Assembly: GCA_965207225.1 (NCBI GenBank)
Contig: CBDBLV010000004.1
Coordinates: forward strand, 160,001-224,000
Direction: 5' to 3'
DNA: 64,000 nt
Source: Dehalococcoidia bacterium
Lineage (GTDB): Bacteria > Chloroflexota > Dehalococcoidia > Plut-88900
Part shown: positions 1 to 64,000 of the stretch, piece after piece
How the letters are laid out: each line of letters starts with the position of its first letter
Numbering within the stretch: position 1 is the first letter of the stretch
The notes under the pieces: generated by a model
The model's input: the letters and a program-made list of their open reading frames with translations, nothing else
The model's database searches: none
Told to the model about the DNA's origin: nothing
Program-made: the position numbers and the translations under genes

Positions 1-71
1 GCCGGTGTTTCCGTAGAGGCCCGGGAGAAGATCACGTGCCTGAATGCCGGGAAACTGTATGGGTTCCTGGA

Positions 72-1223
72 CTAGCTCCGCAAGGCCCCTACCTGTAGAC
101 CGTATAGGGAGATGGCATTCTCCCCTGCAACCTTCCGCTGAGAGGATTCGGGGAGGGAGGAGAGAGTCTCCTTGAGCTTGCTGATGGGCTCGGTGACGGA
201 GTCGGAGTGGGGGTAGTCGTAGGCCCAGAAGAACTTGTCCGCGCCCAGGGTTTCGATGCTGAACCGGGCGAGGCTTTCGTCGGGCTCCATAGCGATCCAG
301 GTCTGCCTCTGGAAATATTCGCTGGGAGACATCTTCATGGGTGTCGTGAAGCCGTTTATCTCGTACTTTTGGTCCATCCGCTCGAGCCAGAAAGCCAGCC
401 ACCCCACCCCCGACTCCAATAGCACAACCTTCATGTCCGGGAACTTCTCCAAGACGCCGTCGCCGAGCAGGGACGTGTACTGGTATTTGACCTCGTCGGA
501 GGCTGTGACGTAGACCCACCATACTGAGCCGTCCTCGGGGGTGGGATAGAACTGGTTGCCGATGGAGGTGAAGCTGCCGGTGGGGTGGAAGGAGATGGGG
601 ATGCCCAGGTCCTGGGCCTCGGCCCAGAGGGGGTCAAAACGGGGGTTTCCGAAGGCGAGGCCCTCGGGAGCAGCGGATATCAGCATGGCCGACCTCACTC
701 CGTGCCCTGCCACCCGACGCAGCTCCTTCACGGCCTCATCGACATCCAGGGCGGGGATGTGGGCCGCTGCGTGGAGCCGGTCGGGGTAGGGTTTGCAGAA
801 GTCGATCATCCAGTTGTTGTAAGCGCGGCAGTTGGCGGCGGCGAGCTTGGGGTCGGTGCAGACGTCTTCCCAGCACAGGCCGAGAGACGGGTAGAGGATG
901 GAAACGTCGATGCCCTCTTCGTCCATGACCTTGATGCGTTCGTGGGGGTCGTAGCCGCCGGGGAGTAGGGACTCTTCGTAGGTGATGGAGCCGGGGGTGA
1001 GGTGCTCACTGACGTCCTGACCTATGCCGGCGATGTTGCCAAGAACGCCACCCCGCATGAACCAGGAGGCTGCTCCGTCGATCCCTAGGTATTCCAGATT
1101 CTTGTCATCCAGGAAGATCTGAACGGTACGATCCCGGAATTCCGGCTCGATATACTCTTTCCACATGTCGGGGGGCTCGAGGATATGGCCGTCAACGTCG
1201 ACGTAGGTCATGGAATGGTCCAT
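72..1223 (-). CDS. Amidohydrolase family (Amidohydro_2, LigW/ACMSD-like) protein
   Basis: N-terminal DxDGHxxEP metal motif, FHP, LESGVGW and DYPH motifs; ATG at 1223 with GGAGG RBS upstream. Confidence 0.85.
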   Translation of the reverse strand: MDHSMTYVDVDGHILEPPDMWKEYIEPEFRDRTVQIFLDDKNLEYLGIDGAASWFMRGGVLGNIAGIGQDVSEHLTPGSITYEESLLPGGYDPHERIKVMDEEGIDVSILYPSLGLCWEDVCTDPKLAAANCRAYNNWMIDFCKPYPDRLHAAAHIPALDVDEAVKELRRVAGHGVRSAMLISAAPEGLAFGNPRFDPLWAEAQDLGIPISFHPTGSFTSIGNQFYPTPEDGSVWWVYVTASDEVKYQYTSLLGDGVLEKFPDMKVVLLESGVGWLAFWLERMDQKYEINGFTTPMKMSPSEYFQRQTWIAMEPDESLARFSIETLGADKFFWAYDYPHSDSVTEPISKLKETLSSLPESSQRKVAGENAISLYGLQVGALRS

Positions 1224-1367
1224 TGTGCGCTCCTCCAAGAGATGCTCTTGCCCGATATACTACACTCTGCCGTCGAGAACGGCATGAAACAAGCTGTTAA
1301 TAAGTTATGTTAGGTTATTAATAGTTATTAGCCATTAATAGTTGAAGGTACATGAAAGGTTATGTAA

Positions 1368-2126
1368 ATGGCAGCAAATGACAAAGTTGCGATTATTACG
1401 GGTGCAGGGACTGGAATCGGAAAGCGGAGCGCGCTTGCGCTGTTAAGGGACGGATGGTCGGTGGCGCTGGCGGGGCGTCGGGTGGAGAAGCTGAAAGAGA
1501 CGATGGATGAAGCAGGGGAATTAGCCCGAAACACCTTAGTTGTGCGAGCGGATGTAGGTGACCATGGGGAGGTCAAGGAGCTGTTTTCGAAGACCAAGGA
1601 GGCGTTTGGGCGGCTGGACCTGCTGTTCAACAACGCGGGTACGGGGTCTCCAGCGCGGCCATTAGAAGACTTGACTTTTGAAGTTTGGAAAAGAGTCGTG
1701 GACGCCAACCTAACGGGACCCTTCCTGTGTACACAGGAGGCATTCAAGATCATGAAAGAGCAGACGCCGATGGGGGGTCGGATAATCAACAACGGATCGA
1801 TATCCGCCCAGACGCCCAGGCCCAACTCGGCTCCCTACACGGCGACGAAGCACGGATTGGTGGGCTTGACGAAGTCCACCGCGCTGGACGGGCGGAAGTA
1901 TGACATTGCCTGCTGCCAAATAGACATCGGGAATGCGGCTACAGAGATGACTTCGGCAATGGCCAGGGGTGTGCCGCAGGCGGACGGGTCCCGGATGGTG
2001 GAGCCGACCTTCGACGTCGAGAAAGTCGCGGAGGCGGTGCTGTTCATTGCCAACCTGCCCCTGGACACGAACGTGTTGTTCATGAACATCATGGCCACGA
2101 AGATGCCTTTTGTGGGGAGGGGGTGA
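1368..2126 (+). CDS. Short-chain dehydrogenase/reductase
   Basis: TGAGTGIG Rossmann motif, NNAG, catalytic YTATK. Confidence 0.9.
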
Positions 2127-2180
2127 GGGCGATGGTTGCGCCTACTGAAGAGGAGGAGTGAGCAGTAGGAGAGGCGATGT

Positions 2181-2205
2181 AGATTCCTCGCGGGGCCTCG
2201 GAATG
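2181..2205 (+). repeat. Short REP-like palindrome AGATTCCTCG...TCGGAATG (family B, copy 1 of 7)
   Basis: Near-identical to 19643-19667, 19879-19903, 21335-21359, 25604-25628, 26758-26782, 28791-28815. Confidence 0.75.
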
Positions 2206-2224
2206 GGAGGGGAACTGGGAAGGG

Positions 2225-3796
2225 CTAGTTATTATCTTTGATGAAATCGGCGACCTTTTCGGCCATGGCTATTACGGTTACGTTGAGGTTGGCGTGTATG
2301 GTGTCGGGCATTATGGAGGCGTCGACCAAGCGGAGCCCCTCGAGGCCGTAGACCCGACCGTACTGATCGCAGACAGCGAGGGGGTCGCTGGACAGGCCCA
2401 TCTTGCAGGTGCTGGAGACGTGGTGGGTCGTGACAACCTCGGTCTTCATCCACTCATCAAGCAATTCGTCGGAATCCAAGACCTCGTCGGCAGGACCGGA
2501 GCGTCTATCGATAATGTCCTTGAATGCCTCGTGGCTGAAGAGTTCCTGACAGAGCCGCATGCTGTCCCGCATTCTCTTCAGGTCAAAGGGGTCGTCGAGG
2601 AGGTTGTAATCTAGGTTTGGCTGCACTCGGGGGTCGGTGGAACGGAGTCGCAGCTCGCCCTGGCTGAGCGGCAGATAAAGGCACTGGCAGACGCCGATGC
2701 CGACAGGCTCTTTTTCATCGAGGCCCCGGAAAGGTCTCGCGGCCAGATAGTTGGCAACGTAGAGAATCATGTCGTTGGGAAAGGGAGAACCTTCTGCCGT
2801 GTACCTGAGAGTCACGGTGCCGCAGTCTACCTGGTTGATGTCCAGGGGATACCCTTCCTTTGTGATCCAGCAGACGGGGACGTCCGGGTGGTCGCGGAGG
2901 TTCTTTCCTACGCCGGGCAGGTCTTGCACCACCGGGATGCCCAGTTCTCTGAGGTCGTCTCCGGGCCCTACACCTGACAGGAGCAAAATGTGCGGCGTCC
3001 CTATAGCCCCGGCACAGAGCACAATCTCGTCACCGTATACGGAGAACATCTCCCGCCCACTTATGACGAGTACGCCGACAGCCCGGTTTCCATCGAAGAT
3101 TATGCCGTGGACGTGGCAGTCGCCGCGTATCGTCAGGTTGAGGCGGTGTCGGGCTGGGTTGAGATAGCCGATGTTGGTGCTGATGCGGACGCCGTCTATG
3201 GCGTTGAAGGCCAAGGGCCCGACGCCCGTGGAGTCGGGGCAGTTGTGGTCGGGGCAATCGGGGAAGCCGGCATCCCGACATGCCTGGTAGAAGGCGTGGT
3301 GGTGTGGCGCCCATTGTTCTTCAGGAATGCGTTGGCACGGTATGGGCCCGTCGTTCCCGTGGTGTTCGTCACGAAAGTCCTGGTCAGCTTCGATACGTCT
3401 GAAGTAGGGCAAGATGTTCTCGAATGACCACTCGTCGTTTCCCCATTCGACCCACCGGTCATAGTCTTCCCGCACGCCTCTAAGGAAGTGGACGCCGTTG
3501 ACCCCGCTTGAACCGCCGGTAATCTTCCCCCGAGGGATGTCTATGCGCGTGAGATCGGTGGCACGGGCACTGAAATTCCAGATGTGGTCGGAGTCCCAGA
3601 CCGCGACCTTGCTGCCGTAGGCAAGCCTGACTTCCTCGGGGATGCGTTCGAACTCGGGGAAGTCGGAGCCTGCTTCGATAAGGAGGACGGAGCGGTTGGG
3701 GTCCTCGGTGAGTCGGGCGGCGAGGGTTGCCCCCGCGGAGCCCGCTCCTACGATGATGTGGTCGTATTTCATCGAACTGGCCTTGTGGCTCGTCAA
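2225..3796 (-). CDS. GMC family FAD oxidoreductase (choline dehydrogenase/MftG-like), paralog 3
   Basis: GAGSAG FAD motif, RGKITGGSS, HHVSSTCKMG, VDASIMP; alternative start ATG at 3772. Confidence 0.9.
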   Translation of the reverse strand: MTSHKASSMKYDHIIVGAGSAGATLAARLTEDPNRSVLLIEAGSDFPEFERIPEEVRLAYGSKVAVWDSDHIWNFSARATDLTRIDIPRGKITGGSSGVNGVHFLRGVREDYDRWVEWGNDEWSFENILPYFRRIEADQDFRDEHHGNDGPIPCQRIPEEQWAPHHHAFYQACRDAGFPDCPDHNCPDSTGVGPLAFNAIDGVRISTNIGYLNPARHRLNLTIRGDCHVHGIIFDGNRAVGVLVISGREMFSVYGDEIVLCAGAIGTPHILLLSGVGPGDDLRELGIPVVQDLPGVGKNLRDHPDVPVCWITKEGYPLDINQVDCGTVTLRYTAEGSPFPNDMILYVANYLAARPFRGLDEKEPVGIGVCQCLYLPLSQGELRLRSTDPRVQPNLDYNLLDDPFDLKRMRDSMRLCQELFSHEAFKDIIDRRSGPADEVLDSDELLDEWMKTEVVTTHHVSSTCKMGLSSDPLAVCDQYGRVYGLEGLRLVDASIMPDTIHANLNVTVIAMAEKVADFIKDNN

Positions 3797-5337
3797 CTGC
3801 CCTGCTTGATGAAGTCTGCGACCTTCTCTCCCATAGTCATCACGGTGACATTGAGATTGGCACGCACAGTGTCAGGCATCATGGAAGCGTCCACGAGGCG
3901 CAAGCCCTCGACGCCGTAGACCCGACCGTATTGGTCGCAGACAGCAAGAGGGTCGCTGGTCGGGCCCATCTTGCAGGTGCTGGAAATATGGTGGGCAGTG
4001 AACACCTCGTGGAGCATCCAATCGTCCAAAAGATCGTCGTCGTTGAGGGTCTCGTCAGATGGAGCGTAACGCCTTTCGATGATATCTGAGAACGCGGGGT
4101 GGCTCAGAAGGGAGTCGGAGAGGCGGACGGATTCGCGCATGCGCTGAAGGTCGAAGGGGTCGTCCAGGAGATTGTAGTCGAGGATTGGCTGTTGCCGGGG
4201 GTCGGTGGACTGGAGCCGGAGATCGCCCTGGCTGACGGCGAGGTAAAGGCACGGGCCGACGCTAAACCCGACCGGGTCCTTTTCGTCGAGCCCCCTGTTG
4301 GGCCGCCTGGCGGAATAGTTGCCCATGTAGATGATCATGTCATTGGTGAAGGGCGAGCCCGTGGCGGTGTAGCGCAGGGTTACGGTACCCGTTGCGGTCA
4401 TGGGGAGGTCCATTGGGAAGTCGGGGAGGGTCAGGTAGCACATGGGCAACCAGGGATGATCTCGAAGGTTGCGCCCGACACCCGGCAAATCTTGCACAAC
4501 AGGAATGCCGAAGAACTGAAGCTGCTCCGCGGGCCCAATGCCGGAGAGTAAGAGGATGTGAGGAGTGCCGACTGCGCCTGCGCACAGGATGATCTCCTCC
4601 CCGTACACTGAGAACATCTCCTTGCCGCTTATCACCAGTAACCCCGCCGCCCGGTTGCCGTCGAAGATGATGCCGTGGACGAGGCAGTTGGGCCGGATGG
4701 TCAGGTTGAGTCGGTGCCGAATCGGGTTCAGGTAACCAATGGCGGTGCTTATGCGGATCTTGTCGATGATGTTGAAGGACAGGGGTCCGACACCCGTGGA
4801 GTCAGGGCGGTTGTGATCGGGGCAGTGGGGGAAGCCCATGTCTCGGGCGGCCTGGTAGAAGGCACGCTGGTGGGGAGGCCACTCATCCTCGGGGTGGCGG
4901 CTACAGGTGATGGTGCCGTCATTGCCGTGGAATTCGTCCCGGAAGTCCTGGTCGGCCTCCATGCATTTCATGTATGGAAGAACGTTGTCAAAGGACCACT
5001 GGTCGTTGCCCCATTCCGCCCAGCGATCGTAGTCCTCCCTTTCGCCACGGAGAAACTGGGCGCCGTTGACGGCGCTAGACCCTCCAGTGATCTTACCGCG
5101 GGGGATGTCCATGCGGGTTTTGGATGTGGCCCGGGCGCTGAAGTTCCAGAGGTGGTCGGAATCGAAAATCGATCTGCCTCCGTATGCAAGTTTGATCTCC
5201 TCAGGGAGACGCTCGATTTCGGGGAAGTCACCGCCAGCTTCGAGGAGGAGGACGGAGCGGTCGGGGTCTTCGGTGAGTCGGGCGGCGAGGGTTGCCCCCG
5301 CGGAGCCCGCTCCTACGATTATGTGGTCGTATTTCAT
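3793..5337 (-). CDS. GMC family FAD oxidoreductase, paralog 2
   Basis: Same GMC motifs (GAGSAG, RGKITGGSSAVN, HHISSTCKMG). Confidence 0.9.
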   Translation of the reverse strand: MKYDHIIVGAGSAGATLAARLTEDPDRSVLLLEAGGDFPEIERLPEEIKLAYGGRSIFDSDHLWNFSARATSKTRMDIPRGKITGGSSAVNGAQFLRGEREDYDRWAEWGNDQWSFDNVLPYMKCMEADQDFRDEFHGNDGTITCSRHPEDEWPPHQRAFYQAARDMGFPHCPDHNRPDSTGVGPLSFNIIDKIRISTAIGYLNPIRHRLNLTIRPNCLVHGIIFDGNRAAGLLVISGKEMFSVYGEEIILCAGAVGTPHILLLSGIGPAEQLQFFGIPVVQDLPGVGRNLRDHPWLPMCYLTLPDFPMDLPMTATGTVTLRYTATGSPFTNDMIIYMGNYSARRPNRGLDEKDPVGFSVGPCLYLAVSQGDLRLQSTDPRQQPILDYNLLDDPFDLQRMRESVRLSDSLLSHPAFSDIIERRYAPSDETLNDDDLLDDWMLHEVFTAHHISSTCKMGPTSDPLAVCDQYGRVYGVEGLRLVDASMMPDTVRANLNVTVMTMGEKVADFIKQGS

Positions 5338-5357
5338 GGGGTTTTCCCTATTGTTCG

Positions 5358-6908
5358 CTAGTTGCCCTGCTTGATGAACTCAGCGACTTTTTCTCCCATG
5401 GTCATGACGGTGACGTTCAGGTTGGCGCGCACGGTGTCGGGCATCATGGAGGCGTCGACCAGCCGGAGCCCCTCGACGCCGTAGACATGGCCGTACTGGT
5501 CGCAGACGGCGAGGGGATCGCTGGTCGGTCCCATCTTGCAAGTGCTGGAGATATGGTGGGCGGTCATTACCTCGTGGAGCATCCAGTCATCCAGCAGATC
5601 GTCGTCTGCGAACGTTTCGTCGGAAGGGGCGTTGCGTTTCTCCACTATGTCGGAGAAGGCAGAGTGTTTGAAGAAGGAGTCGGTGAGACGGACACATTCC
5701 CGCATTCGCTGAAGATCAAAGGGGTCATCGAGTAGGTTGTAGTCCAAGAACGGTTGCTGCCGGGGGTCGGTGGACTGGAGATGCAGTTCACCCTGGCTCA
5801 TAGCGAGGTAGAGCGCAGGCCCGACCCCGATGCCGATGGGGTTCTTGTCGTCGATTCCCCGGCCGGGTCTCACGGCGGCGTAGTTGCCCATATAGACGAT
5901 CATGTCGTTCACGAAAGGCGAGCCGGTGGCGGTGTAGCGAAGGGTGACAGCGCCTGAGGCCGGAGTGGGGGCATCCAGGGGGTAGTCGGGCTTGGTCACG
6001 TAGCACATAGGCAGATAAGGGTGGTCCCGCAGGTTTCGCCCGACCCCGGGTAGATCCTGTAATACGGGAATTCCCATCGAAGCGAGATGCTCCGCAGGCC
6101 CTACCCCCGACAAAAGAAGAATGTGAGGCGTGCCCACAGCGCCAGCACAAAGGATGATCTCCTCTCCGTAGACCGAGAACATCTCCCGGCCGCTGATGAC
6201 CAGCAGGCCCTCGGCACGGCTGCCATCGAAGATGATGCCGTGTACCAGGCAGTTGGGCCGGATGGTGAGGTTCAGTCGGTGGCGGCTCGGGTTCAGGTAG
6301 CCCAGGGCCGTGCTCTGCCGCACCCGGTCAATGATATTGAACGCCAGGGGCCCGACGCCTGTTGAGTCGGTGCGGTTGTGGTCGGGGCAGTGGGGGAACC
6401 CCGCGTTCCGGGCTGCCTCGTAGAAGGCGCGCTGGTGGGGAGGCCACTCGTCCTCGGGGTGGCGCCGGCACATGATTGGGCCGTCGTTGCCATGGTGCTC
6501 GTCCCGGAAGTCCTGGTCGGATTCCATGCGCTTCATGAAGGGCAGAACGTTTTCGAAGGACCATTGGTCGTTGCCCCACTCTGCCCAGCGGTCGTAGTCC
6601 TCGCGTACGCCGCGTAGGAACTGGGCGTCGTTGACCGAGCTTGAGCCTCCCGTAATCTTGCCCCGAGGAATGTCCATGTGGGTCTTGGAAGTGGCCCGGG
6701 CACTGAAGTTCCAGATGTGGTCGGAGTCGTAGATCGTCCTTCCGCCGTAGGCGAATTTGACCTCTTCTGGAATGCGGTCGAACTCGGGGAAGTCGCCGCC
6801 TGCTTCGAGAAGAAGGACTGAGCGGTCGGGGTCTTCGGTGAGTCGGGCGGCGAGGGTGGCCCCAGCGGAGCCCGCTCCCACTATGATGTGGTCGTATTTC
6901 ATAGTCAT
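5358..6908 (-). CDS. GMC family FAD oxidoreductase, paralog 1
   Basis: Same GMC motifs; AAAGGA RBS upstream. Confidence 0.9.
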   Translation of the reverse strand: MTMKYDHIIVGAGSAGATLAARLTEDPDRSVLLLEAGGDFPEFDRIPEEVKFAYGGRTIYDSDHIWNFSARATSKTHMDIPRGKITGGSSSVNDAQFLRGVREDYDRWAEWGNDQWSFENVLPFMKRMESDQDFRDEHHGNDGPIMCRRHPEDEWPPHQRAFYEAARNAGFPHCPDHNRTDSTGVGPLAFNIIDRVRQSTALGYLNPSRHRLNLTIRPNCLVHGIIFDGSRAEGLLVISGREMFSVYGEEIILCAGAVGTPHILLLSGVGPAEHLASMGIPVLQDLPGVGRNLRDHPYLPMCYVTKPDYPLDAPTPASGAVTLRYTATGSPFVNDMIVYMGNYAAVRPGRGIDDKNPIGIGVGPALYLAMSQGELHLQSTDPRQQPFLDYNLLDDPFDLQRMRECVRLTDSFFKHSAFSDIVEKRNAPSDETFADDDLLDDWMLHEVMTAHHISSTCKMGPTSDPLAVCDQYGHVYGVEGLRLVDASMMPDTVRANLNVTVMTMGEKVAEFIKQGN

Positions 6909-7276
6909 GTCCTTTCTCGATGAAAGAGAATCCCCAGGTCACCCAAGCCGAATGATACTAACACCTGGCCAAGCACAGAATATGCCGATACCCGACCTGT
7001 GCCAAACAGCCTTTGCGCCGCTTGTTCCCGACCCTATACCATCTCCCGGCAAAAGCCCCGGATGTCCTTCAACCTTCGTGCTTTCCTTCCCGGAGGTCCA
7101 AAAGACTTTTTCTCCAGATCAATCATACAGGCACGGGCACAATCCGAAATAATCAGAAGATTCCGATGGAGGAATCCCGTAGAAACGGATTTCCCGCTTA
7201 CCCCCAAAGTGTTATCATTTTTCGTGGCCCCTGCTCCTTTCCGAATTGGTTGCAACCCGCTCCGACCGCCGACTTT

Positions 7277-8350
7277 ATGGACTACACGCAGGTCCGCGCA
7301 TACCTAGAAGAACGAGAAGAGTCCCTATCTCCGTATGCCACAAAATCGCGGCTGTCCAGGGGCCGGAAGGTGGAGGAGGAGCCAAGCCCGCTGCGCACCG
7401 ATTTTCAGCGTGACCGAGACCGTATCATCCACACCAAGGCCTTCCGACGCCTTAAGCACAAGACCCAGGTCTTCATCGCGCCTCTGGGTGACCACTACGT
7501 CACCCGGCTCACCCACACCCTGGAAGTCTCTCAGATTGGACGCACCATTGCGCGGGCCCTGAACCTCAACGAAGATCTCGTGGAGGCCATGTGCCTGGGC
7601 CACGACTTGGGTCACGCTCCCTTCGGCCATATCGGAGAAGACGTGCTGGCGTCCCTCTATCCCGGGGGGTTTCGACACAGCCATCAGAGCCTGCGGGTGG
7701 TGGACAGGCTGGAAAACGGCGGCAAGGGGCTGAACCTGACCTGGGAGGTGCGTCAGGGTATCGTTTCCCACTCCAAGTCGAGCCTCGGGATTATGGGCGA
7801 TGACTGGAAGCGCCCCCCCACTCTCGAGGCACAAGTTTGCAAGGTATCTGACGCCCTGGCCTATCTGAACCACGATACTGACGACGCCCTCCGTTCGGGC
7901 CTGATCACCGAGGAGGACCTTCCGTCTGAGGCTGTGGAGGTCCTGGGAAGTAACAGGTCAGAGCGGGTGAACACGCTTGTCTCGGACGTGGTTGAGCACT
8001 CGTGGGGGGCATCGGGTCGAGCTCCGGCGCCCGAGGGCGAGCCCCCCACAATCGAGATCGGCAAACGAGTCAAAGAAGCTGCCAACGTCCTCAGAGACTT
8101 CCTGTTTGAAAGAGTCTATTATGTCAGCGGGGCCAGCCCGGAAGCAGCAGAGGCACGCACCGCAGTCGAAGAGATGTACAAACATTATGTTAATCATCCC
8201 GAAGGCATTCCCAGGGAATATCGCCTGCGGGAGAACTCCCCTGAGAGGTGGGCGCTGGACTACATAGCCGGAATGACGGACCGGTACGGGTTAAGGAAGG
8301 CCGGGGAGTTCGGGCTTATGGGGAGAGTCGGGGCAGGGGTGAAACGGTGA
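7277..8350 (+). CDS. dgt: Deoxyguanosinetriphosphate triphosphohydrolase (dGTPase, HD domain)
   Basis: FQRDRDRIIH, FRRLKHKTQVF, TRLTHTLEV, HDLGHAPFGH; directly upstream of dnaG. Confidence 0.92.
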   Translation: MDYTQVRAYLEEREESLSPYATKSRLSRGRKVEEEPSPLRTDFQRDRDRIIHTKAFRRLKHKTQVFIAPLGDHYVTRLTHTLEVSQIGRTIARALNLNEDLVEAMCLGHDLGHAPFGHIGEDVLASLYPGGFRHSHQSLRVVDRLENGGKGLNLTWEVRQGIVSHSKSSLGIMGDDWKRPPTLEAQVCKVSDALAYLNHDTDDALRSGLITEEDLPSEAVEVLGSNRSERVNTLVSDVVEHSWGASGRAPAPEGEPPTIEIGKRVKEAANVLRDFLFERVYYVSGASPEAAEARTAVEEMYKHYVNHPEGIPREYRLRENSPERWALDYIAGMTDRYGLRKAGEFGLMGRVGAGVKR

Positions 8351-10167
8351 GCAGCGCATCCATAGAAGAGGTCAGGAACAGGCTCGACATCGTCGATGTC
8401 ATCTCGGAGACGGTGCCCCTGAAGAAAGCGGGCCGAACTTTCAAGGCGCCCTGCCCGTTCCACAACGAACGCACGCCGTCCTTCATAGTCAATCCCGACA
8501 GGCAAACGTGGCACTGCTTCGGGGCATGCAGCACCGGGGGTGACGTATTTTCCTTCGTAATGAAGAGGGAGAATATGGAGTTCGGGGAGACACTGCGGAC
8601 ACTCGCCGAAAAGGTCGGGGTCGCCCTCCCGACCCGGGACCAGGCCGCTGAGAGCAAGACCGACCGGCTACTTGAGGCCAACAAAGCCGCTGCCGCCTTT
8701 TTCCAGAACCAGCTTCTGACATCCACGGCCGCTTCCCAGGCCCGGGACTATATCCGGCAGCGAGGACTCTCCGAAGGAGTCGTGAAGGACTTCCAGCTTG
8801 GCTATTGTCCTCCGACCTCCGGGGTGCTATTCAGGCATCTGCAGGGTATTGGTTTCAACATGGACGAGTGCGCCGACGCGGGGCTCGGCACCCGAACCGA
8901 CTCCGGGGAAATGCGTGATATTTTCCGTGGGCGGCTAATCTTTCCAATCCGCAGCCCTCGTGGCCGGGTGATCGGGTTCGGAGGCCGGGCACTGGGGGAG
9001 TCGGGGCCCAAGTACATCAACTCACCCCAGTCCCCCTTATTCGACAAGAGCGGCACCCTCTACGCCGCGGACCGGGCCCGGGAAGCCGCCCGTGAGGCAG
9101 ACAGGGCCGTGGTCGTCGAGGGGTACATGGACGTGATCACCGCCCACCAATTCGGGTTCAGGAACGTGGTTGCCTCCATGGGAACGGCGCTGACCGAGAA
9201 ACAAGTGGACGTGCTGAAGCGGCTCTGTAAGCGGATATCCCTGGCCCTGGACGCCGACACCGCGGGCCAGGAAGCCACCCTGCGCAGCTTGAAGTCGTCG
9301 TGGCAATCCTTCTATCGCAGCGTTCATCCGCTTCAGGGAAGCAACCGTCGCCGATTCCTGGAAGGTCCTCCCGACCAAGTAGTTGATATCGTCACGCTTC
9401 CCAAGGGCGAAGATCCGGACAGCATCATCCGCAAAGACCCGGATCGCTGGATCTCCCTGCTGGAGTCTCCGACGCCGCTCATCGACTACCTGATGGAGAT
9501 GGAGGTAGGCAGGGCGAACCTAGACTCCCCCGGGGCACGGGCCACGATATTGGAGGAGTTCCGCTCTCTTTTGGTAACAACCGACTTCTTCGATCAGGAA
9601 GTCTACGTGCGGAAGCTGGCCAACCTGATGCAGGTGACCGAGGAGACTGTAAAGGCGGCGATCAACAGCCCCTCTCCAAGCCGGATACGCCAGCCCCGCC
9701 CCCCTTCCCCCTCCAGACAGAACAAGGCGGGAGCGGGCACAGCACCAACCCCAAGACGGAACGACGTACTGGAGGACTATGTACTGGGCCTGCTGCTGCA
9801 ACATCCTTACCTTCTCCCGGAATTGGATGAACCCGATCCTGAGTGGTTTATCGACCCAATGAACCGGGATGTATTTCAACGCCTGATTTCGGGCATTGCG
9901 ATTGAGGATGAAGGCGAAATGGAAGAAGTCATGACCAGGCTTATGGGCGCATTCATTCCCGACAGCACGGATGAAGACATGGTCCGCGGTCTGAGGGAAT
10001 GCGTCACCCGCCTCGAGAGCCGGCGACTCAAACGGCTCAAGCAGGCCGAGGAGTCGGCCTTGGGAGACGAAGAGGCGCTGGGTGACGCCGTCGAGGCCAT
10101 CCGAGGCAGAGCGTTGGCCATCAATGAGGGCCTGAAGAGGCTCCATACAAGGGGCAGCGCGGTATAA
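8347..10167 (+). CDS. dnaG: DNA primase
   Basis: CPFHNERTPSF...WHCFGAC zinc finger, PKYINSP, TOPRIM EGYMDV and DADTAG; GTG start overlaps dgt stop. Confidence 0.96.
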   Translation: MSSASIEEVRNRLDIVDVISETVPLKKAGRTFKAPCPFHNERTPSFIVNPDRQTWHCFGACSTGGDVFSFVMKRENMEFGETLRTLAEKVGVALPTRDQAAESKTDRLLEANKAAAAFFQNQLLTSTAASQARDYIRQRGLSEGVVKDFQLGYCPPTSGVLFRHLQGIGFNMDECADAGLGTRTDSGEMRDIFRGRLIFPIRSPRGRVIGFGGRALGESGPKYINSPQSPLFDKSGTLYAADRAREAAREADRAVVVEGYMDVITAHQFGFRNVVASMGTALTEKQVDVLKRLCKRISLALDADTAGQEATLRSLKSSWQSFYRSVHPLQGSNRRRFLEGPPDQVVDIVTLPKGEDPDSIIRKDPDRWISLLESPTPLIDYLMEMEVGRANLDSPGARATILEEFRSLLVTTDFFDQEVYVRKLANLMQVTEETVKAAINSPSPSRIRQPRPPSPSRQNKAGAGTAPTPRRNDVLEDYVLGLLLQHPYLLPELDEPDPEWFIDPMNRDVFQRLISGIAIEDEGEMEEVMTRLMGAFIPDSTDEDMVRGLRECVTRLESRRLKRLKQAEESALGDEEALGDAVEAIRGRALAINEGLKRLHTRGSAV

Positions 10168-10201
10168 GGGTGTATAATAGGACCTTGGACACCGGCATCG
10201 C

Positions 10202-11737
10202 ATGAACCGCAACCGTAACCGTAACCCAGACACCATGGCAGAAGAAGAGGGCCTGGACCCCGAGCAGGAGAATGGGGTAAAGGCTCCCATTGTCGCCAAC
10301 CTCAACGGTGGGGAGACCGACTACCGTAAGGTGATCGGTGCCGCCATCGCCACGACCAGCGTCCTGGACCTCCTCAACCCCGACCGCCCTCAACACTCGG
10401 ACGGGCCGACCAAGGTGGAGAAGGTGCTGGCGGCGGCCCAGGCAACAATCGACCAGGAGATGGTCGATGACCCGGTCCGCATGTACTTGCGGGAGATAGG
10501 TCGGGTCAGGCTTCTCAGCGCCAGAGACGAACGGATCCTGGCCCGGCGCATGGAGGGCGGCAAACTTCTTTCCATCATCGAAGAGAGGCTGCTCGAAGAG
10601 ATCGGCACTGACCCTTCATCCTCGGACGTGGTTACGGCGATGCTGGAGCACCTCGGGAGGACCGGCCCGACCATCGACAAGATGGCCTACGAGCTCGGGC
10701 TCACGCCCCCCGTGACCCTCGCACACCTCACTACGCATCCCATCCTTCGCAACGCAATTAAGGCGGAGATCGACTCCGAACTGGCCGCATCCATAGGCGA
10801 GGCACTGGGAAGAGACCCCGAGGAAGTCGACGAAGACCTGGTCGTAGCCTCGGTGGAGGCCCGGATCATGCCAGAGACGGCAATCCAGGCCCTCGGCCCG
10901 GACACCCTGCTGGTAGACATTCCCGAAAGACTGCGGAACACCGGTGTAGCCGTGGCCCTGGCCACCATTAATCCCCGTTTCCGCCGTGACCTCAACGTGC
11001 TCAAGGACGAGGGCGGAAGGGCCCAGCGCCACCTGACAGAGGCCAATCTACGGCTGGTGGTCAGCGTGGCCAAGAAGTACATCGGGCGTGGGATGTCGCT
11101 CCTGGACTTGATCCAGGAGGGCAACATCGGCCTCATAAGGGCCGTGGAGAAGTTTGACTACCGGAAGGGCTACAAGTTCAGCACCTACGCCACATGGTGG
11201 ATCCGACAGGCCATCACCCGCGCCATTGCAGACCAGGCCCGCACCATCCGAATCCCCGTCCACATGGTAGAGACCATCAACAAACTCCTCAGGATGAGCC
11301 GACGCCTGGTCCAGGAGTATGGTCGGGAGCCGACCAGCGAGGAGATCAGCCAGGGAATGGAGATCACCCCCGAAAAAGTGCGGGACATCATCAAGATTTC
11401 CCAGGAGCCCGTTTCCCTGGAAACCCCTGTGGGCGAAGAGGATGACAGCCACCTCGGGGACTTCATCGAGGACCGTTCGACCCTCGCCCCCGCCGACGCC
11501 GCATCCCACCAGCTTCTGAAGGAGCAGGTGAACGAGGTACTTGAAACCCTGAACGGCAGGGAAAAGAAGGTCCTCCAGTTGCGATTCGGGCTGGAAGACG
11601 GGCGCAGCAGGACACTGGAAGAGGTCGGGCGGGAGTTTGGGGTGACCCGGGAGCGGATACGCCAGATAGAGGCCAAGGCGCTCCGCAAACTCCGCCACCC
11701 CACCCGCAGCAAGAAACTGCGCGACTTTCTGGAGTAG
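10202..11737 (+). CDS. rpoD: RNA polymerase primary sigma factor
   Basis: [53 protein letters not shown]; start may be 10235. Confidence 0.96.
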
Positions 11738-11892
11738 TTCTTCCTCTGCCCCGTGCATTTCGAACCGCCTGCGCAGATACGGGCCAAGGGCCTTAGTCCG
11801 GCCAACCCGCTTAACCCCTTTCCAGCCTTGGCCAACACACATCTCCGCTTCCACGCCGGTACCCGCACGCATCTTGTTACGGAGCTAGGATT

Positions 11893-12798
11893 TTGAAAAT
11901 CCTCAAGGACCCGCGCCTAGACGTCAGGTTCTTGCCGACACTGATCATCCGAACGGTCAAAGAGCTAGGCGACGACGATGCCACCCACATGGCTGCCGGC
12001 GTCGCCTACTACGCACTCTTCTCCCTCTTCCCATTGCTATTAGGGATCATCGCCATCATCGGAATGGCGTCCGAATCCGCCTCAACACGGCAAAGGATTC
12101 TGGAGTGGACATCCGAGAGTTTTCCGGGCGCCGGGGACCTGATTTCGGACAACATTGTTGCCTCCATCGAGGCGTCGGGCTCCCTGGGGGCAATATCTAT
12201 CATCGGGCTAATCTGGGCTGGGAGCGCCATATTCGGCGCGATTACAAAGGCAGTGAACCGGGCCTGGGATATAGAGGAAGACCGGCCCTTCGTGAAGAAC
12301 AAGATCATGCAGCTTACGATGGCCGTGGGGGTCGCCATTCTCTTCGCTCTGGCCCTGGCCAGCGCATCCATAGCTCAGGCCTCGGGCCGCTTCGGAGACA
12401 CCAAGGCCTTTCTCCTCGGCCACGCCGACCATGTCCCCGGCCTGGTACTCTTCCGGCTGCTGTCTTTCATAGCCAACCTGGCTATTTTCCTTACCCTTTA
12501 CAAGGTCATCCCCAACACCAAGACTCACTGGCGTTACATCTGGCCAGGAGCCCTGGCAGCAGCCCTCCTGTTCGAGGGGGGGAAGTATCTCTTCGTCTTC
12601 TACCTGGACAATTTTGCTACCCTCAGCGCAGTGTATGGCTCCATCGGGTCCGTTATCGTACTGCTGCTGTGGGCCTACGTGAGCGCCTTTATCCTGATTC
12701 TCGGCGCTGAACTGAGTTCCGAATACGGCAGGATGCTGCAGGGTGTTGAAAGGGGCCGGAATACGGGCAACAGGTCGGGGACAGGCAGGGTCTTCTAG
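11893..12798 (+). CDS. YihY/BrkB family inner membrane protein
   Basis: AAGVAYYALFSLFP, VYGSIGSVIVLLLW...GAEL; multiple TM helices. Confidence 0.88.
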   Translation: MKILKDPRLDVRFLPTLIIRTVKELGDDDATHMAAGVAYYALFSLFPLLLGIIAIIGMASESASTRQRILEWTSESFPGAGDLISDNIVASIEASGSLGAISIIGLIWAGSAIFGAITKAVNRAWDIEEDRPFVKNKIMQLTMAVGVAILFALALASASIAQASGRFGDTKAFLLGHADHVPGLVLFRLLSFIANLAIFLTLYKVIPNTKTHWRYIWPGALAAALLFEGGKYLFVFYLDNFATLSAVYGSIGSVIVLLLWAYVSAFILILGAELSSEYGRMLQGVERGRNTGNRSGTGRVF

Positions 12799-12801
12799 CT
12801 T

Positions 12802-13488
12802 ATGGAATCCCTGGAAGAACTGAACGATCGCATAGTTTCCTGCACACGGTGCCCGAGGCTCATACAGTGGTGTCGGGACGTGGCGCAGGCAAAGCGTCGC
12901 ATGTACATTGATTGGGAGTACTGGGGAAAGCCGGTGCCCGGGTTCGGGGACCCGGAGGCTCGGGTGCTGGTGGTCGGGCTGGCACCCGCAGCCCACGGGG
13001 CCAACCGCACGGGCCGACTCTTCACCGGTGACGACAGCGGCAACTGGCTTTACAACGCCCTATTCCGGCAGGGCTGGGCCAACCAGCCGATAGCTACCCA
13101 TCGCGGCGACGGCATGACACTTACCGACGCGTACATTACGGCCGCGGCCCGGTGCGCTCCACCCCAGAACCGCCCCACCCCCGAGGAGCTATCCAACTGC
13201 ATTCCCTACCTGGATGCAGAGTTGGACCTTCTGGACAGGCTGGAAGTTGTGATAGCGTTCGGCGGGATTGCCTTTGACCGGTTTCTGCGGTTGTGGAAGA
13301 GTCGGGGGAACGAAGTTCCGGCACCCAGGCCCCGGTTCGGCCACAACGTGGTCCACGAACTGCCGCCGGGTCTGAAGCTGGTCGGGTGCTATCACCCGAG
13401 CCGGCAGAACACCAATACGGGCAAACTGACCCGCGAAATGCTCGATGAGGCATTTGCTACGGCGAAGTCGCTCCTCACCAATCCCTGA
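12802..13488 (+). CDS. Uracil-DNA glycosylase, family 5 (UdgB-like)
   Basis: CTRCPRL Fe-S motif, GLAPAAHGANRTGR, YHPSRQNT. Confidence 0.9.
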   Translation: MESLEELNDRIVSCTRCPRLIQWCRDVAQAKRRMYIDWEYWGKPVPGFGDPEARVLVVGLAPAAHGANRTGRLFTGDDSGNWLYNALFRQGWANQPIATHRGDGMTLTDAYITAAARCAPPQNRPTPEELSNCIPYLDAELDLLDRLEVVIAFGGIAFDRFLRLWKSRGNEVPAPRPRFGHNVVHELPPGLKLVGCYHPSRQNTNTGKLTREMLDEAFATAKSLLTNP

Positions 13489-13545
13489 TCCAGTCGCAAC
13501 GCTGTATAATTCCCACGGACTTTCAGACACCCCGAGGCTTTACCC

Positions 13546-14847
13546 ATGACTCACGGCAACCTTTCCACCTTCCCTTCGACCACCATCATCAACAACCAGG
13601 ACCATTTGTCCATCGGCTGCTGCGATCTCATAGACCTCGCCCAGGATTTCGGAACGCCCCTATACATCTTTGACGAGGTCACGCTCCGGGACATGTGCGC
13701 CCAGTTCCGGGATGAGTTCGCCTCCCGCTACCCCGACTCCCAGGTCCTCTACGCCAGCAAGGCCTACATCAACCCGGCCCTAGCCCGGATTTTCAGCGAG
13801 GAAGGACTGGGGCTTGACGTAGTCTCGGGCGGCGAGCTGGCCGTGGCGCAGGCCGCAGACTTCAACGCCAATCTCGTCTACTTCCACGGCAATAACAAGG
13901 GCCCCGAGGAGCTTGAAGCGGCCCTGGACTGGGGAATCGGACGGGTGGTTGTCGATAACCCACGGGAGATGGAGCTCATTGATGCGATCGCCCGGGACCG
14001 GGGCATCGTACAGGATATCCTGATACGTGTTTCTCCGGGCGTCGACCCTCATACCCACAGCCACACCACGACGGGCATCCTGGACAGCAAATTCGGCATT
14101 CCGATAGAGACGGGACTGGCGGAGCAGGCCGTTCAGCAAGCCATGTCGTCTGCCAATCTGCGGCTCCTGGGTCTCCACTTCCACCTCGGGTCTCCCATCT
14201 ACGAGATAGAGCCGTATACCACCGCAATCGACGTCACGATGTCCTTCGCTTCAGAAATGGAGGACCGGCACGGGCTTGAGCTCAAGGAGTTCAGCCCGGG
14301 GGGCGGCTTTGCCATCCAGTACACCGCAGACGAACCTCCACCCGACGTCTCCCAATACGCCGACGCCATAACATCGGCAATTCTGGAACGTACCCAGACT
14401 CCACCCCGGCTCCTCATTGAGCCAGGTCGGGCGATTGCGGGTCGGGCGGGGGTGGCCCTGTATAGCGTCGGGACCACAAAGGACGTGCCCGGAATCCGCA
14501 AGTACGTCTCGGTGGACGGCGGGATGGGGGACAACATACGGCCGGCCATCTACGGGTCCCGATACGAGGCAATGGTTGCGAACCGGGCGTCGGCACCGAT
14601 CCAGGAGACGGTCACCATCGCCGGCAAGTTCTGTGAGTCGGGGGACATCCTCGTGGAAAACGTAGATCTCCCCGTAGTGGACAGCGACGACCTGATAGCG
14701 ATTCCAGCCTCCGGTGCGTACTGCCTTGCCATGGCCTCCAATTACAACGCCGCCCCCCGACCACCCATCGTCCTGGTCAAGGACGGGGAGCCACGCCTGA
14801 TCCGCCGCCGGGAGACCTTCCAGGATCTCATGCTGTGCGATCTCTGA
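13546..14847 (+). CDS. lysA: Diaminopimelate decarboxylase
   Basis: YASKA PLP lysine, HGNNK, HFHLGS, EPGRA, GKFCESGD, MASNYN. Confidence 0.95.
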   Translation: MTHGNLSTFPSTTIINNQDHLSIGCCDLIDLAQDFGTPLYIFDEVTLRDMCAQFRDEFASRYPDSQVLYASKAYINPALARIFSEEGLGLDVVSGGELAVAQAADFNANLVYFHGNNKGPEELEAALDWGIGRVVVDNPREMELIDAIARDRGIVQDILIRVSPGVDPHTHSHTTTGILDSKFGIPIETGLAEQAVQQAMSSANLRLLGLHFHLGSPIYEIEPYTTAIDVTMSFASEMEDRHGLELKEFSPGGGFAIQYTADEPPPDVSQYADAITSAILERTQTPPRLLIEPGRAIAGRAGVALYSVGTTKDVPGIRKYVSVDGGMGDNIRPAIYGSRYEAMVANRASAPIQETVTIAGKFCESGDILVENVDLPVVDSDDLIAIPASGAYCLAMASNYNAAPRPPIVLVKDGEPRLIRRRETFQDLMLCDL

Positions 14848-15878
14848 TCGGCGCCGAGGCTCCCCGCATATACGGGCAGCATGGCATCCTCAACCTGCTT
14901 CACACGGCATCCGCCGCCGGCAGGCTGGCGCATGCCTATCTGCTGGTGGGGCCTCCTCACGTGGGCAAGATGACAGTGGCGCTGCACCTGGCCCAACTGG
15001 TCAACTGCGAAGATCCGAGGCCCGGGCCCTGCCAAGATTGCGCCCAGTGCTCCCGCATCGCGTCGGGGCATCATGCGGATGTGCAGGCTATTGGGTTGCC
15101 CGTAAACGAGGACGGCTCGCTGGGAACTCAGGTGCGCATCGAGCAGGTGCGAGAGCTCCGCAAGCAGGCCAGCTTGCGCCCTTATGAGGGTCGGACTCGA
15201 GTCTTCATTCTGCAGGACGCCGAACTCCTTACCACCGAGGCGGCCAACAGCCTGCTCAAGTACCTGGAAGAACCTCCTCCCAATGTTCTTCTAGTCCTTC
15301 TGACCGCCGACGAAGACGCCCTCCTACCGACCGTTGTGTCCCGTTGCCAGCGCATCGAGCTCAGGGCCATGCCTCTTCCCGAGCTGGAGCGAGTGTTGAC
15401 CGCAGATTACGGGGTTGAGGGCGAACGTGCAGCGCTATTGTCACGACTCTCCGGCGGCTGCCCCGGCTGGGCTATCTCTGCGGCGCAAGAGCCCGCTATC
15501 CTCGATGCCCGGCTGGAAGCGTTGAACGAGCAGGCATCCCTCGTCGAGGCCGACCTCCCGACCCGCTTCCGATTTGCCAGCTCGCTGGGCAACGCGTTCT
15601 ACAGGGACAGGCCTCGGGTGAGGGGTATGCTAGACCTCTGCCAGTCCTGGTGGATGGACCTCCTCTTATACACCGCCGCTGTCCCAGAGCAGGCAGTAAA
15701 CGTCCACATGGCAGAGAAGCTGGATGCCCAGGCTCAAGGCCTGACCATCCACCAGGCCCACGCGTTCCTCAGCGACCTAGCCCGTGCTCGAGATATGCTG
15801 GAGCGCAACGCCATTCCCCGTCTCGCCCTGGAGTGGCTAATGCTCAAGATGCCCGTACAGGGTAAGAAGGCGGCTTAG
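14835..15878 (+). CDS. holB: DNA polymerase III delta-prime subunit
   Basis: HAYLLVGPPHVGK, CxxCxxC zinc motif, AANSLLKYLEEPP, SRC motif; exact start uncertain. Confidence 0.92.
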   Translation: MRSLIGAEAPRIYGQHGILNLLHTASAAGRLAHAYLLVGPPHVGKMTVALHLAQLVNCEDPRPGPCQDCAQCSRIASGHHADVQAIGLPVNEDGSLGTQVRIEQVRELRKQASLRPYEGRTRVFILQDAELLTTEAANSLLKYLEEPPPNVLLVLLTADEDALLPTVVSRCQRIELRAMPLPELERVLTADYGVEGERAALLSRLSGGCPGWAISAAQEPAILDARLEALNEQASLVEADLPTRFRFASSLGNAFYRDRPRVRGMLDLCQSWWMDLLLYTAAVPEQAVNVHMAEKLDAQAQGLTIHQAHAFLSDLARARDMLERNAIPRLALEWLMLKMPVQGKKAA

Positions 15879-15886
15879 GAGACGAG

Positions 15887-16120
15887 TTGGCGTCCATCGC
15901 AGGGGTAAGGCTGAAGCGATCGGGGCCCGTGCTCTACTACGACGCCGGCGCCCTAGAACTCAGCGTCAACGACTTCGTGGTTGTGGAGACCGACGATGGA
16001 GACCGGCTGGGCCGGGTGGCCTTCACGCCCGACCAACTTCTACTCATACAATTGAGAGAATATGCAGGCTCCATCCTGAGGTTGGCCACGGAGGAGGAAC
16101 TGGGCTCGGGGCTTCTCTGA
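15887..16120 (+). CDS. Short protein resembling the N-terminal part of PSP1/YaaT (RicT)
   Basis: GVRLKRSGPVLYYD...VVVET...G...ILRLAT resembles the YaaT N-terminus; holB-yaaT synteny; only 77 aa. Confidence 0.6.
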   Translation: MASIAGVRLKRSGPVLYYDAGALELSVNDFVVVETDDGDRLGRVAFTPDQLLLIQLREYAGSILRLATEEELGSGLL

Positions 16121-16127
16121 AACCGGA

Positions 16128-16646
16128 TCAGGCGGGGACGAACTTCCGCCATTCCTCCCGGGTGCTCAGATACGGCCCCAGGTCCCGGTAGCGTCTTGAG
16201 GGCGGTCTGACAGGCACTCGCCTAAGCCTCATGCCCGCCTGTTCGGGGGTGCGGCCCGCCTTCCGCAGATTGCACGGTACGCAAGCGCTGACCACGTTCT
16301 CCCAGGTGTGCATACCCCCCGCCCGGCGCGGCACCACGTGGTCAAGGGTCAGGTTAGGCACCTGCTTTTCGCAGTACTGGCAGAAGTGCTTGTCCCTTAC
16401 AAACACCTCCCGCCGGGAAAGGCGGGGAGGAAGCATGGGGCGTTTGATCATGTGGCCGAGCCTGATTACGGAAGGTAACTCGAACCAGGCCTCGGCGCTG
16501 CGCATTTCACCCCTGCCGTTCTCCAGGGTCTCGGCCTTGCCCTTGAGGAGGAGGACGACGGCGCGCCGCATGTTACAGACGTTAAGGGGTTCGTAGTTCT
16601 GGTTCAGGACCAGAACGGCCTTGTTGACCGGTATCGTGCGAGCCAT
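16128..16646 (-). CDS. HNH endonuclease (McrA-like)
   Basis: VLVLNQNYEPL, RDKHFCQYC, TLDHVVP, WENVVSACVPCN. Confidence 0.9.
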   Translation of the reverse strand: MARTIPVNKAVLVLNQNYEPLNVCNMRRAVVLLLKGKAETLENGRGEMRSAEAWFELPSVIRLGHMIKRPMLPPRLSRREVFVRDKHFCQYCEKQVPNLTLDHVVPRRAGGMHTWENVVSACVPCNLRKAGRTPEQAGMRLRRVPVRPPSRRYRDLGPYLSTREEWRKFVPA

Positions 16647-16676
16647 TCGCTAAGGGGTTGAGTCCTAACTGGGCCA

Positions 16677-17363
16677 CTAAGGAGGTCGAGTTGATTCTAT
16701 CACACGCCGTTGATTCCCCTGCAACCAACCCCGGGCTCCGACCAGGATCGTCAGCCATACGGCGCCCATAACAAGCGCGCCTGCTGTATCGCTGGGCCAG
16801 TGGGCACCAAGGTAGACGCGGGACATTGCCATCGCCGCTACCAGCAGAACGAGGGCAACCTGGGCGATCCTGGCAGGTATAGCACACCGTCCACCTAGGC
16901 CCGACAGTACTATCGCCATACCACCAAAGCACACGACTGCGAACATGACGTGGCCGCTGGGGAAGCCGTAGGTTGTGAGTTCTTCGTGCACCTCCAGCAG
17001 TGAGGGGTCGGGACGGGGGCTTGCGACTACACGCTTGACGGCCCAGTTGACGCCTACACTAATTGCGACGAGGGCCACGAACAGCCCTGCGTCGGACCGG
17101 CGGCCAACAACGAACAGAACCAACCCCAGACACGCCGTGATAATGGATCCCGGGACCCACCACCCCACCGCCGACACCCCTCTCATCGCTTCGTCAAACA
17201 CGGGCAAGGATATCGACTGTACCCACTCGGCCAGTGGCAGGTCGCCGGGGAAGCGGTCCAGTCGGGCGGCGGTTAGCGACATCCCCACCGACACCGCGAC
17301 CAGCAGCATGAGAATGAGAGTCAGCCGCTGGACCGGGGCGAGATGGAAGGAGACGGATTGCAC
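16677..17363 (-). CDS. PAP2 family membrane phosphatase
   Basis: KxxxxxxRP, FPSGH, SRVYLGAHWPSD; start uncertain. Confidence 0.88.
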   Translation of the reverse strand: MQSVSFHLAPVQRLTLILMLLVAVSVGMSLTAARLDRFPGDLPLAEWVQSISLPVFDEAMRGVSAVGWWVPGSIITACLGLVLFVVGRRSDAGLFVALVAISVGVNWAVKRVVASPRPDPSLLEVHEELTTYGFPSGHVMFAVVCFGGMAIVLSGLGGRCAIPARIAQVALVLLVAAMAMSRVYLGAHWPSDTAGALVMGAVWLTILVGARGWLQGNQRRVIESTRPP

Positions 17364-17375
17364 CTCTGCGGCAGT

Positions 17376-17687
17376 CTAAAGACCGATGACGGACTTACGC
17401 AGGACTTCGTTAAGCCTTGTCTGCCAACCCCGTCCGGTACTCCGAAAGTGGGCTACGATGTCTGCGTCGAGCCGTACGGTGACCTTTTCCTTGATTGGCG
17501 CCTTCTGCTTGCCTCGCCCGGGCCGGTGGCGCTCCACGATGTGAGGCATGACTTCGATTGCCGGACGAGCCCGTCGGAACCAATCATCGTCCAACTCGAA
17601 GTCGTCCGGGTCTTCGGCAATCTGGCGCTGTATCTCTGCTTCTTCTTCGTCTGTTGGGCTGATGTGTCCTGGCTTAAGTTCCGGCAT
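17376..17687 (-). CDS. brnA: BrnA family antitoxin
   Basis: C-terminal KEKVTVRLDADIVAHFRSTGRGWQTRLNEVLR ribbon-helix-helix. Confidence 0.88.
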   Translation of the reverse strand: MPELKPGHISPTDEEEAEIQRQIAEDPDDFELDDDWFRRARPAIEVMPHIVERHRPGRGKQKAPIKEKVTVRLDADIVAHFRSTGRGWQTRLNEVLRKSVIGL

Positions 17688-17940
17688 GTCCCTGCTCCTC
17701 CTTCCGGCTAGCAACTCTCAAGCTGATGATCCGCGTTCTGTCACCCCTCTCGGTATATACGACCCTATAGAGCCGGCCGCCGATATATCCGGTGGCGATC
17801 CAGCGAGACTCACCATGTCGGTCGCTGGGTGCGGTCCTGGCGGTCTCCCATTCAAAGTCCAATATCGCTTCGAAGCTGACACGTCCTCTTTCTATGTTGG
17901 ACCGACTCTTGGCTTCATCCCACTCATATTTGATGTCCAT
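17674..17940 (-). CDS. brnT: BrnT family toxin
   Basis: YEWDEAKSRSNIE, GESRWIATG, RIISLRVA; overlaps downstream antitoxin. Confidence 0.88.
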   Translation of the reverse strand: MDIKYEWDEAKSRSNIERGRVSFEAILDFEWETARTAPSDRHGESRWIATGYIGGRLYRVVYTERGDRTRIISLRVASRKEEQGHAGT

Positions 17941-18061
17941 ATTGTCCTGACATTATAACTGTTCATCAACAGGTGCAGGCCTGGCACGACATTAGTTAAA
18001 CCCCGAGGCCGTTGTTCACTTATAATGAAATGAACTTCCACTAACAGACAGGAACAGGAAC

Positions 18062-19402
18062 TTGCTTGAATCCTTAACCGAAAAGATTACAGGTGTACTT
18101 GAGCGGCTCGGGGGGAAGGCCAGGCTCACCGAGGAGACGATCAACGAGGCCCTCCGCGAAGTCCGGCTGGCCCTGCTGGAGGCCGACGTCAACTTCAAGG
18201 TGGCCAAGACCTTCGTGGCAAGGGTCAAGGAGCGCTGCCTGACTGCGGAGGTACTGGATGCCCTGACCCCATCCCAGCAGGTGCTGACCATAGTGCACGA
18301 GGAGCTGACCGAGATTCTCGGGGCGGAGGGGCATGACCTGGAGACGCCAGAAGACACTCCCGGTGTCATCATCCTGGCCGGACTGCAGGGCTCCGGTAAG
18401 ACCACGACTGCGGCCAAGCTCGCCCTGCATCTCCGACGGAACGAGAAGTCCGCCATGATGGTGGCCGCGGACTTACAGAGGCCCGCTGCCGTCGACCAAC
18501 TGGTCTCCCTCGGCAGGCAGATCAGCGTGCCCGTACATAGCGAACCCCCGGGCTCCGATCCGGTGGACGTGGCAAAGAACGGCTTGAGGGAAGCGCGGGC
18601 GGAGGGAGTTGACTGGGTCATAGTCGACACGGCGGGCCGGTTGAACATCGACGACGAGCTCATGGAGGAGCTTTCGAAGATCAAGAAAGCCGTCTCGCCG
18701 GACGATGCACTCCTAGTCGTCGACTCCATGACGGGCCAGGAAGCGGTCAGCGTGGCGGAGGAGTTCAACAAGCGTATCGGGCTGACGGGGCTCATTCTCA
18801 CGAAGATGGACGGCGATGCGCGGGGCGGAGCAGCCCTTTCGGTAACATCGGTCACGGGTGTGCCGATCAAGTTCATGGGAGTCGGGGAGAAGGCGGATGC
18901 GCTGGAGCCGTACCACCCGGACAGGCTGGCTTCGCGCATACTGGGAATGGGAGACGTCCAGACCCTGGTCGAAAAGGCCAAGGTGAGCATGGACGAGGCG
19001 CGGGCGAGGGAGATGGAGCGCAAGATGCGCAACGCCACCTTCACCCTAGAGGACTTCCTGGAGCAGATGCACCAGCTGCGGGACATGGGGGGCCTGGGGC
19101 AGGTGCTGGACATGATTCCCGGCATGGGCAAGCTGAAGAACCGGCTGGGCCCCGGCGACATAGACGACGACAAGCTGAAGAAGACCGAGGCGATTATCCT
19201 TTCGATGACCCCCGAAGAGCGGCGGAACCCGCAGATGATAGGCGGGAGCCGCAAGCGTCGGATCTGCAGGGGCAGCGGGACCATGCCACAGGACGTGAAC
19301 CAGCTGCTGAACCAGTTCCGGCAGATGCAGAAGATGATGAAGGCGATGGCGGGGTCGAAGCCGCGGATGCGGGGGCAGCAGCTGGCGCAGCTTTTCCGGT
19401 AG
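18062..19402 (+). CDS. ffh: Signal recognition particle protein
   Basis: GLQGSGKTT, DTAGR, TKMDGDARGG, M-domain IILSMTPEER...SRKRRI. Confidence 0.97.
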   Translation: MLESLTEKITGVLERLGGKARLTEETINEALREVRLALLEADVNFKVAKTFVARVKERCLTAEVLDALTPSQQVLTIVHEELTEILGAEGHDLETPEDTPGVIILAGLQGSGKTTTAAKLALHLRRNEKSAMMVAADLQRPAAVDQLVSLGRQISVPVHSEPPGSDPVDVAKNGLREARAEGVDWVIVDTAGRLNIDDELMEELSKIKKAVSPDDALLVVDSMTGQEAVSVAEEFNKRIGLTGLILTKMDGDARGGAALSVTSVTGVPIKFMGVGEKADALEPYHPDRLASRILGMGDVQTLVEKAKVSMDEARAREMERKMRNATFTLEDFLEQMHQLRDMGGLGQVLDMIPGMGKLKNRLGPGDIDDDKLKKTEAIILSMTPEERRNPQMIGGSRKRRICRGSGTMPQDVNQLLNQFRQMQKMMKAMAGSKPRMRGQQLAQLFR

Positions 19403-19642
19403 GGCGGCCCGGTTCTGGGCAGGGCGATTCGGCGATTGCGCCTGCCGGGGGCGAGGTCGGCTTGAGGCAACAGGACATCCCCACCCTTCAGATCCCCGGG
19501 ATTAAGTGGAGTCCCACCCGCCCACCCTGTCTTATTGCCATATCAAAAATGCGGTGCATTTTTGATATGGCTTTACCAAGGGGGACGTCAAGGAAGAATG
19601 TGGACTGCATGGGACTGCGTGGATTTTGGGGAGTTGCGCCCT

Positions 19643-19903
19643 GGATTCCTCACGGGGCGTCGGAATGGGGAAGGGGGTCAGGGAGGGGGGCGGCCTCGGG
19701 CGATGCGGGGTTGGGGAGGTGGGGGTGGGTCTTCGTCATGGGGTGACGGGTCGGTGGTATGGGGGCCGACCGCCGCTCGCGCTTCGGGGGCCTCAGCACG
19801 AGCGGCCCCGCCGACGGGGAGGGTGTCAACGAAGGACGCTCCTACGGGTAAGGGTGTGGATTCAGTTATGGGCGTGAGAGATTCCTCGCGGGGCATCGGA
19901 ATG
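19643..19903 (+). repeat. Cluster of REP-like palindromes (family B x2, CGCTCG...CAGCACGAGCG type, GTAG-type ending CCTAC)
   Basis: Family B at 19643 and 19879; GGGCCTCAGCACGAGCG (~19788) recurs at ~28315; GACGCTCCTAC at ~19835. Confidence 0.65.
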
Positions 19904-21033
19904 GGATGGGGGGCGGGGATGACGGTTAGGTCAGGCGGGTCTTCGCCGTAGTTGGGGTTGTCATCGTAGGGCGGGAAGTAGGGGGGTGGGTCATTATCAT
20001 CATCGGGGTCGGGGTCATTGTCGTCTTCGTCATCGGGGTCTTCATTTTCGAATAGGTAGTCTTCGACGTAGGCCTTCTCGTCCTCTTCCAAGGCATCCAT
20101 TACGGCGAAGTATTCGTCTTCTTCGTGGGGCCAGGGATCGTCGGGGTCTACGAGGCCGTATTTGCGCCGCTCATCCAGGGGAACGAGGTCTCTCCAGGGC
20201 CACCACTTGTCTCCGGGCTGGGCTTTGCGTACGGGGAGGAGGTCGCGGAAGTCGAGGTCGCCTCTGTCTACGTTGTCCTGGAAGACCTTCTTGATGAGGT
20301 TGTCGATCTGCTCTTCGTCGGTGAGCTGTTTGGGGGCCTTGGCCTGGGCGGACCAGGCCCGGATGATGAGCTGGAGGCATCGGTTGATCTGGGTGTAGTC
20401 GAGGGGGCGCGTGCTCAAGAGGCGGTTGGTCAACGAGCGGAGGAGGGCGATTTCGCCTTCGATGTCCGGGCTGTCGATGGACAGCCGGGGCAGGGAAGGA
20501 GAAGTGTGGGACAGGGAGCGGCGACGGTTGGGGCGTCGGCCCCTGGGCCTTCGGCCGCGCCCGACGGGGCGGGAAGTCTTCCGCGGCTTGCGGCCGCGGG
20601 CATCCGTGTCCTGGTAGGTAGCCTGGGCACGGGGACTCTTCCGCGGTGCAGCACCGCAGGCATCCGCTTCTACGCCCAGTGAGGCGGAGCGGGGACTCTT
20701 CCGCGGCGCAGTGCCGCAGGCATCCGCTTCTACGCCCGGTGAGGCGGAGCGGGGATTCTTCCGCGGCGCTGTGCCGCAGGCATCCGTGCCCTGGTAGGTG
20801 GCCTGGGTACGGGGACTCTTCCGCGGCGCTGTGCCGCAGGCATCCGTGCCCTGGCAAGCAGCCTGGGTACGGGGGTTCTTCCGCGGTCTGCGGCCGCGGG
20901 CATCCGCGAGGGGGTCGGGCTTAAGGAGACCAACCGCCTCTTGAGCAGGCGCCCCTTTTTGGGGGCGTCGGGGGCCCGGTTTGGCGGGTCCCCTGTTTGA
21001 CAAGGTCTTGTTGTGAAGTTTGGATGTAGACAT
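19678..21033 (-). CDS. Hypothetical protein with basic 20-aa repeats, a helical core (EGEIALLRSL) and an acidic tail
   Basis: 451-aa ORF with a sigma70-like promoter directly upstream; 3' end runs through REP-like DNA, so the true end is uncertain. Confidence 0.55.
   Translation of the reverse strand: MSTSKLHNKTLSNRGPAKPGPRRPQKGAPAQEAVGLLKPDPLADARGRRPRKNPRTQAACQGTDACGTAPRKSPRTQATYQGTDACGTAPRKNPRSASPGVEADACGTAPRKSPRSASLGVEADACGAAPRKSPRAQATYQDTDARGRKPRKTSRPVGRGRRPRGRRPNRRRSLSHTSPSLPRLSIDSPDIEGEIALLRSLTNRLLSTRPLDYTQINRCLQLIIRAWSAQAKAPKQLTDEEQIDNLIKKVFQDNVDRGDLDFRDLLPVRKAQPGDKWWPWRDLVPLDERRKYGLVDPDDPWPHEEDEYFAVMDALEEDEKAYVEDYLFENEDPDDEDDNDPDPDDDNDPPPYFPPYDDNPNYGEDPPDLTVIPAPHPIPMPREESLTPITESTPLPVGASFVDTLPVGGAARAEAPEARAAVGPHTTDPSPHDEDPPPPPQPRIARGRPPP
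20577..20906. repeat. Tandem repeat, 60-bp period, about 5.5 copies
   Basis: TCTTCCGCGG-N7-CCGC(A/G)GGCATCCG recurs exactly every 60 bp; in frame with ORF 19678-21033. Confidence 0.95.
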
Positions 21034-21047
21034 TAGGTCTGAACGTT

Positions 21048-21075
21048 AGTATAGAACGTATATGGCAGTAGTCAA
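21048..21075 (-). promoter_or_regulatory. Sigma70-like promoter TTGACT-N16-TATACT with overlapping GAAC (LexA-like) half-sites
   Basis: Reverse complement of 21048-21075; GAAC at 21041 and 21054, 13 bp apart. Confidence 0.6.
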
Positions 21076-21207
21076 GAGGCTTTGGGAGCATTTTGGGGGG
21101 ATTTTCCCCCGGCCCCCTGGGGAACCCTCTCCGCCTAGCGCCCCGGGAGTAATATCAGTCCCGCCGGTGTTACGTTGCGGGAGCAAATCGGCGCTGCACT
21201 TTCACGG

Positions 21208-21326
21208 GGAACCCTCTCCCCCTTGGTCCCCCTCTCCCTTAGGGCCTTTAAGGGAGAGGGGGAGAGAAGAACAGAGGCCCAGGTGCGTGCAGAGCACGCA
21301 CCTGGGCCTCTAGTTCAGTACTGGGG
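21208..21326 (+). repeat. Intergenic repeat family A, copy 1 (variable 18-bp hairpin 21273-21311)
   Basis: GGAACCCTC...CCCCTCTCCC...GGGAGAGGGGG...GAACAGAGG[stem]CCTCTAGTTC..TACTGGGG. Confidence 0.92.
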
Positions 21327-21373
21327 AGGGGAGGAGATTCCTCACGGGGCATCGGAATGGGAAAGGGATGGGG

Positions 21374-22300
21374 TTATTCGGTCATGTTTATGCCGGCTTC
21401 GAGGCCGGCGTACATGTAGGTCATGGCGGGGACCTTGTAGTCGCCCCAGCGGTCGGTGAAGGCTTCGATGTCTTCGGGGGAGACGGCCCGGCCCTCCATA
21501 AAGACGTTGGAGATGGTCTTGAGGAGGTAGAGGTCGGAGGTGGGGAGTACGTCGAAGCGGCCGAGGGAGTGGCAGAGGATGCGCTGGGCGGTCCACACGC
21601 CGATGCCACGGTAGGCGACGAGGGTCTCGATGACGGAGTCGTTGCTCATATCGTGGAGGGCGTCGAGGTCCAGTTCGCCGGTCGATACGGCCTCGGACAT
21701 CCGGTGGATGTACTCGGACTTCCGGGCGGAAAGCTTGCATGCCTTAAGCTCTTCGACACCGGCTTCCATGAAACGCTGGGGAGTAGGGGAGAGCCAGAAC
21801 TCCTCGCCGTAGAAAACGGCGCTCCGGCCGTATTTTTCGATGAGTCGGCGCTGCATGGTGAGGGCGACGGCGGTGGAAAGCTGCTGGCCGAGGATGGTGC
21901 CGACGAGGGCCTCGAAGAGGTCGACGTCCTGGCCGGGCTTCAGGCCCCGGAACTGCCGTGCGGCCTTTCCCAGGCCTGCGTCCTGCTCGGCCATTTCGTA
22001 GAAACCGGTGAGATCGTAGTCGGTACACAGGCGCCATTTCACCTCAGATACAAGCGACTGCATGGAGGCTTCTTCCAACTCCTCTGCCTCGGCCCGGATT
22101 TCGAGCATGGGGTCTTCGACGCCGCCTGAGGAGGAAACTGTCAGGAGGGCGGGTCGGGAGTTGGCGCTAGTGACTCTTTTCCACACGCTGTCTTCGAACT
22201 TCTCAACGCCGATGCCCTCGGCGTACCAGCAGGCGCGTCGGGCAGTGAGCTCGAAGTTGAAGGGTGGAACGGGTTGGATGCGGGCGGTAAGGGTTTCCAA
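21374..22300 (-). CDS. AlkA-like DNA-3-methyladenine glycosylase (HhH-GPD)
   Basis: FEALVGTILGQQLS, LVAYRGIGVWTA HhH, PTSD; probable TTG start just after extended -10 TGcTATACT (22311-22319). Confidence 0.85.
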   Translation of the reverse strand: METLTARIQPVPPFNFELTARRACWYAEGIGVEKFEDSVWKRVTSANSRPALLTVSSSGGVEDPMLEIRAEAEELEEASMQSLVSEVKWRLCTDYDLTGFYEMAEQDAGLGKAARQFRGLKPGQDVDLFEALVGTILGQQLSTAVALTMQRRLIEKYGRSAVFYGEEFWLSPTPQRFMEAGVEELKACKLSARKSEYIHRMSEAVSTGELDLDALHDMSNDSVIETLVAYRGIGVWTAQRILCHSLGRFDVLPTSDLYLLKTISNVFMEGRAVSPEDIEAFTDRWGDYKVPAMTYMYAGLEAGINMTE

Positions 22301-22357
22301 GTCGGGGGTCAGTATAGCATTGGAGAAGCAGCCGGTGAGAGGAGCCTCTTTGAGGTA

Positions 22358-22387
22358 GTTGACACGCATCGTATCAACAAACATAAT
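22358..22387 (+). promoter_or_regulatory. Promoter of hspR-grpE-dnaK (TTGACA-N17-CATAAT) overlapped by a HAIR-like inverted repeat GTTGA-N11-TCAAC
   Basis: TTGACA 22359-64, CATAAT 22382-87; TTGA-N11-TCAA spacing equals that of the HAIR consensus. Confidence 0.7.
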
Positions 22388-22427
22388 GGCTATAGCATTA
22401 TCAGAGATAACACGGTAAAGAGAAGGA

Positions 22428-22784
22428 ATGAGGCAGATGAGACGAGAGGGCGTGTACGTGATGCGGGTCGCGTCCCGGCTTTCGGGGATGCACCCACAGA
22501 CACTGAGGAAGTACGAACGGGTCGGGCTCCTGGCCCCGACGCGAAGCGGTGCATTGCGGATGTATTCCGACGAGGACATAGCCCTCCTAAAGATGATAAA
22601 GTATTTGATTGGCAACGTGGGATTGAACGTAGCGGGGGTGGAGCTGGCCTTGCGCATGAGGTCGGGGCTTAGGGCCCTGAAGAGGCAGGCCGACGCCCTC
22701 CCCGAGGACACTCCCTCCAAGGACAACATGGAACGGACGATAGAGCAGATGCTCCGGCTGATAGAGGCCCCGGAGGCCCGGTAG
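22428..22784 (+). CDS. hspR: HspR-like MerR family heat-shock repressor
   Basis: YVMRVASRLSGMHPQTLRKYERVGL...RMYS...GLNVAGV; first gene before grpE-dnaK. Confidence 0.82.
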   Translation: MRQMRREGVYVMRVASRLSGMHPQTLRKYERVGLLAPTRSGALRMYSDEDIALLKMIKYLIGNVGLNVAGVELALRMRSGLRALKRQADALPEDTPSKDNMERTIEQMLRLIEAPEAR

Positions 22785-22789
22785 ACGAC

Positions 22790-23341
22790 ATGTCGATGGA
22801 CGAGGACTTCAACGAGTTCATCAAGGGTCGGGCGCCGGCCGATTCCGACCTCTCTACAAGGCTGGAAGAAGCTGAGCAGGAGATAAACCGGCTGCGGGAG
22901 CTGTTACAGCGTCATCACGCCGACCATACGAACTACAAGCGCCGGATGGAAGAGACGGAGGCGGAGCGGGCCTCCCGGGCGGCGGCGCACCTGGTTACGA
23001 GCCTGCTACCGGTGCTGGACGACCTGGACCGGGCGACGGGGTCGGGCCCCGAGGCGGACAGCGGGGGAGTCGGGACTGCGCAGGACCGGGTCTGGAAGGA
23101 AGGGATGGAGCTGATAAAACAGAAGCTTATGTCAATACTGGAGAGGGAAGGCGTCCGCAGGATCGAGGCGGTGGGCAAGCCTTTCAACCCGGTGCTCCAC
23201 GAAGCGGTCGCCCCTCATCCGACGGACACGGTGCCGGAGGACACGATAGTCGGGGTACAACAACATGGGTATACGCTCAACGGGGCCCTTTTGAGGCCTG
23301 CGAAGGTTACCGTGGCCCGGAGGCCACAACATACGCATTAG
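22790..23341 (+). CDS. grpE: Nucleotide exchange factor GrpE
   Basis: ADHTNYKRR, LLPVLDDLDRA, FNPVLHEAV, GYTLNGALLRPAKVTV. Confidence 0.95.
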   Translation: MSMDEDFNEFIKGRAPADSDLSTRLEEAEQEINRLRELLQRHHADHTNYKRRMEETEAERASRAAAHLVTSLLPVLDDLDRATGSGPEADSGGVGTAQDRVWKEGMELIKQKLMSILEREGVRRIEAVGKPFNPVLHEAVAPHPTDTVPEDTIVGVQQHGYTLNGALLRPAKVTVARRPQHTH

Positions 23342-23383
23342 TTTAGTCATCAAGCCGTAGGAGGCTACGGAGGTAGGACCAAA

Positions 23384-25306
23384 ATGGCAAAAGTACTTGG
23401 AATAGACCTGGGGACAACCAACTCCTGCATGGCAGTCATGGAGGCGGGAGAACCCAACGTCATAGAAAACGCGGAAGGGGCGCGCACTACGCCCTCGATG
23501 ATCGGGGTGAATGCGAAGTCGGGGGAGAGGTATGTCGGGACCACGGCGAAGCGACAGGCGGTCACGAATCCCGACAACACAGTCTTCTCCATCAAGCGGA
23601 TGATCGGGCGTCGGTTCGGCGACCCGGAAGTGCAGAGGGACATAAAGCTGATGCCCTTCAAGATCGTCCAGGCTGGCAACGGGGACGCCCAAGTCGAGAT
23701 CGGGGGGAAGACGTATTCGCCGCCGGAGATCTCGGCGATGGTGCTGAGGAAGCTGAAGGAGGACGCTGAGGCGAAGCTCGGGGAGACGATCACCGAGGCG
23801 GTGATCACCGTTCCCGCATACTTCAACGACAGCCAGAGGCAGGCGACCAAGGATGCGGGCCGCATCGCGGGGCTGGACGTGCTCCGGATCATCAACGAGC
23901 CGACAGCCGCATCCCTGGCCTACGGCCTGGACAAGGAGGGCGAGAAGACCATCGCCGTGTACGACCTCGGGGGTGGGACATTTGACGTGTCCATCCTTCA
24001 GATAGGCGAGGGCGTGTTCGAAGTGAAGTCGACCAACGGGGACACGCACCTCGGGGGAGACGACTTCGACCAGCGGATAATCGACTGGCTGGTGGCGGAG
24101 TTCAAGCGGGACCAGGGGATCGACCTCCGGCAGGACCGCATGGCCCTCCAGCGCCTGAAAGAGGGTGCCGAGAAGGCCAAGTGCGAGCTTTCGACGGTGA
24201 TGGAGACGGAGATCAACCTGCCTTTCATCACGGCGGACGCCGCGGGGCCGAAGCACATGAATATCTCGCTGTCCCGGGCGAAGCTGGAGCAGCTGGTCGG
24301 GGACCTGGTGGACCGGACCGAGGGCCCGTGCCGCAACGCCTTGAAGGACGCCGAGGTCTCGGCGTCCGACATAGACGAAGTGGTACTGGTCGGGGGGCAG
24401 ACGCGGATGCCCGCGGTGGTGGAAAAGGTGAAGGGGGTATTCGGTCGGGAGCCGCACAAGGGCGTGAACCCGGACGAAGTGGTAGCCATTGGCGCGGGGA
24501 TCCAGGCCGGTGTGCTCAAGGGCGACGTGCAGGACATCCTGCTCCTGGACGTGACGCCGCTGACGCTCGGGATCGAGACCCTGGGCGGCGTGGCAACGCC
24601 ACTTATCCCGCGAAACACAACCATCCCGACATCCAAGTCCCAGGTGTTCTCCACGGCTGCGGACAACCAGCCGAGCGTCGACGTCCATGTGCTGCAGGGT
24701 GAACGGTCCATGGCGGGAGAGAACAAGACCATCGGGCGATTTCTGCTGGACGGGATACTTCCGGCTCCTCGTGGCATGCCGCAGATCGAGGTGGCGTTCG
24801 ACATAGACGCCAACGGCATCCTGAACGTGTCGGCGAAGGACATGGGCACGGGCAAGGAGCAGAAGATCACGATTACGGCAAGCTCGGGGCTGGAGAAGGA
24901 TGAGGTGGAGCGGATGGTGCGGGAGGCCGAGGCCAACGCCGAGCAGGACAAGCAGCGCAAGGAAGAGGTCGAGATCCGGAACAATGCCGACTCCCTGGCC
25001 TACGCTGCGGAGAAGATGCTGCGGGACAACGGGGACAAGGTGCCCGCGGAGCTGAAGTCCGAAGTCGAGGGCAAGATTGCCCAGGTGCGCTCTGCGCTGC
25101 AGTCGGGAGACGCCGCACAGATAAAGCGGGCCTCGGACGAACTCAACGAGTCGATGCAAAAGGTCGGGGCAGCGGTATACAGCCAGCAGCAGGGCCAGGG
25201 GCCGACGGACGGGGCAGACCCTTCAGGCGGAACCCAGCCCGGCCCCGACTGCCCCGGGGGGCCGGGGCAGTCGGGGCCGGTGGAGGGGGAGTTCAGAGAG
25301 GTCTAA
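23384..25306 (+). CDS. dnaK: Chaperone DnaK (Hsp70)
   Basis: [36 protein letters not shown]-terminal VEGEFREV. Confidence 0.98.
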
Positions 25307-25540
25307 GCTTCTCTTTCTTACGGTTCAATGAGGGCCCGACGTGCCAAGCGCGTCGGGCCTTTTTGCTTTTGGGCGTTAGATACGTGACTCTGCTTGCAGG
25401 GAACCCTCACCCCCTTGGTCCCCCTCTCCCCCTCGAGGGACTCGGGGCAGGCTTAGGGCCTGTAAGGGAGAGGGGGAGAAAAGAACAGAGGCATAGGCGT
25501 GTGCGTTGCACACGCCTATGCCTCTAGTTCGGTACTGGGG
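25280..25540 (+). repeat. Direct repeat unit 1: dnaK 3' end + terminator + family A copy 2 (hairpin 25487-25525)
   Basis: 46 bp identical to 26473-26518, then similarity continues to about 26735. Confidence 0.92.
25331..25370 (+). terminator. Intrinsic terminator of dnaK
   Basis: GGCCCGACG...CGTCGGGCC stem followed by T-run. Confidence 0.8.
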
Positions 25541-25770
25541 GAGGGAGAGGAGGAGAGGAAAGTGAGTGGCTAAGAAGATGATAGATTTTGGGTAAGGTGC
25601 TTCAGATCCCTCGCGGAGCATCGGGATGGGACAAGGGGGTCGGGATGGGATAAGGGGAGGGGGAGTTCAGGGAGGTTTAGACCTCCGTTTGTTCTTGCAA
25701 GCCATGAGATGGCCGTACATACTTGTTAGAATGGTGCACGTACAAGAGTGCATTCATCGGAGGTGCAGTG

Positions 25771-26043
25771 TTGGCTATTCCGGTTCGCAGGCCCGCTGAA
25801 GAAACTGCCCGCCTCGGCGATCGTATATACGAAAGAGATATACGACAACGGGTCGAAGCCATCCACCACGGAGAGATTATAGCCATCGACGTTGACAGCG
25901 GGAATTATGTCATTGCAGACGACGTCATTGCGGCGTCAGAGGGTCTGCGCGCCCAACGTCCAAATGCCGATGTGTGGCTAATCCGAATCGGGTATCGGGC
26001 CCTGGGAAGTTTCGGGGGCCATGCTCTGCGGAGACCCGATTGA
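25771..26043 (+). CDS. Small hypothetical protein (DUF5678-like), partner of downstream aspartic protease
   Basis: GGAGG RBS; HHGEIIAIDVDSGNY...RIG pattern; stop overlaps the next start (TTGA). Confidence 0.6.
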   Translation: MAIPVRRPAEETARLGDRIYERDIRQRVEAIHHGEIIAIDVDSGNYVIADDVIAASEGLRAQRPNADVWLIRIGYRALGSFGGHALRRPD

Positions 26044-26579
26044 TCGAGGGCCTCGTAAATTCCGACTATGAAGCCGTCGTAAGCGTTACCCTGCGAAGCC
26101 CGGAGGGGCAAACTCAGGAAGTAGACGCCGTGGTAGACACCGGCTTCAACAGATATCTGACCTTACCGCCTACACTTGTCGCGGAATTGGAAGCGGCTCC
26201 TTTAGGACGCAGCCGGTTGGTGCTAGCGAACGGCAATGAAGACACATTTGAAGTTTGCGCCGTTACGGTTCTCTGGGACGGCCAACCACGGTACGTGGAA
26301 ACCTACGTGGCTGATTCCACACCGCTGATAGGCATGCTTTTGCTCGAAGGACATAGCTTGTACATGCAAATCAAGGACGGCGGGCACGTAACCCCATACA
26401 GCCCGAACAATAAACGCATCTACAAGCCTGTGCAGACACTGCCTCGGCCAGACGCCTTGACGACCAGGGCAAGTGGAGGGGGAGTTCAGAGAGGTCTAAG
26501 CTTCTCTTTCTTACGGTTTAATGGGGGCCCGACGTGCCGAGCACGTCGGGCCCTTTTCTTTGGGGGGTCAGGTACGTGA
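26040..26579 (+). CDS. Clan AA (retropepsin-like) aspartic protease, probably frameshifted near its 3' end
   Basis: AVVDTGFN catalytic motif, LANG, PLIGMLLL; natural end likely near 26413. Confidence 0.75.
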   Translation: MIEGLVNSDYEAVVSVTLRSPEGQTQEVDAVVDTGFNRYLTLPPTLVAELEAAPLGRSRLVLANGNEDTFEVCAVTVLWDGQPRYVETYVADSTPLIGMLLLEGHSLYMQIKDGGHVTPYSPNNKRIYKPVQTLPRPDALTTRASGGGVQRGLSFSFLRFNGGPTCRARRALFFGGSGT

Positions 26580-26735
26580 CTCCGCTCGCTGGGAACCCTC
26601 ACCCCCTTGGTCCCCCTCTCCCCCTCGAGGGACTCGGGGCAGGCTCTTAGGGCCTGTAAGGGAGAGGGGGAGAAGAGAACAGAGGGCGGCATTGGCGCAG
26701 AGCGCCAATGCCGCCCTCTAGTTCATTACTGGGGG
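26473..26735 (+). repeat. Direct repeat unit 2: dnaK 3' end copy + terminator + family A copy 3 (hairpin 26681-26719)
   Basis: Matches 25280-25540. Confidence 0.92.
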
Positions 26736-26806
26736 GAAGGGGAACCATCCTAACCCCAGATTCCTCGCTGGGCATCGGAATGACAGGGCATTGAGCTGAG
26801 CGTCGG

Positions 26807-28150
26807 TTAGCCGACGCCGGCGAGGACGGCAGCACCGGAGCTTTCGGAGCCGGGGTGGCCCGGGGCTCCGTAGAGGGGGCAGCCCGTGCAGCTTCGGGTT
26901 GCGCCGCAGGGGGCGACCTGGGGCAGGCTCGAACCTACGCCAGCGGCGGCTCGGGGCTTGGCTTCGGGCTCTCTGAAGAGGTCCATACGGAGCTGCTTGG
27001 CCCTCGGGGGACGGTGGCCGGGGAAGACCAGGTAGGGCCAGGCGCGCTTTTTGACTACCCCCATGGCTTGTAAATCTCGCCATGAGTCCAAGGTGTGCTG
27101 CCTGCGCTGAAGCAAGATCCGGTCGGCCGCCGTAGGCCCGAGCCCCGGGACGCGGAGCATCTGGTCCCTGGTCGAGTAGTTTATGTCCACCGGGAAGGCG
27201 TCCAGGTTTTCGAGGGCGATGATGGACTTGGGGTCCGTGTCCATGGACAGAAACCCCGCCTCATCGAAGGCGAGCTCTATCTCTTCGTTGGAGAACTTGT
27301 AGATGCGCTTCAGCCAGTCCATCTGGTAAAGCCGGTGGGAGCGGGTCATGGAAGTAGGGGGGTGCTCTTCCAAGGGGGTGTAGGGGATGGGTTGGAAGTT
27401 GGAGTAATAGGCCCGCTTCAGGTTCCACTCGCCATATAGCTGGTCGATTCGGTGGAAGACCTCCCTGTCGGACTCGTTGGCCGCGCCCACCACGAACTGG
27501 GTGACCTGTCCAACCGTCCCACCGGTCCTCTCTTGATTAAGGTCATTGATCCACTCCATGGGGGCCAGGATGTCGCGCTCCAGATCCTTCATCTTGCTCA
27601 GGGTGCGCATCCTATCGACACTTGGGGTCTCGATATTGACGGACAGCCTGGTACCCAGCTTGTGGGCTGCTTCCACGTACTCCCGCTCGACACCCGGCAT
27701 GACCTTGAGGTGGATGTATCCCTTGAACCCGTACTTCTCCCTGATGATCTGCACCACGTCTATGAGCTTGGCGGTGGTCTTAGAGCCGGTGCCCGCCACG
27801 CCGGAGCTGAGGAAGAGGCCGTCCACGGTATGGCGCCGGTGCAGCTCCATGAAGGCGGAGGCCAACTCTTCCCGTTTGAAGGCGAAGCGTTTTCTCGGGA
27901 CCCAGTGGCTGTTGGGGCAGAAGTGGCAGTCCATCTTGCAGAAGTCGGTGAACATGACCCGCATGAGGCTGATGGTCTTGCCATTGGGCATGGACGCCTT
28001 GTAGACGCCGGGCATGGGGTTCTTCTTCGGGTTGGAGTATGGCCCGCGTTCCCTGGTCTTTTTCTGGGGCTGGGACAGGATGTCGTCGCTGGCCATACCT
28101 CCCAGGAGCTGAAGCTTTTCGTAGGTCTCGGGGGTGCGTTTGATGAGCAT
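26807..28150 (-). CDS. Putative DNA modification/repair radical SAM protein with helix-hairpin-helix
   Basis: CKMDCHFC CxxxCxxC motif, GLFLSSG, YIHLK, RLYQMDWL, LRVPGLGP HhH; AGGAG RBS. Confidence 0.88.
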   Translation of the reverse strand: MLIKRTPETYEKLQLLGGMASDDILSQPQKKTRERGPYSNPKKNPMPGVYKASMPNGKTISLMRVMFTDFCKMDCHFCPNSHWVPRKRFAFKREELASAFMELHRRHTVDGLFLSSGVAGTGSKTTAKLIDVVQIIREKYGFKGYIHLKVMPGVEREYVEAAHKLGTRLSVNIETPSVDRMRTLSKMKDLERDILAPMEWINDLNQERTGGTVGQVTQFVVGAANESDREVFHRIDQLYGEWNLKRAYYSNFQPIPYTPLEEHPPTSMTRSHRLYQMDWLKRIYKFSNEEIELAFDEAGFLSMDTDPKSIIALENLDAFPVDINYSTRDQMLRVPGLGPTAADRILLQRRQHTLDSWRDLQAMGVVKKRAWPYLVFPGHRPPRAKQLRMDLFREPEAKPRAAAGVGSSLPQVAPCGATRSCTGCPLYGAPGHPGSESSGAAVLAGVG

Positions 28151-28173
28151 GGGTTGGTCTCCTCTTAGAATAG

Positions 28174-28224
28174 CAACTACATTCGCAATATATATTCTCA
28201 ATATATGTTCTTAATGAATGTTCT
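28174..28224 (-). promoter_or_regulatory. Four 13-bp-period (A/G)TTC repeats upstream of the radical SAM gene; LexA-like operator array
   Basis: ATTC/ATTC/GTTC/GTTC at 28181, 28194, 28207, 28220 in an AT-rich patch; TTGACA on the minus strand at 28241-46. Confidence 0.55.
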
Positions 28225-28408
28225 TATAGTTACATGGAGATGTCAAGGGGGTGGGGTTGGCAATTGATGCGAGCGGTTAACAATGGAAAGTTCTTCTCGT
28301 CGCTCGCACTTAGAGGGCCTCAGCACGAGCGTCTCTGACGAATGGAATGTTGGGCCCGGCCGGTCGGGACTGGTCTACAAGGGTGAACCGAACCTCCACC
28401 CCGCCAGC

Positions 28409-28553
28409 GGAACCCTCTCCCCCTTGGTCCCCCTCTCCCCCTCGAGGGACTCGGGGCAGGCTCTTAGGGCCTTTAAGGGAGAGGGGGAGAGAAGAACAGA
28501 GGCCCACGCCTGCGCCAAAGCGCAGGCGTGGGCCTCTAATTCAGTACTGGGGG
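28409..28553 (+). repeat. Intergenic repeat family A, copy 4 (hairpin 28498-28537)
   Basis: Same flanks as copies 1-3. Confidence 0.92.
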
Positions 28554-28659
28554 AGGAAGGAACGTCACGACTTTATTTCTTCGAGGGGTCACGGGATGGG
28601 GACGAACGACAGGAAATGGCGTTTGCCGGGCCTGATGGTGTGGAGGGATGCGGCCCACC

Positions 28660-28815
28660 CCCCGTTCGACCCTTCGACTGCACCCAGGGTGAGCGGCCCC
28701 TCCGCCGCGGGGATGGATTCCCGATCGGGGTCGGGAATGACGGATTGGGGTGGGAGGATCAGAGGGCCCGTTGGTGCGGGCTTACGCGCCAGATCCCTCG
28801 CGGGGCATCGGGATG
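28660..28815 (+). repeat. Further REP-like palindromes (CCCTTCGAC...CAGGGTGAGCGG; GGATTCCCG...CGGGAATGAC; family B)
   Basis: Short imperfect hairpins in a G-rich intergenic tract. Confidence 0.55.
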
Positions 28816-28876
28816 GGAAGGAGGGGGCGTGGGGATGGGACACTGGGGAGTGGGATGATAGGGCGGAGGGATGCTG

Positions 28877-29983
28877 TTACGTCATGCCGTAGAGGCGGGC
28901 GCAGTTGTCCCACATCGTCTTGCGTCTCATGGAGTCGGAGAGAGGGAGGTCGAGGAACATATCCAAGGCGTGGGGGAACTTGGAGTCGGGGTGAGGGTAG
29001 TCGGTGGAGAGAACGACGGTATCTTCTAGTCCGTAGTTTTCGAGCATGGCTGCGGGGGATTCCTCGGGCTCCACGGAGACGAAGCACTGTCGTTTGAAGT
29101 ATTCCCCGGGGGTCAAGGTGAGAGCCGGGGCTTCCATTTTGCCGGAGAACTCGAAATGGTCGTCCATGCGCCACATGAGCCACGGGACCCAGGAGCAGTT
29201 GGCCTCGAGGAAGGCGACGCGGAGGGTCGGGAACCGCTCCAAAACGCCGCCACCAATCATGCTTACTGCGGCCAGCATCATCTCCATGGAATGGCAACAG
29301 GTGTGGAAGAGCCAGTATTCGCCTTCGAACCGGGACCCGGCCTCGGGCATGGGGACGTGGGAGCCTTCGTGGAACCCTACGGCCATGCCCAGGTCCTCTA
29401 CCTGCTCCCATAGGGGATCGTAGCAGGGGTCGTGCCAGTTTCTCCCGAGGTACAGGTTGGGCCTGATGAACACGCCCTTGAACCCTAGCCGCTTGACGCA
29501 TCTCCCGGCTTCTTCCACCGCGGCTACAACATCGGTCGGGAAAACCATACCGATGCCCTTCATGCGGTCCGGAAAGGGGCTGCAGAAGTCGGCCATCCAG
29601 TCGTTGTAGGCCCGTGCGATAGCGGCCCCGAAGTCGGGGGCAAGTTTGTCAGTGGCGACTGCGAAGAGGCCTCGGGAGGGGTACATGAGGGCCACGTCCA
29701 TGCCTTCTTTGTCCATGGCCCGTACCTGGGAGGCTGAGTCCCAGCCGCTGTCTATGGGATCCTGATAAACGTCAGGGGGCCCGGCCTTCTCTTCAAACAG
29801 GTCATCGTGGACGTCCCTGGGGATCTGCTCTCCGTCGATCTCGACGCAGAGGTCCTGCTGGTAACGGGCGAGGCCCACGGGGGCGCGGTCCCGGAAATCG
29901 GGGTCTATGTAGCGCTGCCAGAGGTCGACGGGCTCTATGACGTGCATATCGGAGTCCATGAACTTCATGCCGTTCCTGCTCAC
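28877..29983 (-). CDS. Amidohydrolase family (Amidohydro_2) protein
   Basis: DSDMHVIEP, FHEG, FLEANCSW, STDYPH. Confidence 0.87.
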   Translation of the reverse strand: MSRNGMKFMDSDMHVIEPVDLWQRYIDPDFRDRAPVGLARYQQDLCVEIDGEQIPRDVHDDLFEEKAGPPDVYQDPIDSGWDSASQVRAMDKEGMDVALMYPSRGLFAVATDKLAPDFGAAIARAYNDWMADFCSPFPDRMKGIGMVFPTDVVAAVEEAGRCVKRLGFKGVFIRPNLYLGRNWHDPCYDPLWEQVEDLGMAVGFHEGSHVPMPEAGSRFEGEYWLFHTCCHSMEMMLAAVSMIGGGVLERFPTLRVAFLEANCSWVPWLMWRMDDHFEFSGKMEAPALTLTPGEYFKRQCFVSVEPEESPAAMLENYGLEDTVVLSTDYPHPDSKFPHALDMFLDLPLSDSMRRKTMWDNCARLYGMT

Positions 29984-30186
29984 GATGCCCTCCTATAGCA
30001 ATGCTTTATGTCTACTTAAATGCCTGAGGTTCGGTTTCCGGAGTTACCTCGAGGACACTGGAAGTGTACGTAGAGGCTGGTCGGATAGTCAAAGACGGGG
30101 CTCGGGCGGGTGACTAACGGGTCGGGACAGGATACACTAGCGCCGGACTATACCCATGTCCGAAACCGCAAAAGGAGACCCGATTC

Positions 30187-30387
30187 ATGGCAGGCGGCAA
30201 CATCCAGGCTACTAAAGACGGCCCCTACGAGGTCACGGGCGAGTTCACCGTTCTGGACCACAACGGCAACCCATACAAGCAGCGAAGAAAGGTGTTCCTG
30301 TGTCGGTGCGGGGGCTCATCCAACAAGCCGTACTGCGACGGGACCCACGTTTCAATCGGGTTCAAGGACGAGTCGGAGGCGGGATAA
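30187..30387 (+). CDS. CDGSH iron-sulfur domain protein
   Basis: DGPY...LCRCGGSSNKPYCDGTH; AGGAG RBS. Confidence 0.92.
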   Translation: MAGGNIQATKDGPYEVTGEFTVLDHNGNPYKQRRKVFLCRCGGSSNKPYCDGTHVSIGFKDESEAG

Positions 30388-30408
30388 GACAAGCTCGGGC
30401 CCCCTGTT

Positions 30409-31542
30409 ATGCGTTTCGACAGCACCGTCTACTATCACTTCGGCAAGGTCTATCCGTGGGACAAGCTCACCGATGAGTTCCGGGACATAGCCGGGCTCCT
30501 GGACCAGGCGGGCTTCACGACGGTCTGGCTGGCGGAGCACCATTTTTCCTGGGACGGCTGGAACCGGGCAATGACCAACCCAATCCTGGTCGGGGCTGAC
30601 CTGGCGGCGCACACCGAACGGATCAGGGTGGGGCAGTGCGGGGTCATTCTGCCCGACTGGCATCCGATCCGAGTCGCTGAAGATATAGCGATGCTGGATA
30701 ACATGACGAAGGGTCGGGTGGACTTTGGGATAGCCCGGGGGTACGACAGCAGGTCGGGGCTGCAGTTCAACGTCCACGCCGACAGGTTGAACAACGCCCA
30801 GAACTACTCATTGTTCGCCGAGAGCCTTGACATCATCAAGGGCGCATGGACACAGGAAGTGTTCCGCCACGAGGGTGATTTCTTCACCTTTCCGGTGCCC
30901 GGGTGGAAGGAGCCCAACCCGATGAACTGGGACTCCCGCTACCACAGCCAGGACGGCGAGATGACGGCCCTGAGCGTGCTGCCCAAGCCCTACCAAAAGC
31001 CTCACCCGCCCATCTACCAGATGGCGGACTCCGTAACGTCGCACAAGTTTGCGGCGGCGCGGGACGTTGGGGTTATCAGCATGCGGAGCACCATGGAAAA
31101 GATAAAGCAGCACTGGGCGGGATATGCGGAGGAGTTCCCGGGGGTGCAGGCCGGGCCGAATCCCGCGCCCCGGAAGCTGGCGGTTATGCGGCCCACCTAT
31201 GTAGCGGAGACGCGGGAGCAGGCGATAAAGGACCTGCGAGAGGGGCTCGGGTACCGGGAGAGGCTCACGTCCACGGACATCGCCCGGTCACGGAAAGCGA
31301 TGCTGGCCGAGGGTGAGTTTACGGAAGACGACCTGGTAGCGGACTGCTTTGAGTTCGAAGACTCCCACGATTTGATATTTGTGGGGACTCCGGACTCGGT
31401 GTCGGAGCAGATCGAGCGGTATCGGGAGGAGCTGGGGCTTGAGCACATGGTCCTTTTTCACAACATCCCGGGCCTGACACATGAGATGGTAATGAAGAGC
31501 CTCACCATGTTCTCGGAGAAGGTGCTGCCGAGGTTCGCCTAG
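30409..31542 (+). CDS. Luciferase-like monooxygenase (LLM class flavin-dependent oxidoreductase)
   Basis: GFTTVWLAEHHF, HPIRVAEDIAMLD, GRVDFGIARG, PKPYQKPHPP, VGTPD. Confidence 0.92.
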   Translation: MRFDSTVYYHFGKVYPWDKLTDEFRDIAGLLDQAGFTTVWLAEHHFSWDGWNRAMTNPILVGADLAAHTERIRVGQCGVILPDWHPIRVAEDIAMLDNMTKGRVDFGIARGYDSRSGLQFNVHADRLNNAQNYSLFAESLDIIKGAWTQEVFRHEGDFFTFPVPGWKEPNPMNWDSRYHSQDGEMTALSVLPKPYQKPHPPIYQMADSVTSHKFAAARDVGVISMRSTMEKIKQHWAGYAEEFPGVQAGPNPAPRKLAVMRPTYVAETREQAIKDLREGLGYRERLTSTDIARSRKAMLAEGEFTEDDLVADCFEFEDSHDLIFVGTPDSVSEQIERYREELGLEHMVLFHNIPGLTHEMVMKSLTMFSEKVLPRFA

Positions 31543-31564
31543 GGTTTTCTCTGGGCCCGGGCGG

Positions 31565-32341
31565 TTACCAGACGCTCCAGCCGCCGTCGATTACTATGGT
31601 CTGGCCTGTAATGAAGCTGGACTGGGGGGAGGCGAGGAAGAGGAGGGCGGTCTTCAGCTCGTCGGGTCTGCCCTGGCGGCGCATGGGGGTGCGGTACTTA
31701 ATCTCCTCTTCATCGGGGTTGCCGCCAACGAAGGCTTGCTCACTGGGGAAGTAGCCCGGGGCGAGGGCGTTAACGGTGATCCCGCGGTCGGCCCACTGGA
31801 TGGCGCAGGCCCGGGTGAGTCCCACCACACTGTGCTTGGATATTGAGTAGGCCCAGGACGGCCCCTGGGGCACCCCACCCACTACACCCAGGATGGAGGA
31901 AAGGTTGATGATGCGGCCGTAGCCTCGGGGGAGCATTTCTTTGCCGACCCTGTGGGCAAGCATCGCAGAGCCGGTGAGGTTGGTCTCCATAATCTTGTGG
32001 TAGGCATCGAAATCGGCGTCGGTGGCGCTCTTGCCTTCGAAAATGGTCACGCCAGCGTTGTTGACGAGGATGTCGATCTTTCCATATTTGGCGAGAGTCC
32101 GGTCGACGAAGGAATCTATCTGGTCAGGGCTGGTGACGTCTGCTTTGACGGCGAGGCAGCGGCGACCGAGGTCACGGACCATCCGGGCGGTCTGCTCCAT
32201 CATGTCGGTGCGTCGGGCGCAGACGGCGAGGTCGGCGCCGGCCTGGGCGAGGGCCTCGCAGAAGGTGACGCCCAGGCCGGAAGAGGCGCCGGTCACAACG
32301 GCGATTTGGCCGCTCAGGTCGAAAAGGTCCTCGTGGGCCAT
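31565..32341 (-). CDS. Short-chain dehydrogenase/reductase
   Basis: TGASSGLG, NNAG, YSISK, ITGQTIVIDGG; GGAGG RBS. Confidence 0.9.
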   Translation of the reverse strand: MAHEDLFDLSGQIAVVTGASSGLGVTFCEALAQAGADLAVCARRTDMMEQTARMVRDLGRRCLAVKADVTSPDQIDSFVDRTLAKYGKIDILVNNAGVTIFEGKSATDADFDAYHKIMETNLTGSAMLAHRVGKEMLPRGYGRIINLSSILGVVGGVPQGPSWAYSISKHSVVGLTRACAIQWADRGITVNALAPGYFPSEQAFVGGNPDEEEIKYRTPMRRQGRPDELKTALLFLASPQSSFITGQTIVIDGGWSVW

Positions 32342-32408
32342 TTTGTTACCTCCGCAGCCGGATTGCCGGCCTCTGGGCCGCAGCATGTACGTGTACAGCC
32401 AGGATAAT

Positions 32409-32438
32409 TTGACAGGCTCTTCACCGCAAACTTACAAT
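32409..32438 (+). promoter_or_regulatory. Sigma70-like promoter TTGACA-N18-TACAAT upstream of the SBP array
   Basis: TTGACA 32409-14, TACAAT 32433-38. Confidence 0.55.
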
Positions 32439-32712
32439 TGCGAGATATAGGCCTGCGGGCCGTTCCAAGACTACTGTGGGAAATGGCGGACAGATTGTAT
32501 AACTCCACAGAAGCTGCTGACTGCCGCGTCCGAACCCTACCAACTTTATCGAACCTGTTTCGGTCAGTCCACCCAGGTGAGCTGATCAACACCCCGTGGT
32601 CTTTGGAAACCAGGAGGTGTTGTATGCCCGATACCTAGCTCCTGAAAGTGAACCCGCTATCAATGCGGAGCAGACCGTCGGGTCTGTGGAAAATATATTG
32701 AAAGGAAGAAAG

Positions 32713-34107
32713 ATGAGAGCAACCAAAAAGTCCAGGGTCAAGGGCTTGACCCGAAACAGGACCTTCCTGGCCCTGTTTGCGGTGCTGGCCCTAGCCCTGC
32801 TGATCGCAGCCGCTTGTGGCGAAGCCGCAACGGCGACTCCCGAGCCCACAGCGGCGATGGAAGAGGAAGAAGAGGCAATGCCGGAGCCTACCGCCATGAT
32901 GGAGGAGGAAGAAGAGGAAGAAGGCGAGGCGATGCCGGAGCCTACTCCCACCGCCATGATGGAAGAAGAGCCGGACGACGCCATGGAGGAGACCGGCATA
33001 CGGCCTCGCAGCGAGTGGACGGTCGAGAACCCGGCGACTAAAGAAGAGATCGAGGCAGAGCTGCAGAAATACCGGGGCCAGAGCCTGGTGTTCAGCTCCT
33101 GGGGCGGGGCCTATCAGTCCGCACAGCGGGAGGCATACGCCATTCCTTTCGCCGAGCAGTTCGGCATAGACATCATCGACGACTCGCAGCCGACGCTCGG
33201 TAACGTACGAGCACGGTCGCAGTCCGGCAACGTGACCTGGCACCTGTTTGACACGGGCACAGGCTCCATTCACCAGCTGTCCAACACCGGCGACCTGGAA
33301 GAGCTGGACTTCAGCATCATTGACAACCGGGACTACCTGGAAGTCACCAAGTCCCCGTACATCGGCGGCGGCGGCATCACCTGGTCCGAAGTCTGGGCAT
33401 ACAACACGGACGTGTTCCCGGCGGACAACCAGCCGCACACCATGACCGACATTTACGACACCGAGAATTTCCCCGGGCGCCGGGCGTGGGCCTACTACCC
33501 GGACCACGAGATGGTCTTCGTGCTGCTGTCCAAGAACCCCGAGCTCCTGGATACTGCCGAGGGTCGGGCCAGCCTGTCCGCTCTGACGGAAGAGCAGGTG
33601 GACGAAGCATTCGCGATCTTCGAGGAATACCGGGGCCAGGTTGACTGGTTCTGGCAGACGGGATCCGACTGCCCGCAGAACCTGATCAGCGGCGAGATGG
33701 CACTCTGCACCGCCTGGAACGGTCGAATCTTCGACGCTGCGAAGGAAGGCGAGCCTATCCGAGTGTGCTGGGAGTGCGGTCACGTACTCAACACCGGAGT
33801 GTTTGGGATAATCAAGGGTCTCAAAGAGCAGGACCCCAATGCATTCGAGCTGGCACAGCTCTACATGGCCTGGACCTCCTTCCCGGAGATCAATGCCCGG
33901 ATGGCGCAGTTCATCACCTACGGACCCATCAACACGAAGTCCCTGCCTTTCCTGGACGGGCCTGAGTACGATGAGGTTCGCGACGAGCTCCCGTCCTCCA
34001 CCGCCAACATCCCCTTCGCCATATTCAAGGACGAAGTACACGTTGGCGAGCAGACGGACATCTGGCGTGAGCGCTGGATTGCGTACCAGCAGACGTTCGA
34101 GAACTAA
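32713..34107 (+). CDS. ABC transporter solute-binding lipoprotein (PotD/PotF-like), paralog 1
   Basis: Lipobox IAAAC, acidic linker, SSWGGAYQ, WNGRI, YGPIN. Confidence 0.85.
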   Translation: MRATKKSRVKGLTRNRTFLALFAVLALALLIAAACGEAATATPEPTAAMEEEEEAMPEPTAMMEEEEEEEGEAMPEPTPTAMMEEEPDDAMEETGIRPRSEWTVENPATKEEIEAELQKYRGQSLVFSSWGGAYQSAQREAYAIPFAEQFGIDIIDDSQPTLGNVRARSQSGNVTWHLFDTGTGSIHQLSNTGDLEELDFSIIDNRDYLEVTKSPYIGGGGITWSEVWAYNTDVFPADNQPHTMTDIYDTENFPGRRAWAYYPDHEMVFVLLSKNPELLDTAEGRASLSALTEEQVDEAFAIFEEYRGQVDWFWQTGSDCPQNLISGEMALCTAWNGRIFDAAKEGEPIRVCWECGHVLNTGVFGIIKGLKEQDPNAFELAQLYMAWTSFPEINARMAQFITYGPINTKSLPFLDGPEYDEVRDELPSSTANIPFAIFKDEVHVGEQTDIWRERWIAYQQTFEN

Positions 34108-34125
34108 ATAGTTCGCAAGCTAAAC

Positions 34126-34168
34126 TTAGGCGCTCCTCGGGAAGGCGGACTTTCCGGGGGGCGCCTAA
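34126..34168 (+). terminator. Stem-loop after SBP1 (terminator or stabiliser)
   Basis: TTAGGCGC...GCGCCTAA stem; no clear T-run. Confidence 0.5.
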
Positions 34169-34204
34169 AGCCATTCAGGGATGCAACCAAGAGGAGCAGA
34201 CAGC

Positions 34205-35602
34205 ATGAAGAAAGCCTACGGATATCGGGGCAAGGGGCTGACGAGGCGAAGGACCCTTATCGGGTTGTTTGCCGTGTTGGCCCTTGCCCTTTTGATTGCA
34301 GCGGCCTGCGGCGAAGCCGCAACGGCTACTCCCGAGGCCATGGAGGAACCTACAGCGGCGCCGGAGCCGACGGCAGTGCCAGACGAGCCAGATGAGCCGG
34401 GCGACGCCATGGAGCCTACCGCGATGCCGGATGAACCGGATGACGCCATGGAGCCAACGGCGATGCCAGAACCGACCGCAGCGCCTTCCACCGGCTTACG
34501 GCCCCGGGATGAGTGGACTGTTGAAAACCCGGCGACCCGGGAGGAGATTGAGGCGGAGCTGGCGAAGTACCGGGGCCAGAGCCTGGTATTCAGCTCCTGG
34601 GGCGGCGCCTACCAATCCGCCCAGCGGTCGGCCTACGGCGTACCCTTTGCCGAGATGTTCGGCATCGAGATCATCGACGACAGCCAGCCCACGGTGGGCA
34701 GGGTGAGGGCGATGCAAGAGTCGGGGAACGTGACGTGGCACGTGTTCGACACGGGCGGCGGGTCCATCCACGCCCTGGCGCGAAGCGACTCCCTGGAACA
34801 CCTGGACTTTAGCGTGATCGATACCCGGGACTTCCTAGAAGTCCTGAAAGCTCCGTACATCGGAGGCGGTGGGATCACCTGGTCCGAGACCTGGGCGTAC
34901 AATTCGGACGTATACCCTGAGGGTAGCCAGCCCCAGAACATGGCGGACATCTACGATACGGAGAAGTTCCCCGGGCGCCGGTCCTGGAACCAGTTCCCCG
35001 AAGCCGAGATCGTCTTCGTGCTCCTGTCTAAAAACCCCGAACTCTTGGATACCCCCGAGGGTCGGGGCAACCTGGCCGCTCCCAACGAGGAACAGGTAGA
35101 CCAGGCTTTTGAGCTATTCGAAGAGTACCGGGACCACCCGGACATTTTCTGGACCACAGGCTCCGACTGCCCGCAGTTCCTGATCAGCGGCGAAGCCGAC
35201 ATGTGCACCAACTGGAACGGTCGTATCTACGATGCAGCCAAGGAAGGCGCACCCCTCAAGATCTGCTGGGAGTGCGGCCACGTCCTGAACACGGACGGGT
35301 GGGGCATAATCAAGGGGCTGAAAGACCAGGACCCCGAGAAATTCGAGCTGGCACAGCTGTTCATGGCCTGGACATCCTTCCCGGAGGTCAACTCCCGGAT
35401 GGCCCAGTTCATCACCTACGGCCCCGTCAACACCAAGGCTCTGGCAGCCCTGTCAGACCCGGTTTACGACGACGTCAGGGACGAACTTCCTTCTTCGCCC
35501 TCCAACATCCCCTTCGCCATCATCAACGATGAGGTACACCGGGCGGCAAACCTGGATGCCTGGCGCGAGAGGTACGAGGAATGGAAAGGCACGCTTAACT
35601 AG
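34205..35602 (+). CDS. ABC solute-binding lipoprotein, paralog 2
   Basis: Same motifs as paralog 1; AGGAG RBS. Confidence 0.85.
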   Translation: MKKAYGYRGKGLTRRRTLIGLFAVLALALLIAAACGEAATATPEAMEEPTAAPEPTAVPDEPDEPGDAMEPTAMPDEPDDAMEPTAMPEPTAAPSTGLRPRDEWTVENPATREEIEAELAKYRGQSLVFSSWGGAYQSAQRSAYGVPFAEMFGIEIIDDSQPTVGRVRAMQESGNVTWHVFDTGGGSIHALARSDSLEHLDFSVIDTRDFLEVLKAPYIGGGGITWSETWAYNSDVYPEGSQPQNMADIYDTEKFPGRRSWNQFPEAEIVFVLLSKNPELLDTPEGRGNLAAPNEEQVDQAFELFEEYRDHPDIFWTTGSDCPQFLISGEADMCTNWNGRIYDAAKEGAPLKICWECGHVLNTDGWGIIKGLKDQDPEKFELAQLFMAWTSFPEVNSRMAQFITYGPVNTKALAALSDPVYDDVRDELPSSPSNIPFAIINDEVHRAANLDAWRERYEEWKGTLN

Positions 35603-35618
35603 CCTGAAAACGCAAAGC

Positions 35619-35658
35619 AGGCGCCCCCTGGACGGGTATAGACCTCCGGGGGGCGCCT
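35619..35658 (+). terminator. Stem-loop after SBP2
   Basis: AGGCGCCCCC...GGGGGCGCCT. Confidence 0.5.
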
Positions 35659-35769
35659 CAGCATTATGACGCTGTAATACTAATGAGAGGAGGGTTTCGG
35701 AGCCGTATCCTGAATAACGATTGAACAATAAATCTGTCTGAAGAACCTTGATCGAGGGGAGGAAGAACT

Positions 35770-37173
35770 ATGAAGATATTTGAAAAGCGTCTCGGCGGAG
35801 GCTTGTTCTCCGGGAGGCGCTTCTTTGCACTCCTGGCCGTTCTGGCACTGGCTTTCCTGATTGCGGCGGCCTGTGGCGAGGCGGCTACAGCCACCCCCGA
35901 GGCCATGACGGAAGAGCCAACGGCGATGCCCGAACCCACGGCTATGCCGGATGAGCCAGACGATGCTATGCCGGAACCTACGGCCATGCCGGATGAGCCC
36001 GACGACGCCATGCCGGAACCCACGGCCATGCCCGACGAACCCGACGACGCCATGGAAGAGACCGGCCTAAGACCCAGGGAGGAGTGGACGGTCGAAAACC
36101 CGGCGACAAAGGAAGAGATCGAGGCGGAGCTGGAGAAATACCGGGGCCACAGCCTCGTGTTCAGTTCCTGGGGCGGGGCCTACCAGGCTGCCCAGCGCCA
36201 AGCCTATGGAATACCAATGGCGGACCAGTTCGGCATCGAAGTCATCGACGACGGGACGCCGATACTGGGCAAGATACGGGCGATGGAGGCCTCGGGCAAC
36301 ATCACCTGGCACGTGATTGACCAGGGCGGCGGGACCATACACAACCTAGGGAAGAATGGCTCGCTGGAAGACCTGGACTTCAGCGTCATAGACAACCGGG
36401 ACTTCCTGGAGATCCTGAAGGCTCCGTACATCGGTGGCGGGGGGATCACATGGTCGGAGGTATGGGCCTACAATGCGGATGTCTACCCGGAGGGCAACCG
36501 GCCCGACAGCATGGACGACTTTTACGACCCGGTGAACTTCCCCGGCAAACGTGCCTGGGCCTACTACCCACATGGAGAGATTAAGTTCGTGCTGCTGGCT
36601 GATAACCCGTCACTGCTGGAAACGGCGGAAGGAAGGGCCAGCCTAGCTGCCCCGAATGAAGAGCAGGTGGACCGCGCCTTCGAGCTCTTCGACGAATACC
36701 GAGACCAGGTCGACCTAATCTGGAATACTGGCTCGGACTGCCCGCAGCTGCTGATCAGCGGCGACCTGGACATGTGCACCGCCTGGAACGGTCGAATCTT
36801 CGATGCGGCCAGGGAGGGCGCACCGCTGAACATCTGCTGGGAATGCGGCTTCACGATCAACACCGACGCCATGGGCATAATCAAGGGCCTAAGGGACCAG
36901 GACCCCGAGGCATTTGACCTGGCGCAGTTGTTCATTGCCTGGACTTCACTACCGGAGGTCAACGCCCGGATATCCCTGTTCATCACCTACGGGCCGATAA
37001 ACCTCAAGTCGATTGCGGCATTGGAGGCTCCTGAATATGATGAAGTCAGAGACCAACTCCCTTCATCTGGGGCAAACGTACCCTTTGCCATCTTCAGCGA
37101 CGAAGAACACGGTCAGGTGTATGACGATGCATGGCGCGAGCGATACGATGTCTGGAAGCTGACCCTGCAGTAG
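35770..37173 (+). CDS. ABC solute-binding lipoprotein, paralog 3
   Basis: Same motifs; 3x PEPTAMPDEPDDAM linker repeat (35929-36054). Confidence 0.85.
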   Translation: MKIFEKRLGGGLFSGRRFFALLAVLALAFLIAAACGEAATATPEAMTEEPTAMPEPTAMPDEPDDAMPEPTAMPDEPDDAMPEPTAMPDEPDDAMEETGLRPREEWTVENPATKEEIEAELEKYRGHSLVFSSWGGAYQAAQRQAYGIPMADQFGIEVIDDGTPILGKIRAMEASGNITWHVIDQGGGTIHNLGKNGSLEDLDFSVIDNRDFLEILKAPYIGGGGITWSEVWAYNADVYPEGNRPDSMDDFYDPVNFPGKRAWAYYPHGEIKFVLLADNPSLLETAEGRASLAAPNEEQVDRAFELFDEYRDQVDLIWNTGSDCPQLLISGDLDMCTAWNGRIFDAAREGAPLNICWECGFTINTDAMGIIKGLRDQDPEAFDLAQLFIAWTSLPEVNARISLFITYGPINLKSIAALEAPEYDEVRDQLPSSGANVPFAIFSDEEHGQVYDDAWRERYDVWKLTLQ

Positions 37174-37189
37174 GCCACTAGACGATAGC

Positions 37190-37235
37190 GCCGCCCCCGC
37201 AGGAGTAAAAACCTGCGGGGGCGGCTTTCATTTTT
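37190..37235 (+). terminator. Intrinsic terminator after SBP3
   Basis: GCCGCCCCCGCAGG...CCTGCGGGGGCGGC followed by T-rich tail. Confidence 0.75.
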
Positions 37236-37337
37236 GGCTTCGAATTCCCAGCCAGCATTACATACGCTCACAATAAACAGAATAAGACTAAAGGAAGCAA
37301 GACTGTCTATGAAACTTGATTGAGGGGAGGAGGAACC

Positions 37338-38744
37338 ATGAAGATTCTTGAATGGCGTCTCGGTAGAGAGTTAATCTCTGGGAGGCGCTTCTTTGCGCTA
37401 TTGGCTGTGCTGACCCTAATTTTTTTGATAGCCGCCGCCTGTGGGGAGGCCGCTACCGCTACCCCCGAAGCACCTGCGGAAGAGGAAGCGCCCGCACCTA
37501 CGGCCACAGCCATGATGGCGGAAGAGGAAGAAGAGCCGGATACGGATGACGAAATGGAAGAAGAAGCGCCAGAGCCAACGGCTATGCCGGCCGAACCGAC
37601 AGCCATGCCGGAACCCACGGCCGTGCCGGCATCGGGCCTCAGGCCCAGGGACCAGTGGACCGTGGACAACCCCGCAACCCTCCAGGAGATAGAGAAAGAG
37701 CTGGAGAAATACCGGGGACATAGCCTGGTGTTCAGTTCCTGGGGAGGTGCGTACCAATCCGCCCAGCGGAAGGCTTACGCCATACCTTTCACGGACAAGT
37801 TCGGCATAGAGGTGATCGACGACAATCAGCCTCTGCTATCGAAAGTGAGAGCGATGGCAGAGTCAGGCAACGTTACCTGGCATGTCTTCGACACGGGTGC
37901 AGCGTCGATACACACCCTGGGCAAGACCGGGGCCCTGGAGGATTTGGACTTCAGCATCATCGACACCCGGGACTTTTTCGAAGTGCTCCGGGCGCCGTAC
38001 ATCGCAGGAGGCGGCGCTACCTGGGGAGAGACGTGGGCCTACAACACGGATTCCTATCCGGAGGGTCAGCGACCACAGACAATGGCAGACATCTACGACC
38101 CTGAAAAGTTCCCGGGCCGTCGGGCGTGGGCCTACTACCCCGACCCTGAAATGGTGTTTGTCCTGCTGTCCAAAAACCCAGAACTGCTAGAGACTCCTGA
38201 AGGTCGTGAAAGTCTGGCCGCTCTCACGCCGGAGCAGGCCGACCGGGCCTTCGAACTTTTCGAGGAGTACAAAGACCAGGTGACCCTGATATGGCAGACG
38301 GGGTCCGACTGTCCGCAGCTTCTCATAAGCGGCGAGCTGGACATGTGCACCAACTGGAATGGTCGTATCTATGATGCCACTAAGGAAGGGGCACCCATCA
38401 AGATCTGTTGGGAATGCGGCTATCTCCTCAACACAGACGGTTGGGGCATCATCAGAGGACTCAAGGAGCAGGACCCCGAGGCATTCGACCTGGCCCAGCT
38501 ATTCCTGGCCTGGACCTCATTCCCGGAGATCAACGCCCGAATAGCCCAATTCATCACCTACGGGCCTGTAAACATCAAGTCCCTGCAGGCACTGGACGCC
38601 GCCGAGTACGATGACACCCGCGACGAGCTACCTTCGTCGGCATCCAATATCCCATACGCCATCTTTAAGGATGAGGAACATGTGGCAGTGAACCAGGATG
38701 CCTGGCGGGAGAGATATGCTACCTTCACTCAAGCCTTGCAATAG
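37338..38744 (+). CDS. ABC solute-binding lipoprotein, paralog 4
   Basis: Same motifs; GGAGGAGG RBS. Confidence 0.85.
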   Translation: MKILEWRLGRELISGRRFFALLAVLTLIFLIAAACGEAATATPEAPAEEEAPAPTATAMMAEEEEEPDTDDEMEEEAPEPTAMPAEPTAMPEPTAVPASGLRPRDQWTVDNPATLQEIEKELEKYRGHSLVFSSWGGAYQSAQRKAYAIPFTDKFGIEVIDDNQPLLSKVRAMAESGNVTWHVFDTGAASIHTLGKTGALEDLDFSIIDTRDFFEVLRAPYIAGGGATWGETWAYNTDSYPEGQRPQTMADIYDPEKFPGRRAWAYYPDPEMVFVLLSKNPELLETPEGRESLAALTPEQADRAFELFEEYKDQVTLIWQTGSDCPQLLISGELDMCTNWNGRIYDATKEGAPIKICWECGYLLNTDGWGIIRGLKEQDPEAFDLAQLFLAWTSFPEINARIAQFITYGPVNIKSLQALDAAEYDDTRDELPSSASNIPYAIFKDEEHVAVNQDAWRERYATFTQALQ

Positions 38745-38771
38745 GACAGAGTGGGAGTAGAGGCGGAACAC

Positions 38772-38804
38772 AATGGGGGCCGGACTATTGGTCCGGCCCC
38801 CATT
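38772..38804. terminator. Hairpin between convergent genes
   Basis: AATGGGGGCCGGAC...GTCCGGCCCCCATT. Confidence 0.7.
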
Positions 38805-38836
38805 CTTGGCCTTCAGGTTACGAGGGTCAGTCCTGT

Positions 38837-39985
38837 CTAGCGGAATTGGCGGAAGAACTCTCGCATGTCCTGGGCCAGCTCCTGGGGTTTTTCCATGGCG
38901 GCGAAATGGCCGCCTCGGGGGAATTCGGTCCATCTCTGGACGTTGTGGGAACGATCGGCCCATTCTCTAACGGGGCGGTCGAGCTCTTCGGGGAAGACGG
39001 CCACGGCGGTAGGGACGTTAATTCTCTCGCCCTGGGCCATGCGCCAGTTGTCTTTTCGGGTCTCGTAGTAGATGCGGGTAGAGGAATTAATGGTCCCGGT
39101 GACCCAATAGAGGGTGACGTTGGTGAGGATCTGGTCCTTGGTGTAGACACTTTCGATGTCACCTTCGCAGTCGGACCAGGAGCGCCATTTTTCGACGATC
39201 CAGGCTGCGAGACCGGCTGGGGAGTCGTTGAGGCCGTAGGCGAGGGTCTGGGGTTTGGTGCCCTGGATGTGGCCGTAGGCGCCCTCGTCGTCTTCCCACC
39301 GGGCCAGTTCCTTCACGTATTGCTTTTCGGGGTCAGAGAGGGGTCGGGAGCCGGGGCCCAGGTAGGGCCTGCCTCCGAAGACCATGTTGATGTGGATGGC
39401 TTTGACCTTATCAGCGTGGCCAAAGCCCATCCTTGAGGAGATGGATGCTCCCCAGTCGCCGCCCTGGGCCACGTAACTATCGTAGCCGACCTGGTCCATC
39501 AGCCTGGCGAACACATCGGCGATGCCGTTGACGCCCATGCCGGGGACCTTAGGCATGCCGGAGAATCCATAGCCGGGCAGGGAAGGAGCAATCACGTCGA
39601 AAGAATCTTTGGGGTCGCCGCCGTGGGCTGCGGGGTCGGTGAGAAGGGGGATGAAGTCCAGGAATTCGGTGATGGAGCCGGGCCAGCCGTGGATGAGGAG
39701 GAGGGGAAGGGGGTCGGGGCCCCTGCCTCTCTCGTGGATGTAGTGGATGTCGAGGCCGTCAACCTCGGTGATGAACTGGGAGTAGCGATTGATCTTCGCT
39801 TCCTGCTCTCTCCAGTCAAACTCCTCGATCCAGTAGTCGACCAGCTCCTTGAGGTAGGCCAGGTTTGAGCCATAGTCCCAACCGGAATCAGGGATTTCGT
39901 CGGGCCAGCGGGTGCGTTTCAGGCGCTGTTGCAGGTCATCAAGTATGTCTTGCTTTATGTTTGCTCGAAACGGTGAAGCGGGCAT
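38837..39985 (-). CDS. Epoxide hydrolase (microsomal-type, EHN + alpha/beta hydrolase)
   Basis: HGWPGS, PSLPGYGFS, QGGDWG, DSPAGLAAWIVEKW, GGHFAAME. Confidence 0.93.
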   Translation of the reverse strand: MPASPFRANIKQDILDDLQQRLKRTRWPDEIPDSGWDYGSNLAYLKELVDYWIEEFDWREQEAKINRYSQFITEVDGLDIHYIHERGRGPDPLPLLLIHGWPGSITEFLDFIPLLTDPAAHGGDPKDSFDVIAPSLPGYGFSGMPKVPGMGVNGIADVFARLMDQVGYDSYVAQGGDWGASISSRMGFGHADKVKAIHINMVFGGRPYLGPGSRPLSDPEKQYVKELARWEDDEGAYGHIQGTKPQTLAYGLNDSPAGLAAWIVEKWRSWSDCEGDIESVYTKDQILTNVTLYWVTGTINSSTRIYYETRKDNWRMAQGERINVPTAVAVFPEELDRPVREWADRSHNVQRWTEFPRGGHFAAMEKPQELAQDMREFFRQFR

Positions 39986-40030
39986 GGTTGGTCTCCTGTA
40001 ATGGCTGTTTATGTAGAGTAGGCGGGTCGT

Positions 40031-40219
40031 TCAACTCGCCTGAATTTCGGTTATGGCGTCGACGAGCCTGGCGGCCCAGTCCTGCATCTGCTCTTCTATG
40101 TCCGAGCCACAGTGAGGGCAGTCCAGGTCTCCGAAGCGGAGGCTGATACGGCAGTCTCGGCATTCGGGTCTTTCGGCGATTATCCTGAAAGCTGCCTGGA
40201 TTTGAGATTCAGTAGCCAT
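40031..40219 (-). CDS. Small zinc-ribbon protein
   Basis: 62 aa with CRDC...CPHCG. Confidence 0.6.
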   Translation of the reverse strand: MATESQIQAAFRIIAERPECRDCRISLRFGDLDCPHCGSDIEEQMQDWAARLVDAITEIQAS

Positions 40220-40359
40220 ATTGTCTCGCTTCTCAATGAGAAATCGGGATGCAGCGACGGGCGTCGGGGGAAAGGGCCGGTGTTTTGATGATATGATAAC
40301 AGGCAACTGACTTTGACTTTGCCGCACTTTATTCCGTTCAAACACGTCGTCTACCCAAA

Positions 40360-42108
40360 ATGCTAGCCGCCTTCCAAAGGCTTCTGCCGCGGGACTGGAA
40401 ACTCAACGGGACCACGGACAGGCGCCTGCTCTTGTTCAGGATTCGCCAGCAGGGCATCTATCCGGCCCTTGCTATACCGGCAATCCTGGTCATGCTCCTG
40501 TTCTTCGTCATCCCACTGGTCAGGATGGTGGGCGTGAGTTTTGGGGATGGCGAGTTCTCCACGGCGTACTACGAAAGGGCGCTGACTAACCCTATCTATC
40601 AACGGATGTTCCGTACTACTGCGGAACTGGCCGTCACTACGACTATTGCGTGCATCATATTCGGGTATCCGATTGCCTACTACCTAGCGACTCGGGCGGG
40701 GCGGTGGCGGGGTATTGTCCTGCTGATAGTCATAGTGCCGTTTATTACGAATTCGATAGCGAGCACGTACACCTGGCGGGTGATACTCGGGCGACGGGGT
40801 CCGGTCAACGAGTTCGTGCAACTCATAGGGCTCGTGGACGAACCGCTAGAGCTGCTGTGGACGCGGATGGCAGTGGAAATCGGGATGATGCAGCTCTTCC
40901 TTCCATTCATGGTGCTGCCCCTTTACGCCGTCATGCGAAACATTCCCAGGAGCTTGACAGCCGTGGCCGAAAGCATGGGTGCGACCCCCCTGAAGAGCTT
41001 CTGGCGAGTCTACTTGCCCTTGAGTATTCCGGGGATATGGGCGGGATCTCTGCTGGTCTTCATCCTGAGTGCGGGGAGTTCCATTGCGCCCACGGTGCTT
41101 GGCGGCATCAAGGACCAGGGAATCGCGTCCTATCTGTCGGGGACAGGGGGGTTCAGTGCAGCACTAGCCATAATCTTGCTGACGGCCATTCTGATCCTGT
41201 TCCTGATCTTCGCTCGACTGATCGGGTTCGGGTCGATCTACGGCGCGGGGGAGGCCCTGATTCGCTCCTCCTCGATCGAAACCTCTTATCGGGCCCCGCG
41301 CCGGGTTCCGTTGAATCTGCTGGTGGGTCTTCTATGCGCCTTTCTCGTTCTGCCCAGCCTGATAGTAATCCCATTAGCCTTCAACAAGTCTGCGTTTGTG
41401 ATTTTCCCTCCCAAGGCCTATAGCATCGACTGGATCAAGGCTTTCTTTATCAGTGATCCGATCACCCCCGTCAACTGGATTACGTCGACGTCCACGAGCC
41501 TGCAACTGGCTTTCATTACGGTGTTAATTGCCGTGCCATTCGGCGGGATGGTGGCCTATGGACTGGCCCGGGGGTCGTTCCCGGGGCGAGGGCTCCTGGG
41601 GTCCTTCGTCATCCTTCCGCTAATAGTGCCGGCTACGCTAACTGCGCTGGCACTCTTCTATTTCTATTCGTTTAACATGCGCCCGCTGGTGGGAACGGTA
41701 ATCGGAATAGCTCTGCCCCACGTGGTCCTGGCGATACCCTACGTGGTGATTATCCTGACGGCGACGCTCAGGGGAATCGACCAGGTGCACGAACAGGCGG
41801 CAATGAGCCTGGGGGCCAACAGGTTCACGGCGTTACGCAGGGTAATCCTGCCTCAAATAATGCCCGGAATCACGGTGGCGACATTCTTTGCCTTTCTTGT
41901 CTCCTTCTACGAGGTGCCCATAGCGGTCTTCCTCAAAGACCCGTTCCTAAGGACTCTGCCGATGAACCTTTGGAACGGCGTCACGGTGGAGTTTGCGCCA
42001 ATGATGGCCGCAGTGTCATTCATCCTGCTGGTATTTGCCGGCCTTATGCTCATGGGGATCCTGTTTTTCAGGAGTCGGCTGTCGAGGCAGCCGAGCCAAG
42101 AGGTCTGA
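40360..42108 (+). CDS. Fused ABC transporter permease (PotB+PotC-like)
   Basis: Two EAA-type loops (AVAESMGA, EQAAMSLGA); about 12 TM helices. Confidence 0.88.
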   Translation: MLAAFQRLLPRDWKLNGTTDRRLLLFRIRQQGIYPALAIPAILVMLLFFVIPLVRMVGVSFGDGEFSTAYYERALTNPIYQRMFRTTAELAVTTTIACIIFGYPIAYYLATRAGRWRGIVLLIVIVPFITNSIASTYTWRVILGRRGPVNEFVQLIGLVDEPLELLWTRMAVEIGMMQLFLPFMVLPLYAVMRNIPRSLTAVAESMGATPLKSFWRVYLPLSIPGIWAGSLLVFILSAGSSIAPTVLGGIKDQGIASYLSGTGGFSAALAIILLTAILILFLIFARLIGFGSIYGAGEALIRSSSIETSYRAPRRVPLNLLVGLLCAFLVLPSLIVIPLAFNKSAFVIFPPKAYSIDWIKAFFISDPITPVNWITSTSTSLQLAFITVLIAVPFGGMVAYGLARGSFPGRGLLGSFVILPLIVPATLTALALFYFYSFNMRPLVGTVIGIALPHVVLAIPYVVIILTATLRGIDQVHEQAAMSLGANRFTALRRVILPQIMPGITVATFFAFLVSFYEVPIAVFLKDPFLRTLPMNLWNGVTVEFAPMMAAVSFILLVFAGLMLMGILFFRSRLSRQPSQEV

Positions 42109-42136
42109 CGACTCATAACAGGGCAGGGAGGACAAG

Positions 42137-42553
42137 ATGGAGTACGACGACGCACGCACTTTTCTCTCAACAAACTTTGATGCAGTGGTGAACACGTTCA
42201 GGAGGTCGGGGGCGATCCAGACGAGCGTGGTCAAGGCAGGCGCCTACCAGGGCGGGGCGGTGTTCGTGGCGATTGGGAACTCGGCGAAGCTGAAGAACCT
42301 GCGTCGGGACCCGAGGTGTACCGTGACAGTGGTGAGCCCGCACTGGGACCGCTGGTGCGCCGTCGAGGGCACTGTTGTCATCCGGGACTGGGAGAACACC
42401 GACCACGAAGCTCTAAGGGTGGAGCTACGAGAGGCCTTCGTTGCATGTGGCGGCGCTCACGATGACTGGGAAGAGTATGACCGGGTGATGAGGGAAGACC
42501 GTCGGGCGATAGTGGTGGTCAGTGGGGACCACGTATACGGGCAGGGGATCTAG
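42137..42553 (+). CDS. PPOX-class (putatively F420-dependent) oxidoreductase
   Basis: AKLKNLRRDPRCTV, HDDWEEYDRVMREDRR. Confidence 0.8.
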   Translation: MEYDDARTFLSTNFDAVVNTFRRSGAIQTSVVKAGAYQGGAVFVAIGNSAKLKNLRRDPRCTVTVVSPHWDRWCAVEGTVVIRDWENTDHEALRVELREAFVACGGAHDDWEEYDRVMREDRRAIVVVSGDHVYGQGI

Positions 42554-43449
42554 CCCAGCATCTTCAGCGCGCCTGCCTCTACGGATATCTCGGCGGGGGT
42601 CTGGGAGACCTTTTCCCCATCTGCCCAGATGGGCATTGGGGCCTCGGTCTCCAGTTTGAGGCTTTTCACCCTGTGAATCGAGACCGCGGGATGCCTGGTA
42701 TGACCGCCCTTGAAGACCCGGGGCAGGATCATCACCACGTCGCATCTTGAGACTGACTTTACGAGGCACACGTCCAGCATGCCATCATTGGGGAGGGCAT
42801 CGGGGGCGATGTGCATGTTGCCGCCGTACTGTCGGGTGTTGGCGGTCGCGGTCAGGAACGTCCGGCCGGAGTAGCTCAAGCCGTCACCTTCCAGGCTAAC
42901 CTGAACGTCCCTGTAGCGGAACAGTTGCAGGAAGATGGCGTAGAGATACGAAGGGGTGCCCTTGAGAAAGCGAGGCACATGGCCGTCGGCAACGTACTGG
43001 CTCACGGTGCTGTCGAAGCCCAGAGTTGCGACCGTAGCGAAGTACCTGCCACCTACAACACCCAAGTCAACAAGCCTGGTTTTGCCGGACAAGATGAGGT
43101 CTCGGATTTCCACAGCAGTCTTTGGGAGGCCAAGGGCCGTTGCGAAGTCGTTGCACCTGCCAGAAGGCGCAACCCCGACGGTCACGTTATGTCCTCCGTG
43201 GCCGGACATCACCCCGTTGATCACCTCGTGGAGCGTACCGTCGCCGCCACAAGCCAGGACGCCTGCGATGCCATTCTCCACTGCCGCAGCCGCCATTGAT
43301 TCGGCATCACCGGGAGCTGTGGTGTAAAGGACATCGCTGGGAATATCGGCGCCAGTGAGGAGATTTCCGATGCGCTCTGCGAGTCGCAGGCTGGCACCCT
43401 TGCCGGAGGTCGGGTTGGCAATGATGGTCCACGAATCGCTGCTAACCAT
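42550..43449 (-). CDS. Diacylglycerol/lipid kinase family (YegS/DgkB-like)
   Basis: ANPTSGKG, GGDGTLHEV, PSGRCNDFA, YGGNM, ADGE. Confidence 0.9.
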   Translation of the reverse strand: MVSSDSWTIIANPTSGKGASLRLAERIGNLLTGADIPSDVLYTTAPGDAESMAAAAVENGIAGVLACGGDGTLHEVINGVMSGHGGHNVTVGVAPSGRCNDFATALGLPKTAVEIRDLILSGKTRLVDLGVVGGRYFATVATLGFDSTVSQYVADGHVPRFLKGTPSYLYAIFLQLFRYRDVQVSLEGDGLSYSGRTFLTATANTRQYGGNMHIAPDALPNDGMLDVCLVKSVSRCDVVMILPRVFKGGHTRHPAVSIHRVKSLKLETEAPMPIWADGEKVSQTPAEISVEAGALKMLG

Positions 43450-43451
43450 TG

Positions 43452-45038
43452 CTAGGTCACGTCGCAGAGGAAGATGGGCGGGTAGTGAAACATTGAGACC
43501 TCGGGGGAGGGGCCGACGCTGTCCCTGGCCATCTCGAGGGCGGTGGGGACGTCGGGGGCAGTCTCGTAGCCCAGCCGCTCGGCGACAGACTTGTCCCTGG
43601 CACCTGCCACGATGACCCGACCCAGGTAGTCCTGCCCGTAGCAAGCCCAGTACCACATATAGAAGGGATGCACGCCGTGGTAGGCGTAGGACTCCCGATA
43701 GAGTCGTCGATACCGCTCATCGTCTGCATACACCGCTTCGAAGCGCTTTTCGATTTCGGCGGCGTCCTGGGTCTGGGGGAGGATGTTGTTGTAGAAGTCG
43801 ATATAGGAGGGGTGGTGGGTGGCGTTGAAACGCTCGTCCAAGGGGTGGGTGAAGATGAGCACTCCTCCCCGTTTAACCAGCGGTTTGCCCCGGTACATGT
43901 TGAAGCTGTAGCCGAGGGCCAGGGTGTGGATAAGCAAGGGGTTCAGGAAGGAGTTGACGTTGTAGGGACAGAGGTAGGGCAGGCCCATGACCATTACGTC
44001 GGCCTGGCCCTCAACCGGGACGGTCTGCTGCTTGAACAGGGTGGACAGGATCTGATCATGGACCATGTCCGTGTCGCCGGCGGCGACGTCCAGAAGGCCG
44101 TAGGGCGAGCGGAGGTTCTGGAAGATCTGCCATCTAAGGTAGAAGGGCGCGATATTCAGGGCCGGGCGGTTGACACCGAAGGTGATTTTGTCGATGAGAT
44201 TCCAGTCCGACTCCTGCTTCTGCAGGTGGGACAGTATCGAGGGAAAGGTGTTGGAGTTAAGCGCGGTCTCGATCTTGAAGACGTTCAGGTTCTTTGCCAC
44301 GACCTTGCCCATGCCGTTGACCGAATCGTGGAGGGCCGAACGGGTCGGGTCCATGTAGGACTCACAGCGCATCAGGGTGTGTACGTTATGGTGGTGACGG
44401 ATGGTCTTGTAGCTGACGAGGCCCGTGTTAATGGACTTGTGGCCCCCGTCCATGGATGAGAGGTTGATGTTGACGTAGATGAGCAAGTCTGAGTCGGCGA
44501 TCCGTTTTGAGGTCTCCACCTCTTCGCCGTGCTCGGTGGCGCCCAGGACAACGAGATTGTCACGGTCTTCAGCATCAAAGTTGTAGAGCCTGTCGGGATG
44601 GAAGCGGTTGAAGACCTTCCTACCAAGGGCTCTCTTCAATTCGCCGGGCGTCATGCGCCTATGGAGGCCAAGGGCAGCGACGAGGTGGATATCATCGACG
44701 CCCTTTTCGGCGAGGACTTTGAGCACTGCTTCGACGATGCGCTGGCGCATGTCGGGTCGGGTCATGGGGGGGAGGGGAAGGGAGATATCGTCGAAGGCGA
44801 TGGTCACCTTCATGCCGGGCCTGAGATGTTCGGACAGGGGGTCCTGGCCCAAGGGGTTTTCGAGGGCGTTGGCTATCGCAGCGTCGGGGTCTTTGATAGC
44901 GGGGAGGGGGGGTGGGGGGTAGATGACACGGGCTCCGACGGGCAGCTCCTCGTACCGGAAGGACTCCCCGTGGTGCATGAGGAATCGCTGCCCGGGCTTT
45001 TCCACCCGCTTAACCAGTTTGCTCTTGTCTATTTCCAA
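43452..45038 (-). CDS. LarA-like (DUF2088, lactate racemase domain) protein
   Basis: ALENPLG..PL, IAFDDISLP, ALGLHRRMT, GGHKS, GGVLI. Confidence 0.8.
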   Translation of the reverse strand: MEIDKSKLVKRVEKPGQRFLMHHGESFRYEELPVGARVIYPPPPLPAIKDPDAAIANALENPLGQDPLSEHLRPGMKVTIAFDDISLPLPPMTRPDMRQRIVEAVLKVLAEKGVDDIHLVAALGLHRRMTPGELKRALGRKVFNRFHPDRLYNFDAEDRDNLVVLGATEHGEEVETSKRIADSDLLIYVNINLSSMDGGHKSINTGLVSYKTIRHHHNVHTLMRCESYMDPTRSALHDSVNGMGKVVAKNLNVFKIETALNSNTFPSILSHLQKQESDWNLIDKITFGVNRPALNIAPFYLRWQIFQNLRSPYGLLDVAAGDTDMVHDQILSTLFKQQTVPVEGQADVMVMGLPYLCPYNVNSFLNPLLIHTLALGYSFNMYRGKPLVKRGGVLIFTHPLDERFNATHHPSYIDFYNNILPQTQDAAEIEKRFEAVYADDERYRRLYRESYAYHGVHPFYMWYWACYGQDYLGRVIVAGARDKSVAERLGYETAPDVPTALEMARDSVGPSPEVSMFHYPPIFLCDVT

Positions 45039-45087
45039 ATCAACACCTTTATGGACAGGGCCTTGACGTTAGTGTAGCAAGCCTGAT

Positions 45088-46314
45088 TCAGCCGGGAAAG
45101 GAGAAGGCCACCTTGGCCCCACCCAGCCTCCCGGCCCGTCCTGCGATTACCAAGGCATCCTTGTAGCGACGGATGGGAAACCGGTGAGTGACGAGGGCCG
45201 CCAGCCGGTCACGCAGTTCCTGGTTTTTCATCAGACGAATTGCCAAGTCGAAAGTCTTGACGTGCTCGTTTGCAGTGTGTTCCAGGCCGTAGGCATAGGC
45301 GCCGGTGAGGCGCACCTGCTGGTGCCACAGGGGGGTGAGGTCGGTGCGGGCGTCAGAGGGCATGCCTAGAGCTACTACGGCGCCATTCTCCTCCGTCCAC
45401 CTGACGGCGTCATCCAGGGCCGCGGAGCTCCCGACACACTCGTAGACGACGGGAAATCCACCAACCACCGCGGGTTTCTCCCGAATGACCGGCAAAAGCT
45501 TTGCTCCAACTTCGCCAGCAAGCTGCTCGTAGCCGTTCACGCCGGGAGGGTAGACGGTGTCGGCGCCCAGGGCCCGGGCGGTGGTGGCCTGGGAGGGGTA
45601 CTTGGCGACGGCGATGATGCGGGTGTCGGGTCTCAGGGCCCTCAGGGCGGCGATGGTCAAGAGGCCAACCACACCACACCCGAGGACCAGCGCAGGACCC
45701 GGCTCAGCGGGTTCTGCCCGGAGCACGCCGTGAATGGCGCAGGAGAGGGGTTCAATAAGCACTGAGGCCTGGTCGGAGAAATCAGTCGGGACGGGGTGGA
45801 GCTGGGAGACATGAGCAACAAATCTCTCTCCCCAGCCACCCGGCAGGCTCCTACAATACCCGGTCTGCAAACCCGCACCCACCGCTCCTTCCGTAGCCCG
45901 TATACAGTTTGCATAGCGACCGGCTGCACAGGCGGGACAGGCTTCGGAAAAGCCCCTGACCGTGCACCCGAGAGCCGGTTCTATTGCTACACGGTCACCG
46001 ACCTTGAAACCCTGGACTTGTGCTCCGGTCTCGATTATCTCGCCCACAACCTCGTGGCCGGGGACGAAGGGAAAGGAGGTGAAGCCAGAGAGGTAAAGAC
46101 TGCCCTTGCTCTTAATCACTGCAAGGTCCGAGCCACAGATGCCGCTAAGGATGGTGCGCAATTTGACCCAATCCGGGCGGGGGAGCTGGGGTTCGGGAAC
46201 ATCTTTCAGGCGAAGGAGGCTGGTCGGGCCGAGGGCGAATCGGGGGAAGGGCCCGGACAGAACCCGGGTCAGAAGATACCGAGGTACGCTCTTGTAAATG
46301 ACCAGGGCTTTCAC
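45088..46314 (-). CDS. Zinc-binding (MDR family) dehydrogenase
   Basis: SGICGSD, GHEVVG, structural Cys cluster, GCGVVG nucleotide-binding motif. Confidence 0.9.
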   Translation of the reverse strand: MKALVIYKSVPRYLLTRVLSGPFPRFALGPTSLLRLKDVPEPQLPRPDWVKLRTILSGICGSDLAVIKSKGSLYLSGFTSFPFVPGHEVVGEIIETGAQVQGFKVGDRVAIEPALGCTVRGFSEACPACAAGRYANCIRATEGAVGAGLQTGYCRSLPGGWGERFVAHVSQLHPVPTDFSDQASVLIEPLSCAIHGVLRAEPAEPGPALVLGCGVVGLLTIAALRALRPDTRIIAVAKYPSQATTARALGADTVYPPGVNGYEQLAGEVGAKLLPVIREKPAVVGGFPVVYECVGSSAALDDAVRWTEENGAVVALGMPSDARTDLTPLWHQQVRLTGAYAYGLEHTANEHVKTFDLAIRLMKNQELRDRLAALVTHRFPIRRYKDALVIAGRAGRLGGAKVAFSFPG

Positions 46315-46371
46315 GGTTATCTGGGAGTTGCGTCGGTTTGAATCATCTCTTGAGCCTTAAAGCCGGACCAA

Positions 46372-47067
46372 CTAAGACGGTTTGCCCTTGCTCGTCCAGT
46401 GTCGCACGGGCCAGCCTCGGGAGCGGGCGAGTTTCTCAAGACGACGCTCGGGGTTCACCGCAACCGGATGTCCGACCAGCTCAAGGAGTGGCAGGTCGGA
46501 CATATCGTCTGCATAGGCGTAGGACTCGGAGAGGTCTACGCCTGATTGGGTTGCCCAGGTTTCGGCGGCCTCGGCCTTGGCAGTGCCGCTCAGGGGTCCT
46601 GACGACAATTCTCCAGTGAATCGCCCCGCCGACACCCCGCAGCGGGAGGCCATCACTTCGTCGGCCTGGAGAAGTTCGCCCAAAGGGACGACCATTTCGA
46701 AAAGTCCGCCAGTCAGAAGCACAACTTTGTGACCTTGTTCTCGGTGCCTGTTGACCTGGTCTCGTGCCTCTTGAAAAAGGTGTCGGGACCAATAAGCGCG
46801 GCCGGGGCCCTGGGTCCAGCGTTCCATGGCTTCCACGGAGACTCCATTGTAATTCTTGAAGAACCTCTCGATAAAACGCACGCGGTCGAGCCAGTCCAGG
46901 TAGGCGTAGAGAGGCGCTTTGGCCAGCACGCCCCCCACCGAGATGGCCTTGCCCAATAGGCTCTTGCCGTCCAAGGTGAAGTCCAGATACGCGTCGAGAA
47001 GGTTGGAAGAAGCACTGGTGCGGTCTACGTCGAAGAAGGCTGCCGGGTGGGCGTTAGTCGGGCCCAT
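46372..47067 (-). CDS. HAD-IB family phosphatase (SerB-like)
   Basis: AAFFDVDRT, LLTGG, K, YADDMSDLPLL, VNP. Confidence 0.88.
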   Translation of the reverse strand: MGPTNAHPAAFFDVDRTSASSNLLDAYLDFTLDGKSLLGKAISVGGVLAKAPLYAYLDWLDRVRFIERFFKNYNGVSVEAMERWTQGPGRAYWSRHLFQEARDQVNRHREQGHKVVLLTGGLFEMVVPLGELLQADEVMASRCGVSAGRFTGELSSGPLSGTAKAEAAETWATQSGVDLSESYAYADDMSDLPLLELVGHPVAVNPERRLEKLARSRGWPVRHWTSKGKPS

Positions 47068-49303
47068 GCAGAGCCTCAACTGCAGCCTGGACTTCGCCGG
47101 TGACCTCCCGGGTAAGCTCTCCGAGGGCCCTGGGGTCGTTCCCATTGGCTTTGCCCGAGGAGTGAAGGGGCTGACCGAACCGGATGATAACGGGACGGCG
47201 CTTTACGAACCAGGAGCCCTTGGGCATGGCCTTGTCGGAGCCGACGATGAGGGTGGGAATGACGGGGGCGTCGGACATCAGGGCGAGGAAGCCGATCCCG
47301 TTCTTGAACGGCTGCATTAGGCCGGGCTGGCCCCTGCTTCCCTCGGGATAGAAGACCAAAGAGTGGCCTTTCTCAAGCACGGCAAGGGCCAGTCCGAGCT
47401 CTTCCCGAGCGGTTGACTGCCTATTGAATGGGATGGCGTTGAAGAGGATGCGCACGGTGCGGGCCATGAAGGGGTTTTCGAAGAAGTAGTCCTTGGCGGC
47501 GACGGGGTGGAGGTTGCGGGCCTTGGGGCCGAGAGCATGGAAGATGACGGGGGTGTCCATGTGGCTGTTATGGTTGGCAGCGATGATGAAGGGGCCGGAG
47601 TCGGGGACGTTATTCAATCCCTCGCAACGGAACCCGGTCCACCACCTGATAGCCCAGGTCATCGGCATGAACAGGGCCTTGCCGAGGGCCCGGGTCCACG
47701 GAGAGACTCTGAGCCACTTTTCGGCTTCCGCCTTGAGAGCAACGTCGGAGGCGCGGAGGGCCCTGGTGTCGGCGTCTGGCTCCATGCCCAGGAGGTATTT
47801 CTTGACGCCAGGTATGTGGACACCCTGGAGGTAGGTGGTCCAGTCAAGGCTGGCGATATCAAAGTCGAAGTGCTCCCGGTCGGACTCGTGGAGGGACTCC
47901 ATGACACTGCGGGTGTTGTTGGTGAGGAACTTGCAGTCCGCCTCGGCGTAGGGGCCGTAGAGCCGTCCGTACTGGTATAGACGCTCCAGGGAGAACATCT
48001 TTGACTTCAGCCTCGTACGGAAACGTCGGGCGTGAGGAATGAGGGAGAACGGTGTGGTGACTGCAATGGCTGCCCGGAGGGGCAGCATGTACTTCAGCCG
48101 GATCCGGCGAAGAAACTTGGGGGTGGTGGGGAAGGTGGGTTTGATCAGCTTCCTAGGCTTCCCATTTTCGTCTCCGGATACCGGGAAGGGGTTCATCTGG
48201 AAGTAGGCGTCCACCTGGTCCGCGAAACCCCCGAGCGTTATGGGGTTCTCCATCCCGGAAGCTATCTGGAAAACCTCCCGGGTATCGAACTCCGACGCCT
48301 TCGCAATGGTGGCGAGAATTGCGTTTGCCACCATGTCCACGGGGATGATATCGAGGATGCCGTTGCGATTGCCGGGAAAATCGATCATGCGGCCCCGGCC
48401 ATAGGCGACGATGAGGGGGTCGAGCATCCGGTAGCCGTTCAGCCAGCCTGGCAGGGGAGATTTCCAGGCCCCTTCGATGATTGCGGGCCTGATGATGGCG
48501 CCTCTCAGGCCCTCCGTGCTACGGACGAACATCTGCTCACCCATAGCCTTTGAAAAGGTGTAGACGTCCTGCCACCCGCGTCGGTGGGCCCACTCCATAC
48601 CAACTCTGCTCAACTCGCGGTCAAGGCGCTCCGACTCAGTGCGGTTGACTTCGGGACTCGAGCCCCTTATAGACCGTGCTTTCTCAAGGACGGCCGAAAC
48701 CTCCGTTTCCAAGTCATACGGGGACTGGGGAAGGCCGTTAATGTGACCGACCGTGCGGGTGGGGTCGGGGAGTTCCTCGGGGACAGGGCCTTTTCTAGTA
48801 GCGTTCACGTAGCAAGTCGAGACCTGGGCGAAGAATGCATCGTTGCAGCCCTTTGCGAAGTCGGCGATTCGTCGAGGGCCAAGGGTATTGAGTCCTACAG
48901 CCTTATCCAGGGGCGCATCGAAGGAGACCACGGCGGCGCAGTTGATGATGATGTCTACTTCGCGCTGGAGACGATCGTAAACCTCGGGCTCGAGGCCCAA
49001 TTTTTCGGAGGCCACGTCTCCGGAAACTGCCTGCACTTTGGCGTGGAAAAGACTATCAAAGGGGCCGCCGAGCCGGTCCTTCAAGGGGTCGAAGATCTGG
49101 GAATCGTAGACTTCCTGCTTAAGGCGCTCCTCAATGGAAACGGGGGAAGCGCCGGGTCGGGTCTTGGGCCGGACGAGGACGTAGACCTTTTCCACTTCGG
49201 CCAGATGGCTAAGGAATCTCTCCAAAAGCACCTTTCCCAGCAAGCCGGTGCCGCCAGTGAGAAGGACGGTCTTTCCCCTATAGAAGTCTTGAAGTTTCTG
49301 CAA
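47054..49303 (-). CDS. Fatty acyl-CoA reductase (male-sterility type) fused to a PlsC-type acyltransferase
   Basis: TGGTGLLG, VSTCYV, YTFSK, RPAII; C-terminal ANHNSHMD and YPEGSR. Confidence 0.88.
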   Translation of the reverse strand: MQKLQDFYRGKTVLLTGGTGLLGKVLLERFLSHLAEVEKVYVLVRPKTRPGASPVSIEERLKQEVYDSQIFDPLKDRLGGPFDSLFHAKVQAVSGDVASEKLGLEPEVYDRLQREVDIIINCAAVVSFDAPLDKAVGLNTLGPRRIADFAKGCNDAFFAQVSTCYVNATRKGPVPEELPDPTRTVGHINGLPQSPYDLETEVSAVLEKARSIRGSSPEVNRTESERLDRELSRVGMEWAHRRGWQDVYTFSKAMGEQMFVRSTEGLRGAIIRPAIIEGAWKSPLPGWLNGYRMLDPLIVAYGRGRMIDFPGNRNGILDIIPVDMVANAILATIAKASEFDTREVFQIASGMENPITLGGFADQVDAYFQMNPFPVSGDENGKPRKLIKPTFPTTPKFLRRIRLKYMLPLRAAIAVTTPFSLIPHARRFRTRLKSKMFSLERLYQYGRLYGPYAEADCKFLTNNTRSVMESLHESDREHFDFDIASLDWTTYLQGVHIPGVKKYLLGMEPDADTRALRASDVALKAEAEKWLRVSPWTRALGKALFMPMTWAIRWWTGFRCEGLNNVPDSGPFIIAANHNSHMDTPVIFHALGPKARNLHPVAAKDYFFENPFMARTVRILFNAIPFNRQSTAREELGLALAVLEKGHSLVFYPEGSRGQPGLMQPFKNGIGFLALMSDAPVIPTLIVGSDKAMPKGSWFVKRRPVIIRFGQPLHSSGKANGNDPRALGELTREVTGEVQAAVEALHGPD

Positions 49304-49453
49304 ATGAATAGGTGAGGCTCGGCCAATGTGAAGGCCGATATCGGCCGGAGGCCTTTTATATCCGCCCAGGCCTCGGCGCTGCGCTCAGCGCGATGAATTA
49401 TAAATACAGGTGCGAAACTCGTCTATTGCGGACAGCAGTCGGGGAGAAGTCAT

Positions 49454-50020
49454 TCACTGGGCTGCGAGGATACTTGCGACGTCGGCAAGGCACTTGACCC
49501 GAGTCACGTTGGAGAGGTAATCGTAGTTGCGGTTCCTGGGCCAATCTCGTAGGAATACGGTTTTCAGGCCTTTACGGGACAGGATGTCGGCGACCCGGCC
49601 GTCATCATCGACAAACTCCTGTATACCGAGTCGGGAGCACGTTTGCCATTTGAAGTCGGGGGAGGGGAGCCCGAGGGAGTTGGCGTGGACCTCTTGAAAA
49701 AGGTCTGCAAACCCATGCCTCTTTAGCCAGGCGGTTATCAGATCTTTGCCCGTTGCGTTCCGGCTGGTCACGAGGACGGGGGTCCGGTATTTGCTAATGG
49801 CCTCGATGCCGGCGAGGGCGCCGGGCAAAGGTCGGCGCCCAAGATATTTCAGCTTCAGAAAGAGCTTCAGGGCCTGCAACATCAACCCTTGAGGCGATCT
49901 GCGATTCATCTGACGAGGATGGTACTCTCTGTAGGGCCCCGAGGCTATGGGCAGATTGAGGCCCAGGGGTGGTCGGCAGATCACGCCGTCCATGTCTATG
50001 CCGATCAGCGGCTTTTCCAT
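49454..50020 (-). CDS. HAD superfamily (5'-nucleotidase-like) hydrolase
   Basis: GIDMDGVI, VTSR, K, FVDDD. Confidence 0.7.
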   Translation of the reverse strand: MEKPLIGIDMDGVICRPPLGLNLPIASGPYREYHPRQMNRRSPQGLMLQALKLFLKLKYLGRRPLPGALAGIEAISKYRTPVLVTSRNATGKDLITAWLKRHGFADLFQEVHANSLGLPSPDFKWQTCSRLGIQEFVDDDGRVADILSRKGLKTVFLRDWPRNRNYDYLSNVTRVKCLADVASILAAQ

Positions 50021-50123
50021 CGGAATCCTTCGCGGAATTGTAGCCACATTTTAGCCCACAAAGTTCCCCGTGCTTAGCCATGTGTTACTATCCGCGCAGC
50101 AAACGGCACAGGAGGGCGAGATC

Positions 50124-50999
50124 GTGAAACACCTTGGAGCCGAGCAGATTTGCCACCGATTCTCCGCAGAGGACGAACCTGCCGTACGCGTGGGGTCAGG
50201 AGAGAGATTCACCGTTACGACTACGGACAGGTTCAAGGACGTTTCACGCACCGATCCCGATTTCGCGAGATCAAAGATAGTGCGGTCAATGAACGGGCCG
50301 ATCTATGTGGAAGGGGTGAAGGCCGGAGACACACTCAAGGTGGAATTCCTGTCCATGTCTCCCGCCGAGCCCCAAGCCTACGTCCTTGCGCTGCCGGGCG
50401 CCGGGGCACTGGGCGATAGGATTTCCAGTTTTCGGATGATAGAAGTCCAGATCTCCGAAACGGAGGCCGTGTTCCCGAGCGGAGCATCCATTCCCTTCAG
50501 GCCGATGCTGGGCCAGATTGGCGTCGCGCCTGAAAAAGGTGAAGCGCAGCTCGGGGATACTGGGCCGTTCGGGGGGCAGTTGAGCATTACGGATGTCACG
50601 GCGGGATCGGCCCTCTACCTTCCCGTATTCCACGACGGAGCATACCTGGCGATGGGAGACTCGCATCTCGCCATGGGAGAGGGAGAAGCTACGAGCTCGG
50701 CGGTGGAGGGTTCGATGAAGATCACCATGCAGGCATCGGTTTCACAGGACCTACAGGTGAAGGAGCCCCTAATCATCACAGCGGACCACGTGATCACGTT
50801 TGGTCGGGGGCGGACGTTGAACGAGGCCGGTGAAGTTGCAACGCTAGCGATGTCTAACTTGCTGACGGAGCGGCTGGGGGTCTCTGCAGTGGAGTCTGCA
50901 ATGTTGATTGGATGTGCGGCAGACCTACGGGCGGCGTTGGCCCTCTATACACCTTACAGCATGAAGATGCTGATGCCTCGGGGAAGCTTGTCGCTGTAA
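50124..50999 (+). CDS. Acetamidase/formamidase family protein
   Basis: NGPIYVEGVKAGDTL, PMLGQIGVAP, LYLPVF, GDSHLAMGEGE; GGAGG RBS with GTG start. Confidence 0.87.
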   Translation: MKHLGAEQICHRFSAEDEPAVRVGSGERFTVTTTDRFKDVSRTDPDFARSKIVRSMNGPIYVEGVKAGDTLKVEFLSMSPAEPQAYVLALPGAGALGDRISSFRMIEVQISETEAVFPSGASIPFRPMLGQIGVAPEKGEAQLGDTGPFGGQLSITDVTAGSALYLPVFHDGAYLAMGDSHLAMGEGEATSSAVEGSMKITMQASVSQDLQVKEPLIITADHVITFGRGRTLNEAGEVATLAMSNLLTERLGVSAVESAMLIGCAADLRAALALYTPYSMKMLMPRGSLSL

Positions 51000-51018
51000 A
51001 GTACAGCCTTGAAAGGGG

Positions 51019-51051
51019 AAGGCCCGGCGCACCTATACGCCGGGCCTTTTT
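51019..51051. terminator. Terminator between convergent genes
   Basis: AAGGCCCGGCG...CGCCGGGCCTTTT. Confidence 0.75.
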
Positions 51052-51089
51052 CGTATTCAGGGCCAAGGGACGCCCCGCCCATCCACTAC

Positions 51090-51812
51090 CTAGTCGTCGG
51101 AAGCGAACCCAAGGAGGTTGAGGATGATGAGAAAGATGTTGAGGAAGCTCAGGTAAAGGCCAATGCTTCCGATGACTGCCACCTGGGTTGCGGCCTGGTA
51201 GTCGCCTTGCTCGGCCGCCTGCATGGCCAGTACCTTGACCTGTCGGGTCTCATAAACCGTCAGGACAAGGAACAGGGGCAGAAGCAGCAAGTTGATGAAG
51301 AGGAAGAGCATGCTGGACTGGAGGAGCAGCATGTTTATCAGGCTGATGCCAATCAGTCCGAGGAGACCGAATATGAGGATAGGTCCAAGCCGCGAAAGAT
51401 CCTTCTTCGTGGTCATTCCTATAAGACTCATCCCGACAAAGAGCCCAGCCGTAAGGATGAAGGCAAGCCCTATCCTTTCGTTGGTGTAAGCCGAGAGGAT
51501 CCAGGAAAGGAAGAACCCTTCCATGGCGGTGAAGAGCAGATAGACGCCGGTTGCGGCGCCGATCTGGCCCCTGGTGGCGAGGGCGCTGGCCCCCATGAGG
51601 GTGGCGAATATGACACCGAATCCCACAAGGTATCCCAGCCAACCAAGCCCCAACACCACATCCCCCAAGCCAATCCTGTCCCCGACCCAGATTGCGGCGC
51701 CCGTGGTGACTATTCCAAGGGCCAGAAGCCCGTACAGCCGGGACATGGCGCCCGTATAGATTGCGTTGGCTCTGACTGCGCCGGCGCCGTAGCTAAATTG
51801 ATCGCTCAGCAT
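51090..51812 (-). CDS. Bax inhibitor-1/YccA family membrane protein
   Basis: 7 TM; TTKKDLS, VYETRQVK, LYLSFLNIF. Confidence 0.88.
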   Translation of the reverse strand: MLSDQFSYGAGAVRANAIYTGAMSRLYGLLALGIVTTGAAIWVGDRIGLGDVVLGLGWLGYLVGFGVIFATLMGASALATRGQIGAATGVYLLFTAMEGFFLSWILSAYTNERIGLAFILTAGLFVGMSLIGMTTKKDLSRLGPILIFGLLGLIGISLINMLLLQSSMLFLFINLLLLPLFLVLTVYETRQVKVLAMQAAEQGDYQAATQVAVIGSIGLYLSFLNIFLIILNLLGFASDD

Positions 51813-51906
51813 TGCTTTTCGCGGTCCTCCAAATCATCCATTTGCTGTATACCGATTATAGCATCGGCGGCCGGTTTCGCAGGCTAAACAAGGACGAGGG
51901 AGGGGT

Positions 51907-52635
51907 CTAGCAGGAGGTGAGGTAGTGGTTGCGGGCCTCGGCGAGGAGCAATGCGAGGCTGTCCCGCCAAAGCACGACCTGGGTCTCGTCCCAGTCGGGA
52001 TTGTAGTCGGGGAATTTGGCAAGGACACGATTCGTCAAATCGTCGTTGTCTGACGGGTCTGCCGGAGGGAGATCGGGGGGATCGGCGCTTGGCTGGGGTG
52101 CTGGAACGGGAGCGAGGCTTACTTGCTGTGCCCTTCTTCTCGGGGTCCGGGTGGAGGGCTGCCTTTCCCTAGTCTTGAGCTGGTCGGAGAGTCTGATCCC
52201 GGCATCCTTGGCAATCCGGACGAAGAAGGTCATGCCCTTGCGTCCGACTTCGTCCTGGGAGCCGCCCCTCCGGAACTTTTCGGCAAGGTGGTCCGGGGTG
52301 ACGGTGTGCAAGATCAAGCCCCTTAGCATCGGGCCATAGGACTCCTGCACAATGTCCCTGAGGGCTGACTTCAAGTCTTCGCCATCCAACGGCAAAAGAC
52401 CTTTAAGGGCCGGGGTCGGCTGCTTCTCACCGTCGACCAAGCCGAGGTAAGCCAACGCGGACAGAAGATTGGACTCGGCAGAGGGATTGACCTTGAGCTT
52501 CTTGAGGTAGCTGTTGTCTATGCGGCTCGGCAGTTGTCTGCGCTGAAAGTCGTCTTTCAACGTTTCCAATAGCCTTAGCCATTGAGAGTAGGGAGGGTAG
52601 GGAGGCCGCTTGTTGCCGTTTTCCTTGCCCACCAT
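51907..52635 (-). CDS. Hypothetical protein, DUF5343-like
   Basis: PPY...LPSRIDNSYL...LLSALAYLGLVD...PT; C-terminal LAKFPDYNPDW. Confidence 0.6.
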   Translation of the reverse strand: MVGKENGNKRPPYPPYSQWLRLLETLKDDFQRRQLPSRIDNSYLKKLKVNPSAESNLLSALAYLGLVDGEKQPTPALKGLLPLDGEDLKSALRDIVQESYGPMLRGLILHTVTPDHLAEKFRRGGSQDEVGRKGMTFFVRIAKDAGIRLSDQLKTRERQPSTRTPRRRAQQVSLAPVPAPQPSADPPDLPPADPSDNDDLTNRVLAKFPDYNPDWDETQVVLWRDSLALLLAEARNHYLTSC

Positions 52636-52965
52636 GACGTTTGTCCTTACTTATGGCTTGTCCGGCACAGCTACGTCGAGGCAAGCATACAGGATAAGGA
52701 CAATTATGGCAACGGTGCGCTGAATGGCAAAGGGGTAAATGGCAATGTCCTTTAGTATCTTTAGGTTTGCCTTATCTGGATACTGCTTTTGACCATGCCT
52801 AGAATGCGCTCATATTGCCTTAAATTCGTCTGTGATTCGGACAAGCACCGATTCTTTCTGGCGAAACGGTCAAGGCAATGTGCCAAAGGGTACCGTTTCA
52901 AAAGCAAGGCAAGCCTCCATCGGGAGGTCGGGCCACAAAATCAGTTAAGAGGGAGGATAGCGAAA

Positions 52966-54096
52966 ATGGTCGTAGAGCAACTATTGAGCAACCGGCCGGT
53001 ATCACGGCTTTCAGTAGACAGGGCGCCGGCCCGAATCAAAGTAGTCGGCGTAGGTGGAGGCGGTTGCAACTGTGTCCGCCGGATGCTTGCGCATAACGTC
53101 CCGGGCGTCGAGTTTGTCGTCGTCAACACGGACATCAAGTCCCTGGAGTCGGTAACCCAGGGCGCCACCATCCTCCAGATAGGTGAAAACATCACTCACG
53201 GCTGGGGCGCAGGTGGAGAATACGACGTCGGTGAAAAGGCCGCCGAGGAGTCTTCCACTCTTATAAAGAAGGCTCTGAAGAACGCCGAGCTGGTATTCCT
53301 GACCGCCGGTATGGGCGGAGGGACCGGCACGGGCGCCGCGCCCTACGTGGCCCAGTTGGCCAGGGACATGGGCGCACTTGTGGTCGGTGTGGTGACCACC
53401 CCCTTCAGTTTCGAGGGATCGCGCAGGCTCGGCCAGGCGGTCGCCGGAGTTGCGAGGCTACGGAAGCACGTGGACAACCTGATCGTCATCCACAATGACA
53501 GGCTGCTCCAGTTCGTAGACCACGACGCGGGGATGACGGAAGCCTTCGCAACCGCTGACGAAGTTGTCAGCCAGGGAATCGTCAGTGTCTCGGAGCTCGT
53601 CAACGTGCCGGGCGAGATCAACGTAGACTTTGCCGATGTTCAGAGCATTATGGCCAATCCCGGCGGGGCTCTCATGGCGATAGGAATTGGTCGGGGCAAC
53701 ATGGGGGCCCTGGAAGCGGCCCGGCAAGCCATCACCAACCCCCTGCTTAACCTCTCCATCCGAGGCGCCAAGGGCGTGCTCTTCTCCGTGAAGGGCGGCG
53801 ACGATCTGACTTTGGGCGGCGTGAACGCCGCAGGTGAGCTGATAAACAAGGCCGTCCACAGGGATGCGAGCATCTTTTTCGGGATGTCGATCGACCCGTC
53901 ACTGGGCGACATGGTGAAACTGACTCTTATCGCAACGGGACTCCGGCAGGACAGGGGCCTGGGCAACGTAGCAGGCGCCTTCAAGGGCCTGCTCCCGGGG
54001 GTCGAGATGAAAGTGAAGGCGCCCGGGATCTTCGGACGCGGCAACAAGCGAAAGAGGCGGTCTTCCCAGATGGAGTGGGATGACGACTTCTTTTAG
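52966..54096 (+). CDS. ftsZ: FtsZ family GTPase (copy outside a dcw cluster)
   Basis: VGVGGGGCN, NTD, GMGGGTGTG, PFSFEG, INVDFADV, IATG; GGGAGG RBS. Confidence 0.93.
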   Translation: MVVEQLLSNRPVSRLSVDRAPARIKVVGVGGGGCNCVRRMLAHNVPGVEFVVVNTDIKSLESVTQGATILQIGENITHGWGAGGEYDVGEKAAEESSTLIKKALKNAELVFLTAGMGGGTGTGAAPYVAQLARDMGALVVGVVTTPFSFEGSRRLGQAVAGVARLRKHVDNLIVIHNDRLLQFVDHDAGMTEAFATADEVVSQGIVSVSELVNVPGEINVDFADVQSIMANPGGALMAIGIGRGNMGALEAARQAITNPLLNLSIRGAKGVLFSVKGGDDLTLGGVNAAGELINKAVHRDASIFFGMSIDPSLGDMVKLTLIATGLRQDRGLGNVAGAFKGLLPGVEMKVKAPGIFGRGNKRKRRSSQMEWDDDFF

Positions 54097-54110
54097 ACCT
54101 TGACTCTTCC

Positions 54111-54151
54111 GGGGCCCGAGAGGCACCTCGACACTTCACCTCTCGGGCCCC
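54111..54151 (+). terminator. Hairpin after ftsZ
   Basis: GGGGCCCGAGAGG...CCTCTCGGGCCCC. Confidence 0.5.
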
Positions 54152-54236
54152 TAACCCCAACCGGACATATACAAACCCGATCAAGGTTCCGCCGGACCCG
54201 GAAAGCCCCAAGCAATAGAACGCACAGGACAGAACC

Positions 54237-54992
54237 GTGGCACTACAAAGAACGTATCTGAATCCGAACAACCAGACGGACCCGATAGCGAGAATCGCAT
54301 TCGAGCGGCCCGCGCTGGCTTTATGTTTTCCATCGCTTAAGAGCGCTTCGGCATCGCCGCAGCTTGACGCAAGGTTCGGGAAAGACTCGGAGAAGAAGGG
54401 CCCGAACCACCCCACGGTAACCCTAGTGCTCTCAAGCTTCGTGGAGCTCGAAAGACGGGACATGATCGCCATCGGATCGTCGTCCTTCATGGCTGGGCGC
54501 GGCGAGACGGGCGGCATGTGGGTCACGAAAAAGGTGCCCAGCTGCCCGGGCAAAGGAATGGCCGCCGATCTCTTCAACTGCATTACCCACGGCTATTCGG
54601 CACTGGAAGAGGTAGTCGCCCGATACTTCAGGGACTACTACCGGCAGGACCCCTGGACCCTTGCTCCGACCCTTGGGGTAGAAGAGGCAAGGGCCTACGG
54701 TTATGTCGCTTCCCAGCAATGGCCCGTATCAGGGGTGAAACGATTGCTGAGCCGGTTCGGACTTTCCAGCGACATCCAGACCCTTTGGGTCAGGGACGGG
54801 ATGAAGGTCCGGGAAGCGACGCAGGCTTCTCGACTACTCAGGGTCCACATTGACGAGTTCCGGGCGAGCTCCCGGGACATTTTTGAAGGTATGCGGCTGG
54901 GCATTGCGGAAGCAATTGACAAGCTGAGCGAGCATCTGACTCCGGGAATCATCCGGCTGCCGCTTCTCAAGAAGCGGTATGCCACCGGCTGA
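54237..54992 (+). CDS. Hypothetical protein
   Basis: 251-aa ORF with AGGA RBS and GTG start, followed by a terminator; no family recognised. Confidence 0.65.
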   Translation: MALQRTYLNPNNQTDPIARIAFERPALALCFPSLKSASASPQLDARFGKDSEKKGPNHPTVTLVLSSFVELERRDMIAIGSSSFMAGRGETGGMWVTKKVPSCPGKGMAADLFNCITHGYSALEEVVARYFRDYYRQDPWTLAPTLGVEEARAYGYVASQQWPVSGVKRLLSRFGLSSDIQTLWVRDGMKVREATQASRLLRVHIDEFRASSRDIFEGMRLGIAEAIDKLSEHLTPGIIRLPLLKKRYATG

Positions 54993-55036
54993 CAAAACAG
55001 AATACAACCCCCATTTCTAACCCTCCTCCCCCCTAT

Positions 55037-55072
55037 ACAAAGAGCCCGATTTCCGCCAGTCGGGCTCTTTGT
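55037..55072. terminator. Bidirectional-type terminator
   Basis: ACAAAGAGCCCGA...TCGGGCTCTTTGT. Confidence 0.75.
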
Positions 55073-55207
55073 CTTTGTCTACGAAGTTGGGGCTCCGGTG
55101 GTCCAGCCGCACTGCGGAGAGACTCTAACGCTCACGGCAAAAGGAAACGCCGGTACGTTGTACCGGCGTTTCTTCGACATTCCGTTTAGTTGAGGGGATG
55201 TGGGGCT

Positions 55208-55468
55208 CTAAGTACGGTCGCAACCCCCAGACTCGGTGATCTTCTGGCGTACAATCTCGTCCCTGGGGTAGAAGATGGAGTCCTGGTCGATCACGGGGGT
55301 GCTTCTGCGGTTACGGAAAGTGAAGAGCCTGCCCCTGTTGGAACGCCCGAAAAGGCCCAGCGCACCGGTCGCGCTGCCAAGAAGGGCGAGTCCTCCCAGG
55401 GCAATCCCCAAGCCTATGAACTTCCTTCTCCTATTTATGTCGACTGTTTTTTCGGCTATGGCGCTCAA
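55208..55468 (-). CDS. Small protein with twin-arginine-like signal/TM segment
   Basis: INRRRKFIGLGIALGGLALLG; start uncertain (TTG at 55468 assumed). Confidence 0.45.
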   Translation of the reverse strand: MSAIAEKTVDINRRRKFIGLGIALGGLALLGSATGALGLFGRSNRGRLFTFRNRRSTPVIDQDSIFYPRDEIVRQKITESGGCDRT

Positions 55469-55677
55469 TTGCTGCTCCTGCGCTGAGTGTCGGGCCGAGG
55501 GCCCCGGTTTTTTCGCTGGGGAGATATTATCGCCTCGGGGGTCGTTGCGCAACGGGGACAACGGGAAGAAGTGGAATCTTTCACAAAGGTTCAGACCCTG
55601 TCCAAAAAACCCTTGCAATCCGAATTTCGTCCTGATAATATCTTCACAAAGTTTCTGGACCGACCGCGGGGACGGTA

Positions 55678-55971
55678 TTGGACCCTAATTTCGTTACAAG
55701 GCAAGACTGGGCCGACATTGGTGAGTTCCTATTGGCCCTCCTTTTCGTTCCCGGTTTGATGATAGTCTTCGCCTTTTCCATGCTTATTGCCCACGCCCTG
55801 ATTCCCTCCCTGGTCAAGTCCGGGCATCTCCCCGAAGACCTCAGCAAGGTCCGCCGCGTCTTCTACATGGTGGCCTTTGCGGCACTGGCGGGGGTCATCT
55901 CCTATGTTGTGTTCGTGGCCATCAACGCCGAGAGTTCGTTCGGAGACGTTTACTCCCGCTGGTGGCAATAG
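55678..55971 (+). CDS. Small 2-TM membrane protein at the head of the ACIII operon
   Basis: Two hydrophobic helices; 3 bp from the next start codon. Confidence 0.7.
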   Translation: MDPNFVTRQDWADIGEFLLALLFVPGLMIVFAFSMLIAHALIPSLVKSGHLPEDLSKVRRVFYMVAFAALAGVISYVVFVAINAESSFGDVYSRWWQ

Positions 55972-55974
55972 CAG

Positions 55975-56538
55975 ATGCCCATCACACCTAAAATAGTCAT
56001 ACCGGCCGTCCTGGGCTTAGTTATCGGTGTGATCCTGGTAATGACGGCGGTGTTCCTGACAAAGGCCGTGTTCTCCGAACCTTTCCAGGTCTTCGGTATG
56101 GGCGCAGCTCCCGACCAGCCAATCGACTTCCCTCACGACGTTCACGTCGAAAAGGTTGGGATCGAGTGCATGTTCTGCCACAGGACGGTAGACACCAGCG
56201 CCTCGGCGGGGATACCTGCGGTGGAGCAATGCCTTTTCTGCCACAAAGACCTCGGGAGGGAGCAGTACATACTGCCGGAGAGTGAAGAACTGGAGAAGCT
56301 AAGGGAGCACTTCGAAAGCGAAGAGCCGATCCAGTGGAACCGGGTGCATCGACTTCCGGACCACGTCCAGTTCCTTCACGAGGCCCACATAAACAAAGGA
56401 ATCAACTGCTCCGAGTGTCACGGAGACGTCGGCAGCATGGAGGTTGTGGGGCAGGTACGAGACCTTAAGATGGGCGACTGCGTGGACTGTCACAGAGAGA
56501 ACAATGCCCCGACCGACTGCCTTACCTGTCACTACTAA
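55975..56538 (+). CDS. actA: Membrane-anchored pentaheme cytochrome c (ActA/QrcA-like)
   Basis: Five CxxCH motifs, PDQPIDFPH, RVHRLPDHVQFLH, MGDCVDCH. Confidence 0.88.
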   Translation: MPITPKIVIPAVLGLVIGVILVMTAVFLTKAVFSEPFQVFGMGAAPDQPIDFPHDVHVEKVGIECMFCHRTVDTSASAGIPAVEQCLFCHKDLGREQYILPESEELEKLREHFESEEPIQWNRVHRLPDHVQFLHEAHINKGINCSECHGDVGSMEVVGQVRDLKMGDCVDCHRENNAPTDCLTCHY

Positions 56539-56571
56539 TCATTAGGGAATCAACCAAAGCGGTACTAGAAA

Positions 56572-58821
56572 TTGCCAGTTAGCCGAAGACAATTCCTGAA
56601 GATTGCCGGAATCTCGTCCCTGGGAGCGGTTATCTTCAAAGCGTGCGGATTCGACGCCGAAGAGAACCTAGTCGAAAGCCCAGTAAACCTTCCCGAGGAC
56701 CTAGTCCTTGGCACCGACAACTGGTACGCCAGCACCTGCAGGCAGTGCCCTGCCGGTTGCGGCAACATAGTCAGGGTACTGGAGGGTCGGGCGAAGAAGA
56801 TTGAAGGCAATCCCAACCACCCGTTGAGCCGGGGCAAGCTATGTGTTCGGGGCCAGGCAGGCGTGCAGGCCCTATACCATCCCGACAGAATTGCCGGACC
56901 GTTGCGCCGATCGGGACCTCGAGGTTCCGGCCAATATCAATCTGTAACCTGGGAGACCGCCGAAGCGGACCTGGTGCAAAGGCTGCAGGGCGCGCAGGCC
57001 TCCCGGGTGGTGCTGGCGACCGATCCGCTGAGGGGTCGGCTGGGGATGGTCACCAAGCAGTTTGTGGAAGCCTTGGGCATCCGGCATGCCTCCTTTGAGG
57101 CCATGGAACGATCAACGAACCTCAAGGCCGCCATGCGCCAACTCTTTGGACAGGAGCAGCTGCCGGAGTTCGACCTGGAGAACACGACCTTCCTGCTCGG
57201 ATTCGGGGCCGACATCCTCGAGACCTGGCTTTCCACCGTCCGCTACAACCGCGGCTACGGTGAGTTTCGACAGGGAGACCACCGGGACCGCGGCACTTTC
57301 GTCCACGTCGACAGCCGGTTCTCCATGACCGCCGCGAACGCCGACAAATGGGTGCCGGTCAAGCCAGGCATGGAGGGCATACTGGCCCTGAGCATGGCTT
57401 ACGTCATCATTCGGGAGGAGCTCGGCGACAAGGATGCCGCTGATGCCATGACCGAGGGGCAAGGCTTTGAGGCCCTTGCCGCTTTTGCCCCGAACATCGT
57501 AGAAGACATGACCGGCGTCTCCGAGAATGACACTATCTACCTGGCTCGACGATTCGCCCACGAGCAGCCTAGCCTGGCTGTCGGAGGGAGCTCCGCCGGG
57601 GCCCACACCAACGGCCTGTTCAACCTAGCGGCCATATACTCACTGAACGTGCTGGTGGGCAACGTTGGCAAAGAGGGCGGCCTCCACTTCAACCCCGCTC
57701 CTCTTTCTCCGGGCGCCGGCGGGTCCTTGCCCCAGTCCAGCTTCAGAGACTGGCAGAACATCGCCGGTGACATGGGCAACGTAGAAGTCCTGATGGTCAG
57801 GAACGCAGACCCGGTGCACGGCCTACCAGAAGACCTCAGATTCCAGGAATCACTGGCCAACGTCCCTTACGTAGTCAGTTTCTCCAGCTTCATGGACGAC
57901 ACCACTGCCCAGGCAGACCTGATTCTCCCTGAAAGCACCTACCTCGAGACCTGGGGCGACGACGTTCCTGACCCGGGCCCCGGGTATGAAATGGTCACTT
58001 TCCAGCAGCCGGTTGTGGCGCCCTTCCAGGACACCCGGTCATTCGGAGACACGCTTATTGCCATCGCCGGCCGGATGGGCGGAACAGCGGCGACTGCATT
58101 GCCCTGGGCCAGCTTCAAGGAAGCGGTTCAGGAAGGAGCCAGAGAGCTGTTTGCACGCGGGCGGGGGAACCTGACAGTAGAGGGAAGCTTCGAAGCATTC
58201 TGGAGCGGCCTGCTCCAACGAGGCGTCTGGTATGACCAGGGGTCCAGGCCCAGCATCTCCGTCGAGCCCAAGCCCCTTCCCTCGGAGATCAATTTACCGG
58301 TATTTCAAAACGCCCCCCTCGAGGAGGGTATGAACCTCATCGTGTATCAAACCAACTCTATGCTTGATGGTCGGCTGGCCCACCTGCCGTGGCTCCAGGC
58401 CACGCCCGACCCATTGACCACCGTCGTATGGGATACGTGGGTGGATATAAGCCGCCAGGACGCCGAGAGGCTGGAACTGAAGAGCAACGACATCGTGGAA
58501 ATCAGGTCTCAGTACGGCGCGATCGAAGCTCCTGTTTATGTAAATAGGGGAACGCCGCCTGGAATCGTGAGTGTGCCTGCATCACAGGGATATTCGGCCT
58601 ACGGGCGTTATGCCGAGAATCGTGGCACTAACGTTATGTCGATTCTTGCACCCCTTACCGACCCCAATACGGGGGCGCTGGCGTACAACGCGACCAGGGT
58701 GAAAGTCACAAAGACGGACAGAAGGCGAACGCTGCCCAAGTTCGAGGGGGTAGTCGAAGCACTGCCCGCCCCGACCGTCGAGCTCATACAGATTGCTAAT
58801 GGAAAGGGCGACGCCCACTAG
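56572..58821 (+). CDS. Molybdopterin oxidoreductase-like Tat subunit (ActB1/QrcB-like)
   Basis: SRRQFLK Tat signal with probable lipoprotein Cys, STCRQCPAGC, GKLCVRGQA, YHPDR. Confidence 0.88.
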   Translation: MPVSRRQFLKIAGISSLGAVIFKACGFDAEENLVESPVNLPEDLVLGTDNWYASTCRQCPAGCGNIVRVLEGRAKKIEGNPNHPLSRGKLCVRGQAGVQALYHPDRIAGPLRRSGPRGSGQYQSVTWETAEADLVQRLQGAQASRVVLATDPLRGRLGMVTKQFVEALGIRHASFEAMERSTNLKAAMRQLFGQEQLPEFDLENTTFLLGFGADILETWLSTVRYNRGYGEFRQGDHRDRGTFVHVDSRFSMTAANADKWVPVKPGMEGILALSMAYVIIREELGDKDAADAMTEGQGFEALAAFAPNIVEDMTGVSENDTIYLARRFAHEQPSLAVGGSSAGAHTNGLFNLAAIYSLNVLVGNVGKEGGLHFNPAPLSPGAGGSLPQSSFRDWQNIAGDMGNVEVLMVRNADPVHGLPEDLRFQESLANVPYVVSFSSFMDDTTAQADLILPESTYLETWGDDVPDPGPGYEMVTFQQPVVAPFQDTRSFGDTLIAIAGRMGGTAATALPWASFKEAVQEGARELFARGRGNLTVEGSFEAFWSGLLQRGVWYDQGSRPSISVEPKPLPSEINLPVFQNAPLEEGMNLIVYQTNSMLDGRLAHLPWLQATPDPLTTVVWDTWVDISRQDAERLELKSNDIVEIRSQYGAIEAPVYVNRGTPPGIVSVPASQGYSAYGRYAENRGTNVMSILAPLTDPNTGALAYNATRVKVTKTDRRRTLPKFEGVVEALPAPTVELIQIANGKGDAH

Positions 58822-58841
58822 TCGGGCCCGGGAGGTAATTC

Positions 58842-59549
58842 TTGGCTGACCAGAACAAGTTCAAGTGGGGAATGGTAATAGACATCGATCGGTGCACAGG
58901 CTGTGAGGCCTGCGTGGTTGCCTGTCAGGCCGAGAACAACATCCCCCTTAACGAAGAGGACAGGTTCCACGAGGGCAGGGCCATTGAATGGATCCGCATA
59001 GAGAGGTACTGGGAGGGCGAATACCCGAACGTCAAGGCCAGATTTCTCCCGGTCCTGTGCCAGCACTGCGAAAACGCTCCGTGCGAACCCGTCTGTCCGG
59101 TCTACGCGACCTACCACAACAACCAGGGCATGAACGTGCAGGTGTACAACAGGTGTGTCGGGACCCGGTATTGCGCCAACAACGACCCATACCAGGTGCG
59201 GTTCTTCAACTTCTGGGAGCCGGAGTGGCCCGAGTCGTTGGAAAACCAGCTCAACCCCGACGTCACGGTACGCACACGGGGGCTGATGGAGAAGTGTTCC
59301 TTCTGCATCCAGCGCATCCGCCGCACCGAGCGAGACCTGAAGAACGAAGGAAGAGACCTGAGAGACGGCGAGTTGCAACCGGCCTGCGCCCAGACCTGCC
59401 CCACCGACGCCCTAGTGTTTGGCAACATGAAGGACCCGAACAGTCGGGCGGCGAAGCTGGCAAAAAGTGACAGGCACTACAAGCTACTGGAAACCCTGGG
59501 CGCGGAGCCCAACGTCGTATACCTGAAGAAAGTCGAGCGCGATGGCTAA
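58842..59549 (+). CDS. Iron-sulfur subunit (ActB2/QrcC, DmsB/NrfC family)
   Basis: CTGCEACVVAC, CQHCENAPCEPVCP, MEKCSFC, PACAQTCP; LNPDVTVRTRG. Confidence 0.92.
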   Translation: MADQNKFKWGMVIDIDRCTGCEACVVACQAENNIPLNEEDRFHEGRAIEWIRIERYWEGEYPNVKARFLPVLCQHCENAPCEPVCPVYATYHNNQGMNVQVYNRCVGTRYCANNDPYQVRFFNFWEPEWPESLENQLNPDVTVRTRGLMEKCSFCIQRIRRTERDLKNEGRDLRDGELQPACAQTCPTDALVFGNMKDPNSRAAKLAKSDRHYKLLETLGAEPNVVYLKKVERDG

Positions 59550-60981
59550 CGCGGAACACGAAGAACTCCACTCATTAGTGGAGATTCCCCGGCGGACGCC
59601 TCAGCAGGTCAACGAGGACGTCCTGTCCCAGACTTACGCTGCCGGGCCGCGGTTCAAGAAGGCCACCTTCATCTTCGGGGTGTTGGTGGTGGTGGGCGTA
59701 ATCGGCTTCATCATCAAAGCCATGGACGGCTTCGACGACCGCAAGGACTGGGGATACTACGCCGCCATCTTCGCATTCCTGTACACGACGTGCCAGAGCG
59801 CACTCCTGGTATCCATCACAATGCGGCTGGCCAGGACACACTGGCGAAGGCCGCTGGCACGGGTGTCGGAGCTGTTCGCCATAGTCGGCGTGTTCAACCT
59901 GATTATCTTCCTGCCGCTGCTCTGGACCATACCGGAAGCCGAGGGTAGGCAGTCGATCTGGTTTGAATGGCCCTGGGGAGCCCCCAGGCTTCTCGACGCC
60001 CTGGCCATGATATTCCTGACAGTAAATGGACTTGCCCTTCTCTGGGCTTCCTCCATTCCCGACTTGGCGCTGTACGGTCGCAAGTACGGGGGTTTTCGCG
60101 GTGCGATGGCCCGACTCCTCTCCACGGGTTGGAAGGGCACGCCCCGCCAGTGGAACATCCTCAAGGCCGGCCAGGTTGCGCTCGGGACCTTTTACTGGAT
60201 CTTCCTGATAGGCGTCGTATTCATCATTTCCTCCGATTTTTCGATGTCCCTGGTCCCGGGCTGGCTTGACGCAATCTACCCGGCCTTCCAGGCCCTCACC
60301 TGTCTCCAGGCGGGGGTCGCGACTACGATGGTGGCCCTCTACCTCGTGCGCCGCATCGGAGGCCACGAGAACTACATCTACATGGAAGCGTTCTGGGCGC
60401 TGAGCAAGCTCCTCATCGCCTTCACCATGCTTTGGATCTACTTCTGGTTTGCCGGATTCATCACCTTCTGGTATGGACGCAAGCCGGTGGAAGAGAACGT
60501 ACTCCAGTTGATAATGATCGGCCCTTACCGGGTTGCCTTCTACCTGGCGGTGTTCCTGAGCTTCGTGGTTCCCTTCCTGATCCTGATGTGGAACTGGGTG
60601 CGCCGTACCCCCGCAGGCCCGACCATCGCATCGGCGGTGATAATCTGCGGCGTCTTTTTCGACAAGCTGCGGCTTTACGTCGGGTCCTACTCTTTCACCA
60701 ACGAGGAACTCGAGGCCGCCCTGCACCACAACTCGGAATTCGTGAACACGACTTTCGCGGCCACGGGCCCCAACATACCCCACTTCTTCCAGACCAACTG
60801 GCCCGACTTCACCGACATAATGGTCATCATTGGGGGCCTGGCCGTTCCGTTCTTCGCCTACCTTATAGCCACCAAGCTCCTCCCGGTCATATCCATCTGG
60901 GAGACCAAGGAAGGCTACCTGCTGAGTTCGGTGAAGACCATCCTGAAACGAAGATACCTGGTACTAGCCAAGCCCGAGTAA
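59542..60981 (+). CDS. NrfD-family membrane subunit, ActF-like
   Basis: About 10 TM; WRRPLARVSE, W..AIYP, LWIYFWFA.F..WYG; degenerate paralog of the next gene. Confidence 0.75.
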   Translation: MANAEHEELHSLVEIPRRTPQQVNEDVLSQTYAAGPRFKKATFIFGVLVVVGVIGFIIKAMDGFDDRKDWGYYAAIFAFLYTTCQSALLVSITMRLARTHWRRPLARVSELFAIVGVFNLIIFLPLLWTIPEAEGRQSIWFEWPWGAPRLLDALAMIFLTVNGLALLWASSIPDLALYGRKYGGFRGAMARLLSTGWKGTPRQWNILKAGQVALGTFYWIFLIGVVFIISSDFSMSLVPGWLDAIYPAFQALTCLQAGVATTMVALYLVRRIGGHENYIYMEAFWALSKLLIAFTMLWIYFWFAGFITFWYGRKPVEENVLQLIMIGPYRVAFYLAVFLSFVVPFLILMWNWVRRTPAGPTIASAVIICGVFFDKLRLYVGSYSFTNEELEAALHHNSEFVNTTFAATGPNIPHFFQTNWPDFTDIMVIIGGLAVPFFAYLIATKLLPVISIWETKEGYLLSSVKTILKRRYLVLAKPE

Positions 60982-61002
60982 AGAGGCTAGCGGAGACCCT
61001 TA

Positions 61003-62379
61003 ATGCAAGAACGAGTCCCGGTTCCCGATTCCGAAATAAATCGAGAACTCCTCAGCGGGGTGGAGACCCATCCCAAGTGGTTCTTCCTCACGGTCGCCAT
61101 CCTGGCCCTCATCGTGGCCACCGCGGGCGGTGCCTTGGGGTGGATGATCAACCAGGGGCTTGGGGTCACGGGCCTGAACAGACCGGTGATGTGGGGATTC
61201 TTCATAGCCAACTTTGTGTTCTGGGTCGGGATCAGTCACGCGGGGGTGATGATTTCGTCGATCTTGAGGCTCAGCCAGGCCGAGTGGCGCAGGCCCGTCA
61301 CCCGAGCCGCAGAGGTCCTGACCATCTTCTCGCTGATGACAGCAGCACTCTTCCCCTTGATGCACGCAGGTCGGCCCTGGCGAATAGCCTACTGGATTTT
61401 CCCCTACGACTTCGCCCGCGGCATCTGGCCCAATGTCCGATCTCCCCTGGTATGGGACCCAGCAGCCATATTTACCTATCTAACCGGAGCCACCCTGTTC
61501 GTGTTCATCGCGCTGATACCGGACCTGGCCGTGATGCGGGACCGGAGCACGGGCGTAAGAAAGCAGATATACGGGTTCCTGTCCCTCGGGTTCCGGGGGA
61601 CGCCCCGACAGTGGAGGCTGCAGGCTATTGCGGGAATCCTGCTGTCGGCGCTGATATTGCCGGTATTCGTCTCCGTTCACAGCATAGTGTCCTGGGACTT
61701 CGGGATGGCCATATCGGTGGCGAGCTGGCACACGACGGTCATGGCGCCATACTTCGTTATCGGGGCGGTGCATTCCGGGGTGTCGGCGGTGGTGACGATG
61801 ATGGCCCTGCTGCGCTGGGTCTTCAAATGGGACAACTACATACGTCCCGAGCACTTCGACGGGCTAGCGCGCCTGCTGGTGGTGGTCGGGACTGCGTGGT
61901 TCTACTTCTTCATCCTGGAGTTCCTGTTCGGCCTGTACAGCCAAGAATCGTCAGAAGTAACGCTGAGGAACATGCTGCTCTACGAATGGCCGTGGAACTT
62001 CATGTTCATCGTATTCCTGTTAACATCGTACTTCATACCCATACCCATGTGGTTGTTCAGGGGAGTCAGGCGCAACATCATGCTGATGTTCCTGACATCG
62101 ATACTGGTAAACATAGGTATGTGGCTGGAGAGGTTCCTGATAATCATCCCGGGCCTCATGCGGAAGCAGGAATTCACGTTCGTATGGGCCAACTACAGGC
62201 CGAGCGTGGTTGAGATATTGCTGGTAGTCGGGTCCTTTGCATTCGTTGCCATGATGGTGCTGCTGTTCTCCAAGGTCTTCCCACTGATCCCACTGTTCGA
62301 CCAGAAAGAAGGCAAGGTCCTGGAGGCTACAACTAAAATTGGCAGGCGTGACGTTCCGTCCATCGTCCGAGAAGAGTAA
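61003..62379 (+). CDS. actC: NrfD/PsrC-family quinol-interacting subunit ActC
   Basis: GLGVTGLNRPVMWG, NFVFWVGISHAG, HAGRPW, SPLVWD, SVHSIVSWDF, GMWLERF. Confidence 0.92.
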   Translation: MQERVPVPDSEINRELLSGVETHPKWFFLTVAILALIVATAGGALGWMINQGLGVTGLNRPVMWGFFIANFVFWVGISHAGVMISSILRLSQAEWRRPVTRAAEVLTIFSLMTAALFPLMHAGRPWRIAYWIFPYDFARGIWPNVRSPLVWDPAAIFTYLTGATLFVFIALIPDLAVMRDRSTGVRKQIYGFLSLGFRGTPRQWRLQAIAGILLSALILPVFVSVHSIVSWDFGMAISVASWHTTVMAPYFVIGAVHSGVSAVVTMMALLRWVFKWDNYIRPEHFDGLARLLVVVGTAWFYFFILEFLFGLYSQESSEVTLRNMLLYEWPWNFMFIVFLLTSYFIPIPMWLFRGVRRNIMLMFLTSILVNIGMWLERFLIIIPGLMRKQEFTFVWANYRPSVVEILLVVGSFAFVAMMVLLFSKVFPLIPLFDQKEGKVLEATTKIGRRDVPSIVREE

Positions 62380-62388
62380 GGTGAAGCC

Positions 62389-62922
62389 ATGACCACATTC
62401 GTACCAAAAAAGAGCGTGCTCGGGGTCTTCCCCGACGCCGATAAAGCGGCCGACGCCGTAGAGGGCCTGCAGTCGAACTCATTTGACGACAAAGAGTTCG
62501 AGATAATGTCCGGGACTCCGTACCCGGAAGGGGCGTTCGGCGAGAAGAAGTCTTCTCACAGGCTGTACGTCTTCCCATTCATCGGTGCGGCCATCGGATT
62601 CACCGTGGCAATCCTTCTTACGACAGCCACCCAGGTCTCCTACCCCATGGTCACGGGCGGGAAGCCCATTCTGTCCATTCCACCGATGGCGATCATCACC
62701 TATGAAGGCACGATGCTGGGGGCGATCATCTTCACGGTGCTGGGGATCATATTCGAGTCCCGCCTCCCAAGAACGAAGATCGGCCTTTATGACGAGCGAA
62801 TCATGGAAGGTTATGTGGGCGTCCTAGTAACCGCCGAGGAGGACCGCATCCCCGTCGCCCAGAACGTACTCAAGGAGGCAGGGGCAGAGTCGATCAAGGA
62901 AGGCGAACCGGTCGGAGTCTGA
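62389..62922 (+). CDS. actD: ActD (DUF3341) subunit
   Basis: YPMVTGGKP, IITYEGTML; two TM helices. Confidence 0.88.
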   Translation: MTTFVPKKSVLGVFPDADKAADAVEGLQSNSFDDKEFEIMSGTPYPEGAFGEKKSSHRLYVFPFIGAAIGFTVAILLTTATQVSYPMVTGGKPILSIPPMAIITYEGTMLGAIIFTVLGIIFESRLPRTKIGLYDERIMEGYVGVLVTAEEDRIPVAQNVLKEAGAESIKEGEPVGV

Positions 62923-62948
62923 CGAGAGGTAGCACCGACTGAAGCACG

Positions 62949-63989
62949 ATGGAATTCCACGTTGGCATGGGAAGAAGTGAGACGATCCACGAGATCGGGC
63001 GGCTGGCGCGCATTGCCGAGGACTCGGGGTTCACGCACATTAACTTCCCTGATCAACCACCACTGAACCGAGACGTATTCCTGAACATGGCCATGGCAGC
63101 CCAGAGCACAACCAAGATAATGATGGGGCCCGGTATCGTCACGCCCTATACATATCATCCAGCGGTAATCGCCAACTCAACTGCTACGGTTGACGAGTTG
63201 TCCGGGGGCAGGGCATTTGTCGGGATTGGGGCCGGGGGAAGCGCAGTTATGAGCATGGGCCTAAAGCCGAGGCCCATGGCTGAACTCCGTGAAGCGGCTC
63301 TGTTCATCAAGAAATTTATGGCGGGCGAAGAGGCAACGTTCAAAGGTGGAAAGACCCACTCCGAGTGGATCCGGCGCTCGGTGCCCATGTATATCGCCGT
63401 GGATGGTCCGAGAGGACATGAGATCGCCGGGGAATTCGCTGATGGCGTGTATGTCCAGAGCGTGCACCCGGAGGTGTTTGAGTGGCGAAAGTCTCTTATT
63501 GAGCGGTCTGCCGTGAAAGTGGGTCGGGACCCGTCCAAGATAAAGATAGTCCCCTCCACCATCGTATACATCACAGACGACAGGGAACGGGCCCGCCGCG
63601 AGGTTGCGCCCCAGGTAGCCTCCAAGCTCAGACGTGCCTTTCCCATGTGGAGAAGCAAACACCCTGACATGGTCGCTCTCAGAGAGCGTCTCAATGAAAA
63701 GGACCCCGGGCTAGTCGATGAGTTGATCCAGGTGGGCGACCGGATAAACGAGGTCTTCGACGAGCACCAGCACGAAAAGGTCGACTCCCCCCAGGCAGAG
63801 CCCGTGACATGGCGGCTCATCGACTATTACTTGCTCGTCGGAACTGAGGACGAGGTGTGCGGTCGAATAGAGGAACTGAAGAGTCGGGGATTGGGGGGTC
63901 TGATGCCGCTCATCTACACGATTGAAGACAAAAAGGCGATGATGCAAGACATCGGTGCCAAGATTATTTCTCGATTCGGGAGCAACTGA
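62949..63989 (+). CDS. LLM class (possibly F420-dependent) oxidoreductase
   Basis: AEDSGF, HPAVIANSTATVDELSGGR, GPR. Confidence 0.85.
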   Translation: MEFHVGMGRSETIHEIGRLARIAEDSGFTHINFPDQPPLNRDVFLNMAMAAQSTTKIMMGPGIVTPYTYHPAVIANSTATVDELSGGRAFVGIGAGGSAVMSMGLKPRPMAELREAALFIKKFMAGEEATFKGGKTHSEWIRRSVPMYIAVDGPRGHEIAGEFADGVYVQSVHPEVFEWRKSLIERSAVKVGRDPSKIKIVPSTIVYITDDRERARREVAPQVASKLRRAFPMWRSKHPDMVALRERLNEKDPGLVDELIQVGDRINEVFDEHQHEKVDSPQAEPVTWRLIDYYLLVGTEDEVCGRIEELKSRGLGGLMPLIYTIEDKKAMMQDIGAKIISRFGSN

Positions 63990-64000
63990 GCAACCAAGCA

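Follow-up and report, generated by a model that had tools for sequence, protein, structure and literature searches.

We analyzed a window of 64,000 nucleotides from an uncultured Dehalococcoidia bacterium (GCA_965207225.1, CBDBLV010000004.1:160001-224000), whose genome we call G000. Four hairpin-bearing units, all on the plus strand, were examined there together with the features that surround them.

19678..21207, minus strand: region of a multicopy orphan ORF (ORF 19678-21033, promoter-like region 21075-21048)
21208..21335, plus strand: unit 1, comprising module A, hairpin B, and a G-rich tail
21227-21241/21249-21263, plus strand: stem of hairpin A in unit 1
21269-21316, plus strand: hairpin B of unit 1 (GAAC 21269-21272, arms 21273-21290 and 21294-21311, loop AGA 21291-21293; 3' foot with bulged A 21312 and GTTC 21313-21316)
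25330..25362, plus strand: intrinsic terminator of dnaK
25400..25547, plus strand: unit 2, whose hairpin A loop carries a branched insert of 24 nt
25483-25530, plus strand: hairpin B of unit 2 (GAAC 25483-25486, arms 25487-25504 and 25508-25525, loop GTT; 3' foot with bulged A 25526 and GTTC 25527-25530)
25660..26590, plus strand: cassette inserted between units 2 and 3 (ORFs 25723-26043 and 25974-26579)
26592..26740, plus strand: unit 3, within a direct repeat
26677-26724, plus strand: hairpin B of unit 3 (GAAC 26677-26680, arms 26681-26698 and 26702-26719, loop AGA; 3' foot with bulged A 26720 and GTTC 26721-26724)
28409..28557, plus strand: unit 4
28494-28542, plus strand: hairpin B of unit 4 (GAAC 28494-28497, arms 28498-28515 and 28520-28537, loop CAAA; 3' foot with bulged A 28538 and ATTC 28539-28542)

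An earlier sequence-only reading of this DNA had described four units with perfect 18-bp stems (loops AGA, GTT, AGA, and CAAA) and an outer GAAC/GTTC helix extending past a single bulged A. We confirm both, the ATTC of the fourth copy amounting to one outer mismatch. Folded as single-stranded DNA, the entire unit (128-149 nt) forms a closed three-way junction, with z-scores of about -9 relative to shuffles in all four window copies (unit 1, -51.3 kcal/mol and z -9.2; unit 2, z -9.8; unit 3, z -9.2; unit 4, z -8.95). The predicted closing helix is made of the C-rich 5' end and the G-rich 3' tail, and both ends, when examined as for a MITE, are of low complexity.

Unit 1 lies 60 nt past the stop of a minus-strand HhH-GPD gene (21374-22729), and the start of the orphan ORF points at its module A side. 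Copies of the orphan ORF adjoin a B hairpin in nine cases out of nine, and two of its families, 24 and 39, are related, with 45% identity over 232 aa. Unit 2 is located after the dnaK terminator. Unit 3 belongs to a direct repeat, made up of the 3' end of dnaK, its terminator, A, and B, that occurs on both sides of a 1.1-kb two-ORF insert, and the terminator is accordingly found again at 26523-26555, along with the final ~20 nt of dnaK. Neither ORF of the cassette matches Pfam or PHROGs, and among eight spacers (G000 and seven relatives) the cassette is found only in G000 and G008. In G008, the right half of the direct repeat has been deleted between two GGCATTG words. The dnaK-rSAM spacer of three relatives (G002, G004, and G006) contains only the terminator, in 95-97 bp, which is the empty, ancestral state. 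The earlier reading had noted that copies 2 and 3 have unlike stems. This is indeed the case, but they are different family members rather than products of rewriting in place, and G008 has an identical stem and loop at the site orthologous to copy 2. In contigs from three other samples (X5, X9, and X10), position 28331 is joined to 28710, with 11 other letters in between at the X10 junction, and the block carrying unit 4 is therefore an indel. The unique-DNA contigs of X10 differ from the window at ~5% of positions. The G008 spacer matching the site of unit 4 holds the remnant of a different hairpin.

A loose regular expression retrieved 126 matches in G000, with an arm length of 18 nt in 112 of them. 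Arm mismatches number three or fewer in 121, and 100 have none at all. These 121 hairpins are distinct loci with unrelated flanks, scattered singly rather than arrayed, and 107 of them are intergenic according to crude gene calls. The foot is conserved: it comprises (G/A)AAC, AGAGG, and one A that bulges out on the 3' side (GAGAA/GAAC...GTTC/AGTAC on the top strand); its triplets AAC and GTT are invariant, and the outer helix covaries as well (GAAC/GTTC 64, AAAC/GTTT 41). The variability of the stems reported previously is borne out by the 71 distinct left arms of this genome, but it is not free. The 11 variable positions of the arm (N11) have mostly two common states each, which hints at a sequence constraint beyond pairing, and three arm sequences account for 25 of the 121 copies. 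The outcome that the earlier reading had named as refuting it is borne out only in part: subfamilies exist, but mismatches are far rarer than ordinary, the length does not vary, and Rfam has no matching family. The earlier reading had also asked whether the N11 arms match other loci or phages. No matches above chance were found to other loci or to the flanks of the arms themselves, and the hairpin pattern occurs in none of the viral contigs and plasmids searched.

Hairpin B is a module of a mosaic repeat confined to one genus of uncultured, sponge-associated Dehalococcoidia. The strict pattern was found in seven of eight genus mates and in none of 32 other genomes of the class, and the reversed-pattern control gave no match in the same scan. 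A looser pattern identified two copies in G004, six in G005, and none in three other genera of the family. Within the genus, the number of copies per genome ranges from 2 to ~120. In a scan of genome contigs, all loci among the matches listed came from Dehalococcoidia MAGs.

We tested stem pairing on 82 sequences from nine genomes, where the constant columns are set by the search pattern and the pairing of N11 is not imposed. Paired cells amount to 98.7%, the corresponding values being 82.7% for shuffled sequences and 34-44% with a slid partner; 11 of 22 pairs covary, and there are 248 double-change cells relative to 73.7 in shuffles. Only 7 cells are G-T, against 22 other mismatches, such that pairing is Watson-Crick only and G-T is not enriched. 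The small number of G-T cells supports a stem constraint at the DNA level rather than a protein-coding or RNA-specific feature.

The species represented by G000 and G008 are ~95% identical, and we compared 11 orthologous loci conserved between them. At these loci the arms differ at 9 of 396 nt (2.3%), a rate biased downward since the set was picked for arms differing at two positions or fewer, whereas the flanks differ at 76 of 977 nt (7.8%, upstream 100 nt) and 75 of 428 nt (17.5%, downstream 40 nt). This runs against the claim that the stem changes faster than its flanks. Eight of the nine arm changes form four compensated pairs, one is uncompensated, and five of the 11 hairpins are identical in arms and loop despite ~5% genome divergence. 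Arms that change slowly and by compensated pairs indicate that the stem is not hypermutating. The loops are the same at six loci, flipped at four, and changed otherwise at one. One lineage-specific pair change with a flip was found at two different loci, suggesting concerted change between copies. The bulge is present in both arms at three loci and lost at one, relative to 97 normal copies.

Loop flips are also visible within genomes, where both orientations are equally frequent. In G000, 138 pairs of loops are reverse-complement and 165 identical, for 13 reversed and 16 complemented pairs in the controls; leaving out self-complementary loops, there are 102 reverse-complement pairs against a null of 42 +/- 6. 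The corresponding values in G008 are 53 reverse-complement, 51 identical, 0 reversed, and 1 complemented. An inversion between orthologues was also seen for the 36-nt loop of hairpin A. Flips of hairpin A are rare: ~26:1 among short-loop forms retrieved by an incomplete regular expression, compared with 1:1 for hairpin B. A purely generic replication error must account for this difference, which might be due to stem length or loop size.

BIME-like mosaics are formed by variable combinations of modules P, A (which may carry the 24-nt insert), B, and D. Module D is NTS-like (GTCATTCC...GGAATC, bottom strand). It also resembles the CGTC class of REPs, but it is a different module from hairpin B. 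The orientation of hairpin B in G000 agrees with the local GC skew of coding sequences in 111 of 121 cases with 10-kb windows and in 103 of 121 with 50-kb windows; in G008 the agreement is 63 of 65. Gene direction agrees with the all-base skew in only 51.8% of cases. Module D is locked to the same strand (124 of 130 overall, 75 of 77 far from any B hairpin), which makes the lock a property of the whole mosaic and not of hairpin B alone. The skew may mark replication direction, although its polarity switches ~14 times along the G008 chromosome and dnaA (623 kb) lies there inside a single positive domain spanning 97-696 kb. Since orientation tracks GC skew, a single-strand stage is plausible.

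Rather than a new kind of system, the hairpin B repeat is a relative of known REP repeats, and an unusual one. IS1397 targets the hairpin apex of E. coli REPs, and here an IS481-family element likewise targets the apex, sitting within hairpin A in four of four copies. As in REPs and BIMEs (Di Nocera et al. 2013, PMC3733652), we find short intergenic high-copy palindromes in mosaics with other modules, subfamilies within one genome, and copy numbers that differ several-fold between close relatives; as in the CGTC class, which has no dedicated transposase (PMC3733652), none was found. Hairpin B differs from REPs by the lack of a GTAG or CGTC tag, by the absence of RAYT in nine of nine genomes, by its perfect stem of 18-22 bp (REPs measure 20-40 bp overall and often contain mismatches), by loops at flip/flop equilibrium, and by a 92-97% co-orientation with GC skew.

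On balance, we favor a genus-peculiar, mosaic, non-coding REP/BIME-like repeat, acting at the DNA level, that is probably kept palindromic by fold-back template switching. Intra-palindrome switching at replication would keep the arms identical, one event either erasing a new mutation or copying it to the other arm, and could invert the loop. The copied tract would usually be halted by the bulge, so the foot would remain asymmetric. Such fold-back copying between arms, already put forward in the sequence-only reading, fits the loop flips and the one-step compensated pairs. Template switching is able to perfect a stem, to make compensatory changes in one step, and to invert a loop (Monttinen and Loytynoja 2022, PMC8794818), and is known at quasipalindromes in E. 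coli reporters (PMC7202029). A perfected stem, a compensatory pair, and a loop inversion are all seen at orthologous loci here, although the former source, in what it describes, deals with genes and RNA genes and not with the standing state of a repeat family with 1:1 loops. The stem versions would be old family alleles, which recombination or gene conversion among dispersed copies would reshuffle or replace by way of homology in module A, and stems would be unlike between copies because many old alleles were shuffled, not because of local hypermutation. The strand lock could mean that the unit is inserted or retained via a single-stranded stage on one template strand, which would be the lagging-strand template if skew marks replication direction. 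Any moving enzyme would not be a Y1/RAYT transposase. More tentatively, the bulged, strand-locked hairpin and its mosaic partners may be the site of a putative protein reading single-stranded DNA on one template strand of the fork, either as a RAYT-independent REP-like mover or as a host-adopted polar signal for priming or fork handling. If so, the flip-flop would be a by-product of hairpin extrusion at each round of replication.

Equally tentative is a passive repeat without mobilizer, spread only by homologous recombination, duplication, and strain-to-strain transfer, its lock arising from selection against the other orientation (e.g., harmful hairpins on one template strand) instead of oriented insertion. 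We compared 49 G008 hairpins located in syntenic spacers with G000: 11 are conserved, whereas the G000 spacer has a different hairpin for 16 and no hairpin for 22, showing that turnover between the species is high. In alignments of the replaced cases, the left flank and module A are retained and divergence starts at hairpin A or B and continues to the right, placing breakpoints inside shared modules as a passive repeat would. The dnaK locus also resembles a single-crossover integration duplicating terminator, A, and B; the same lineage-specific change occurs at two loci; and no Y1, TnpB, IS110, or integron integrase was found. However, 2 to ~120 copies within one genus, the 22 hairpins without counterpart, and 121 loci with unrelated flanks are hard to obtain by recombination alone. 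Comparisons of filled and empty sites gave no clean insertion with a definable target-site duplication and, with no mobilizer either, the mobility of the unit is deduced from presence and absence only.

It is unlikely that the element acts at the RNA level, as a structured small RNA or an intrinsic terminator or insulator whose stem is selected for RNA folding. On the minus strand, a T-rich tail follows each of the four hairpins of the window, and all are flagged as terminator-like. Minus-strand genes end just before three of the four, the start of the gene on the module A side points at the unit in 75 cases out of 106, and the unit folds as a three-way junction. Yet G-U pairs are not enriched, both loop orientations are equally common, and orientation tracks skew, not genes: the hairpin-side gene is co-directional in 56 of 106 cases, and the divergent-promoter layout is the commonest (41 of 106). 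Rfam 15 gave no family, only microRNA-type hairpin noise of at most 32.9 bits for a cut-off of 59. Stopping transcription of the opposite strand is a possible side effect of some copies.

Still less likely is a substrate of a known single-strand system. Integron attC sites conserve structure rather than sequence, with an AAC/GTT foot, an extrahelical base giving polarity, and a variable apex. Hairpin B shares these traits, including the invariant AAC/GTT, but has perfect stems and lacks both the RYYYAAC/GTTRRRY boxes and the unpaired central spacer. No integron integrase was found (TIGR02249 115-122 bits, cut-off 265), four of the five PF00589 matches were typed (XerC, XerD, and two P4-type integrases), and the hairpins are dispersed singly with no cassette array, so the integron-like substrate suggested earlier is not supported. 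The proposed HUH/RAYT-type substrate fares no better: Y1 transposases (PF01797) are absent from G000 and all eight genus mates, six of them single-contig chromosomes (completeness 87-93%), whereas the control was positive in 6 of 14 reference genomes. GTAG REPs have GT[AG]G 0-2 nt 5' of the foot (PMC3733652, PMC6006769) and CGTC REPs an unpaired CGTC tag at one end and loops of 4-5 nt (PMC3733652). Neither superfamily fits, as the foot of hairpin B has no GTAG/GTGG on either strand and no CGTC. The orientation tied to strand asymmetry recalls IS608 and ISDra2, whose orientation is linked to the lagging-strand template, and IS200/IS605 ends and their miniature derivatives also have subterminal hairpins (PMC6006769). 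Yet G000 lacks both TnpA-Y1 and TnpB (PF07282), which argues against a PATE, and no IS110 gene was found. Ssn genes are mostly flanked by hairpin repeats of 20-50 nt (Chenal et al. 2025, PMC11893778), and the NTS/dRS3 repeats resemble ours in acting as single-stranded DNA and in the NTS-like module D. Relative to those repeats as described there, the foot of hairpin B differs and its stem is much longer. Moreover, GIY-YIG matches are limited to UvrC and a 98-aa ORF (C4:11612-11908) with no hairpin within ~700 bp on either side, such that no hairpin-flanked ssn gene, as an SRM/NTS assignment would call for, was identified. Finally, active diversification, with in-place rewriting or hypermutation of the inner stem outpacing change in its flanks, would suit four unlike stems between near-identical flanks and 71 arms in one genome, but is already disfavored and highly improbable given the slow orthologous arms, the five unchanged hairpins, and the neighboring modules that change too in replaced cases.

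Overall, the earlier interpretation is partly supported. For annotation, these hairpins should be regarded neither as RNA genes nor as CRISPR-like guides or diversity generators. With ~120 long perfect palindromes per genome that could be traced through nine species, they provide a natural genome-wide data set for template-switch mutation. The family bears on how REP-like repeats spread without RAYT and offers three measurable handles on it: a near-absolute strand co-orientation, a conserved asymmetric foot, and a record of fold-back copying in stems and loops.

The four repeat units of the window (units 1 to 4, at 21208, 25400, 26592, and 28409) lie where the sequence-only reading had placed them, and re-reading them confirmed its structural description of the 18-bp-stem hairpin (hairpin B). 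Each unit starts at its 5' end with a C-rich leader (GGAACCCTC...), followed by another hairpin (hairpin A), whose 14-bp stem is constant and whose loop holds a branched insert of 24 nt in three of the four window copies. A purine run separates hairpin A from hairpin B. The latter consists, in order, of an outer GAAC, an 18-nt arm (AGAGG, 11 variable nucleotides termed N11, and GC), a loop of 3 or 4 nt, the perfectly complementary arm, one bulged A, and GTTC. A G-rich tail closes the unit 3' of hairpin B. When folded as single-stranded DNA, the four units (128-149 nt) form a closed three-way junction of -51 to -57 kcal/mol, with z-scores of -8.95 to -9.8 relative to dinucleotide shuffles.

The genome holding the window (G000) is a 4.03-Mb assembly in 5 contigs, with 60.5% G+C and 8.3% contamination. 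The search pattern proposed by the sequence-only reading retrieved 51 matches in this genome, and N11 was free of mismatches in 44 of them. A looser regular expression gave 126 matches, of which 121 had at most three arm mismatches (none in 100, one in 16, two in 4, and three in 1). Arm length is 18 nt in 112 of the 126 matches, the loop has 3 nt in 52 and 4 nt in 70, and the outer helix covaries (GAAC/GTTC in 64, AAAC/GTTT in 41). No two of the 121 loci have their 1.2-kb flanks in common on both sides. Hence, contamination does not inflate the copy number, and extra copies from duplicate contigs could be ruled out. G000 has 71 distinct left arms, 25 of the 121 copies carry one of three arms, and two states are common at most N11 positions: the stems of hairpin B are a combinatorial set of alleles rather than random sequence.

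Among 8 congeneric genomes, 7 contain the strict pattern (4 to 46 matches each); it had no match in 32 further genomes of the class. A looser pattern identified 2 copies in G004 and 6 in G005, both genus mates, and no copy in three further genera of the family. A reversed control pattern had no match in any of the genomes scanned. When one genome per GTDB species was scanned, every locus among the matches listed was in a MAG titled Dehalococcoidia bacterium. The 23 sequencing runs listed are all Logan contigs, with no RNA run among them, and their metadata, where not coded, indicated a sponge or marine metagenome. The unit was absent from the plasmids searched. Rfam at a permissive threshold returned only microRNA-like noise, and our literature search found no description of such repeats in Dehalococcoidia.

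To study the pairing of the arms, we used an alignment of 82 sequences from nine genomes, for which the search pattern fixed the constant columns and did not impose complementarity on N11. The covariation test suggested by the sequence-only reading gave a clear signal: 11 of 22 pairs change on both sides (248 cells vs 73.7 expected). Standard pairs make up 98.7% of 1716 cells, compared with 82.7% in shuffles and 34-44% with slid partners. There are 7 G-T cells vs 22 other mismatches, and the number of G-T is about that expected from random single hits, unlike in RNA helices, which tolerate G-U. The pairing of the B arms is a DNA-level property.

The sequence-only reading had raised matches of N11 to other loci or phages. 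The pattern is absent from the viral contigs searched, and matches to other loci are near chance. The arms were rejected as guides or targets, their 12-mers matching other loci 1.56 times each vs 1.09 for shuffled words. Nor do the arms match their own flanks beyond chance: 16 of 110 have an 8-mer in common with them vs 19.5 ± 3.8 with permuted flanks.

In the region of the units, the close relative species G008 and G000 are around 95% identical. We placed 40 short regions around G008 hairpins on G000 using their unique flanks. For 49 hairpins of G008, the spacer is syntenic; G000 conserves 11 of them, has a different member of the family in the spacer of 16, and has no hairpin in that of 22. 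Loci were classed as conserved if their arms had at most 2 differing positions; across the 11 conserved loci, 9 of 396 arm nt differ vs 76 of 977 aligned positions in the 100 nt upstream and 75 of 428 in the 40 nt downstream. Hence, the stem is not evolving faster than its flanks, contrary to what had been proposed from the window. Four compensated pairs account for eight of the nine arm differences, leaving a single uncompensated one. Of the 11 loops, six are unchanged, four flipped, and one changed in another way. The same pair change together with a flip occurs at two separate conserved loci, which points to exchange between copies within a lineage. In the spacers with a different hairpin, the unique left flank and module A (the part of the mosaic intergenic repeat that holds hairpin A) align, and divergence extends rightwards from hairpin A or B, downstream modules included. 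This is the replacement of a segment, not the rewriting of a stem. We sought a target-site duplication and none could be defined.

The spacer between dnaK and the rSAM gene contains two of the units. In three relatives (G002, G004, and G006) it measures 95-97 bp and has only the dnaK terminator. In G000 and G008, it comprises the terminator with A and B, a 1.1-kb insert with two ORFs, and then a second dnaK 3' end with terminator, A, and B. The stem and loop of copy 2 are identical between the two genomes, and in G008 a truncation between two GGCATTG words has shortened copy 3. The insert of module A differs between G000 and G008 in both tandem copies, showing that these changed in concert. 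The duplication looks like an integration by crossover left of the hairpin that imported a different B allele. The two-ORF cassette (window 25660-26590) was found only in G000 and G008, bracketed by the duplicated dnaK 3' end, terminator, and repeat unit, as if integrated by a single crossover. Its second ORF lacks a Pfam match and has a DTGF motif, which we take to resemble that of retropepsin-type aspartic proteases. A neighboring frame antisense to dnaK (window 23132-25159, minus strand) matches Pfam NAD-GH (PF10712, E 3e-160); we rejected it as a gene since this is a known spurious antisense-of-Hsp70 frame.

Loops occur in both orientations. Pairs of loops in G000 are reverse-complement in 138 cases and identical in 165, vs 13 reversed-only and 16 complemented-only controls. 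Once self-complementary loops are excluded, 102 reverse-complement pairs remain vs 42 ± 6 in column shuffles, none of 2000 reaching 102. The corresponding counts in G008 are 53 reverse-complement, 51 identical, 0 reversed, and 1 complemented (null 14.9 ± 3.4), and those in the nine-genome alignment are 95, 90, 24, and 17. Both forms are found on identical arms in G000, e.g., GTT/AAC, TTCA/TGAA, and AGAA/TTCT. The bulge has its normal one-sided form in 97 hairpins (strict regular expression), was copied into both arms at three loci (GAACTAGAGG...CCTCTAGTTC), and was lost at one. In one G000/G008 pair of orthologues, hairpin A has its 36-nt loop inverted; among G000 copies the orientation of hairpin A is mostly the same, 26 to 1, counting the short-loop forms caught by an incomplete regular expression. 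Contigs of four sequencing runs covering the window break at the repeats, and the two differences at 28518 and 28523, which are within 31-37 nt of a contig end, were left out. Template switching during replication is reported to yield perfect stems, compensatory changes made in a single step, and inverted loops (PMC8794818; PMC7202029). It offers the simplest explanation for the flips and compensated pairs of hairpin B and for its lack of G-T.

The orientation of hairpin B follows the local GC skew. In G000, it agrees with the sign of the coding-only skew for 111 (10 kb), 109 (20 kb), and 103 (50 kb) of the 121 hairpins, and the skew read in hairpin orientation averages +0.10 to +0.19 up to 6 kb on either side. 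Taking one hairpin per 30-kb bin, agreement is still 56 of 66. In G008, with 400 bp masked on each side, flank skew is positive for 63 of 65 hairpins (mean 0.143). The persistence of the signal with coding-only skew and masked flanks led us to reject an artefact of the repeats themselves. Gene strand and all-base skew agree in only 51.8% of cases in G000. A further module of the mosaic, module D, shows the same kind of strand lock:

Window 21336-21362, 25607-25635, 26757-26786, 28707-28741, and 28792-28815: module D, NTS-like on the bottom strand, 130 copies in G000.

Module D is co-oriented with the skew in 124 of 130 copies, and in 75 of the 77 more than 600 bp away from any B hairpin. Its bottom strand (GTCATTCC...GGAATC) reads like the Neisseria NTS/dRS3 hairpin; we found no ssn-type gene flanked by hairpins.

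GC skew is very strong in the G000 contigs and the G008 chromosome, about 0.10-0.19 even in coding DNA. Its sign changes every 50-600 kb, with around 14 switches along the complete G008 chromosome, where dnaA (623 kb) is within a single + domain (97 to 696 kb) with no polarity switch. Since leading strands are usually G-rich, we infer that the lagging-strand template would be the top strand of hairpin B, in which the bulge follows the stem on its 3' side. IS608 and ISDra2 are described as acting on this template (PMC6006769).

The sequence-only reading had suggested a HUH or an integron-like partner. Neither idea holds: Y1/RAYT transposases are missing from G000 and from all 8 genus mates, and the integron-integrase model scored 115-122 bits vs a cut-off of 265. 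The tyrosine recombinases are XerD, XerC, two P4-type integrases, and one further PF00589 match. TnpB and IS110 were not found in G000. The suggested co-occurrence with GIY-YIG genes was not observed either, the matches being UvrC and an ORF of 98 aa without a flanking hairpin. G000 has a heavy load of mobile DNA, with two IS21 and two DDE IS families, conjugative-element genes in 5-12 copies (VirD4/TraG, VirB4/TraC, TrbL, Replic_Relax), and a large serine recombinase (558 aa) in 20 copies. The latter was rejected as mobiliser, since it adjoins only 2 hairpins. Two multicopy genes, and no others, regularly adjoin hairpins:

Window 19678-21207 and other G000 copies: orphan ORF, families 24/39, 352-451 aa.
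G000 C4:503300-505300, C1:38900-40900, C4:457200-459200, and C5:1203300-1205300 (contigs), either orientation: IS481-family IS, about 1.27 kb.

All 9 copies of the orphan ORF adjoin a B hairpin; 7 have their start facing its module A side, and the other 2 are on the hairpin B side. Its N-terminus is repetitive and Arg/Pro-rich, and a helical core of around 130 aa is conserved; it has no recognisable domain and no Pfam or PHROGs match. We did not retain these low-complexity proteins as mobiliser (Atlas best score 0.82) and regard them as a lead only. The IS has rve and LZ_Tnp_IS481 domains and a terminal inverted repeat starting with TGTATAGACCGGGG. All 4 near-identical copies are inserted at the apex of hairpin A, in both orientations, and several G008 hairpins are flanked by a diverged relative (around 81% identical). 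It is a parasite of hairpin A and was rejected as the partner of the repeat.

Gene calls came from a crude caller, which reproduced the Pfam-supported genes of the window; with these calls, 107 of the 121 G000 hairpins are intergenic. In 75 of 106 cases, the flanking gene on the side of module A is directed away from the unit, which its start faces; on the opposite side, the flanking gene has the direction of a bottom-strand transcript in 56 of 106. Read on the bottom strand, all four window hairpins are followed by TTCTTCTCTC and were flagged as terminator-like, and a minus-strand gene stops just before three of them. For some copies of hairpin B, an effect as terminator or insulator is possible; it does not explain their orientation genome-wide.

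REPs are described as palindromes of 20-40 bp tagged GTAG or CGTC, the former associated with RAYTs and the latter presented as having no dedicated transposase (PMC3733652). Hairpin B differs from them in having neither tag nor RAYT, and in its longer and perfect stem. It behaves like a REP within a BIME-like mosaic. The repeat is real and striking, and is a variant of the REP/BIME kind.

Follow-up and report, generated by a model that had tools for sequence, protein, structure and literature searches.

How could an operon that joins a fatty acyl-CoA reductase (FAR) with an acyltransferase make an ether lipid in a genome without alkyl-DHAP synthase (AGPS), and what would a LarA homologue (LarAH) contribute to it? 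The locus that raises this question lies in a 64-kb stretch of DNA from an uncultured Dehalococcoidia bacterium (hereafter the window), whose open reading frame layout contains five tightly packed minus-strand genes spanning 42550–49303, ordered 5' to 3' as FAR-acyltransferase (FAR-AT), HAD-IB, Zn-dehydrogenase, LarA homologue and YegS-type lipid kinase.

A five-gene operon led by a reductase–acyltransferase fusion

The features of the locus are as follows.

49454..50020, minus strand: HAD-fold gene, 188 aa (AlphaFold and Foldseek)
49397..49425, minus strand: TAGACG-17-TATAAT, a promoter-like site between the HAD-fold gene and FAR-AT
47054..49303, minus strand: FAR-AT fusion, 749 aa, TTG start; FAR N-terminal, PlsC-family acyltransferase C-terminal
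47783..49291, minus strand: FAR domain, residues 5-507 of the fusion (the range of the PDB 7eoz match)
47246..47632, minus strand: PlsC-type acyltransferase domain, residues 558-686 of the fusion (Pfam PF01553, 76 bits)
46372..47067, minus strand: HAD-IB phosphatase, 231 aa, ATG start (TIGR01490)
45088..46314, minus strand: Zn-dependent medium-chain dehydrogenase, 408 aa, GTG start (ADH_N and ADH_zinc_N)
43452..45038, minus strand: LarAH14/15/16-family LarA homologue, 528 aa, TTG start (NF052592)
42550..43449, minus strand: YegS/Rv2252/BmrU-type soluble lipid kinase, 299 aa, ATG start (TIGR00147)

HAD-IB and FAR-AT overlap by 14 nt, at the start of the former and the stop of the latter, gaps of 57 nt and 49 nt lie on either side of the Zn-dehydrogenase (toward HAD-IB and the LarA homologue, respectively), and 2 nt separate the LarA homologue stop from the kinase ATG; the close spacing claimed in the original prediction is thus borne out. 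The promoter-like site is a weak hint only, since the one site found in the gap before FAR-AT compares with 2.0 expected from shuffles. No RNA run contains this stretch.

The lead gene had been described as a FAR (YTFSK) fused to an HxxxxD acyltransferase, and Pfam indeed places PF07993 (215.7 bits; NAD_binding_4, residues 15-329), PF03015 (Sterile, residues 440-505) and PF01553 in a single chain. Residues 5-507 match the fatty acyl-CoA reductase PDB 7eoz (E 1e-80) and residues 555-726 match PlsC (PDB 5kym, E 5.4e-14), and the YTFSK (Y248, K252), NHNSHMD (H578, D583) and GxxGxxG Rossmann motifs are invariant in 15 homologues. From these features the N-terminal part is predicted to be an alcohol- or aldehyde-forming fatty acyl-CoA reductase. 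A domain search of the fusion found neither an AMP-binding nor a PP-binding domain, so the adenylation and ACP domains of ElbD are absent, as originally proposed.

The HAD-IB phosphatase scores 122.2 bits against a TIGR01490 cut-off of 98.3 and carries a DVDRT (DxDxT) motif; the lipid kinase scores 156.6 bits against a TIGR00147 cut-off of 118.65, with Pfam DAGK_cat and YegS_C domains and a GGDGT motif (both motifs read from the sequence). The gene 150 bp upstream of FAR-AT, previously called a second HAD, has no family match in Pfam or NCBIfam, although the assignment is upheld by a DxDGV motif and by an AlphaFold model (pLDDT 81.7) for which only HAD hydrolases are found among the top Foldseek matches listed (best E 1.9e-7). 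It is kept 5' of FAR-AT in just five of 80 loci (L001-L005) and is probably a lineage-specific accessory gene with its own transcript.

The module is conserved across five phyla

Our synteny sample comprised 80 FAR-anchored loci from five phyla; these loci are related, so locus counts are not independent events. FAR, HAD-IB and LarAH occur together in 29 of the 80 (Actinomycetota 13, Chloroflexota 12, Eiseniibacteriota 2, Armatimonadota 1, Gemmatimonadota 1), HAD-IB being found in 29/29 LarAH-type loci and the Zn-dehydrogenase in 24 of these 29. Because it is found again so widely, the gene arrangement is far beyond chance and the module is conserved; this is the synteny in other genomes on which the original prediction of an uncharacterised ether-lipid-type operon in Chloroflexota was to stand or fall. 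Locus L001, from a Dehalococcoidia metagenome-assembled genome, is 99% identical to that of the window.

Fusions join the parts in several ways: the window has FAR-AT, the three actinobacterial loci scanned (L058, L066 and L069) have FAR-HAD, and L023 has FAR-AMP-HAD; in L032 an ElbD-type FAR-AMP-PP-AT protein is followed directly by HAD-IB, Zn-dehydrogenase and LarAH. FAR-HAD/Zn-dehydrogenase/LarA-like/PlsC operons occur in L058, L066, L071, L075 and 13 further Chloroflexota genomes, and encode the same five enzyme activities as the window's operon (alignment identities 50-55% for LarAH and 40-45% for the Zn-dehydrogenase). They differ from it in that FAR is joined to HAD-IB and the acyltransferase is a separate gene after LarAH, and in having no lipid kinase. 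A YegS-type kinase homologue adjoins FAR in 28 of the 80 loci, in LarAH-, AGPS- and ElbD-type contexts.

At genome level, LarAH14/15/16 proteins exceed the family cut-off in 15 of 401 Chloroflexota genomes (one more has a split copy) and FAR-domain matches are found in 15, all of them LarAH-bearing; FAR and LarAH lie within ~4 kb on one contig in 14 of these 15. Co-occurrence of the two is therefore near-exclusive in Chloroflexota. LarAH is not universal among FAR clusters, since with the family model the genomes of L037 and L045 (ElbD-type with kinase) score just 93 and 68 bits.

The LarA homologue is a predicted single-histidine nickel-pincer enzyme

With 805.5 bits, the LarA homologue exceeds the NF052592 (LarAH_14_15_16) cut-off of 740. 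Alignment to solved homologues, whose residue roles are given in PMC12611868 (sections 2.1 and 2.5), places D84, H126, K201 and H217 at the ribose Asp, the catalytic His, the Lys that anchors the nickel-pincer nucleotide (NPN) and the Ni His, with the equivalent of His174 (the second catalytic His) deleted. It is thus predicted, by residue conservation, to be an NPN enzyme with a single catalytic His. Its AlphaFold model (pLDDT 90.6) has 9q3k_A as top fold match (E 1.1e-34, TM 0.78/0.85), and its top sequence and fold matches are the single-histidine homologues LarASp and LarABw (PDB 9q2u/9q3k and 9q3j; sequence E 6.7e-34, rmsd 2.9 Å) described by Gatreddi et al. (2025, PMC12611868). All are of ~500 aa with no known substrate and share the NPN Lys, Ni His, ribose Asp and one catalytic His, at 19-22% identity over structural alignments. 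The His174 position is Asn in LarASp/LarABw and is deleted in the window's protein, as the same source reports for groups 14 and 15, and the Lys that replaces Arg75 in LarASp/LarABw aligns with Leu87. The genomic context of LarASp/LarABw is glycolytic or sugar-related, that of the window's protein lipid-related.

LarB, LarC and LarE are each encoded above their cut-offs in the window's genome, outside the operon (in L010 and L012, LarC adjoins the cluster). The earlier description of the route as "minimal" hence needs a qualifier, because it would depend on these cofactor genes elsewhere. LarAH keeps H126, K201 and H217 in 23 loci, 23/23 of which have the Zn-dehydrogenase; six loci hold a degenerate LarAH without the cofactor residues, and five of these six are without the Zn-dehydrogenase.

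In the Zn-dehydrogenase, C60, H87, E88, E188, four structural-Zn Cys and the GxGxxG motif are invariant in 15 orthologues. It is probably NADP(H)-linked, since in these orthologues an A237-K/R pair replaces the Asp of NAD enzymes. Among solved structures, ketose reductase and sorbitol dehydrogenase come closest to it (E 2e-22).

These affinities bear on what the module handles. LarAH, the Zn-dehydrogenase and HAD-IB could make or tailor the backbone or head group, or set its stereochemistry, in an ether-lipid pathway of the same kind; this polar part might, for instance, be sugar-like or a phosphorylated polyol, and either FAR-AT itself or the product of a gene elsewhere would form the ether bond. 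We regard this as rather unlikely, though several observations favour it: 9q3k and 9q3j have carbohydrate-metabolism neighbours, and section 2.6 of PMC12611868 models a phosphorylated aldose ligand and suggests a carbohydrate-type substrate; the Zn-dehydrogenase is nearest to polyol/ketose dehydrogenases (including, below cut-off, scyllo-inosose 3-dehydrogenase); HAD-IB resembles phosphoserine and histidinol phosphatases; ElbD-type clusters occur in genomes without LarAH14/15/16; and LarAH is retained without its cofactor residues in the six loci above. Against it, domain calls find no sugar-handling gene in the operon; the near one-to-one pairing of FAR with LarAH14/15/16 across the 401 Chloroflexota genomes also weighs against an optional tailoring role.

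Kinase, phosphatase and dehydrogenase together also look like a catabolic or salvage set, in which scavenged alkyl- or acylglycerols could be phosphorylated by the lipid kinase. That the operon degrades or salvages exogenous alkylglycerols or other lipids, with no synthesis, is nevertheless very improbable, as the anchor genes (FAR and the PlsC-type acyltransferase) are biosynthetic, the conserved set includes neither transporter nor lipase, and the Zn-dehydrogenase bears what appears to be an NADP(H)-type signature.

LarAH and AGPS are alternatives among FAR-anchored loci

The 80 loci divide into 29 with LarAH, 15 with AGPS (usually with an SDR), none with both and 36 with neither: AGPS and LarAH are alternatives among FAR-anchored loci. 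The protein from L016 is a genuine AGPS (PDB 4bby, E 3.3e-136). No alkyl-DHAP synthase had been noticed in the window, and none is found there or in the rest of its genome (best E 8.2e-16); likewise, LarAH14/15/16 exceeds its cut-off in none of five genomes with an AGPS cluster. Complementarity is not clean at genome level, because one LarAH-type genome holds a 31%-identical FAD oxidase aligning over AGPS residues 130-611 (E 1.1e-49), and AGPS matches near 1e-31 occur in two more.

A FAR tree (quick search, midpoint root) makes sisters of the window's clade and the AGPS-type FARAT clade (SH-aLRT 88), and likewise of L033 (LarAH) and L029 (AGPS; support 100), with at least 4 switches between LarAH and AGPS context compared with 12.8 for shuffled labels. 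Since no locus has LarAH together with AGPS (0/80), yet their FAR partners are close relatives, substitution at the same step fits better than optional tailoring of a polar part.

The same kinship bears on products other than ethers. FAR and acyltransferase could yield alcohol esters, and 2-hydroxy acids are normal LarA substrates (PMC7583248 and PMC11770544). The operon might accordingly make free alcohols, wax esters or alkane-1,2-diol lipids like those of Thermomicrobium/Nitrolancea; if diols were the product, the LarA homologue would act on an intermediate of 2-hydroxy aldehyde or 2-hydroxy acyl type. Chloroflexota contain 1,2-diol lipids whose biosynthesis is described as unknown (PMC2615216 and PMC3504966), and these are near-isosteric with 1-O-alkylglycerol lipids. 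We consider such products improbable. Genome G171 (which has a gene 100% identical to one on Thermomicrobium roseum megaplasmid NC_011961.1) and four same-genus genomes, each 99% complete, contain no Lar_N protein (0/5) and no FAR match at E 1e-30, generic NAD_binding_4 matches reaching at most 47 bits, and the LarAH protein is unmatched on all plasmid records, NC_011961.1 included. With both LarAH and FAR missing from these five genomes, the long-chain-diol option of the original prediction is not supported; on wax esters the results point neither way. AGPS, an ether-specific enzyme, adjoins the sister FARAT genes. PlsC-family acyltransferases, moreover, are not known as the usual wax synthases.

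Relation to known ether-lipid systems

Myxococcus xanthus elbABCDE is an ether-lipid operon (Lorenzen et al, 2014, as cited in PMC9131029 and PMC13012113). According to PMC9131029, M. xanthus genetics ties ElbD to alkyl and vinyl ether lipids, ElbD is linked to i15:0 aldehyde and not to any fatty alcohol, and elbC codes for a protein whose function is unknown; the same review lists elbB as a HAD gene, in line with the HAD gene that the original prediction gave the cluster. Both operons encode a single protein with FAR and PlsC/AGPAT-type acyltransferase domains and carry genes for a HAD phosphohydrolase (elbB in elb) and a reductase; they differ in the adenylation/ACP domains of ElbD, in gene order and in the YegS-type kinase, which is an addition in the window. 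ElbD homologues are no guarantee of ether lipids, because cultured Pontiella has them and ether lipids were not detected there (PMC11868695).

The second comparison is the FARAT + AGPS route (M. xanthus MXAN_1676-1675-1674 and the eukaryotic FARAT/AGPS plasmalogen pathway, as outlined in PMC13012113 and PMC9131029), which has the same two-domain FAR-acyltransferase architecture. AGPS-linked bacterial FARATs (L014, L016, L022, L025, L031, L036) are 35-41% identical to the window's FAR-AT and form its sister clade in the quick tree, and a YegS kinase is present in AGPS-type loci L020 and L035 as in the window. The ketone reductase that comes next is an SDR in that route and the Zn-dehydrogenase here; AGPS itself is absent from the window's operon and genome, and a predicted LarA-family NPN enzyme and HAD-IB stand in its position.

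A proposed route to ether lipids

We give an even chance to the joint reading that the operon represents, in Dehalococcoidia, a variant of those bacterial ether-lipid pathways that depend on FAR (elb; FARAT/AGPS), with LarAH and the Zn-dehydrogenase apparently in the AGPS + reductase slot, and that its product is a membrane or storage lipid in which a backbone of glycerol-phosphate type bears an alkyl chain derived from a fatty acid. This reading draws on the synteny of the module, the FAR fusions, the LarAH/AGPS alternation, LarB/LarC/LarE and M. xanthus ElbD genetics (reported in PMC9131029), as well as the invariable pairing of intact LarAH with the Zn-dehydrogenase and the behavior of a Frankia LarAH14 enzyme, for which Table 1 of PMC7583248 records no activity on any 2-hydroxy acid assayed.

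The FAR domain would convert acyl-CoA to a fatty aldehyde or alcohol, and the PlsC-type domain would acylate the backbone (DHAP, or 1-alkyl-G3P at its sn-2 position). In the slot that AGPS and SDR have in the sister clusters, the single-His NPN enzyme and the NADPH-type Zn-dehydrogenase would generate a keto intermediate resembling 1-O-alkyl-dihydroxyacetone(-phosphate) and subsequently reduce it. The chemistry we prefer, speculatively, is hydrogen borrowing: NPN would remove hydride from C2 of glycerol-3-phosphate, whose C1 hydroxyl would condense with the aldehyde, and NPN would give the hydride back to the oxocarbenium, yielding alkyl-DHAP. HAD-IB and the YegS kinase may interconvert phosphorylated and unphosphorylated intermediates; encoding both activities in a single operon would seem futile unless each has an intermediate of its own. 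Replacement of the ether-bond-forming flavoenzyme by LarAH and a Zn-dehydrogenase would make an unsolved step of bacterial lipid chemistry testable.

A FAR-acyltransferase fusion leads an operon with a LarA homologue and a Zn-dehydrogenase

The operon (42550–49303, minus strand) is real: the close spacing of its minus-strand genes, as originally predicted, is borne out by the coordinates and by the gaps and overlap between successive frames, which we list here together with the flanking genes.

Genes of the operon and its surroundings (window coordinates, strand, description)
38837–39985, minus: epoxide hydrolase (EHN + alpha/beta hydrolase), 2.6 kb past the operon end
42137–42553, plus: small PNPOx-like gene (Pfam 24.1 bits, under the 28.1 cut-off)
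42550–43449, minus: lipid kinase, 299 aa (TIGR00147 YegS/Rv2252/BmrU, 156.6 bits against a cut-off of 118.65), 2 nt after LarAH
43452–45038, minus: LarA homologue (LarAH), 528 aa (NF052592, 805.5 bits against 740), 49 nt after the dehydrogenase
45088–46314, minus: Zn-dehydrogenase, 408 aa (ADH_N + ADH_zinc_N), 57 nt after HAD-IB
46372–47067, minus: HAD-IB phosphatase, 231 aa (TIGR01490, 122.2 bits against 98.3)
47054–49303, minus: FAR-AT fusion, 749 aa, TTG start (Pfam NAD_binding_4 + Sterile + Acyltransferase)
49454–50020, minus: HAD-like gene, 188 aa, 150-bp gap to FAR-AT
50070–50999, plus: FmdA-like gene, flanking the upstream side on the strand opposite to the operon

The lead gene combines a fatty acyl-CoA reductase (FAR) with a PlsC-type acyltransferase (AT) in one chain (FAR-AT), with the FAR part matching the solved fatty acyl-CoA reductase 7eoz (E 1e-80) and the C-terminal part matching PlsC 5kym (E 5.4e-14; TIGR00530 stays under its cut-off). 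The YTFSK, HxxxxD and Rossmann motifs of the fusion are present as claimed, and are invariant in 15 homologues. The ATG of HAD-IB overlaps the FAR-AT stop by 14 nt, an arrangement that indicates translational coupling of the two genes. The kinase has DAGK_cat and YegS_C domains, a GGDGT motif and a score over the TIGR00147 cut-off, and the model matched by LarAH bears the title “NPN-dependent hydroxyacid isomerase, LarAH14/15/16” (NPN, nickel-pincer nucleotide cofactor). A second HAD gene had also been placed 150 bp upstream; the gene found there has a HAD hydrolase fold in its predicted model, has no Pfam or NCBIfam family and is conserved in only the five closest loci.

The promoter scan returned 1 promoter-like site against 2.0 expected and the terminator scan found no minus-strand terminator, leaving the operon ends undefined by these scans. 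The PNPOx-like gene is convergent with the kinase gene, overlaps the kinase stop by 4 nt and is kept as a neighbour in L001–L006 (L001 being a Dehalococcoidia MAG locus 99% identical to the window). An ABC permease and this opposite-strand PNPOx-like gene stand between the epoxide hydrolase and the operon, and the domain scan of window genes gave no sign that the hydrolase is an operon member. Completeness of the window's genome is 92.3% and contamination 8.33%. Six sequencing entries from two studies are listed for this stretch, none of them recorded as RNA.

The gene set recurs across phyla with variable fusions

Searching one-genome-per-species contigs with a profile of 15 fused homologues retrieved 509 relatives; we kept the best 80 loci and counted neighbours by tblastn with the window's proteins (coverage at least 50%, E at most 1e-10). 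Synteny in other genomes, which the original prediction had named as a test, was found: LarAH stands beside FAR in 29 of these 80 loci (Chloroflexota 12, Actinomycetota 13, Eiseniibacteriota 2, Armatimonadota 1, Gemmatimonadota 1), accompanied by HAD-IB in 29/29, the Zn-dehydrogenase in 24/29 and the kinase in 12/29.

The FAR-AT type of fusion occurs in the window and its Dehalococcoidia relatives, one of which (L010) has its cluster flanked by LarC (nickel insertion, PF01969; L010:13150-14331) on one side and PlsY (glycerol-3-phosphate acyltransferase, PF02660; L010:5095-5820) on the other. All three of the actinobacterial loci that were scanned (L058, L066 and L069) have FAR fused to HAD, and in L066 a separate PlsC gene follows LarAH. 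The Armatimonadota locus L032 encodes a full FAR-AMP-PP-AT protein of the type of ElbD, the multidomain protein of the Myxococcus xanthus elbA–E ether-lipid operon, followed by HAD-IB, Zn-dehydrogenase and LarAH (LarAH lying three genes downstream of the ElbD-type gene), and L023:9959-13663 is a three-part FAR - AMP-binding - HAD-IB fusion of 1234 aa, followed by the Zn-dehydrogenase.

An independent linkage test covered 401 Chloroflexota genomes, six of which carry an unpublished flag and enter only into the sample size. The LarAH14/15/16 cut-off is passed in 15 of them (with a split copy in one more, G240), and FAR-domain matches (query residues ~5–527) likewise occur in 15; all 15 FAR-bearing genomes bear LarAH, and in 14 the two lie within ~4 kb on the same contig, G074 having them on separate short contigs. 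G176 has LarAH with no FAR found at E 1e-30, and in 22 other genomes of the FAR tally the match is confined to the generic acyltransferase part. LarAH is not universal among FAR clusters: it sits on a contig other than FAR's in the L009 genome, the L023 and L030 genomes have a below-cut-off copy (~510 bits) elsewhere (in L023 a LarAH-like gene of 513 bits, ~2 Mb from the FAR fusion), and no LarAH14/15/16 was found in the L037 and L045 genomes.

Several accessory genes were seen in the same neighbourhoods. A conserved 640–650-aa protein directly follows standalone FAR (L020:11636-13588, L018:11798-13726), where it occupies the position of the absent acyltransferase. It was found in 12 of the 80 loci, in clusters of both the LarAH type and the alkyl-DHAP synthase (AGPS) type, matched nothing in Pfam, NCBIfam or the PDB sequences, and resembles the PlsC block (around residues 531–592) only non-significantly. 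In the Eisenbacteria cluster, L018:14441-16510 encodes a 689-aa protein between HAD-IB and dehydrogenase that has only a faint STT3-like match (TIGR04154, E 8.5e-5) and a 60%-identical copy in L059; in L007, an LPG_synthase_TM gene adjoins LarAH.

AGPS and LarAH alternate as partners of FAR

By the neighbour counts, the partner of a FAR-based module is either AGPS or the combination of a nickel-pincer LarA homologue and a Zn-dehydrogenase: among the best 80 of 509 loci, AGPS is found in 15, LarAH in 29, both in 0 and neither in 36, the last being mostly ElbD-type genes plus kinase, or short contigs. In FAR-AT loci outside Chloroflexota (L014, L016, L022 and L025), the Pfam neighbour scan places a 617–653-aa FAD_binding_4/FAD-oxidase_C protein after the fusion. 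That of L016 is a true AGPS (4bby, E 3.3e-136, residues 49–611) followed by an SDR, and this FAR-AT/AGPS/SDR order is the MXAN_1676-1675-1674 arrangement described in the available part of PMC9131029. The cluster of the Latescibacterota locus L020 runs FAR, a 650-aa protein without family, AGPS, SDR and YegS kinase.

The earlier claim that the window lacks an AGPS extends to the whole genome, where the best match (E 8.2e-16) covers the FAD-binding domain only, in GlcD/E-like frames. The HGD-D domain (PF06050), which we take to be the marker of PlsA/Ger and sought as the sign of a PlsA/Ger-type route, is absent from the same genome. The genome-level exclusion of AGPS and LarAH is less clean in LarAH-type genomes than in AGPS-cluster genomes: the LarAH14/15/16 cut-off is reached in 0/5 genomes with an AGPS cluster, and the best AGPS-like matches in five LarAH-type genomes have E values of 1.1e-49 (31% identity, residues 130–611), 1.8e-32, 5.7e-31 and 3.8e-12, with none in the fifth.

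When the 80 FAR domains are placed on a quick maximum-likelihood tree (midpoint root), AGPS and LarAH contexts are interleaved, with at least 4 changes per label against 12.8 when shuffled. The AGPS-type FARATs form the sister clade of the window's own (SH-aLRT 88), and L033, a LarAH locus, is sister to L029, an AGPS locus (support 100). Taken together with the M. xanthus genetics given below, the operon is most likely an ether-lipid module in which LarAH and the Zn-dehydrogenase would take the slot of AGPS and SDR.

The fusion resembles FARAT enzymes and is simpler than ElbD

FARAT enzymes have an N-terminal FAR and a C-terminal GNPAT/AGPAT-type acyltransferase in one chain, as does the window's fusion; they work with AGPS, whereas the window's genome is without it. 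ElbD, in contrast, runs FAR - acyl-CoA synthetase (AMP-binding) - ACP - AGPAT, and the domain scan of the window's protein gives FAR and acyltransferase only, in keeping with the predicted absence of the ElbD adenylation and ACP domains; full ElbD-type proteins are found in L032, L037 and L045. A HAD phosphohydrolase gene is common to both systems (the HAD-like elbB in M. xanthus, per the available part of PMC9131029; HAD-IB in the window). The elbA and elbE products belong to the NAD-dependent epimerase/dehydratase family, whereas the operon here has one separate oxidoreductase, a Zn-dependent MDR. No Myxococcota locus is among the best 80 of 509 FAR relatives.

According to the portions of the review PMC9131029 at hand, alkyl and vinyl ether lipids are lost from M. 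xanthus when elbD is mutated, with a small contribution from AGPS; i15:0 aldehyde tracked with ElbD and fatty alcohol did not; the function of ElbC is not known; and most steps of the myxobacterial pathway, including those that lead to the alkyl ether, are unknown. The ElbC family is not named in the sponge preprint or PMC9426513. ElbD homologues in Chloroflexota MAGs have already been published (PMC11868695, in the part available).

LarAH retains cofactor-binding residues and a single catalytic histidine

The AlphaFold model of LarAH (pLDDT 90.6) has a predicted full-length LarA fold, with the LarA family supplying the top structural matches and 9q3k_A the best superposition (E 1.1e-34, TM 0.78/0.85). 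Its nearest solved relatives are the single-catalytic-histidine LarA-like enzymes 9q2u/9q3k (E 6.7e-34) and 9q3j. These solved relatives occur in sugar contexts, and it is possible that LarAH and the dehydrogenase tailor a polar moiety instead of forming an ether bond.

Residue assignments come from HMMER alignments (9q2u, 6d6z), compared with the residues listed in PMC12611868, section 2.5. By these, the ribose Asp corresponds to D84, the catalytic His to H126, the NPN-anchoring Lys (thioamide link) to K201 and the Ni ligand to H217, and the K201–H217 spacing of 16 is the same as in LarA. There is a deletion where L. plantarum LarA has its second catalytic His (His174), and Leu87 is the counterpart of the carboxylate-binding Arg/Lys; with H126 as its one catalytic His, LarAH is a superfamily member that is probably not a racemase. 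Groups 14 and 15 are described as being without a His174 equivalent (PMC12611868, section 2.1). In the available part of Desguin 2020 (PMC7583248), Frankia LarAH14 was inactive on all substrates tried, and such LarA homologues are suggested to catalyse perhaps another hydride-mediated reaction.

LarB, LarC and LarE all score above cut-offs in the window's genome, which encodes three Lar_N proteins, so larB/larC/larE are not dedicated to the operon's LarAH. LarC adjoins the cluster in 2 of the best 80 of 509 loci (L010, L012), LarB and LarE lie beside it in none of the 80, and a search for LarAH on plasmids gave no match at E 1e-20. Outside the window, the same genome has another long LarA homologue (G000:C5:1664067-1665476, a 505-aa frame), whose match to the LarAH14/15/16 model is split in two (215 and 211 bits) and stays below cut-off.

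Retention of the cofactor residues goes with presence of the dehydrogenase. H126, K201 and H217 are kept in 23 of the 29 LarAH orthologues, every one with an adjacent Zn-dehydrogenase; they are lost in six (L064, L069, L072, L073, L077 and L078; for example L069:12417-13922), carried by Mycobacteriales, Microlunatus and Propionibacteriaceae, and the dehydrogenase is absent from five of these six loci. The five dehydrogenase-less degenerate copies form one clade and so represent few events. Even the degenerate LarAH proteins retain, as invariant features, R98, R127, the DAED motif and the C-terminal H454 and H457. Microlunatus ginsengisoli JCM 16929 is a cultured carrier of the degenerate form.

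In 15 orthologues of the dehydrogenase the catalytic Zn ligands, the structural Zn Cys4 and GxGxxG are invariant, and at the end of the second Rossmann strand A-K/R replaces Asp, a sign that the enzyme may use NADP(H). It falls under the cut-off of every named NCBIfam equivalog and is therefore a distinct subfamily, with the GLQTGYC..GGGW loop as a family-specific feature.

A candidate route to the alkyl ether bond

Alkyl glycerol ethers, long-chain diols and wax esters had all been offered as products of the operon. 1,2-Diol lipids fail the one test available: T. roseum membranes are reported as 1,2-diols (PMC2615216, in the part available), but among Thermomicrobium-type genomes (99% complete), namely G171, which shares an identical gene with the T. 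roseum megaplasmid, and four congeners, Lar_N proteins are found in 0/5, no FAR is detected at E 1e-30, and NAD_binding_4 matches are weak and generic.

For an ether-lipid module, the step at the AGPS/SDR slot would be formation of an alkyl-DHAP-like ketone, then its reduction. One scheme is hydrogen borrowing, in which fatty aldehyde and glycerol-3-phosphate would give 1-O-alkyl-DHAP and water while the C2 hydride is stored on the cofactor. Such a redox-neutral reaction needs one parked hydride and one acid/base residue, which fits a single-His NPN enzyme, and a ketone product would explain why cofactor-competent LarAH is always accompanied by a ketone reductase. An AGPS-like reaction of acyl-DHAP with an alcohol would be on a par with this scheme; the electrophilic C4 of the cofactor could then play the role of the AGPS flavin N5. 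After LarAH, the NADPH-type Zn-dehydrogenase would reduce the ketone, the acyltransferase may acylate DHAP or the sn-2 position of alkyl-glycerol-3-phosphate, and phosphatase and kinase might shuttle alkyl(acyl)glycerols. Our proposal that a single-catalytic-His NPN enzyme makes the alkyl ether linkage in bacterial glycerolipids, in place of the flavoenzyme AGPS, is tentative, and we ourselves consider it rather doubtful.

What is new in the window is the joint presence in Dehalococcoidia of a FARAT-type fusion, the LarAH set and the kinase; what is new from the analysis is the AGPS/LarAH alternation and the coupling of cofactor residues with the dehydrogenase. The literature searched gave no paper that connects LarA/DUF2088 with ether lipids and nothing specific on Dehalococcoidia or SAR202 ether lipids, and “lipid” and “fatty” have 0 occurrences in the two LarA superfamily papers examined. 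Ether lipids of bacteria, brGDGT precursors among them, serve widely as environmental biomarkers and, to our knowledge, alkyl ether bond formation in aerobic bacteria outside the AGPS route is unsolved. The locus and its relatives offer a concrete candidate for this missing chemistry, and an orphan LarA group gains a lipid context. The module would also bring soil and aquatic Dehalococcoidia within the range of predicted ether-lipid capacity. If the proposal holds, the LarA superfamily would have its first lipid-directed reaction that is not an isomerisation, and the elb pathway its missing step.
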